From contig DASZIG010000122.1 in NCBI GenBank assembly GCA_035949375.1, positions 26,491-50,490 of the forward strand: a stretch of 24,000 bases of DNA, in the 5' to 3' direction. Below, piece after piece: positions 1 through 24,000 of the stretch. The notes under the pieces were generated by a model that saw only the letters and a program-made list of their open reading frames with translations, ran no database searches and was not told where the DNA came from. Numbering within the stretch: the stretch's first letter is position 1; every line of letters starts with the position of its first letter. The stretch comes from Terriglobia bacterium. GTDB taxonomy: Bacteria > Acidobacteriota > Terriglobia > UBA7540. The translations under genes and the position numbers were made by a program.

Positions 1-296
1 CCGAGCGCGAGCGTCAGCACACACACCAGTGCGAATCCAGGCGACCGCCGTAGCCGCCGGACGGCATAGCGCAGGTCCTGAGCCAGCGTCTCGAAGGATC
101 CGATGCTGTTCATGTGGTAGATTTCCTCCCGGACCAGGCTCGGATTGCCGAGCTTTCTGCGCGCGGCATACCTCGCCTCCTCCGGCGACATGCCTTTGGC
201 CACGTTCTCGTCGGCTTCGATCTGCAGGTGAGCTTCAAGCTCGCGCGAGCGTTCCCGATCCCAGTGCGAGCGATGAAAGAATCGGCTCCATCTCAT
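1..296 (-). CDS. ADOP-family (FtsX/MacB-like) ABC permease, N-terminal fragment; runs off the window edge
   Basis: Not in the ORF track because it has no stop in the window. Minus-strand ATG at 296-294 translates to MRWSRFFHRSHWDRERSRELEAHLQIEADENVAKGMSPEEARYAARRKLGNPSLVREEIYHMNSIGSFETLAQDLRYAVRRLRRSPGFALVCVLTLAL. This is the stereotyped N-terminus of acidobacterial duplicated-permease proteins (...GMSPEEAR...QDLRYA.R.LR.SPGF). It starts 18 nt after the PadR stop, which is the usual PadR-permease pairing. Confidence 0.75.
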   Translation of the reverse strand, partial: MRWSRFFHRSHWDRERSRELEAHLQIEADENVAKGMSPEEARYAARRKLGNPSLVREEIYHMNSIGSFETLAQDLRYAVRRLRRSPGFALVCVLTLAL

Positions 297-314
297 ATCA
301 GGCCTCAACCGGGA

Positions 315-668
315 CTACTCGGTGACGGGCTTCAACACCCGCGCGACCGCTTGGCTCAACTTCTCCCAGCGGCTGGTCTGATCCGCCAACTGCCTCCGGC
401 CCGCCGGCGTCAGCCGGTAGTACCGGGCCTTGCGGTTGTTTTCCGAAGTGCCCCAGAAGGAGGCAATCCAGCCGCGATTCTCGAGGCGGTGCAGCGCCGG
501 GTACAACGATCCGTGTTCAACCTGCAGGACCTCGTCCGAACGATGCTCGATAACGTGCGCGATCGTGTGACCGTGGGCAGGACCGAGCACCAACGTCTGG
601 AGGATCAGCATGTCCAGCGTTCCCTGCAGCAATTCGCCCTGCAACGGCAAAGTTCCCCGAGTCGGCAT
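315..668 (-). CDS. PadR-family transcriptional regulator
   Basis: The winged-helix PadR core is [77 protein letters not shown]. The track ORF extends to 791. I prefer the internal ATG at 668 ([16 protein letters not shown]...) because the upstream 41 aa are Cys/Arg-rich and not PadR-like. Confidence 0.88.
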
Positions 669-855
669 TTGCTCACTATACTCCCATAGATCATCTTCTG
701 GAAGGAAAAAATCGAGCGACGCCCGGAGAAGGCAGCGGCGGCAGAACCGTGTCGGATCGCTTTGCAACGTTCCCTGAGATGTTCTATGCAAATGGCGCAG
801 GTGCGGACATTATGCGGGGCAGGCTCGGGGTGGGAAAGCGATGGCGCTCGGCCGC

Positions 856-2034
856 TCAGGCCACGGCTTTGACGGGGTCCTGCGACAGGAGTTTATAGAC
901 CATCTCGTAGATGGCAACTGAAGCCAGGTGACTTGGCTCCGAGAGCACGAAGGGCGTGCCGCCCTTATAGCTGCGCACACACAAGTCCGCGGCAGGCGTG
1001 ACCACGCCGAAGACCTTGCAGTCCAACTGCGAGCTGATGTCGCCGACGCGTAGGCCGGTCTCGGGCGCGGAGCGGTTGACGATGATGGCCTTCAAGGTCG
1101 AGCGGGAAACACCGGCGGAGCACAATTGTTCGAGCGCCGCCCGGCCGGAGGCGATGCTGCTGGGTTCATTGTCAACCACCAGGCCGCCAAAATGAGCGTG
1201 CCGGATGGCGGCCTGACTCGCCGCCGGCAAAGCGCCCGGCAGGTCAACGATCACAAAATCGGCCATGCGGCCGAGCGCGTTCAGCAGGGCGTCAGCCTTG
1301 GCAAGGTCGATTTCGCGCGATTCCTTAATGGTTTGGGGGCCAAAAAGAACCCGCAGACCCGAAGGGAACTTGACCAGACGCGCTGCAATCTCCGTTTCAT
1401 CGATCCGGCCGGTTTCGAGAGCAAGTAGAGAACTCAGATTCACATCGGGCATGTGGGCCAACTGATGCGAGAAGCTGCCGTAACTGGAGCGCAGCTCGAC
1501 GGCGATCACGCTGCGCTTTGCCCAGGCAATGCACGCCGCGAGGTTAAGGGCCAACGTCGTGGTGCCGACGCCCCCCTTGGCGCCGACCAGGACCAGAAAC
1601 TTGGCGCCCTCGGCGTCCTGATCCTTGTGCAGGTGCGCGGTCTGCTTCTTTTGCCGCTGCACCGCAAAGCGCAGGCTGCGGCCGAGCGAATGATCATCAA
1701 CGCGCCCTTTAATCAGGTAGTCCTGAGCGCCGAGTTCGACGGCCCTGAGCGCGATGGTCTCGTCGTCGAGGCTGCTCAGCAGGACGACGGGGAGCGAAGG
1801 TGCGGCAGCGTGCGCCCGGTCAAAGGTCTCAAAGCCGTGGCTGTCCGGCAGCGAGAGATCGAGCAGGAGGGCGTCGAGCCCGCCCTGGGCCAGGCGCTCC
1901 AGTCCGGTGTCGAGCCGGTCGCGGGTCTCAAGGTGAAACGACGCGCCTTTGGCCTGCGAGAGCATCATCGACACCAGCTTGGCGTCGCCGGGGTTGTCTT
2001 CAATCAACAGAACTCGGATCTCGTTTTCGGGCAT
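856..2034 (-). CDS. Response-regulator receiver fused to a TadZ/CpaE-like (MinD/ParA superfamily) ATPase
   Basis: The N-terminal receiver is canonical: IRVLLIEDNPGD, LLLDLSLPDSHG, VVLLSS and DYLIKG. The C-terminal part has a deviant Walker A, LVLVGAKGGVGTTTLALNLA, with Thr where the GK[ST] lysine would sit, as in TadZ/CpaE-type ATPases. Confidence 0.85.
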   Translation of the reverse strand: MPENEIRVLLIEDNPGDAKLVSMMLSQAKGASFHLETRDRLDTGLERLAQGGLDALLLDLSLPDSHGFETFDRAHAAAPSLPVVLLSSLDDETIALRAVELGAQDYLIKGRVDDHSLGRSLRFAVQRQKKQTAHLHKDQDAEGAKFLVLVGAKGGVGTTTLALNLAACIAWAKRSVIAVELRSSYGSFSHQLAHMPDVNLSSLLALETGRIDETEIAARLVKFPSGLRVLFGPQTIKESREIDLAKADALLNALGRMADFVIVDLPGALPAASQAAIRHAHFGGLVVDNEPSSIASGRAALEQLCSAGVSRSTLKAIIVNRSAPETGLRVGDISSQLDCKVFGVVTPAADLCVRSYKGGTPFVLSEPSHLASVAIYEMVYKLLSQDPVKAVA

Positions 2035-2503
2035 TACTCTGTCCTCTCTTAGTTTCCCGCTTCGGCGGCAACTTCGCCACGGTCAGCCAGAACTCTTCTA
2101 TTGCTGCCACTACCGCCACCAGCTGCGCGAAGTCCGGAGGCTTCGTCACGTAACAGTTGGCGTGCAACTCATAACTCTTCAGCACGTCTGGTTCCGCAGC
2201 CGAGGTCGTCATCACGATCACCGGTATGCGCCTCAGTTCGGGATCCTGCTTGATCTCCGCGAGCACCTCCCGGCCGTCCTTCCTCGGGAGGTTCAGGTCC
2301 AGCAGAATCAGATCGGGTTCGGGCGCATCGCGGTACTCTCCTTCGTTGCGCAGGTAGGCCATGGCCTCCAGTCCGTCGCCGACCGTGCGCAGGTTGCTCG
2401 GAATCTTGCAGGCCTTGAGCGCCTCCCACGTAAGGCGCACATCGCCCGGATTATCTTCGACCAGCAGGATCTCCACGATTGGAGATAATTCTTTAGGGCT
2501 CAT
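2000..2503 (-). CDS. Single-domain response regulator (CheY-like, Rcp1-type)
   Basis: The protein starts MSPKELSPIVEILLVEDNPGDVRL and has all canonical receiver residues (LILLDLNLPRKDG, PVIVMTTS, YVTKP). The ATG at 2503 overlaps the kinase stop as ATGA (2500-2503). The upstream part of the 245-aa track ORF lies inside the kinase gene and is rejected. Confidence 0.85.
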   Translation of the reverse strand: MSPKELSPIVEILLVEDNPGDVRLTWEALKACKIPSNLRTVGDGLEAMAYLRNEGEYRDAPEPDLILLDLNLPRKDGREVLAEIKQDPELRRIPVIVMTTSAAEPDVLKSYELHANCYVTKPPDFAQLVAVVAAIEEFWLTVAKLPPKRETKRGQSNARKRDPSSVD

Positions 2504-5500
2504 GCTTGCATGCTGTCGGCAATCGGCAAGGTGAAGTAAAAGGTCGCGCCGTGCCCCGCCTCCGATTCCACCCAGATCCGGCCGCCGTGCCGCTCCACAA
2601 TCTTCTTGCAAATTGCCAGTCCGATTCCCGTGCCCGGGTATTCCGTTCTCGAGTGCAAGCGTTGAAATATGGCGAAAATGCGATCGTTGTAACGTGGATC
2701 GATTCCGATGCCGTTGTCGCTTACCGAGAAGATCCACTCCTTGCCGTTTCGCCGGGCGGAGACGCGGACGCGCGGGACCGTCTGGCCCCTGAATTTCAAG
2801 GCGTTTCCGACCAGGTTCTGAAACAACTGCTGAATTTGAGACTCGTCGGCGAGGAGGGTGGGCAGCGGATCGGAGGATATGTCCGCGCCGGATTCCTGCA
2901 GCGTGACGCGGAGATTCTCGAGCGAGCGTTGAAACGCCGCCCGGCAGTCCGTAAGCTGCAGCTCCTTGGCCCGGGTCTTGACACGCGCGAAGGAAAGCAG
3001 GCCGTTAATCAACGACTGCATCCGGGTGGCGCCCTCCACCGCAAAGCCGATGAATTCCTGAGCCTCGCCGTCGAGCTGCGCGCGGTAACGGTCGGCGAGG
3101 AGCTGAGTGAAGCTGGCCACCATGCGCAGAGGCTCCTGCAAGTCGTGCGAGGCGACGTAAGCGAACTGCTCGAGATCGGCATTCGAGCGCTCCAACTCCG
3201 TGGTCCGATGGCGGAGCGTCTCTTCCGCATGTTTGCGTTCGGTAATGTCTTGCGCCACGACGAGCCGCGCCCCACGGCCTGCCAACTCCACCAAGTCCGA
3301 GGTGAGGTGGACGTCTATGAGCCGGCCGTTCTTCAGCCGCTGCCGGGTTTCGACGATATAACGTCCCTCCGCCCGCTGCCGGTAGTCGTTCTTCATACGC
3401 TCTGTTTCACCCGGCGGCAACAGATCGGTTACCCGCATCGCCAGGAATTCCTCGCGGGAGTATCCGTAACGGGTGGTGGCAGCTTCGTTCACCTCCAGGA
3501 AACGCCAGGTCTCGGGGTCCCAGAGCCACATGGGCAGGGGCGCGTCGGAGAAGACACGCCGGAACCTGGCCTCGGAGCTGCGCAAGGCTTCCTCGCTTCG
3601 CTTGCGCTCGGCGATGTCCTTGAAGGTGACCACGGCGCCTACCGTCCGGTCGCCCTCCCGAATAGGAGTGCTGGTGTATTCCACAGGAAAGCTTGTTCCG
3701 TCTTTCCTCCAGAAGATTTCGGTATCGAGGTGATGGATCTGGCCGTCCCGGCAGGCGGCGTAGATCGGGCATTCGGCCTGCGGATAGGCCGTGCCGTCCG
3801 CCTGCGTGTGGTGAAGGATGTCGTGCTGCTTCCTGCCCAGCAAGTCCGCCGCCGTCCATCCCACCATACGGGCTGCCGCCGGATTAATGAAGGTCACTCT
3901 GCCTTCGAGGTCCAGGCCATAGATCCCTTCGCCGGCCGAGTTCAAAATGAGTTCCTTCTGCAGGCTCAGTTGCCGGACGGTCTCTTCCGCGCGCTTGCGC
4001 TCGGTCACATCCTGCGTGATGATCAGGACGCATTCCTCGCCTCCGATTTGGATCAGCTCTGCCGAGAGAAGCGCGTCTCGAACCTCGCCTGACTTGGTGC
4101 GAAGCTGGGCTTCCATTTCCCGGACGAATTTCTCCCGCTGCACGCGCTCCGCAAACAGGGCCCGGTCCTCCGGGCGCGCCCAAACGAGGTCGGGAGCCCG
4201 CCGGTCGACGAGCTCTTCCCGGTCGTAGCCCAGGATTCTAGTGCAGCTCTCATTCACGTCCACGTATCGGCCCTCGTGGAGGGTGCTGATGCTCACCGCC
4301 GCCGGGCTGGCGCGGAAAGCCTTGGAGAATCGCTCCTCGGACTCACGAAGAGCTTCCTCCGCGACTTTCCGGTCGATGCCGATTCCCGCCAGGCGCGTGG
4401 CGATATCAATGAGCTCGATTTCGGCCGCGCTGGGAGTGCGCGGCTCCCGGTAATACATGGCCAGGGTCCCGAGTACCCTGCCTTCGTGAGATTTGATGGG
4501 CGTGGACCAACAGGCACGCAGTCCGTGTTGCGAAGCCAGGTCGCGATAATCAGCCCAGAGAGGATCCTGCTGCGCGTCGGGGACGATTACGGGCTCGCCG
4601 CGCCAGGCGGCGGTGCCGCAGGAACCCGCCTGTGGGCCGACCCTCGCGCCATCGATCGCCTGGACGTAGGCCGCGGGCAGGCTAGGCGCCGCCACATGCC
4701 GGAGATGCTCGGCGCCGGCGTCCAGCAGCAAGACCGAACACAGCGTGCCGGGGCATTGGGATTCGATGACCTCGGCCAGGCTGGTCAGCATCTCCGGCAG
4801 AGGCGCGCCGGTCGCGATCATCTCCAGCACGCGATTCTGGCCTGCTCGCAAGGCTTCTGCTTTCTTGCGTTCCGTAATGTCCTTGATTACGGCGCCGACC
4901 CCGCGGGCCTTGCCGTCTTTCCCCTTGACCGCGAAGGCCGCGATCAGAACGGCCAGATGTGATTCGTCCTTCCGGAGATACTCGCTCTCGTACTCCTGCG
5001 GCTCCCCTGTCGCGATCAGGCGGGCGAGGCGTTCTGCCTCGCTCGCCGTATACTCCGGCGCCGTCAGATCCTGGCACTTCTTTTCGGCAATCAGTTCTCC
5101 CCGCGAGTAGCCGGTGAGTTTCAGGAAGGCCTCGTTGACTTCGAGCAATGTCCCGTCCAAGGCCGCGTAGCCCATGGCGTCGACCGAGCAGGAATAAACC
5201 CCGCTCAGGCGCTCCTGGGCGGTTCGGGACGCTTCCTCCGCCTCTTTGCGCAAAGTGATGTCACGAAAGACGGCAACGCCGCCGCGCACCTTTCCCTCGC
5301 GACCGAGGATCGGTCTCCCCGTGACGCTGGTCCAAATCTTCTGCCGCCGTTTGCGATGGTAGACCAGAATCTCGACTTGGTCCGTAGGCTCTCCCCGCAC
5401 GGCCCGCGCCCAGGGGAGATCGTCCTTGGGAAAGGGCGTCTCGCCATCTGGAAGATATAGCGCGTGCTGCTCGGGCCGCGGCCAGGCGTCCACGGCCCAA

Positions 5501-6672
5501 AGGCCCAGAATGCGCTCGGCCGCCGGGTTCCAGCGGGAATACCTGCCTTGGGCGTCCACAACCACGACCGCTTCTCCCACGCTGTTCAGGACGGACTGCA
5601 GAAGTTGACTCTCGCTCTGCAGGCTTTCCTTCGATTCGCCCCAGGCCTGCTCGGCCTGTCTGCGCTCGCTCACCACGACGCCCAGGAAGAGGGCCGTCAT
5701 GGATACCGTCAGCATGACGAGTTGCAGGCGCGGCAGGCTATCAAGCTGCACGTGCGTGGCATGGACCGCGATCATCGCGCCCGCGTTCAGGGCAAGGGAG
5801 CCCAGGATCGCGCCGCGCAGTCCGTGCCGGACGGCAATCCAAATAATCGGAATGAAGAAGCCGTACAAAGGGTCGAAGAGAGCCACCGGCTGGAAAACGA
5901 TGACCAGCCAGATGGCTGCGGCAATACTCGCCAACTGCAGAAGCCACTCCACCACCTCAGAGGGCCCCGGCCAGTCGGTCCCGGCCGTCACGAGCGGAGC
6001 GCTCGAAGAGTCCTGTGGCGGACCCGCCAGCCACGCGCGGACGCGAGGGGCCAGAAAGACCAGCAGAAAGGGCGTAAAGGCGACGATCGCCACCGAATCG
6101 CCCAGCCACCAATGGAACGCAGCCACTGGATAATCCTCGCGCCGGACCCCGCCATCGGCGACGATGGCGAGCGCTCCGAGAGATGCCACTCCGGCCGCCG
6201 CGATCAAGTTCACTACAACGAATCGGCCTCCGTCCCAGAGACGGCGGAACTCCCGATCAATCGGCGAGGCTCGCCGCAAAATCACCGCGGCGCTGAGATA
6301 CCCGAGTAGCATGGACATGCTCGCCGGCAGAAGGCTCCAGGAACGGAGCGGCCAGTGGTAGTCCGCCAGAGCCGCGACCACCATGGCCACCACGGCCAGC
6401 GGCGTCGCACGCACACCTGCGGCGAGCAGCAGCGCGACTGTCAAGCCCGTGGGCAGATACCAGGCGCTCACGCCCCGCCATATCTGGAAGTAGACCGACG
6501 AGCGGTCGAGGGCCAAGTACAGCCCAATGTAAGCGAGCCCGAACAGAACGCGCCGGGCAAGGAAACCCGCCCGCCCGCCCGGGGGCTCGGAGAGCGCAGG
6601 CGCGGTCCCGCCGGACAACCACACGACGAAACCGTGCAAGGCCCCGACACTCCTCCGGGCAGCCCTAAACAT
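2500..6672 (-). CDS. Multi-sensor histidine kinase: N-terminal polytopic membrane (MASE1-like) region, about 5 PAS domains, 1 GAF domain, HisKA and HATPase_c
   Basis: The H-box is FAYVASHDLQEPLRMV. The N and G boxes are NLVGNALKF, DNGIGIDP and GTGIGLAICKKIVERHGG. The GAF-like segment is NRVLEMIATGAPLPEMLTSLAEVIES...LLLD. PAS signatures recur, for example LNSAGEGIYGLDLEGRVTFINPAAARMVGW. The first roughly 330 aa are hydrophobic. Confidence 0.9.
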   Translation of the reverse strand: MFRAARRSVGALHGFVVWLSGGTAPALSEPPGGRAGFLARRVLFGLAYIGLYLALDRSSVYFQIWRGVSAWYLPTGLTVALLLAAGVRATPLAVVAMVVAALADYHWPLRSWSLLPASMSMLLGYLSAAVILRRASPIDREFRRLWDGGRFVVVNLIAAAGVASLGALAIVADGGVRREDYPVAAFHWWLGDSVAIVAFTPFLLVFLAPRVRAWLAGPPQDSSSAPLVTAGTDWPGPSEVVEWLLQLASIAAAIWLVIVFQPVALFDPLYGFFIPIIWIAVRHGLRGAILGSLALNAGAMIAVHATHVQLDSLPRLQLVMLTVSMTALFLGVVVSERRQAEQAWGESKESLQSESQLLQSVLNSVGEAVVVVDAQGRYSRWNPAAERILGLWAVDAWPRPEQHALYLPDGETPFPKDDLPWARAVRGEPTDQVEILVYHRKRRQKIWTSVTGRPILGREGKVRGGVAVFRDITLRKEAEEASRTAQERLSGVYSCSVDAMGYAALDGTLLEVNEAFLKLTGYSRGELIAEKKCQDLTAPEYTASEAERLARLIATGEPQEYESEYLRKDESHLAVLIAAFAVKGKDGKARGVGAVIKDITERKKAEALRAGQNRVLEMIATGAPLPEMLTSLAEVIESQCPGTLCSVLLLDAGAEHLRHVAAPSLPAAYVQAIDGARVGPQAGSCGTAAWRGEPVIVPDAQQDPLWADYRDLASQHGLRACWSTPIKSHEGRVLGTLAMYYREPRTPSAAEIELIDIATRLAGIGIDRKVAEEALRESEERFSKAFRASPAAVSISTLHEGRYVDVNESCTRILGYDREELVDRRAPDLVWARPEDRALFAERVQREKFVREMEAQLRTKSGEVRDALLSAELIQIGGEECVLIITQDVTERKRAEETVRQLSLQKELILNSAGEGIYGLDLEGRVTFINPAAARMVGWTAADLLGRKQHDILHHTQADGTAYPQAECPIYAACRDGQIHHLDTEIFWRKDGTSFPVEYTSTPIREGDRTVGAVVTFKDIAERKRSEEALRSSEARFRRVFSDAPLPMWLWDPETWRFLEVNEAATTRYGYSREEFLAMRVTDLLPPGETERMKNDYRQRAEGRYIVETRQRLKNGRLIDVHLTSDLVELAGRGARLVVAQDITERKHAEETLRHRTTELERSNADLEQFAYVASHDLQEPLRMVASFTQLLADRYRAQLDGEAQEFIGFAVEGATRMQSLINGLLSFARVKTRAKELQLTDCRAAFQRSLENLRVTLQESGADISSDPLPTLLADESQIQQLFQNLVGNALKFRGQTVPRVRVSARRNGKEWIFSVSDNGIGIDPRYNDRIFAIFQRLHSRTEYPGTGIGLAICKKIVERHGGRIWVESEAGHGATFYFTLPIADSMQA

Positions 6673-6803
6673 TATCTATCCTTGTACTATCTCAGCATAA
6701 GCTGTCATCGTGCGGCACCCTCGCCCTGGCCCGTCACCGTGGAGTCCACCGCAGCTTCCTCGGCCGTCACGTAAAAGAGACATACTACCCCGGTGTTAGT
6801 GAC

Positions 6804-6829
6804 TTTTAAAACCGGGACCTTAGTCCCGG
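6804..6829 (-). terminator. Candidate intrinsic terminator or attenuator hairpin in the kinase leader, or the 3' end of a small RNA
   Basis: The minus strand reads CCGGGAC-TAAG-GTCCCGG (7-bp GC-rich stem, 6829-6812) followed by TTTTAAAAG. No minus-strand gene ends upstream of it. It lies about 135 nt upstream of the kinase start at 6672. Confidence 0.4.
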
Positions 6830-7078
6830 GCCGGAGCGGCGCTGTACTATCGACCTACTCACGCGGCAGGCGCAGGAGCACGTATCCCCACAAGCTCCGG
6901 GGTAGACCCGATCAAGCGAACGTGGGATAAGAGTGAACCGACGCGTGCCTCGTTGGGCTGCGGAGCAAGCGGCGTGCCACATTCGGGTCGCCGGACGGGA
7001 TAATCCGCACACTTCTTGACCTCGCGCCGCCAGTTGAGTCAGACTGGGCCCGACGAAATCGAATCGGGAGTCGCGGCC

Positions 7079-7711
7079 ATGCCCTCTGCCCTTAACGTCA
7101 TCGTTGTCTTGATCCTGCTTGCGGCGCAGTCCGCCACATCTCCTGCGCCCAAGGCTTGGACGCCGTTGTTCAACGGCAAAGACCTGTCCGGTTGGACTGT
7201 GAACGGCACCGAGAAGTGGGTGGTGGAAGACGGCACTGTGGTCGGGGAGAGCACCACTGGCCACTACGGCTATCTGACCACCGCCAGGAGTTATCGCGAC
7301 TTCAATCTGCGGCTCCGGTTCAAGCCCGAAGCCAAGGGAAACAGCGGCGTGTTTATTCGCTCTCGCATTACAGGCAACGATCCCGATCACGGCCCGGATA
7401 TCGAAGGCATGCAAGTGGAGGTCGATCCCACTCCCGGAAAACATACGGGCGGGCTTTACGAGAGCGGGGGCCGGGGTTGGGTGATCCAGCCCACGCCGGA
7501 AGGCGAGCAGGCCCTGAAACCGGAGGTGTGGAACGATCTGGAAATCTCCGCCCATGGCAGCCACATTATTACGAGGCTCAACGGCGTTCAGATTGTCGAT
7601 TACCAAGACCCGGCGCCCCGGTTCACGGATGGCGTCATCGGCTTGCAGCTCCATACAGGCGGAGGGGTCAAGATGCGTTGGAAGGATATTGAGATTCAGG
7701 AAGTGCCGTAG
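7079..7711 (+). CDS. DUF1080 / 3-keto-disaccharide-hydrolase-domain protein, secreted
   Basis: Family-typical segments are WTPLFNGKDLSGWTVNG...WVVEDGTVVG...GYLTTARSYRDFNLRLRFK...GNSGVFIR...GMQVEVD...TGGLYE...NDLEISAHGSHIITRLNGVQIVDY...GVIGLQLH...VKMRWKDIEIQE. I prefer the start at 7079 (MPSALNVIVVLILLAAQSA, signal-peptide-like), which has GGGAG 8 nt upstream. Confidence 0.85.
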   Translation: MPSALNVIVVLILLAAQSATSPAPKAWTPLFNGKDLSGWTVNGTEKWVVEDGTVVGESTTGHYGYLTTARSYRDFNLRLRFKPEAKGNSGVFIRSRITGNDPDHGPDIEGMQVEVDPTPGKHTGGLYESGGRGWVIQPTPEGEQALKPEVWNDLEISAHGSHIITRLNGVQIVDYQDPAPRFTDGVIGLQLHTGGGVKMRWKDIEIQEVP

Positions 7712-7738
7712 CAGTCTACTAACCGGCCTTGCGGCACA

Positions 7739-8362
7739 TCACGGCCAATCGCTATCGAACCGCTGTTCCCGCCACGGATCGCCGTACATGTGGTAGCCAT
7801 TGCGCTCCCAGTAGCCCGGCTGATCGCCGGCCATGAATTCGAACTGACGCACCCACTTGGCGCTTTTCCAACCGTATAGTTTCGGTACCACCAGACGCAG
7901 GGGACCGCCGTGCTCGGGCTCGAGCGGCGCGCCGTCATGACGGTCTGCGAGCAGCACGCCATCCTCCTTGAGATCGGCGAGCGGCAGGTTGGTGGTGTAT
8001 CCCTCGTCCGAGTGAACCAGCACGTGCGTGGCGCTCGAAAGGGGCTGGGTCAGGTCAGAGAGAGTGCGGAAACTCACTCCCTCCCAGCGATTGTCGAACC
8101 GGCTCCAGCGCGTTACGCAATGAAAATCTGCCGTCACCTGAACACGGGGCAGTGCCTGAAACTCGTCCCACGTCAGCCGCACGAGGTTGCGAACGAATCC
8201 CGCCGTACGCAAGTCCCAGGTCTTCGGGTCGAAGCGCGGAACTCCCCCCAAGTGCAGCACCGGCCACTTGAGCGTGGCCACTTGCCCGGGCGGCAGCCGT
8301 CCAGCTTCCTTCATTTGCGCTTCAAGCTGCTTGCGGTCCACGTTGTTCGAGAAAATGCCCAT
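7739..8362 (-). CDS. Molybdopterin-dependent oxidoreductase, sulfite-oxidase/YedY-like catalytic domain
   Basis: Supporting motifs are FHCVTRWS (the family's Mo-ligand Cys context), GAPLEPEHGGPLRLVVPKLYGWKSAKWV and GYWERNGYH. I prefer the start at 8362 (MGIFSNN...), 14 nt after the upstream DUF885 stop. The longer track ORF would overlap that gene. Confidence 0.85.
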   Translation of the reverse strand: MGIFSNNVDRKQLEAQMKEAGRLPPGQVATLKWPVLHLGGVPRFDPKTWDLRTAGFVRNLVRLTWDEFQALPRVQVTADFHCVTRWSRFDNRWEGVSFRTLSDLTQPLSSATHVLVHSDEGYTTNLPLADLKEDGVLLADRHDGAPLEPEHGGPLRLVVPKLYGWKSAKWVRQFEFMAGDQPGYWERNGYHMYGDPWREQRFDSDWP

Positions 8363-8376
8363 AGATGGGGAAGGTC

Positions 8377-10230
8377 TCAGGCGAGCGGCAGTCCTGTGCG
8401 CGACCGTATCCACTCATTCACGCCGCGTTCCAGGATGTCGAGCGGCAGTGCGCCTTCGCCGAGCACGACCTCGTGGAATTCGCGGACGTCGAAGTGCCCT
8501 GCGAGCGCTGCGGTGGCCTTGTTCCGCAGTTCGCGAATCTTGAGCTGGCCGATTTTGTAGGCTAGCGCCTGGCCGGGCCAGACGATGTAGCGGTCGATCT
8601 CGTTCACCACATCCAGCTCCGATTTCGCGGCTTTGGCCATAAAGTAGTCGATGGCCTGCTGGCGGCTCCAGCGCATGGAGTGCATGCCGGTATCGACCAC
8701 CAGGCGCACGGCGCGCCACATGTCGTAGGTGAGCTGCCCGAACTTGGCGTAAGGATCGTCGTAAAGTCCCATCTCATCGCCGAGCGACTCCGCGTAGAGC
8801 GCCCAGCCCTCGCCGAAGGCGTTGTAGAAGCCGTAGCGCCGGAAGTTGGGCAGATCACCCTGTTCCATGCTGAGTGCGATCTGGATGTGATGGCCGGGCA
8901 CGGACTCGTGCAGGGTGAGGGCCGTCATCTCCCAGGTGGGACGCGTCTCCGGCTTGTAGAGGTTCACGTAATAGGTCCCGGCGCGCGAGCCGTCCGCAGC
9001 GCCCTGGACGTAATAGGCCGTGGTGGTGTCGGGAGCGACTTCGGCCGGAATAGGCGCGACGCCGTAGGGCATGCGCGGCAGCGTGCGAAACAACTTCACA
9101 AGCTCCGGATCGACGCGCTTGGCGAGGGCCCTGTACGCTTCGAGCAGGTCCTCGGGCGTCTTCTCGAAAAATCGCTGATCCGTGCGCAGATAGTGGAAGA
9201 ATTCCTCGCGCGAGCCCTTGAAGTCCGTGCTCGCGCGCACCGTTTCCATCGCAGACTCGATGCGCGCCACTTCGTCGAGTCCGATCCGGTGGACTTCGGC
9301 CGGCGTCAGGTTGGTGGTGGTGAACTTGCGCACGTCGAAGGCGTAGAGCGCCTCGCCGTTCGGCACCTGCCACACGCCCACCCGATCGAAGCACGCGGGT
9401 AGATATTCGTCGTTGAAGAACCTCTTGAGACCCACGAAGGAGCGCACCACGCCGGACCCGATCGCCTCCCGCCCCGCCTGCGCAAGGCGATCCCGCTCCG
9501 GCTTCGCGATGCTGTCGGGAAAGCGGCGGAAAGACTTGTAGAACGGGCTCGAGGCGGGATCGCTGACGATCTGCTGGTCGATCTGCGCCGGCACGCGCTG
9601 CATCACCACGCGCGGCAGCAGCATCTTCTGGCGGATGCCTTCCCGCATCAGCGCCACGGTCTGATCCATGTGGGCCGGGAACGATTTGAGGCGGGCGATC
9701 CAGTCTTCGTAGTCCTTCACCGTCTCGAAGCGCAATTGGTCGGCAAGCTCATTTGCCGTCTGGATGCCGCCGCGCTGGTTGAGGGGAATCAGGTACCATC
9801 GGAAAGCATGCTCCTCAATGGCCGTTGCGTAGTCGCGCCGAAAGAGATCGTAATTCAGTTGATCGCGAGAAGACAGCCGGGCCCGGTCGATTCCCGACAG
9901 CCGCTCGAGCGCCGCCACACGATGCTGATGATTCTGCTCGATGGCTTCGAGGCTCAGGTCCTCCCAGCGATCGTTCCAGCGGCGGTCGCCGAGAGTAGAC
10001 GCCCAGGTGGGGTCGCGCTCCAGGCTCCAGTCCCACTCGGCGTCGAAGAAATGCCGCAGCGCGACTGTCGCCTGGTCGCCTTGACCCGATGCGTCCGGAG
10101 CCTGCCCGCCGGACGATCCAGGTGCCTCGCCGGTCACGAGGCCCGAAGCCGCCATAACGAGTCCTGAACGAAGTGCGTTGCGCCGATCCAACCTGCCCTC
10201 CTGCTTACCAACCATCTGAATTATGAACAC
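8377..10230 (-). CDS. DUF885-family protein (metallopeptidase-like), probable Tat-exported
   Basis: There is a twin-arginine-like N-terminus (DRRNALRSGLVMAASGLV) and the DUF885-type motif LHESVPGHHIQ. The C-terminal EIDRYIVWPGQALAYKIGQLKI segment is typical of the family. The start could instead be M6 at 10215. Confidence 0.85.
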   Translation of the reverse strand: MFIIQMVGKQEGRLDRRNALRSGLVMAASGLVTGEAPGSSGGQAPDASGQGDQATVALRHFFDAEWDWSLERDPTWASTLGDRRWNDRWEDLSLEAIEQNHQHRVAALERLSGIDRARLSSRDQLNYDLFRRDYATAIEEHAFRWYLIPLNQRGGIQTANELADQLRFETVKDYEDWIARLKSFPAHMDQTVALMREGIRQKMLLPRVVMQRVPAQIDQQIVSDPASSPFYKSFRRFPDSIAKPERDRLAQAGREAIGSGVVRSFVGLKRFFNDEYLPACFDRVGVWQVPNGEALYAFDVRKFTTTNLTPAEVHRIGLDEVARIESAMETVRASTDFKGSREEFFHYLRTDQRFFEKTPEDLLEAYRALAKRVDPELVKLFRTLPRMPYGVAPIPAEVAPDTTTAYYVQGAADGSRAGTYYVNLYKPETRPTWEMTALTLHESVPGHHIQIALSMEQGDLPNFRRYGFYNAFGEGWALYAESLGDEMGLYDDPYAKFGQLTYDMWRAVRLVVDTGMHSMRWSRQQAIDYFMAKAAKSELDVVNEIDRYIVWPGQALAYKIGQLKIRELRNKATAALAGHFDVREFHEVVLGEGALPLDILERGVNEWIRSRTGLPLA

Positions 10231-10595
10231 TTAGCGCCGAATTGTGAAGGGTGTTAATGGCCGTGGGGTCAGTGGAAACCCCTAGTCCGGCGAGCGAAAA
10301 CACCGTATTGACATCCCCTTCCGGTCGGGACATCCTAGCCTCGGATAAGGCTTTGGGGCAGGAGAATGAGGGGCGACCATTGGAGGCTGGGGGAGCCGCC
10401 AAAGAAGAGGGACCAGATACGGATCGGGCCGGACGCAGCCTAAGACCGAAATGCGAGCAAAAAACTCAAGCCCGGACTGAGCCGATCTGATCCCGCCAAC
10501 CAGCTCCCCGAGCGCCTGTTTTCAGCAGGATAGGGAAAATGGCCGCCATCCGCCTTGTCTATCAAGCGGTATAAAAAGATTTAATAACGTATTGT

Positions 10596-10625
10596 TTGAC
10601 GATACCGCATCTATAGAGCTATGAT
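10596..10625 (+). promoter_or_regulatory. Candidate sigma70-type promoter for the receiver-like gene
   Basis: TTGACG (10596-10601), an 18-nt spacer, then TATGAT (10620-10625). It sits in the only AT-rich patch of the intergenic region, about 50 nt upstream of the GGAGG-preceded ATG at 10674. Confidence 0.3.
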
Positions 10626-10673
10626 TCAGCTCTCTAATACTCATCCGGGATCGTCCGCCGAACGGAGGTACCT

Positions 10674-11108
10674 ATGAAGACCGTGCGCTCCGTGTTGCTG
10701 GTTCACAACGAACCTGATGCCTTCCGTGGATTGGAAGACATGCTCCGCGAGCAGGAGATTGGCACGCGCCACGCGCATCAGTGCGCAGCTGCACTAAGAA
10801 TGTTGAAGGAAGCAGATCCCGTCGATCTCGTCTTGACGGATGTGGCTTTGGCCGACGGGACGTGGAAAGACGTTATCCGGCTGGTACGCAAGCTGGCCAA
10901 GAACACACCGGTGATCGTGATGTCGCGGGTTGTGAGCATGCAGCTCTACCTCGACACTCAGGATGCCGGCGCGGCTGATTTCATCGTGCCACCCATGGCG
11001 CCGCGCGATTTGACGTACGCCCTCACCGGAGCAATGGTGAGGCCCATACATCCAGGAATCATGCAACCCTCTGCCCGGCACCGCCCGCATCTGCGAACCC
11101 AGGCCTGA
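10674..11108 (+). CDS. Stand-alone receiver-domain protein with degenerate active site (pseudo-receiver candidate)
   Basis: The fold pattern is CheY-like: VLLVHNEPD..., DLVLTDVALADG, PVIVMS, GAADFIVPP. The Asp-Asp pocket is replaced by H-N-E-P-D, and the conserved Lys before Pro is Val (FIVPP). There is a strong SD (GGAGG) 6 nt upstream. Confidence 0.75.
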   Translation: MKTVRSVLLVHNEPDAFRGLEDMLREQEIGTRHAHQCAAALRMLKEADPVDLVLTDVALADGTWKDVIRLVRKLAKNTPVIVMSRVVSMQLYLDTQDAGAADFIVPPMAPRDLTYALTGAMVRPIHPGIMQPSARHRPHLRTQA

Positions 11109-11245
11109 GGCATAACCTGACTGCGCGCGACGGCGCAGCCAGCCTGAACCAGGCGGATCCCGGTGGATGCGTGCGTTTCGGCGCCGCCACTTGGGTCCTG
11201 CGCAGGCCATCCGGCCCGCGATTGCCCGCGATTAACGGAGTAAGC

Positions 11246-11285
11246 AACCGGCCGGTAAAGCGACACTCCGGCCGGTTTGGTTTTC
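11246..11285 (+). terminator. Intrinsic terminator between the convergent receiver-like gene and rsr
   Basis: AACCGGCCGG-12 nt-CCGGCCGGTT forms a 10-bp stem and is followed by TTTGGTTTTCAGGTTTGG on the plus strand. The same hairpin lies 10 nt past the rsr stop on the minus strand, but with a poor U-tract there. Confidence 0.55.
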
Positions 11286-11295
11286 AGGTTTGGTT

Positions 11296-12627
11296 TCAAT
11301 CTTCCGGTAGCCGCTCCAGTTCGCGGACATAATCGACAACCGCTTCGCTCCAGCCGTCAATGTGCGTCCACTGCCCGTAACCCACGCCGTTCTTGTAACT
11401 GGCCACGTTGATCATGATGCCGCGCCCGTGCGGGCTCGCGACATCATCGTGCGCCTGCTCGTCCGTGATCACGATCAGGCGGTCGTAGCTCTCCTCGATC
11501 TGCTTGAGGGCCACCCCCAGATACGTGGCGTTGTGGGGCTGGCTCGCGTCCAGGGCGTCGCGCAGCGCAAATCCGCGGCGGGAAGGCACGCGAACCAGCC
11601 GGTCCGAAAAGCTGTAGACGCTGACGCTTTCCGCAATCTCGCGCAGCAGGATGGCGAGACCGTAGGCCGCGTCGGTGCGCAGCATCTCCGACCGGCGCGA
11701 AAGCGGCTCCGTCATGGAGCCGGAGACGTCCACTACCAGCACCGTCCGCCCCGGCAGCTTGTCCTCTGAGCCAACCGATGCCAGCATGGCGCGCTCCAGG
11801 GCCTCTTCCCACGCGGGAACATGACGCGCCGCCGCAATGAAGCGGAACGGCAGCACCCGCGTAGTCTTCATGCGGGCCAGAGCGTCGATCACCAGGTCTT
11901 CCGCCACGCCGGCATCCTTCAGATTACGCAGGTTGCGCAGCAGCGCCAGGGCGCCGAGCCGGCGATCCCGGAGCAGACGCTCCCAGGCCTCGCGCTTGCC
12001 CTCCCCGCGCGTGGCCGAAAGCGCCACTTCCCAGGTGTCGGGCGTGGCGAGCCGGCCCTCCACGAGCCGCTTCCAGAGCTCGGCCTGCGCCTCGTCGCGA
12101 GGCTTGGCGTGGCAGAGGAAGAGCACGTCGCGCAGACGAACGGGCTGCGCACGGTCGTACTTGGCGAGCTGATACTCGTCAAACTTGCCGAACGCCGCGG
12201 CCAGCCCTTTCTTGACCTGCGCGGAAAGCGGCGCCTTACCGTCCTTCCAGTAGATGGCGACGAATTCCGCCAGCTCGCCGGCGCGCCGGATCACACGATC
12301 GAGCGTCGCCGCCACCAGGGTACGATGCGTCTTGTGGCGCGCCATCTCGCGAACCAGAAGCAGTGGCGCATGGCGCAGCTTCATTTTCTCGCGCGCTTCG
12401 ACGGCCAGCGCGGCCACCCGCGCGGCGTCCACGCGGGGAACCAGCTCCTGGATGCGCCCGCCGATCTCCACGCCGTCCTCGTAGAACTGGCTCTCCCACA
12501 GAAGACACGCGAGCACCGAGCGGCGCAGCGCGAGCTCCGGCGTGATGGCCCGGGCGGCGCCGCCTTCGTGCGTCTGGAGCACAGGCGCGAAGGCGCCGCG
12601 CAGGTTGAGAATGTTGAGTCGAGCCAT
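11296..12627 (-). CDS. rsr: Ro60-related TROVE-domain protein with C-terminal vWA domain (Rsr-like)
   Basis: TROVE-type N-terminal region: LWESQFYEDG, KLRHAPLLLVREMARH, and the LPFRFIAA motif. The C-terminal vWA domain has an intact MIDAS DxSxS (VLVVDVSGSMTE). I prefer the start at 12627 (MARLNILNL...) because AAGGAGG lies 8 nt upstream. The 31-aa extension in the track ORF is rejected. Confidence 0.85.
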   Translation of the reverse strand: MARLNILNLRGAFAPVLQTHEGGAARAITPELALRRSVLACLLWESQFYEDGVEIGGRIQELVPRVDAARVAALAVEAREKMKLRHAPLLLVREMARHKTHRTLVAATLDRVIRRAGELAEFVAIYWKDGKAPLSAQVKKGLAAAFGKFDEYQLAKYDRAQPVRLRDVLFLCHAKPRDEAQAELWKRLVEGRLATPDTWEVALSATRGEGKREAWERLLRDRRLGALALLRNLRNLKDAGVAEDLVIDALARMKTTRVLPFRFIAAARHVPAWEEALERAMLASVGSEDKLPGRTVLVVDVSGSMTEPLSRRSEMLRTDAAYGLAILLREIAESVSVYSFSDRLVRVPSRRGFALRDALDASQPHNATYLGVALKQIEESYDRLIVITDEQAHDDVASPHGRGIMINVASYKNGVGYGQWTHIDGWSEAVVDYVRELERLPED

Positions 12628-12707
12628 GTCGTGCACCTCCTTGTATGGGGTGCGGTGTGTGATGTCGAGCGGGCAGCCACCGCAAGACAAGCGCAGCGAG
12701 CGCCAGA

Positions 12708-12740
12708 GGCGATTAGTCAAGATGCTGACTGACCGTCGCC
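12708..12740 (-). ncRNA. Hairpin resembling the Ro-binding helix of Y RNAs, in the rsr 5' leader
   Basis: The minus strand reads GGCGA-C-GGUCAG-[UCAGCAUC]-CUUGACU-AA-UCGCC. GGCGA/UCGCC gives 5 bp. GGUCAG pairs with the last six nt (UUGACU) of CUUGACU, giving 6 bp that include G-U pairs. The GGUC/GACU core and the 3' strand CUUGACUAAUC resemble the metazoan Y RNA helix (5' UGGUCCGA paired with 3' CUUGACUAGUC). The conserved bulged C is absent. Confidence 0.35.
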
Positions 12741-12796
12741 TGCTGCGTGCTGCCGCTTGCCTTCTGCCAACCGTCCGTTCAAGGCGGGGAACTATC

Positions 12797-12900
12797 GATA
12801 AGGTTCTATGACTGAGCTACGCGAACCTCGCTGGCCCGCGGCAGGAATCGAACCTGCGGCCTCCGGCTTGCGCCGGCGCTCTACCGAAGTAACCCTTATC
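12797..12900 (-). ncRNA. Circularly permuted tRNA-like RNA (YrlA-like tRNA mimic candidate)
   Basis: The minus strand reads GAUAAGGGUUACU-UCGGUA-GAGC-G-CCGGC-GCAA-GCCGG-AGGCC-GCAGG-UUCGAUU-CCUGC-CGCGGGC-CAGCGAG-GUUCGCG-UA-GCUC-AGU-CAUAGAACCUUAUC. This gives a 5-bp T stem with a canonical T loop, a 5-nt variable loop, and a 5-bp anticodon stem capped by a GNRA tetraloop. The 7-bp acceptor stem (5 Watson-Crick plus 2 G-U pairs) is closed by a 7-nt loop. The D stem GCUC/GAGC forms between the two ends, and the flanks pair (GAUAAGG-GUU with AAC-CUUAUC). The tertiary-interaction nucleotides U8, A14, G15, G18G19, A21, G26, G46, C48, T54-Psi55-C56 and A58 are all in place. Confidence 0.6.
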
Positions 12901-12976
12901 TTCACCACCGCCCGAAGCGGATGCTACAAACCCGTGGTTCGAGTCTGTAGCCTATCTCGGGCGACGGCGGATGGCC

Positions 12977-13306
12977 TTACGGAATGACCTCCGCGTCTTC
13001 GCCCTCGATCTTTTTAAACTCCTTCGCCGTCACGAAGCCGACGCTGCGTCCGGCCCGCTTGGTGACCAGGATCCACGCCGTCTTTTCCATTCCATCTCCA
13101 TCCAGGTCCGATCGCCTTCGGTCCGCGTAGGCGGTGCATTCCCGAATCCTGAACGGGATGAGCTGCGGCTGCTCCCAACGCCTGAAAGTACAGTGGATCA
13201 GCTCCTCGCTCTCCGCGTATCCTTTCTGGATTTGAGCGTACGAGCAGGTGCGGCAAAGCCAATCGCCCGTGACCGGAGTTCCATTTTGAACTCCACGAGT
13301 ACCCAT
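12977..13306 (-). CDS. Hypothetical 109-aa protein with four Cys, no family recognised
   Basis: The ATG at 13306 is preceded by AAGGGAGG 10 nt upstream. The composition looks coding. Cys residues at 18, 21, 39 and 57 form CxxC-x17-C-x17-C. The sequence is MGTRGVQNGTPVTGDWLCRTCSYAQIQKGYAESEELIHCTFRRWEQPQLIPFRIRECTAYADRR...AWILVTKRAGRSVGFVTAKEFKKIEGEDAEVIP. The overlapping ORFs on the same strand (13014-13352, 13198-13413) and on the plus strand (12971-13327) have no SD and look like shadow ORFs. Confidence 0.65.
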   Translation of the reverse strand: MGTRGVQNGTPVTGDWLCRTCSYAQIQKGYAESEELIHCTFRRWEQPQLIPFRIRECTAYADRRRSDLDGDGMEKTAWILVTKRAGRSVGFVTAKEFKKIEGEDAEVIP

Positions 13307-13600
13307 AATTCGTTCGCCTCCCTTTGACAGACAAAGCAGTGCAAACAGACAATGTGCAACTCGAAGCTACGGTTTAATCCATCGACGGTGCAAATTCTTT
13401 CGCCGGGGAACACGCGACCAAGCTGAAGCTACGAGCCCTCACCGCCCGGAACCTTGTGTTTCGGAGCTACGCTCCCGTCCCTGAAGGGTCTTGGAGCTCG
13501 CCGGGGCGGCCAGCCCCGCGCTTCGGAAGTGGAGGCGAAGTATCCATGGTCTTTCGCCACCGGCGACAACTATGAAAAGCGTCCCTGGCCAGCGAACAAG

Positions 13601-13690
13601 CGAGCGCGGCCTGAGGACTCGAACCTCCACGCCAGCCCACACCCGGGCCAGCGTGTTCACCGGAGAAGAATCCGCACTCTACGCCACTGA
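13601..13690 (-). ncRNA. Second tRNA-like element (D-arm, short anticodon-like hairpin, long variable hairpin, T-arm); either a Y-RNA-type mimic or a decayed class-II tRNA relic
   Basis: The minus strand reads CGGUC-AGUGGCGUA-GAGUG (D-arm-like, with G18G19 and A21), then CGGA-UUCUUC-UCCG (4-bp stem, 6-nt loop). Next comes CUGGCCC-GGGUGU-GGGCUGG (7-bp variable-arm-like hairpin) and GAGG-UUCGAGU-CCUC (T arm with canonical T loop). There is no adjacent acceptor partner and no CCA. Confidence 0.4.
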
Positions 13691-14216
13691 CCGAACTGTT
13701 ATAACAACAAACCTATGACCTTCCCTTGAGGCGCGACTGCGAACAGCTTCGCGCACAGCGACATCAGGCCGCCCGCCATTCTTCACTGGTCCTGCCTTAT
13801 TCCGCCGGGGGAACAATGGACAGCGGCAGACTTAACAAGGTCGAAGTATCCACCATCGACGCCACCCAGCGATTAAGTTGATGAGGGAACGCGAGTTAAG
13901 AGCGCCGCGGGACTAACGGGCGCTCAAGAGGATGACCAGGAACGCCCGATAGCAACCGGTGCCAGTCTCCGGCAACCGCTGCTCACGCATCGAATTGTTC
14001 GTCGTATCATGCATGACGGACGTTCTCCCAAAATCTCAACTACTATAGCAGAGACTAAATGGGTGGGTCAAGAAAAAAAGACAGTAGTTCAGCGGGAACT
14101 CGCGCGGGGCCCGAGATCCTATTCGTGGTCTCCCGGACCAGGTTCTGCTACTGCGGAACTAGGATGTACGGCGCACTCCCTCGCCAGCGGCTAGTGTCGT
14201 TGTGCCTGCAGCATCT

Positions 14217-15167
14217 TCACGCGAGGCTTGCCTTCAGTTCGTTTATGGCCTCGGCGACCACCTTCTGGACTCGATCACCTTCCCGGTCGTAGAGCGAGAG
14301 GATCTCGCTCTCAAATTGCGGTCCCAGCGCGTTGATTGAGTCTGGGCGGTTCCATACCAACTCGAAGTTTTTCTGATAATAATTGTAGAGCGATGCGCCA
14401 GGGAAATTGTTGCGGTGCGGGACGAATACCCACGCCGGCGTTCTATTTCCAGCCCGATTCTCATCGTAGAACGAGATGTTCAGCCGTTCGTCAGTGAAGA
14501 CGCAAGAGACGGTGGGAAGTGTGCAATAGACGCGCACCTCGAGGCGTTTCCGGGCGCCCTCGTGCAGGTTCTTATGCAGCTTCCGTAATCTTACGACCGA
14601 CTGCACGATCTCGGCAAACAAATCGGTATGCGGGTGGCGGTACACCTCGATATTGTTTTTCAGCGCGGCCGCGACGGAGAACGGATTCAGGAATAACATC
14701 TTGACCGTCATCTTCGGGTCAGCTTCGAGACGCTCCTTCAGGAGGTCAACAAAAGGATTTGAGGACACGTCCGGCAGCGAGGTTCCAATGGCAACGAAGA
14801 AAGACTTTGCCTCAGCAAGCATCTCCTCAAAATCACGATAAGACCTTTCCGGCTTGAACTGTTGGAGGCCCGACGAGGTGATCTGCACAGCGGCGTTGTT
14901 GATCGCGCGTACGATGTCGGCGAGGCGTCGCTCCATGAATGACTCAACTTCCCGCCGGGCGGTCAGTTCAAACACGGCGGAGAGCACGCCCGCGGTCATC
15001 AAGGTGAATCCGAACGAGCGGACGTCATCGCTCCATGCAGGGGTGTACCACGCTGCGCGCAGCCAGTAGTTTGAAAAAACTGCGGCCAGCCCGATGGCGA
15101 GAAGAGAAATGACCAGCTTCCACAGGCTTGACTGGCGCGATGGTTGGATCTCGGCCAAAACAGGCAC
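14217..15167 (-). CDS. Two-TM membrane protein with a C-terminal domain resembling DUF5919 (from memory, unverified)
   Basis: GTG start at 15167 with GGGGAGGAAGCT immediately upstream. Two hydrophobic helices are present (LWKLVISLLAIGLAAVF and FGFTLMTAGVLSAVF). The C-terminal pattern FFVAIGTSLPDV...VKMLFLNPFS...LEVRVYCTLPTVSCVFTDERLNISFYDENRAG...FELVW matches my recollection of the domain found C-terminal to XRE HTH in actinobacterial proteins. GC is clearly lower than in neighbouring genes. Confidence 0.8.
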   Translation of the reverse strand: MPVLAEIQPSRQSSLWKLVISLLAIGLAAVFSNYWLRAAWYTPAWSDDVRSFGFTLMTAGVLSAVFELTARREVESFMERRLADIVRAINNAAVQITSSGLQQFKPERSYRDFEEMLAEAKSFFVAIGTSLPDVSSNPFVDLLKERLEADPKMTVKMLFLNPFSVAAALKNNIEVYRHPHTDLFAEIVQSVVRLRKLHKNLHEGARKRLEVRVYCTLPTVSCVFTDERLNISFYDENRAGNRTPAWVFVPHRNNFPGASLYNYYQKNFELVWNRPDSINALGPQFESEILSLYDREGDRVQKVVAEAINELKASLA

Positions 15168-15466
15168 AGCTTCCTCCCCTGAGCAAATCGTGCGCGGCAG
15201 CTTCCGGAATAGCGGTTATGAACCGGGCGAGATCACGCACGGTTTGCCGCAGCCGGCCCTGCCTGCCGGGCTAACGTGAATGAGAGGGCGCTCTACGCAA
15301 TCGAGGCGCCCTGTCGTCGCCTAGCTTGGAAATCGTTGAGATATTAACACAGCCAGGCCCTGGCCTTGGACCGATGAAAACGCGCGGCGGGGCGAATCGA
15401 GACGTGGAACAAAAAGGGTGCGCCTCCAGCCGCTCCCAACCAGTCTGTCGGGTCTGTCGGCTGTCA

Positions 15467-16828
15467 TCAAGACGCGGCGACGTTTTGCTGGCTGTGGAGC
15501 ACCATCTTCATTCCGTATTCCGGCCTCAGGGTGAGGGAAGGCAGAGGCCAGGTACGATGACCTTTGAGGGTGCGGAAGCGGAAGCGGCGCATGATGGTGG
15601 CCAGGATCATGGCGATCTCGAGTTGCGCGAAATCCCTGCCGATGCAGTTGCGAGGTCCGCCGCCAAAAGGGAAATAGGCGAACTTGGGCAGTCGGTCGGA
15701 GAGCCCGTCTTCCCAGCGCTCCGGCCTGAAGGCGTCGGGATCGTCATAGAAGCGCGGATCGCGATGGACCACCCACTGGAACATGGCGACGGTTGAGCCC
15801 TTGGGGATGCGGTAGCCCCCGATCTCGCACTCGTTCAGGGCCTCGCGCACCACGGCGTAAGCCGGCGGATAGAGCCGCAGGGATTCCTTGATCACGCAGT
15901 CGAGATAGCGGAGGCGGCGGAGATCGGCGAGCGTCGCCGGCCGGTCACCGAGCGCGCCTTCCAGCTCTTCCACCAGGCGGGATTCAGCCGCCGGATTCTC
16001 GCCCAGCAGAAACAGGGTCCAGGTCAGCGCCAGCCCCGTGGTCTCATGCCCGGTGAAGAAAAGCGTGGCCATTTCGTCGCGAAGTTGCGGATCGGTCATC
16101 CGGATCCCGTAGTGTTCCTGGGCGTGGAGGAACGCCGCCAGGAGGCTGCGCTCGCCCTCATTCGCGTGCCCGTTCGAACTCCGGCCGTCGCGGATGGCGT
16201 CATAGATGATCCCGTCCAGGCGGCGCATGGCGCGCCGGTAACGCAGGTTGCCGGGCGTGGGAATCCATTCGGGGACGGCGTACAGGCCGAAGCGGCTGGC
16301 GAACTGGTCCAGATAGACGCTGATGGCGGCCTCGGCGCCTTCGAGCTCGTCCGCCAGTTCGCGCCCGAACAGCACCCGGGCGATGATCTCAAGCGTGAGG
16401 CGCATCATCTCCTGGTGGACGTCCCGCGTCTCCCCGTCCTGCCACTGGTCGAGCTTGCGCCCGGTGAAGCGCACCACGGTGTCGGCGTAAGTATCAATGT
16501 GCTCGTGACGAAAGGCGCGCTGCCCGATGCGGCGCTCGCGCACCCAGGTGTCGCCGTCGCTCGTGAGCAGGCCCTCGCCGAACAGCCCGCGGCTCTCGCG
16601 CAAGTAAACGGCCTTGATGAAGTTGCGGTAATTGGTGACCAGCACTTCTTCGATGTAGCTGGGACGGCTGATCAGGTAAGTGGGAATGTTGACCACGCGG
16701 AAGAAGACAATGTCGCCGTATTCCCGCGCCATGCGGGTGGCGAATTTGACGTCTTCTTCGCGGGCTTCCGGCAGCACACCGAGCAGGAAGTGCCCCTTTG
16801 GCCCGGGTGGACGCGTTACTGAAGCCAT
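15467..16828 (-). CDS. Cytochrome P450 monooxygenase
   Basis: The heme-thiolate loop is FPFGGGPRNCIGRDFA. The I-helix is FFTGHETTG. The ExxR motif is in KESLRLYPP, and a PERW-like motif is present (RPERWEDG). Confidence 0.92.
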   Translation of the reverse strand: MASVTRPPGPKGHFLLGVLPEAREEDVKFATRMAREYGDIVFFRVVNIPTYLISRPSYIEEVLVTNYRNFIKAVYLRESRGLFGEGLLTSDGDTWVRERRIGQRAFRHEHIDTYADTVVRFTGRKLDQWQDGETRDVHQEMMRLTLEIIARVLFGRELADELEGAEAAISVYLDQFASRFGLYAVPEWIPTPGNLRYRRAMRRLDGIIYDAIRDGRSSNGHANEGERSLLAAFLHAQEHYGIRMTDPQLRDEMATLFFTGHETTGLALTWTLFLLGENPAAESRLVEELEGALGDRPATLADLRRLRYLDCVIKESLRLYPPAYAVVREALNECEIGGYRIPKGSTVAMFQWVVHRDPRFYDDPDAFRPERWEDGLSDRLPKFAYFPFGGGPRNCIGRDFAQLEIAMILATIMRRFRFRTLKGHRTWPLPSLTLRPEYGMKMVLHSQQNVAAS

Positions 16829-16947
16829 AATTAAAGCTCGAGCTGCGATACCAGTTTATATCGTGCTAATGAATTTCTCATGCTATCACGAGAAATGCGC
16901 CTCGGGAGTCTGGCAGAATCCGGGTGGGTCAGTTTGAAATGATCCGC

Positions 16948-17059
16948 AACCACCCCGCCCTTCGGGCGCCCCTCCTGACCAGGAGGGGAATCCTACTCAC
17001 AGGCGAAAACGAGTCCCATCCTACGCTTAGGAGGGGAGGCGCCAAGGCGGCGGGGTGGT
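16948..17059. repeat. REP/MITE-like imperfect inverted repeat in a divergent intergenic region
   Basis: The left arm is AACCACCCCGCCCTTCGGGCGCCCCTCCT (16948-16976), followed by the hairpin CCTCCTGACCAGGAGG. The right arm is AGGAGGGGAGGCGCCAAGGCGGCGGGGTGGT (17029-17059), the near reverse complement of the left arm. Confidence 0.6.
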
Positions 17060-17193
17060 CTGTGGCCCCCAACGCTTACTCTTAACGGCGCTTCTCCGGG
17101 TAGATGGAGCGCACCGCCGAAAGGTTGCCGTTGCGGCCGGGGTTCAGCTCTCCTCACCACTCTGCCGATAAATCCTGAGGTGGGCGAATTCGC

Positions 17194-18936
17194 ATGACTC
17201 AGCCGGATTCAAAGGTTCTCCGCGAGAAAATTCTGGCTTTCGTCAGCAGCCTCAAGCAGCCGGTGCTGTTGGACGAGGGCGGTTCGGTGCTCAGCCTCGC
17301 CGGCTTGGGCGCCGCTGACCGCGAAGGTGTGTCCCCGGACGCGCCTGGCGATCCTTCACCCGGCGCTGTGGCGGGCGGCGTGGGCCTCGAAGTCCGGCTG
17401 GAGGTGGAGTTCGGCAAGCTGCTGCTCGAGATCTGGGGCGCCGGACGGTCACTCGTACGCCGGGTGGAAGGCGTTGAGCTGGAGGGCCGCAGACTGCTGG
17501 TGCAGGCGCGCAAGCCCGGAGGATGGGCGCCGCCGGTCGTGCTCGAAATCCGCGAGGCCAGCGATACGGAGCCCCGCGAGCCGGCCTTCGAGGGCCGTGA
17601 TGGCGCTGCCCGCGATCGCGCGGAGCCGTGCCGTTCCCTTGACCGCGACGAATTCGAACGCCACTTGATGGCCATGCTGGCGCGCGAATACCCGGGATCA
17701 CACTTCGAGCGCGTCACGCATCGCTCCAATCGCGAGCGTTCGTTCTCCGGCTGCTACACACGAGGGTGGGCCCGCAGGGGCCGCGAAGCCTGGGCGTTTC
17801 TCGGCCTCTCCGAGTTGGAGAACCCGTCCGCCATTGAGAACGCGCTGGTCTACGGCCTGATCTGGCTCGACTGGCTGCGGGGGCGCGTCGAGAGCAGCCG
17901 GGAAATCGCGATCGTGAGCGGACTCAAGCTGGTGCTGCCGCCCGCCGCGGTAGCGGTGGCTGCGCATCGCGCCGCCTATCTCAACCCACGCGCGGCCGGA
18001 GTCGAGATCCTGGAGTGGACTCCTGTGAGCGAGCGTCCGCGAGCGATCGATCTCGGCGACTACGGCAATGTGGAAACGCGCTTGACGCCGCGCTGGCGCG
18101 GCGCGCGGCTGATTGAGGCGTACCGCCCGCTGCTGCGGGAGTTGCTCGGGCCGCACGAGCCCCGGGTCCGCGTAACGCCCGACGCCACCGGCGACGCGCT
18201 GTCCCTGCGCGTTTTCGGATTGGAGGTGGCACGAATCGAGGGCCGCACCGAAGCCCGGGTTTCGTTCGGACTCGAAGGTGAACGAACCCTGCTCGAGGAC
18301 GGCGGAGGCCGCGCCGCTTTCCACGCCTTCCTGGCCAACGCGCTGCGGCTGCGGAATCCCCGGTCTGCCGACCGCTCGCACCCGCTGTTCCGCCTGCAGC
18401 CCGAGCGCTGGCTCGAAAGTCTGCTGATCGACGACATCCGCCGCGTGGACCCTGCCTTGATGTCCGAACACGTCTATCCGCAGGTGCCCGCGTTCTCAGG
18501 TCCAGCGAGCCCGGGCTTTGCGAGCGCTCCGTTTTCCCGCGGCGTGATTGACATTCTGGGCGTCACCCGCGATGCGGAGACCGGCGTTCAGCGGCTGGCC
18601 GTGGTCGAGTTGAAGCTCGACGAGGATCCGAACCTTCCTCTGCAGGGTCTCGACTACTGGCTGCGCGTGAAGTGGCTCGAGGACCGCAACCAGTTTCGGG
18701 AATGCGGCTATTTCCCCGGCCTTGTACCTTCCCCGGCGCCTCCGCTGATCTATCTGGTCTGTCCCGCCTTTCGTTTTCACTCGACTACCGAGACGGTTCT
18801 GCGCTACCTTCATCCGTCGATTCGAGTGGTGAAGGTGGGCGTAAACCAGCGCTGGCGCGATGGCGTCAAGGTTCTGTTCCGTAGGACGCTGGAGCAGGGA
18901 AAAGAGCAGGGCGGAGGCGCTCGATTCGAGCCATAG
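17194..18936 (+). CDS. Hypothetical 580-aa protein with a C-terminal PD-(D/E)xK (NucS/restriction-endonuclease-like) nuclease motif
   Basis: The ORF is long with coding-like composition. The C-terminal segment is ...PERWLESLL...RGVIDILGVTRDAETGVQRLAVVELKLDEDPNLPLQGLDYWLRV. It shows the E...(I/V)D...(V)ExK arrangement (D453, E472, K474) typical of PD-(D/E)xK nucleases. I recognise no family for the first roughly 400 aa. Confidence 0.75.
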   Translation: MTQPDSKVLREKILAFVSSLKQPVLLDEGGSVLSLAGLGAADREGVSPDAPGDPSPGAVAGGVGLEVRLEVEFGKLLLEIWGAGRSLVRRVEGVELEGRRLLVQARKPGGWAPPVVLEIREASDTEPREPAFEGRDGAARDRAEPCRSLDRDEFERHLMAMLAREYPGSHFERVTHRSNRERSFSGCYTRGWARRGREAWAFLGLSELENPSAIENALVYGLIWLDWLRGRVESSREIAIVSGLKLVLPPAAVAVAAHRAAYLNPRAAGVEILEWTPVSERPRAIDLGDYGNVETRLTPRWRGARLIEAYRPLLRELLGPHEPRVRVTPDATGDALSLRVFGLEVARIEGRTEARVSFGLEGERTLLEDGGGRAAFHAFLANALRLRNPRSADRSHPLFRLQPERWLESLLIDDIRRVDPALMSEHVYPQVPAFSGPASPGFASAPFSRGVIDILGVTRDAETGVQRLAVVELKLDEDPNLPLQGLDYWLRVKWLEDRNQFRECGYFPGLVPSPAPPLIYLVCPAFRFHSTTETVLRYLHPSIRVVKVGVNQRWRDGVKVLFRRTLEQGKEQGGGARFEP

Positions 18937-19145
18937 ACGTCATCCCCAGGGCCCACATTTCTTCTATCGTTACGGGAGCCAACTTTACCGGTCCTCGCTC
19001 GGGACCCATCACCGCGCTGAAATCTGCGAGGCTAACAACCTGTGCGCTGTTAAGCGAATCTGTACGGCTGTGCGCGCAGCGTTTCAAGCTCGATGGGACT
19101 GTTGGGACGGGTCGTGGCCCGTGAAAAATTAAAATGTTACGAACG

Positions 19146-19283
19146 AAGCCGTTAGGTTTCTGAAAACAAAGCGCTTCTGTTTTCCATATATCGCGAAAGC
19201 CGTTAGGTCATTGAAAATACACAACTTATTCAAATAAAGCCGTTAGGTATATGATGCAGAATGATTTAATGCCGTTTAACGGT
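19146..19283. promoter_or_regulatory. Three direct copies of AAGCCGTTAGGT plus a related palindrome in an AT-rich upstream region
   Basis: Exact 12-mers lie at 19146-19157, 19197-19208 and 19237-19248. Copies 1 and 2 extend to AAGCCGTTAGGTnnnTGAAAA. GCCGTTTAACGGT lies at 19271-19283. The near-palindrome GAAAACAAAGCGCTTCTGTTTTC (19162-19184) sits between copies 1 and 2. Confidence 0.55.
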
Positions 19284-19326
19284 CCATTTTTCAGAGCCGA
19301 ATGACGAATTCGGGGTCGAAAGCGAC

Positions 19327-21216
19327 ATGAGCGATGTGAGCCCTGAAAAACCGAGCCGGCCGCTCGTCCTCTTCGACGGCGACTGCGGATTCTGCCGCTT
19401 TTGGGTGGCTCGCTGGCGGATGGTGACCCGGAGCGCCGTGGACTTCGCGCCCGCGCAGCAGGCGGCTGGGCGCTTCCCGCAAATTACCCCGGAAGCGGCT
19501 GCGCGCGCCGTGCAGCTCGTCACTCCGGAGGGCGAGGTTTACGCTGGCGCGGAAGCGGTGTTTCGCACCCTGGCGTATGCGCCGGAGGAACGTTGGAAGC
19601 TCAGCTTATACCGGCACGTGCCCGGCGTCCGTCCTCTGAGCGAATGGGCCTACACCCTGGTGGCGGGCCATCGACCCTTGTTCTCCAAGCTGGCTGCGTT
19701 CAGCATGGGCCGGGATCCCGAGCCTGCCACGTACGATCTGAGCCGATGGGTTTTCTTGCGGCTGCTCGGCCTGGTGTACTTTGTCGCGTTTCTGTCCTTG
19801 CGCGTGCAGATCCTGGGCTTGATCGGCGCGCGCGGAATCCTGCCGGCCGCGAGCTACCTGCAACTCGCCTGGAGCCAAATTGGAACCGAGGGTTACCACG
19901 TCTTACCGACCCTAACCTGGTTCAGTTCGAGCGACGCTTCGCTGAAGCTGCTGTGCAGCGCCGGCGCCGCGCTCGGACTGCTGATCATGCTCGGCGTCGG
20001 GACTGGTCCGGCTCTCGTCCTGGCCTGGGCGTCTTACCTCTCGATCGTATCCATCGGCCAGAACTTCCTCGCCTACCAGTGGGACCTTCTGCTGCTCGAA
20101 GCGGGGTTTCTCGCGATCTTTCTCGCGCCCTGGCGCCCGCTCGAAGCTCCGTGGCTCAAGAGCTCGGGCCGTCCTTCCGGCGTCGTGCTCTGGCTGCTGC
20201 GCTGGCTGCTGTTCCGCCTGATGTTTCTCTCGGGCTCGGTGAAGCTCCTGAGCGGCGACCCAGCGTGGCGCAATCTGACGGCGCTCCAATACCACTACTG
20301 GACCCAGCCGATCCCAACCCCGCTCGCGTGGTACGCCGCCCAACTGCCGGCTTGGTTTCAGAAGGCGTCCGTGGCCGGCGTGTTCGCGGTCGAACTGGCG
20401 GTCCCGTTCCTGCTGCTGATGCCGCGGCGACTGCGGCGCGCGGGGGCGTCCCTCATCCTGGCCATGCAATTGATGATCGCCGCGACCGGCAACTACGCCT
20501 TCTTCAATCTGCTCACCATCGCACTGTGCCTCCTGGCGCTTGATGACGCGCTGTGGCGGCGCCTGCTTCCCCGGCGGCTCGCGGCGCGCATTCAGCCCGG
20601 CGAGGGCCCTGGCGAGGACGATCAGCCGCGGCGCGGTTCGTCGTCCGCCGGCCGCGCGCTGCGGGCGGCTTTGGCCGCGGTGCTGCTCGTGATCAGCGTG
20701 AGCGAGATGCTCGGCACGTTTGGCGCGAGCGCTTTGATTCCCGGTTTCGTCGACGACTTCATAGCGTGGGAGTCGCCGTTCTATCTGGCCAATTCCTACG
20801 GCCTCTTTGCGGTGATGACAACTTCCCGCCTGGAGATCGAGGTGGAAGGAAGCAACGACGGCCAGACCTGGTTACCTTACGAATTCAAATACAAGGCGGA
20901 CGATCTGGCCCGGCGTCCTCCCTGGGTGGCGCCTCATCAGCCGAGACTGGACTGGCAGATGTGGTTTGCCGCTCTGGGAACCTACAAGCAGAATCACTGG
21001 TTTGCGAGCTTGCTGGTCCGGCTGCTGGAGGGATCGCCCGAGGTCACGGCGCTGCTCGCGCGCAATCCTTTTCCGGACGCGCCGCCGCGCTACATTCGCG
21101 CCACGGGCTACGAATACCACTTCACGGACTTTGCGACGCGACGAAGCACGGGCAACTGGTGGCGCCGCGACCTGAAGGGGACTTACTTTCCCATCGCCGC
21201 GCTCCAGAGGCAGTAG
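19327..21216 (+). CDS. DCC-family thiol-disulfide oxidoreductase (DUF393) fused to a lipase-maturation-factor-like membrane domain
   Basis: The N-terminal LVLFDGDCGFCRFWV carries a CxxC, the DCC signature. The rest is a polytopic hydrophobic region with a C-terminal block (WQMWFAALG...NPFPDAPPRYIRA..YEYHFT) as in LMF-family proteins. Confidence 0.85.
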   Translation: MSDVSPEKPSRPLVLFDGDCGFCRFWVARWRMVTRSAVDFAPAQQAAGRFPQITPEAAARAVQLVTPEGEVYAGAEAVFRTLAYAPEERWKLSLYRHVPGVRPLSEWAYTLVAGHRPLFSKLAAFSMGRDPEPATYDLSRWVFLRLLGLVYFVAFLSLRVQILGLIGARGILPAASYLQLAWSQIGTEGYHVLPTLTWFSSSDASLKLLCSAGAALGLLIMLGVGTGPALVLAWASYLSIVSIGQNFLAYQWDLLLLEAGFLAIFLAPWRPLEAPWLKSSGRPSGVVLWLLRWLLFRLMFLSGSVKLLSGDPAWRNLTALQYHYWTQPIPTPLAWYAAQLPAWFQKASVAGVFAVELAVPFLLLMPRRLRRAGASLILAMQLMIAATGNYAFFNLLTIALCLLALDDALWRRLLPRRLAARIQPGEGPGEDDQPRRGSSSAGRALRAALAAVLLVISVSEMLGTFGASALIPGFVDDFIAWESPFYLANSYGLFAVMTTSRLEIEVEGSNDGQTWLPYEFKYKADDLARRPPWVAPHQPRLDWQMWFAALGTYKQNHWFASLLVRLLEGSPEVTALLARNPFPDAPPRYIRATGYEYHFTDFATRRSTGNWWRRDLKGTYFPIAALQRQ

Positions 21217-21276
21217 AGCCGCGGGCCGTGGTGTATAATCAGGCTTTCTAGCTCGAATCCGAACCTTCGGTTTTCA

Positions 21277-23124
21277 ATGAAGCTCTCCCGCAGACTTTTC
21301 CTGGGTTCCACGGCCATCGCGCTGAGCGCGCAACTGCTGGATGCGCTCTCCGCGCCGCTATGGAAATGGCGGAGCAGCCTCGTGCTGGGCGCGGCTCAGA
21401 AGTCCGGGTCGGCGGGAGCTTCGCCGGTCACATTCGTCGATGTGGCGAAAGAAGCCGGGCTGACGGTGACCAACGTCTGGGGAGGCGTGGAGCACAAGTC
21501 TTATATCATCGAGGCCAAGGGCAGCGGCCTGGCCTTTTTCGATTACGACATGGACGGTTGGCTCGACATTTACCTGACCAACGGCTTGCGTCTGGATGAG
21601 ACGTATCCGCCCGGGCAGGCGCCGACCTCCCATTTGTTCAAGAACAATCGCGACGGGACGTTCACGGACGTCACGGCGCAGAGCGGCCTCGGCATCAGCG
21701 GATGGCAAACCGGAGTTTGCGTGGGCGACTACGACAACGACGGCTGGGATGACCTGTTCTGCGGATTCTGGGGCCATCACATGCTCTTCCACAATAATGG
21801 CGACGGCACTTTTGCCGACGTCACCCGGAAAGCCGGACTGTGGAAGGACGAAGTCCGCTGGACCTCGGGGTGCACGTGGCTCGATTACGACCGGGACGGC
21901 CATCTCGACCTCTTCGTCGCCAACTACATGATCTTCGAGCGGGACAAGGTTCCGGCTCCCGACAAGACATCGGCCTGCCAGTGGAAGGGCATCCCGGTCA
22001 TGTGCGGCCCGCGTGGTCTCCCCGGCGGCTCCAACATCCTTTATCACAACAACGGCGACGGCACGTTCACCGACGTGTCCGAGAAGGCCGGCATCTTGAA
22101 GCCCGGGCCCCGCTATTCGATCACCGCCGTATCCTACGATTTCGATAACGACGGCTGGCCCGATATTTACGTGGCGGTCGACTCTGAGGCCAGCATTCTG
22201 TACAAGAACAACCACAACGGGACATTCACGGACGTCGCCGTGATGGCCGGCTGCGCTTACAACGAAGACGGCCAGGAACAGGCCGGAATGGGTGTAGGCG
22301 TGGCGGACTACGATTGCGACGGCTGGTTCGATATCTTCAAGACCAACTTCTCGGATGACACGTCGGATCTGTACCGCAATAACGGCGACGGAACCTTCAG
22401 CGACGTCACCTTCGCCGCCGGAGTGGGCCTGAACACGCAGTACGTGGGTTGGGGCTGTGGATTCCTCGACTATGACAACGACGGCTGGTCCGACATCATG
22501 CAGATCAACGGCCACGTCTACCCCGACGTGGATCATTCCCCCGACCTCGGCGTCCGGTTCAAGGAGCAGCGGCTCCTCTATCGCAATCTCGGGAATGGCA
22601 AGTTCAAGGACGTTTCGGCGGAGTCCGGGCCGGGCATCCTGGAACGCTTCTCAAGCCGCGGGGCCGCTTTCGGCGACTACGATAACGACGGCGACATCGA
22701 TGTGCTGATCCTCAACATGAACGACCCGCCCTCGCTCCTGCGCAACGACGGCGGAAACCGGAAGAATTGGATCAAGATCAAGTTGACCGGCACCGTTTGC
22801 AATCGGACCGCCATCGGAGCGCGGGTGCGTGTAGTGACCGGCAAGCACGTCCAGATGGACGAGGTGCACAGCGGCACAAGCGTGATGTCGCAGAGCGACC
22901 TGCGGCTGCACTTCGGCCTCGGCGCAGCCACGGTGATCGATGCGATTGAAGTGAAGTGGCCGACCACGCAGAAGGTGGAGAAATTCACCCGCGTGGAGCC
23001 CAACCAGATCATCACGATCAAGGAAGGCGAAGGCATCGTGGCGCCGGAGAAGTCCGTGCAGAAGGCCGCGCCTTCTCCCGTCAAGACGCGCGCACAAATT
23101 CAGTCAACTGGCCGAGCGTCGTGA
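21277..23124 (+). CDS. CRTAC1-family / ASPIC-UnbV protein with a 7-repeat FG-GAP (VCBS) propeller, exported
   Basis: Signal-like N-terminus MKLSRRLFLGSTAIALSA. There are seven DxDxDGxxD repeats: FDYDMDGWLDIY, GDYDNDGWDDLF, LDYDRDGHLDLF, YDFDNDGWPDIY, ADYDCDGWFDIF, LDYDNDGWSDIM and GDYDNDGDIDVL. The C-terminal UnbV_ASPIC block is NWIKIKLTG..NRTAIGARVRV...SQSDLRLHFGLG...IEVKWPT. Confidence 0.9.
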   Translation: MKLSRRLFLGSTAIALSAQLLDALSAPLWKWRSSLVLGAAQKSGSAGASPVTFVDVAKEAGLTVTNVWGGVEHKSYIIEAKGSGLAFFDYDMDGWLDIYLTNGLRLDETYPPGQAPTSHLFKNNRDGTFTDVTAQSGLGISGWQTGVCVGDYDNDGWDDLFCGFWGHHMLFHNNGDGTFADVTRKAGLWKDEVRWTSGCTWLDYDRDGHLDLFVANYMIFERDKVPAPDKTSACQWKGIPVMCGPRGLPGGSNILYHNNGDGTFTDVSEKAGILKPGPRYSITAVSYDFDNDGWPDIYVAVDSEASILYKNNHNGTFTDVAVMAGCAYNEDGQEQAGMGVGVADYDCDGWFDIFKTNFSDDTSDLYRNNGDGTFSDVTFAAGVGLNTQYVGWGCGFLDYDNDGWSDIMQINGHVYPDVDHSPDLGVRFKEQRLLYRNLGNGKFKDVSAESGPGILERFSSRGAAFGDYDNDGDIDVLILNMNDPPSLLRNDGGNRKNWIKIKLTGTVCNRTAIGARVRVVTGKHVQMDEVHSGTSVMSQSDLRLHFGLGAATVIDAIEVKWPTTQKVEKFTRVEPNQIITIKEGEGIVAPEKSVQKAAPSPVKTRAQIQSTGRAS

Positions 23125-23788
23125 GCCGCCGGCACCCGACTGAATCGTCATAGCAGCCGAACCGGTCAATCAGTACCGCGCGAATGCCCACCTGCCCTGC
23201 CCCGCCCACGTCGATGGCGTAGGTATCGCCGATGAAAAGCGCGTCCCCGGCCGGGACGCCAGCCTGGTCCAGGGCCATGTTGAAGATCGCCGGGTTCGGT
23301 TTTTCCACCCCCACCACGGCCGAGTCGAGAATGAAGCGAAAATAGCGTCCGAGACCGGCGCGGCCCAGTTGGTCGGCAATCGTGCCGACCGAGTTGGAGA
23401 TCACGCCCAGCGTATAGCCGGACGCTTTGAGCGACTGCAGAACGGGCTCGGTGTCGGGGAACACGCGCGACCAGAAGCGAATGTCGCGGAAGCGCTCCGC
23501 CAATTGCTCGGTCAAGGCTGCGTGCCGGTCCGCAGGCACTTCAAGCCGCTCCAGCAGCGCGCGCAGATACTCCACCCAATACATCCGATCCGCTTGCGCC
23601 GGCAACTCGGTGGTTCCGAGCCTGGGCCAGAGCCATGCGTCGAGCTTCCTCTTGGCCTCGCGCTCGGCCAGATAAAAGTCCTCCACGGTGGCGGGAAACT
23701 CGGCGGCGGTCAGTTCCTGCGCGAGTTCGTCCACCCGCGGGTAGAGCAGGGTGTTGCCGGCGTCAAAGAAGATGGCGCGAAGAGGCAT
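23081..23788 (-). CDS. HAD-superfamily hydrolase (subfamily IA, REG-2-like motif I)
   Basis: Motif I is AIFFDAGNTLL. Motif II is LGVISNS. Motifs III/IV are K...FIGDTYAIDVGGA. The 3' end overlaps the convergent CRTAC1-family gene by 44 nt. Confidence 0.85.
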   Translation of the reverse strand: MPLRAIFFDAGNTLLYPRVDELAQELTAAEFPATVEDFYLAEREAKRKLDAWLWPRLGTTELPAQADRMYWVEYLRALLERLEVPADRHAALTEQLAERFRDIRFWSRVFPDTEPVLQSLKASGYTLGVISNSVGTIADQLGRAGLGRYFRFILDSAVVGVEKPNPAIFNMALDQAGVPAGDALFIGDTYAIDVGGAGQVGIRAVLIDRFGCYDDSVGCRRLTTLGQLTEFVRAS

Positions 23789-23818
23789 ATCGTCAGCGAT
23801 TCTCCCTGGGTTTCGGAT

Positions 23819-24000
23819 TCACGTCCGCGCCGGAATGGCAATTCCACCGGCGCTCTCGAGTTCGGCGAGCAGCGCGGCTCGCTCGTGTTCGGGCAGGAAC
23901 GCAGCCCGGATGGCGTTTCCGGCGATGCCGGTTATCTCGTCGTGCGAAAGCTCAAAGCGCTCGGCGGCCAGAAGCATCTCTCGTTCGATACTGGTCGAAA
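23819..24000 (-). CDS. add: Adenosine deaminase, C-terminal fragment; the 5' part lies outside the window
   Basis: The minus-strand frame ending at TGA (23821-23819) gives STSIEREMLLAAERFELSHDEITGIAGNAIRAAFLPEHERAALLAELESAGGIAIPART. This matches the C-terminal pattern of adenosine deaminases (...EY..A...GLS.EE......N.....FL...EK..L...). Confidence 0.6.
   Translation of the reverse strand, partial: STSIEREMLLAAERFELSHDEITGIAGNAIRAAFLPEHERAALLAELESAGGIAIPART

What the first reader, a model, noticed from the sequence alone, without database searches (positions are those of the whole stretch)
11296..13711. Candidate bacterial Ro/Y-RNA RNP locus: TROVE-vWA gene preceded by about 1.1 kb of structured, mostly non-coding, same-strand sequence
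Sequence: a TROVE plus vWA (intact MIDAS DVSGSM) protein is encoded at 11296-12627. On the same strand, the sequence upstream of it contains two elements with canonical tRNA T-loops (GGTTCGATTCC and GGTTCGAGTCC) and a Y-stem-like hairpin. The only convincing ORF there is one of 109 aa. Established knowledge: bacterial Ro60 orthologues (Rsr) are usually encoded next to one or more Y RNAs, and one subfamily (YrlA) carries a tRNA-like domain. Those loci often also contain rtcB and rtcA. Inference: this is an Rsr/Y-RNA module. It has no RtcB, RtcA or RtcR nearby. Instead it carries an embedded small Cys-rich ORF and an upstream 2TM gene, so the partner set differs from the described Salmonella and Deinococcus loci.
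Basis: partly seen in the sequence, partly recalled or inferred. Interest (0 to 1): 0.8.

Follow-up and report, generated by a model that had tools for sequence, protein, structure and literature searches.

The report
Ro60-like protein with four Y RNAs
This is a bacterial version of the Ro60/Y-RNA particle: a ring-protein gene preceded by four small structured RNA genes and a small zinc-type protein gene. The kind is known, but this multi-RNA layout is larger and more varied than the described cases.

Summary
The gene at 11296-12627(-) encodes a TROVE+vWA Ro60 homologue. It is not canonical Rsr. Its closest solved relative is phiRo60 of Thermus phage phiLo, and homologues occur in cultured phages and in 310 IMG/VR stretches.

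Upstream on the same strand lie four Y-RNA-like genes, not two:
- 12780-12914: YrlA-like tRNA mimic.
- 13399-13566: 165-nt class of unknown mimicry.
- 13585-13693: class with a T-arm only.
- 13802-13871: minimal 70-nt hairpin.

All four share one terminal stem-bulge-stem carrying the G(G)YGAAG/UUCCCC signature. A covariance model built from relatives finds only these four in 24 kb. It finds 272 in 80 Terriglobia loci and 157 in 80 viral loci, all on the TROVE strand. All four classes show compensatory base-pair changes.

The 109-aa ORF is real. It is a tetra-Cys protein conserved in 47/80 Terriglobia loci, with no known family or fold. RtcB is absent from the window but present in 17/80 relatives. 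The 2TM neighbour is not conserved.

Verdict: new variant of a known kind, of moderate interest.

The parts
11296..12627 (-). Ro60-like protein of 443 aa: TROVE (HEAT-repeat ring) plus a vWA domain with the MIDAS motif DVSGS. It belongs to the phage-type (phiRo60-like) clade.
   Evidence: Pfam TROVE scores 54.5 bits (cutoff 23) and vWA_Ro60 scores 25.3 bits (cutoff 27.7). PHROG 850 'RNA-binding protein' scores 149 bits over residues 18-438. The PDB chains 9l5y/9kop (phiRo60) match at E 2e-27 over residues 17-438, and at 1.2e-40 with a profile. Human Ro60 matches at 4.4e-8 and Xenopus Ro60 at 1.6e-4. NCBIfam Rsr scores only 15.8 bits against a cutoff of 900. More than 8000 homologues were found.
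12780..12914 (-). Y-like RNA, class 1 (YrlA-like tRNA mimic). Its order is: terminal stem CGGGCGG/CCCCGCC with GGUGAAG, UUAC, GGUAGAGC, a GCAA-capped stem, the T-arm GCAGGUUCGAUUCCUGC, a closed acceptor-like hairpin, GUAGCUCA, and the 3' strand ending in GUUCCCC.
   Evidence: Rfam YrlA scores 23.1 bits at E 0.054 over a 1.8-kb search, full model length. Model R1 scores 86.5 bits, but this copy is a member of the training alignment. The class shows 97.3% paired cells and 21/27 pairs with changes on both sides; 0/500 shuffles reach the observed value. The split-D-arm subtype is shared with 12 other loci.
12977..13306 (-). Small protein of 109 aa with four invariant Cys residues (C18, C21, C39, C57). 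It is presumed to bind zinc and its function is unknown.
   Evidence: A GGGAGG Shine-Dalgarno sequence precedes it. It is conserved on the same strand inside the RNA array in 47/80 Terriglobia loci. The four Cys are invariant in 78 sequences. It has no Pfam, NCBIfam, PHROG or PADLOC match. An HMM search found 1286 cluster representatives. The AF2 model has pLDDT 81 and finds no Foldseek match in the PDB or BFVD.
13399..13566 (-). Y-like RNA, class 3 (about 165 nt). It has the same terminal stem (UCGCCGGUGGCGAAAG ... GUUCCCCGGCGA) and a conserved inner module without a T-loop.
   Evidence: R1 scores 37.8 bits at E 4.5e-7 with filters off. The class was aligned from 30 loci: 95.5% paired, 24/39 pairs with compensatory types. 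There is no Rfam match.
13585..13693 (-). Y-like RNA, class 2 (about 110 nt). It has the terminal stem GGUCAG/CUGGCC, GGCGUAG, a T-arm (GGAGGUUCGAGUCCUC) and no D-arm.
   Evidence: R1 scores 27.1 bits at E 1e-4. Rfam tRNA-Sec scores 21.3 bits, sub-threshold and driven by the T-arm. In the 29-sequence alignment, 9 of 21 pairs have compensatory changes. This copy carries G in place of the otherwise invariant C in GUUCCC.
13802..13871 (-). Y-like RNA, class 4: a minimal 70-nt hairpin (GCUGGGUGGCGUCG ... UUGUUCCCCCGGCG) with a small apical hairpin.
   Evidence: R1 scores 29.1 bits at E 4e-5. The class was aligned from 36 loci: 99.1% paired, 11/15 pairs with compensatory types.
14042..14071 (-). 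Sigma-70-like promoter candidate, TTGACC-18 nt-(TG)TATAGT, upstream of the whole array.
   Evidence: This is a consensus scan only: 2 sites in 3.3 kb against 0.4 expected. A similar TTGACA site and a conserved leader segment occupy the same relative position in L054. It is not evidence of function.
12915..12976 (-). Spacer with a long hairpin between the small ORF and the class-1 RNA.
   Evidence: The MFE fold of 12740-12976 has z = -3.2. The spacer is 85% identical to L001:1-59 and is not found in more distant loci. Its role is unknown.

Best explanation
The locus is a Ro60/Y-RNA ribonucleoprotein operon of the phage-type (phiRo60-like) Ro60 clade, sitting in a Terriglobia (Acidobacteriota) chromosome.

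What is shown:
- There is a TROVE+vWA ring-protein gene.
- Four structured RNA genes of four classes lie upstream on the same strand.
- All four share one terminal stem-bulge-stem with a G(G)YGAAG 5' strand and a GUUCCCC 3' strand. They differ in their distal modules: a YrlA-like permuted tRNA mimic, a T-arm-only module, a 165-nt module of unknown type, and a minimal hairpin.
- A conserved tetra-Cys small protein gene is embedded in the array.

What is inferred:
- One transcript starts near 14035, from a sigma-70-like site, and is processed into four stable RNAs plus mRNA.
- The shared stem-bulge-stem is the Ro60-binding site, by analogy with the CGAA bulge that phiRo60 and other Ro60 proteins bind.
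- Each distal module acts as an adaptor that tethers the ring to a different partner or substrate, for example PNPase or tRNA-recognising enzymes.
- One ring protein can therefore form several alternative RNPs for the handling of structured or damaged RNA.
- The small Cys protein is a lineage-specific accessory of this RNP.
For: Protein:
- Pfam TROVE, PHROG 850 at 149 bits, and a full-length match to phiRo60.
- The MIDAS motif is present.
- The peptide PLS[GA]QVKKG is among the most conserved in the family. It aligns with the phiRo60 RNA-contact pair K141/K142. Of the eight mutated basic residues of phiRo60, four are basic here: K139, K140, R166 and K175. This comes from my mapping of the alignment onto residues named in PMC12135203.

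RNAs in the window:
- R1 finds exactly four hits in 24 kb, all on the minus strand and all upstream of the gene. There is then a gap down to 11 bits.

RNAs in related loci:
- 272 hits in the window plus 80 genome loci, and 157 hits in 80 IMG/VR loci. All are on the TROVE strand. In the genome loci all lie upstream of the gene. In the viral loci most lie directly upstream and a few lie downstream.
- Five hits each fill the unannotated gap upstream of TROVE in Xanthomonas phage MET23-P3 and Brevundimonas phage Gurke.

Structure:
- Class 1: 97.3% paired, 21/27 pairs with double changes, 0/500 shuffles reach the observed value, and the slid controls reach at most 0.11 against 0.381.
- Classes 2, 3 and 4 also covary.

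Homology to YrlA:
- Rfam RF02553 scores 28-56.5 bits, with E down to 4e-10, on class-1 RNAs of relatives.
- The module order is the same: T-arm, closed acceptor hairpin, D-arm.
- The GNCGAAN0-1G and YUAY motifs of Chen et al. 2014 are present as GGCGAAG and UUAC.

Precedent from the literature:
- phiRo60 binds two upstream Yrl RNAs through a CGAA bulge and forms ternary complexes with PNPase.
- The M. smegmatis Y RNAs are processed from one precursor.

Order of classes:
- The order 4-2-3-ORF-1-TROVE recurs. It is identical in L074 and close in L021, L045, L053 and L062 (a noisy regex census).
Against: - There are no expression data, so stable RNAs, processing sites and protein binding are all inferred.
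- The window's class-1 copy scores only 23.1 bits on Rfam YrlA (gathering score 69), and its post-acceptor D-arm is imperfect.
- Only the class-3 copy has an exact CGAA. The others have UGAA, CGUA and CGUC (alignments).
- The class-2 copy has a substitution in the invariant UUCCC.
- No terminator-like site was found.
- The promoter call is a consensus match only.
- No structure was predicted for the TROVE protein here, because both AF2 jobs went to the small ORF.
- Only 4 of the 8 phiRo60 RNA-contact residues are conserved.
- The partner(s) of the distal modules are unknown.
Confidence: 0.8

Rival explanations
1. The module is phage-derived and works for a phage or prophage rather than for the cell. 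As proposed for phiRo60, the Ro60-Y RNA complexes would capture host PNPase or other RNA enzymes to blunt host RNA decay or defence. The Terriglobia copy would then be a remnant or a domesticated island.
For: The protein's best matches are phage-linked: PHROG 850 and phiRo60. There are 310 IMG/VR stretches at 50-64% identity. There are 86 cultured-phage records at 52-54% identity over 95-98% of the protein. The same RNA arrays occur in phages. Distant relatives of the small ORF lie in phage-like gene clusters. An ORF6N gene lies downstream in 16 loci.
Against: No phage hallmark gene was found in the 24-kb window: the large ORFs are sensor kinases, a P450, DUF885, HAD and similar. No flanking direct repeats were found, and GC content is unremarkable. 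The chromosomal loci add RtcB (17/80) and the small ORF (47/80), and both are absent from all 80 viral loci. That pattern suggests a cellular adaptation of the module.
Confidence: 0.15
2. The structured elements are not free-standing trans-acting RNAs. They would be cis elements of one long 5' leader or polycistronic mRNA, acting as stability, processing or attenuation signals that control translation of the small ORF and the TROVE gene. Ro60 might autoregulate its own mRNA through them.
For: All elements are on the mRNA strand, between a single promoter-like site and the genes, with no terminator-like site between them. The last element usually ends a few tens of nucleotides before the start codon in relatives.
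Against: There are three to eight elements per locus, in four distinct classes, each closing on itself with its own terminal stem. In some viral loci they lie downstream of the gene. Experimentally studied homologues (YrlA/YrlB, Yrl1/Yrl2) are stable or protein-bound RNAs.
Confidence: 0.05
3. The T-loop elements are decayed tRNA genes or tRNA-derived repeats that lie next to the TROVE gene by chance.
For: They carry canonical T-loops. ARAGORN calls a few copies in relatives as odd tRNAs, for example L003 2274-2348 and L044 2441-2509. One copy is annotated as tRNA-Ser in phage Gurke.
Against: The order of modules is permuted: T-arm, closed acceptor hairpin, then D-arm. A non-tRNA terminal stem is shared with the classes that lack a T-loop. 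Linkage to the strand and position of TROVE holds in 429/429 model hits. Covariation maintains the non-tRNA stem.
Confidence: 0.02

Closest known systems
YrlA / bacterial Y RNAs next to Rsr (Chen et al. 2014, PMC4201824; Rfam RF02553; YrlA structure, bioRxiv 10.1101/312249)
   Same: The RNAs are encoded within 4 kb of a Ro60 homologue on the same strand. They carry a 5' GNCGAAN0-1G-type motif and a YUAY motif. They have a T-arm, then a closed acceptor-like hairpin, then a D-arm, that is, a circularly permuted tRNA mimic joined to a Ro-binding stem. More than one Y RNA per locus is usual, and RtcB adjacency is seen in a subset of relatives.
   Different: All copies score below the Rfam gathering score (23 bits here, up to 56.5 bits in relatives, against 69). 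The window copy belongs to a subtype in which the D-arm is split, so the long stem leaves the tRNA-like body through the D-loop, and an anticodon-like stem capped by a tetraloop is present. This is closer to the way Chen et al. draw D. radiodurans Yrn1. Three further classes (T-arm only, 165-nt, minimal) share the stem. Arrays hold 3-8 RNAs in a recurring order, against two in the studied species.
phiRo60-Yrl1/Yrl2 of Thermus phage phiLo (PMC12135203; PDB 9L5Y, 9KOP)
   Same: It is the closest solved relative of the protein. In both cases Y-like RNAs lie upstream of the gene and have a stem-bulge-stem carrying CGAA. The VKK pair that contacts RNA is conserved.
   Different: The protein here is 443 aa against about 490-500 aa. 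Half of the mutated basic residues are not conserved. The context is chromosomal and no phage genes are in view. There are four RNA classes, including tRNA mimics. A small Cys protein is added.
Salmonella rsr-yrlBA-rtcBA operon (RtcR/sigma-54 controlled)
   Same: Ro60 homologue and Y RNAs form one transcription unit. RtcB lies in the same orientation in 17/80 relatives.
   Different: The 24-kb window has no RtcB or RtcA and no sigma-54 activator. The candidate promoter is sigma-70-like. The gene order is RNAs first and Ro60 last.
D. radiodurans Rsr-Yrn1-PNPase (RYPER)
   Same: The proposed logic is the same: the Y RNA acts as a tether between the ring and an effector.
   Different: No sequence-level match to Deinococcus Rsr was found at E <= 0.01, even with a profile. 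PNPase involvement is untested here.

Membership tests
Ro60 / TROVE-vWA proteins | TROVE domain above the Pfam threshold | tested here: met
   PF05731 scores 54.5 bits against a cutoff of 23, but only over residues 192-283.
Ro60 / TROVE-vWA proteins | Full-length similarity to a Ro60 with a solved ring structure | tested here: met
   phiRo60 (9l5y/9kop) matches at E 2e-27 over residues 17-438, and at 1.2e-40 with a profile. Human Ro60 matches at 4.4e-8 and Xenopus Ro60 at 1.6e-4, over the vWA-proximal part.
Ro60 / TROVE-vWA proteins | C-terminal vWA domain with MIDAS motif DxSxS | tested here: met
   VDVSGSM is present, and D300, S302 and S304 are invariant in 20 homologues. The Pfam vWA_Ro60 score is just below threshold (25.3 against 27.7). 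Relatives carry PF25045.
Ro60 / TROVE-vWA proteins | Closed ring fold with a basic outer Y-RNA surface | not tested
   No structure was predicted for this protein. Only a residue mapping onto phiRo60 was made: 4 of 8 basic contact residues are kept.
Canonical bacterial Rsr (NCBIfam NF041674 equivalog) | Score at or above the curated equivalog cutoff | tested here: not met
   15.8 bits against a cutoff of 900. There is no hit to Deinococcus Rsr in the PDB searches.
YrlA (Rfam RF02553; Chen et al. 2014) | Encoded within 4 kb of the Ro60 homologue, on the same strand | tested here: met
   12780-12914(-) lies 153 nt upstream of the ATG at 12627.
YrlA (Rfam RF02553; Chen et al. 2014) | GNCGAAN0-1G motif near the 5' end, and the YUAY motif | tested here: inconclusive
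   The class-1 copy has GGUGAAG (U for C) and UUAC. The class-3 copy has GGCGAAAG. The family consensus is GG(C/U)GAAG and UUAC.
YrlA (Rfam RF02553; Chen et al. 2014) | T stem-loop followed by a closed acceptor-like stem-loop | tested here: met
   The window has GCAGGUUCGAUUCCUGC followed by CGCGGGCC-AGCGA-GGUUCGCG. Across the family, the T-arm has 3/5 and the AS stem 6/6 pairs with changes on both sides.
YrlA (Rfam RF02553; Chen et al. 2014) | Complete D stem-loop after the acceptor-like stem | tested here: inconclusive
   The family consensus GUAGCUCAGUGGUAGAGC is present in most class-1 RNAs. The window copy has GUAGCUCAGUCAUAGAAC, with one mismatch and no GG. It also has a GGUAGAGC upstream that can pair with GCUC, which is the split-D subtype. 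That pairing never varies, so it is neither supported nor refuted.
YrlA (Rfam RF02553; Chen et al. 2014) | Rfam gathering score (69 bits) | tested here: not met
   23.1 bits in the window. Relatives score 28-56.5 bits. No hit reaches the gathering score in the 31 loci searched at that threshold.
YrlA (Rfam RF02553; Chen et al. 2014) | Stable RNA bound by the Ro60 homologue and modified by tRNA enzymes | not testable with these tools
   This needs RNA-seq, RIP and modification mapping.
rsr-yrlBA-rtcBA RNA-repair operon | RtcB (and RtcA) adjacent in the same operon | tested here: not met
   tblastn with an RtcB from relative L008 finds nothing in the window. No RtcB or RtcA appears among the Pfam results for the large ORFs. 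RtcB is present in 17/80 related loci.
Phage phiRo60-Yrl module | Located in a phage genome | tested here: not met
   No phage genes were seen in the window. Close homologues with the same RNA arrays do occur in cultured phages and in IMG/VR.

The most novel reading that the evidence does not exclude
The Terriglobia locus, and the phage loci it is related to, encode a multi-adaptor Ro60 system. It is a fixed-order array of four structurally distinct Y RNA classes that all dock on one ring protein through a common stem. The distal modules would imitate different RNA targets: a whole tRNA body, a T-arm, an anticodon-like 7-nt loop (CUGNNAA in about 20/36 minimal RNAs), and an unknown 165-nt fold. 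The system would act as a set of decoys, sensors or guides for tRNA-directed nucleases and repair enzymes. The tetra-Cys 109-aa protein would be a new, dedicated subunit in the chromosomal version.
Probability: 0.25. Interest if true: 0.75.

Novelty: new variant of a known kind. Interest (0 to 1): 0.55.

Why it matters
Bacterial Ro60/Y-RNA particles are known, but their function is still unclear. They have been studied in only a few species, each with about two Y RNAs.

This locus belongs to a large, mostly unannotated clade. It has more than 8000 protein homologues, 310 IMG/VR stretches, and members in cultured Xanthomonas, Brevundimonas, Bacteroides, Streptomyces and other phages. In this clade one Ro60-like ring comes with 3-8 Y-like RNAs of several conserved classes. 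Three of the four classes are not represented in Rfam, and the fourth (YrlA-like) falls below the Rfam threshold.

That offers a natural experiment on what the effector modules of Y RNAs do. It also offers culturable phage systems in which to test this, and a new conserved small protein to place in the pathway. Finally, it flags annotation errors: a Y-like RNA is annotated as tRNA-Ser in phage Gurke, and empty 'intergenic' gaps in phage genomes are in fact RNA arrays.

Tried and rejected
- ARAGORN and Rfam at gathering thresholds on the window found nothing, so the elements are not ordinary tRNAs or curated families.
- The upstream 2TM/DUF5919 gene, the response regulator, DUF885 and the P450 were tested as partners by tblastn against 80 related loci. 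There were no hits, so they were rejected.
- PADLOC defence models gave no hit for the TROVE protein, the small ORF or the 2TM gene.
- Flanking direct or inverted repeats and a GC anomaly were looked for as signs of an inserted island. None was convincing.
- My first regex census of Y-like elements mis-registered the stem and found almost nothing. The corrected version over-calls, with 190 matches on the wrong strand. I therefore use it only for the order of classes and rely on the covariance model for counts.
- A possible fifth element in the leader (13927-14013) was not detected by R1 and is shared only with L054, so it is not counted.
- Acido-Lenti-1 hits occur near two arrays only. They are sporadic and not part of the system.
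- The supplementary tables of Chen et al. 2014 are not held. I could not check whether any Acidobacteria were in their list.

Full report
OBSERVATION

The minus-strand ORF at 11296-12627 encodes 443 aa. Its start is the ATG at 12627, preceded by AGGAGG, and homologues all begin MARLN. It hits Pfam TROVE at 54.5 bits against a cutoff of 23, and vWA_Ro60 just under threshold. It contains the MIDAS motif VDVSGSM.

The pattern GGTTCGANTCC occurs twice in the 24-kb window, at 12844-12854 and 13615-13625. Both are on the minus strand, against 0.09 expected by chance. The 109-aa ORF at 12977-13306(-) is present and has a GGGAGG ribosome-binding site. ARAGORN finds no tRNA, and no Rfam family reaches its gathering score.

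THE PROTEIN

By sequence the protein is not a canonical Rsr. NCBIfam's Rsr equivalog gives 15.8 bits against a cutoff of 900. No Deinococcus Rsr chain is hit in the PDB, even with a family profile.

The best solved relative is the 'TROVE domain-containing protein' of entries 9L5Y and 9KOP. It matches at E 2e-27 over residues 17-438, and at 1.2e-40 with a profile. Human and Xenopus Ro60 follow at 4.4e-8 and 1.6e-4. These entries are phiRo60 of Thermus phage phiLo. phiRo60 is a doughnut-shaped Ro60 homologue that binds two upstream Y-RNA-like RNAs through a CGAA bulge and forms ternary complexes with host PNPase (PMC12135203).

PHROG 850 ('RNA-binding protein') matches at 149 bits over the full length. 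More than 8000 homologues exist in the large protein collection. The closest are from Terriglobia MAGs. IMG/VR holds 310 stretches encoding relatives at 50-64% identity. Eighty-six cultured-phage records hold relatives at 52-54% identity over 95-98% of the protein. These include Brevundimonas, Xanthomonas/Xylella, Bacteroides, Rhizobium, Streptomyces, Gordonia, Vibrio and Caulobacter phages, and the gene is mostly annotated 'hypothetical protein'.

I mapped the phiRo60 residues whose mutation weakens RNA binding onto the alignment. The paper's numbering is offset by +8 from the chain index; this offset is my inference, made because all eight residues then fall on K or R. K141, K142, R169 and R178 correspond to K139, K140, R166 and K175 here. 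The other four (R137, R163, R173, K193) are not basic here. The segment PLS[GA]QVKKG, which holds the KK pair, is among the most conserved peptides of the family.

THE RNAs

At a permissive threshold, Rfam places a full-length YrlA match (23.1 bits, E 0.054 in 1.8 kb) at 12778-12876(-). It also places a T-arm-driven tRNA-Sec match at 13604-13677(-).

I fetched 80 loci encoding 70-86% identical proteins from GTDB genomes, nearly all of them Terriglobia/Acidobacteriota MAGs. The T-loop pattern is present upstream on the gene's strand in most of these loci, often two or three times, and never on the opposite strand of the upstream region. Most copies are not called as tRNAs.

The printed contexts show a conserved family. 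Its consensus is 5' CGCCGGUGG(C/U)GAAGAC..GGUUACUUC - variable hairpin - GCAGGUUCGAAUCCUGC - hairpin - GUAGCUCAGUGGUAGAGCA - ..GUCGCunGUUCCCCGGCG 3'. This is the YrlA architecture of Chen et al. 2014: a GNCGAAN0-1G motif, a YUAY motif, a V hairpin, a T-arm, a closed acceptor-like stem and a D-arm. Rfam's YrlA model scores these relatives at 28-56.5 bits, with E down to 4e-10, which is below the gathering score of 69. They are therefore divergent homologues of YrlA that the curated threshold misses.

A covariance model (R1) was built from 47 such RNAs. With filters off, it finds exactly four matches in the window, all on the minus strand and all upstream of the gene:
- 12780-12914: 86.5 bits (a training member).
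- 13399-13566: 37.8 bits, E 4.5e-7.
- 13802-13871: 29.1 bits, E 4e-5.
- 13585-13693: 27.1 bits, E 1e-4.
The next hit scores 11 bits at E 0.4.

Across the window plus the 80 genome loci, R1 gives 272 hits at E <= 0.001, all on the TROVE strand and all upstream of the gene, typically 3-8 per locus. In 80 IMG/VR loci it gives 157 hits, again all on the gene's strand, most of them directly upstream and a few downstream. In the cultured Xanthomonas phage MET23-P3 and the Brevundimonas phage Gurke, five hits each fill the unannotated gap before the TROVE gene. One of them is annotated as 'tRNA-Ser'.

What the model recognises in the weaker hits is the shared terminal stem-bulge-stem (alignments). 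The RNAs therefore fall into four classes with one common stem and different inner modules:
- Class 1: about 133 nt, YrlA-like.
- Class 2: about 110 nt, T-arm but no D-arm.
- Class 3: about 165 nt, with a conserved GCAGGG...CCCUGC hairpin and GGGACGGGGGCGUAGCCCCGAAnCACAAGGUACC. It has no T-loop and no Rfam match.
- Class 4: about 70 nt, a minimal hairpin.

Covariation supports all four:
- Class 1: 97.3% of cells paired, and 21/27 pairs changed on both sides. The covariation score is 0.381, against 0.162 in shuffles (0/500 reach it) and at most 0.11 for slid partners.
- Class 2: 9/21 pairs compensatory.
- Class 3: 24/39 pairs compensatory.
- Class 4: 11/15 pairs compensatory.

The window's class-1 copy belongs to a subtype, shared with 12 other loci, in which GGUAGAGC and an anticodon-like stem capped by a short loop precede the T-arm, while GUAGCUCA follows the acceptor hairpin. 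The MFE fold pairs GAGC with GCUC. The long stem then leaves the tRNA-like body through the D-loop instead of the anticodon stem. The anticodon-like stem covaries by inspection. The GAGC:GCUC pairing never varies, so it is untested.

THE SMALL ORF AND THE NEIGHBOURS

The 109-aa ORF is conserved on the same strand inside the array in 47/80 Terriglobia loci. Four Cys residues are invariant in 78 sequences: C18, C21, C39 and C57. It has no Pfam, NCBIfam, PHROG or PADLOC match, and sources call it 'hypothetical protein'.

A profile search of 1.84 billion cluster representatives finds 1286 members at E <= 0.001. An AF2 model made with the deeper alignment reaches pLDDT 81, but it has no Foldseek match in the PDB or BFVD. 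Distant members sit in phage-like gene clusters with no TROVE gene and no Y-like RNA. Conversely, none of the 80 viral TROVE loci has the ORF.

RtcB (Pfam, 435 bits) lies upstream on the same strand in 17/80 genome loci. It is absent from all 80 viral loci and from the window. The window's flanking genes (DUF5919/2TM, response regulator, DUF885, P450) have no counterpart in any related locus. The conserved unit is therefore the RNA array plus the small ORF plus TROVE, about 2.8 kb, set among ordinary chromosomal genes. It has no flanking repeats and no GC anomaly.

A sigma-70-like site, TTGACC-18-TATAGT, lies at 14071-14042(-). No terminator-like site lies inside the unit. The order of elements is promoter, class 4, class 2, class 3, ORF, class 1, TROVE. 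This order recurs in relatives: it is identical in L074 and close in L021, L045, L053 and L062. Class 4 precedes class 2 in 37/38 loci, and class 3 precedes class 1 in 43/45 loci. These counts come from a noisy regex census.

HOW IT MOST LIKELY WORKS

Shown: the parts, their conservation, their linkage to the TROVE gene and their structures.

Inferred: a single transcript is processed into four stable RNAs, as reported for the M. smegmatis YrlA/YrlB precursor. The shared stem-bulge-stem with G(G)YGAAG is the Ro60-binding site, by analogy with the CGAA bulge bound by phiRo60 and the GGUCCGA helix bound by Xenopus Ro60. The four distal modules act as alternative adaptors that bring different partners or substrates to the ring. 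PNPase in the RYPER complex is the precedent. The RtcB linkage in relatives points to tRNA and RNA repair. The small tetra-Cys protein is a lineage-specific accessory. I put 0.8 on 'Ro60/Y-RNA RNP operon', and much less on any specific partner.

COMPARISON AND NOVELTY

The kind is known: Ro60 homologue plus adjacent Y RNAs, one of them a tRNA mimic, and sometimes RtcB (PMC4201824, PMC12135203, bioRxiv 10.1101/312249).

Five things are not described in the papers I could read:
(i) The multi-class arrays of 3-8 Y-like RNAs sharing one docking stem, in a recurring order.
(ii) The 165-nt class and the minimal class.
(iii) The split-D subtype.
(iv) The conserved tetra-Cys protein.
(v) The size and phage spread of this Ro60 clade.

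I could not read the supplementary tables of Chen et al., so some of these class-1 RNAs may already be listed there. I rate the finding a new variant of a known kind, with interest 0.55.

Noticed in passing
window 13802-13871(-); class-4 RNAs in L014-L078: The minimal class-4 RNAs end in a 3-4 bp hairpin. Its 7-nt loop is CUGNNAA in about 20 of 36 loci (CUGUUAA, CUGCUAA, CUGUCAA, CUGUGAA, CUGUAAA and others). That is the C32-U33-NNN-A37-A38 pattern of an anticodon loop, often with GUN 'anticodons'. The window copy has an 8-nt loop, CUUGUUAA.
   Followed up: partly
L003, L008, L013, L016, L030 (just downstream of TROVE, opposite strand): A tight array made only of class-II (long variable arm) tRNA genes, Leu-Tyr-Ser-Ser-Leu, lies next to the Ro60 gene. 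A tRNA-Pro(UGG) follows RtcB in L003, L006, L008, L017, L040 and L052.
   Followed up: no
L019 5672-5953, L015 5611-6027, L058 5540-5851, L073 3387-3731: A paralogue of the tetra-Cys small protein has an N-terminal hydrophobic helix and the motif LCxxCxFAHMQYG...YCTDYR. In three of these four loci it lies downstream of the TROVE gene; in L073 it lies upstream.
   Followed up: no
window 13969-13998(-) and L054 1559-1588: A 30-nt leader segment is 90% identical between the window and L054. In both it lies about 60-70 nt after a TTGAC(C/A) promoter-like site and about 100 nt before the class-4 RNA. It folds into a hairpin and was not found in other loci.
   Followed up: partly
window 12915-12976(-): A long hairpin lies between the small ORF and the class-1 RNA. 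Its loop is the reverse complement of a T-loop-like GGTTCGAGTC. It is conserved only in the closest relative, L001.
   Followed up: partly
window 13585-13693(-): The class-2 copy has GUUCGC where 28 of 29 family members have GUUCCC, which breaks one otherwise invariant G-C pair. It may be a weakened copy.
   Followed up: no
L168 2793-2867 (Brevundimonas phage vB_BpoS-Gurke, GURKE_03100): A feature annotated 'tRNA-Ser' directly upstream of the phage's TROVE gene coincides with a class-1 Y-like RNA hit (2794-2928, 77.9 bits). It is probably a mis-annotated YrlA-like RNA.
   Followed up: partly
L021 2276-2322(-), L033 1202-1247(+): Rfam Acido-Lenti-1 RNA (RF01687) matches above its gathering score lie close to, or inside, two of the Y-RNA arrays. 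This is sporadic: 2 of the 31 loci searched at gathering score.
   Followed up: partly
16 of the 80 genome loci, e.g. L019 6546-7136(-): An ORF6N-domain protein gene (Pfam, 107 bits) recurs downstream of the TROVE gene on the opposite strand.
   Followed up: no
window 14217-15167(-): The 316-aa neighbour gives only a borderline DUF5919 match (23.4 bits against a cutoff of 23.5). It has no homologue in any related locus.
   Followed up: partly

Follow-up and report, generated by a model that had tools for sequence, protein, structure and literature searches.

The window, as we call the whole 24,000-nt stretch of DNA analyzed here, contains on its minus strand rsr, an orthologue of Ro60, preceded by several Y-RNA-like elements, whose coordinates are collected in Table 1. 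The identity of the gene follows from its TROVE and Ro60-type vWA domains, and it is 72-79% identical to rsr genes of Acidobacteriota. The element on which this work is centered ends 154 nt before the start codon of rsr, on the same strand, in agreement with an earlier note on this DNA, made from the sequence alone, which had placed it upstream of a TROVE gene. Further upstream lie two other Y-RNA-like genes sharing the same closing stem, one of which (13586-13692) contains a T arm and resembles Yrn1; at about 13803-13872 there is a shorter module with this type of closing stem.

An ORF of 109 codons, located among the Y RNAs, had no match in Pfam, NCBIfam, PADLOC or the PDB sequences. A promoter-like site precedes the whole cluster, and no terminator-like site was found between it and rsr. 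In D. radiodurans and M. smegmatis, characterized Y RNAs are released from polycistronic transcripts (PMC4201824), and the layout of the present locus may reflect polycistronic expression of the same type. A hairpin in the rsr leader (12705-12737), searched as a GGUC...UUGAC regular expression, had no counterpart in 75 rsr loci.

Table 1. Features of the rsr locus in the window. Pairs with compensatory changes are counted in 46 RNAs; R1 is a covariance model.
Feature	Position	Strand	Evidence or remarks
rsr (Ro60 orthologue, 443 aa)	11296..12627	minus	Pfam TROVE 1.5e-14; Ro60 vWA
Full predicted Y RNA, 133 nt: Rsr-binding-type stem and D-loop-split head	12781..12913	minus	R1 115.8 bits, end to end
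P1 5' strand GGCGG, terminal helix	12908..12912	minus	pairs with 12783-12787; 98% of cells paired; compensatory 4/5 pairs
GGUGAAG motif	12900..12906	minus	last G doubles as first P2 base
P2 5' strand GAUAAGG (flank helix)	12894..12900	minus	pairs with 12797-12803; compensatory 6/7 pairs
UUACUUC linker motif (YUAY of YrlA)	12886..12892	minus	(near-)invariant in MAFFT alignment of 40
D-loop 3' part GGUA (G18 G19 U20 A21)	12882..12885	minus	GG in 43/44 family members, A21 in 44/44, counts partly preset by the GGNA of the search pattern
D-stem 3' strand GAGC	12878..12881	minus	predicted to pair in trans with 12814-12817
G26 and capped anticodon-arm mimic CCGGC-GCAA-GCCGG	12863..12877	minus	compensatory 5/5 pairs; 94.7% of cells paired
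G26 alone	12877	minus	hairpin at 12876-12863
Variable loop AGGCC (G46, C48)	12858..12862	minus	N48 covaries with N15
T arm GCAGG-UUCGAUU-CCUGC	12841..12857	minus	98.7% of cells paired; compensatory 3/5 pairs
Capped acceptor mimic CGCGGGC-CAGCGAG-GUUCGCG	12820..12840	minus	compensatory in all 6 modelled pairs
Acceptor strand CGCGGGC	12840-12834	minus	
Acceptor loop CAGCGAG	12833-12827	minus	
Acceptor strand GUUCGCG	12826-12820	minus	
U8-A9, D-stem 5' strand GCUC, D-loop 5' part AGU (A14 G15 U16)	12811..12819	minus	
UA	12819-12818	minus	
GCUC	12817-12814	minus	
AGU	12813-12811	minus	
P2 3' strand CCUUAUC	12797..12803	minus	pairs with 12894-12900; compensatory 6/7 pairs
3' internal-loop strand GAUAGUUCC (UUCC invariant) and P1 3' strand CCGCC	12783..12796	minus	
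ORF, 109 aa, among the Y RNAs	12977..13306	minus	same position conserved in >50 loci
Y-RNA-like gene, same closing stem	13400-13565	minus	R1 33.7 bits
Y-RNA-like gene, same closing stem	13586-13692	minus	R1 31.4 bits
Promoter-like TTGACC-18-TATAGT, upstream of the whole cluster	14042..14071	minus	consensus match only

Read along the minus strand, the region 12900-12797 contains all the elements of a tRNA, and a check of the sequence returned them base for base as the earlier note had listed them. After the 5' strand of P2, a single G and the UUACUUC linker, the 3' part of the D loop comes first, followed by the 3' strand of the D stem, a capped "anticodon" hairpin, the variable loop and the T arm; the second half consists of a capped acceptor hairpin, U8-A9, the 5' strand of the D stem and the 5' part of the D loop, which a 7-nt linker separates from the 3' strand of P2. 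The cloverleaf mimic is complete and circularly permuted: both in the sequence and in the energy-minimum fold its sole opening lies in the D loop, while the acceptor and anticodon arms are both capped. The two strands of the D stem are 60 nt apart and flank the anticodon-arm, T-arm and acceptor hairpins. The acceptor mimic of the window copy may be drawn as 7 bp, or as 8 bp with a 5-nt loop, and the T arm aligns to the T arms of the Rfam YrlA and tmRNA models. G15 pairs with C48 in the window copy, and the nucleotides involved in tRNA tertiary contacts, U8, A14, R15:Y48, G18G19 and U54-A58, are conserved in the RNAs of this type, hereafter split-D RNAs.

In spite of this resemblance, the element is not a tRNA: the acceptor strands are looped together, so that free 5' and 3' acceptor ends are absent, a GCAA tetraloop replaces the 7-nt anticodon loop and no CCA is encoded. 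ARAGORN found no tRNA either in the whole window or in the native RNA. When the two halves were re-joined across the D loop and the entry stem was removed, the program called a 74-nt tRNA with stems of 7, 4, 5 and 5 bp and the native GCAA loop, and, once this loop was padded to 7 nt, a tRNA-Cys(GCA); the same re-joining led to a tRNA call in 25 of 39 relatives. The minimum-energy structure predicted by RNAfold for 12913-12781 coincides with the proposed fold, featuring two closing helices, the D stem closed in trans and three hairpins, at -57.3 kcal/mol; the corresponding z-score, -2.14, is modest. Extra GG:UC and CU:AG pairs, drawn by RNAfold across the D loop, were discounted, not being conserved.

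The helix formed by the flanks of the cloverleaf had been described as about 10 bp long. Only 7 bp, those of P2, were retained: the proposed GUU/AAC extension was rejected, as it engages the UUAC motif, invariant in 40 aligned split-D RNAs, for which no conserved partner is found. Nor does P2 mark the end of the RNA, being followed by an internal loop (5' UGGUGAA, 3' GAUAGUUCC) and by the 5-bp helix P1 (12912-12908 with 12787-12783); in the energy-minimum fold, GG at 12906-12905 is paired with CC at 12789-12788. Within the 40 aligned sequences, U7, G8, G9, G11 and G14 of the 5' strand of the closing stem are invariant and A13 is found in at least 90%, and T123, T124, C125 and C126, on the opposite side, are likewise invariant. 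A Ro60-contact motif, GNCGAAN0-1G, followed by a conserved YUAY, has been proposed for bacterial Y RNAs (Chen et al. 2014, PMC4201824). The GGUGAAG of the window is one base off this motif, with U for C, many relatives carry an exact GGCGAAG, and the family consensus is UGG[C/U]G[A/U/C]AG. The UUACUUC linker was also seen in the canonical, D-arm-first and Yrn1-like copies of the examined rsr loci.

The stem pairing the two ends of the RNA, P1 plus P2, shows compensatory changes in 10 of its 12 pairs, as expected of a Y RNA. Since P2 runs on into P1 and is accompanied by GGUGAAG and UUAC, the tRNA-like element is to be regarded as the head of a Y RNA of about 133 nt. We consider it quite probable that this is an rsr-linked Y RNA, the stem of which is joined to a complete tRNA mimic inside the D loop.

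Relatives were collected in two ways. A scan based on the Rsr protein, limited to one genome per species, returned 75 loci, mostly from Acidobacteriota (Terriglobia), with some from Bradyrhizobium, Rhizomicrobium and others; T-arm motifs are numerous in these loci, lie upstream of rsr and, with few exceptions, are on its strand. In addition, metagenome contigs were scanned with a DNA pattern describing the split layout (UUACNUC, GGNAGAGC, a gap, and GGUUCGA), where GGNAGAGC and GGTTCGA were fixed, while UAGCUC, N15 and N48 were left free. The same pattern gave no hits in viral contigs. Pattern matches and genome loci together yielded 40 distinct full-length RNAs, all of one architecture, and a covariance model derived from them added others, namely L032, L040, L096 and the low-GC L099 and L109; L040 belongs to a cultured strain, Granulicella aggregans M8UP14, in which the split copy is located at L040:2827-2966 (about NZ_JACHIP010000002.1:617209-617348, minus strand) and a canonical copy at L040:2304-2434. 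The final set of 46 distinct homologues comes from Acidobacteriota and from Rhizobiales-like and low-GC contigs.

Linkage to rsr is tight. In 30 of the 36 metagenome contigs, which had been found by the RNA pattern alone, the RNA is closely followed by rsr on the same strand; the remaining six contigs are short. The corresponding Rsr identities fall into two groups, 66-79% for Acidobacteriota-like contigs and 57-62% for those matching the Bradyrhizobium and Rhizomicrobium loci. Searches with R1 produced 243 hits in 76 sources; every one is on the rsr strand and nearly every one upstream of rsr, which amounts to 2-8 Y-like genes, as counted by model hits, per rsr locus. Acceptor hairpins of the family are mostly 5-10 bp long, 5 and 6 bp being the commonest lengths; anticodon-arm stems measure about 4-8 bp, and their loops 2-7 nt, rarely 7, about half of them being GNRA. 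The canonical stem lengths and the GNRA cap highlighted in the earlier note thus hold for the window copy, but, given this variability, are not conserved traits of the family. The split-D Y RNA is a real, widespread topological variant of the tRNA-like Y RNAs.

The fold is supported by abundant compensatory changes in the acceptor, T, anticodon and flank helices. In a MAFFT alignment of the 40 distinct relatives, built independently of structure, 89% of the cells are paired and 24 of 33 pairs show changes on both sides, with a covariation score of 0.435, shuffled columns giving 0.16 and slid partners 0.10 or less. Figures are slightly higher in the model-based alignment of 46 sequences: 93.8% of the cells are paired, compensatory changes occur in 24 of 32 pairs, and the score is 0.52, against 0.158 for shuffles and no more than 0.093 for slid controls. 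Covariation extends to the tertiary Levitt pair, 15:48, which is G:C in 27 cases, U:A in 8, A:U in 6, U:G in 2 and A:A in 1 (n=44, after re-parsing of nine copies with a bulged T stem). Both A:U and U:A occur in at least three separate lineages, and the covariation holds whether N15 is found on the 3' or on the 5' segment.

The D stem behaves differently from the other helices. Across the 46 RNAs it is invariant, GAGC facing GCUC, with no compensatory change, and, as it never varies, its pairing in trans rests on co-occurrence and thermodynamics. GAGC was preset by the search pattern and GCUC was not; the 3' UAGCUC, left free in the search, is nevertheless present in 37-39 of the 40 sequences. 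The invariance leaves room for an RNA, equally linked to rsr, devoid of a D stem in trans and endowed with a looser, three-hairpin Yrn1-like head: GAGC would pair locally with UUC in a 3-bp mini D arm, and UAGCUC would be kept for some other reason, such as contact with a protein. UUC and GAG can indeed make three pairs, and two D-arm-first copies, L012 and L028, build a local D arm from the conserved CUUC; moreover, Chen et al. (2014, PMC4201824) found no dihydrouridine in D. radiodurans Yrn1 and doubted its D arm. Against this, the trans helix consists of four Watson-Crick pairs and is the one selected by the energy minimum, whereas the local arm would leave the window copy with a loop of a mere 4 nt, GGUA.

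The occurrence of the two strands in the rsr loci argues in the same direction. In 128 distinct T-arm elements upstream of rsr, all from loci chosen through the Rsr protein only, an orphan GAGC, placed before the anticodon-like hairpin, and an orphan GCUC, placed after the acceptor hairpin, occur together in 6 cases; local canonical D arms are found in 59, neither arrangement in 61, and the 2 mixed cases are spurious matches of the regular expression. An orphan GAGC is hence seen only where an orphan GCUC is present, in six cases out of six. Conversely, in L012 and L028, where the 3' strand of the D stem is GAAG and pairs locally with CUUC, the downstream GCUC is missing. This joint occurrence supports a D stem closed in trans. 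Furthermore, the covariation of N15, carried by the 3' segment, with N48 places that segment within the tRNA core. On these grounds the purely local arrangement appears improbable.

Support for an opening within the D loop comes from the distribution of the loop nucleotides between the two segments, by which two subclasses can be told apart. In the 23 alpha members, including the window copy, GGUA is all that the 5' segment contains, and in the 3' segment GCUC precedes A14-N15(-U-C), so that the break falls at about 16-17/18. In the 21 beta members, the entire loop (AGUNGGUA or AAUGGUA) is on the 5' segment, the 3' segment having only GCUC-A(A), and the break is at 13/14. A D loop that is genuinely split would be expected to give such a complementary distribution.

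A second alternative, compatible with a Y RNA and just as improbable as the local D arm, is that the transcript serves as precursor of a nicked, two-piece tRNA-like molecule, cut by RNase P at the acceptor hairpin and subsequently provided with CCA. The 7-bp (or 8-bp) acceptor stem of the window would suit this scheme, as Chen et al. (2014, PMC4201824) found a 7-bp stem to be what determines the cleavage of M. smegmatis YrlA by RNase P, and the re-permuted acceptor stem is accepted by ARAGORN. The lengths of the family hairpins, however, indicate that a 7-bp stem is not under selection; in addition, CCA is not encoded, and most anticodon-arm loops are too short for decoding.

The RNA might also be read as a cis-acting leader of the rsr mRNA, autoregulatory or tRNA-sensing, rather than as a separate stable RNA, since it lies so close to the rsr start codon, on the same strand and with no terminator-like site in between. 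We regard this as very improbable: each locus holds 2-8 copies of the same closing-stem module, frequently at a distance of over 1 kb from rsr and with a protein gene in between, in some loci (L004, L007) the split-D copy is not the one proximal to rsr, and characterized Y RNAs are released from polycistronic precursors (PMC4201824). A recently rearranged tRNA pseudogene, or a chance resemblance, for which nothing speaks but the tRNA-like sequence blocks, is refuted by the conservation of the element across phyla, in 46 distinct homologues, by compensatory changes in five helices and by the tight linkage to rsr, leaving this reading a practically negligible chance.

The rsr-linked Y RNA with a D-loop opening can be compared with known systems, the closest being YrlA. 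At gathering threshold no Rfam family matched this RNA, either in the window or in 14 related loci. Under relaxed conditions the best family was YrlA (RF02553), which gave 23.1 bits where 69 are required; the alignment was confined to the T arm, the acceptor hairpin and UAGCUCA, the D arm of the model being forced onto unrelated bases. In Granulicella, the split copy had no Rfam YrlA hit at E<=1, and the canonical copy of the same locus scored 39.7 bits. Since canonical copies of these genomes also miss the threshold, the Rfam YrlA model is narrow, and a score below threshold is uninformative as to membership.

Similarities to the YrlA of S. Typhimurium and M. smegmatis (PMC4201824) are extensive, and include the position next to rsr on the same strand, the end-pairing stem, the GNCGAAG-type motif followed by YUAY, a near-identical T arm (GCAGGUUCGAWUCCUGC), the capped acceptor, the conserved UAGCUC and GAGC and the tRNA tertiary nucleotides. 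YrlA, too, has been likened to a circularly permuted tRNA (PMC4201824; bioRxiv 10.1101/312249). The topology is nonetheless different, as the earlier note had suggested. In the S. Typhimurium structure the entry helix takes the position of the anticodon stem and is followed by the T arm, the acceptor hairpin and an intact D arm (Wang et al. 2018, bioRxiv 10.1101/312249), and the Rfam YrlA consensus shows the same entry helix and order. In YrlA, then, the opening is at the anticodon-stem end and the acceptor hairpin is followed by an intact D stem-loop, whereas in the split-D RNA the opening lies in the D loop, the strands of the D stem are separated and would be closed in trans, and the anticodon arm is capped.

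A closed anticodon-like arm is not, by itself, new: it was already modelled in D. radiodurans Yrn1 (Chen et al. 2014, PMC4201824), and about one third of the canonical copies in the same loci have an anticodon-arm-like hairpin. Yrn1, compared here by its description only, is also linked to rsr. Its T arm resembles that of YrlA, its "anticodon arm" is a closed 5-bp stem ending in a short loop, nucleotides of the D-loop type precede this arm on the 5' side, and its 5'-to-3' order is that of the split-D RNA. Unlike the latter, it lacks a full D stem and a capped acceptor hairpin; dihydrouridine is absent from it, and its Ro-binding helix keeps both metazoan-like strands.

For a junction within the D loop there is a precedent in nature, at least as regards precursors: the type I permuted tRNA genes of the red alga Cyanidioschyzon merolae, where the junction is at 20/21 (PMC3978253). 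There, as in the split-D RNA, the gene places the 3' half ahead of the 5' half, and a loop connects the two acceptor ends of the precursor. However, the algal genes specify genuine tRNAs: a bulge-helix-bulge motif, a circular intermediate and acceptor-end processing lead to a normal tRNA with a 7-nt anticodon loop, while in the window the "anticodon" loop has 4 nt, and at the junction an uninterrupted 7-bp helix runs into a conserved, putatively protein-binding stem. The splicing endonuclease is not known from bacteria. tmRNA, including its two-piece permuted forms, likewise mimics a tRNA in bacteria and has a tRNA-like T arm, and the Rfam tmRNA model aligns to the T arm of the window copy with 16.8 bits; tmRNA differs from the split-D RNA, however, in its free, aminoacylatable acceptor ends, in lacking an anticodon-arm mimic and in not being linked to rsr. 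The survey of Chen et al. (2014, PMC4201824) comprised 254 Infernal hits; in the literature examined, no published account of a D-loop-split Y RNA was found, and this form of tRNA-like Y RNA is apparently undescribed.

Taken along the tRNA body, the point at which the stem is attached varies in a series, from about 9/10 in the D-arm-first copies (L012, L028), through 13/14 in the beta and 16-17/18 in the alpha subclass, to about 26/27 in canonical, YrlA-like copies. One may tentatively envisage, although we are inclined to doubt it, that the junction between stem and body moved stepwise round the D arm among paralogues residing together in rsr loci. The difference in order between YrlA, with T before D, and Yrn1, with D before T, was read by Chen et al. 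(2014, PMC4201824) as pointing to an independent origin; were the stepwise shift true, the split-D forms would be the missing intermediates between the two. Selection would then act on a rigid L-shaped body, freely re-permutable, and each attachment point would show Rsr and its partners another face of the tRNA mimic.

As to function, the Y RNA would be a small non-coding partner of Rsr, encoded immediately downstream. P1, the internal loop GGUGAAG-UUCC and P2 would correspond to the module by which known bacterial Y RNAs bind Ro60, and from the biology of D. radiodurans Yrn1 and of S. Typhimurium and M. smegmatis YrlA we infer that Rsr may bind this stem. The stem is envisaged to join the L-shaped mimic inside the D loop, between approximately 16/17 and G18, an arrangement which would have the D stem (GAGC with GCUC) closed in trans and the acceptor and anticodon arms folded as capped hairpins. 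The head could gate the cavity of Rsr and/or tether the protein to a partner recognizing tRNA or involved in RNA decay, e.g. PNPase. U55 of the T loop is probably pseudouridylated by TruB, and the RNA is probably excised from a polycistronic transcript, which would also contain three other Y-like RNAs, the small ORF and rsr. The fold, its conservation and covariation, and the association with rsr are observed features; what attachment at the D loop would entail is a matter of conjecture. The D loop contributes to the tRNA elbow, and, as the stem exits from this loop, Rsr would be placed next to the elbow, and not at the anticodon end, where it sits in YrlA.

Current annotation misses most Y RNAs of soil bacteria, the Rfam YrlA model recognizing none at threshold in the window and 14 loci, and Granulicella aggregans M8UP14 is a cultured carrier of the split-D form. 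Y RNAs with tRNA-like heads were known before, and the split-D form adds a second, widespread way of attaching the L-shaped body to the Ro60-binding-type stem. Natural variants in which Rsr would be placed at the elbow may serve as a probe of the functional face of the mimic, by distinguishing elbow readers, such as RNase P and TruB, from readers of the acceptor or anticodon. The existence of this second attachment suggests that it is the complete tRNA shape, rather than a particular connectivity, that is maintained.

Between two and eight Y-RNA-like genes are arrayed ahead of rsr, the Ro60 orthologue gene, both in the window and in the 75 rsr-containing loci L001-L075, where they lie upstream of position 3001. 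The arrayed genes have one closing stem in common, GCCGG-UGGCGAAGA ... GUUCCCCGGC, and the covariance model built from split-D relatives, the Y RNAs whose tRNA-like head is opened in the D loop, gave 243 hits in 76 sources, in every case on the rsr strand. Different heads can be mixed within a single locus: canonical (YrlA-like, with the D arm last), Yrn1-like, D-arm-first, split-D and headless.

Coordinates of features in the window and in related rsr loci
Feature	Position	Strand	Remarks
Y-RNA-like gene of the window array	13400-13565	-	
Y-RNA-like gene of the window array	13586-13692	-	
Y-RNA-like element of the window array	about 13803-13872	-	
Hairpin in the rsr leader	12705-12737	-	GGCGA-C-GGUCAG-loop-UUGACU-AA-UCGCC
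109-aa ORF amid the Y RNA genes	12977-13306	-	good Shine-Dalgarno, CxxC motif
Split-D member with anticodon-like loop	L099:457-586	-	contig of about 51% GC
Related copies, Bradyrhizobium	L049:2491-2615, L059:2498-2622		
D-arm-first copies	L012:2845-2973, L028:2834-2965		
tRNA gene array	L028:51-1515	minus strand of locus	one Acidobacteriaceae MAG
tRNA gene array	L040:758-1415	minus strand of locus	Granulicella aggregans

In the split-D member of low GC content, the short cap is replaced by a 5-bp stem with a 7-nt, anticodon-like CUUUGGA loop (UUG), and the tertiary pair 15:48 is A15:U48. The Bradyrhizobium copies have no recognisable D stem, although GUGGUAAG resembles a D loop and both a T arm and a capped hairpin are present; an additional GCAA-capped hairpin in their 3' segment is shared with split-D copies of the Rhizobiales-like group.

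Other heads open elsewhere. The two D-arm-first copies, opened at about tRNA position 9/10, form their D arm by local pairing of the conserved CUUC with GAAG, 5' of an anticodon-like arm; the T arm comes next, then the capped acceptor hairpin, and no GCUC is present downstream. An anticodon-arm-sized 'V' hairpin is found in the canonical G. aggregans copy L040:2304-2434 and in about a third (some 20 of 61) of the canonical copies of L001-L075; it consists of 5 bp, partly supplied by the conserved UUC, and a 7-nt loop starting with CU. The Rfam tRNA model aligns this hairpin as an anticodon arm, at 22.9 bits, below threshold; copies of this kind resemble a tRNA with its opening at about 26/27.

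Arrays of 8-9 tRNA genes stand directly upstream of two of the Y RNA clusters, on the opposite strand. One locus encodes an Acido-Lenti-1 RNA (L008:5039-5084) some 700 nt downstream of rsr; its score with Rfam RF01687, 41.1 bits, exceeds the threshold.

The strands of the rsr-leader hairpin resemble the metazoan and Deinococcus Ro-binding helix (GGUC...UUGACUA), and with this hairpin the 5' leader of the gene could carry a minimal Rsr site. The fold z-score of the hairpin is only -1.45, and a simple regular expression found no counterpart among the 75 related loci. The element at 12923-12951 on the minus strand, devoid of a U tract, may be a processing site.

The 109-aa ORF found no match in Pfam, NCBIfam, PADLOC or PDB sequences, and tblastn detects homologues (1e-9 to 1e-33) at the corresponding place in over 50 rsr loci. 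The ORF may encode a hitherto unrecognised partner protein of the Rsr/Y RNA system.
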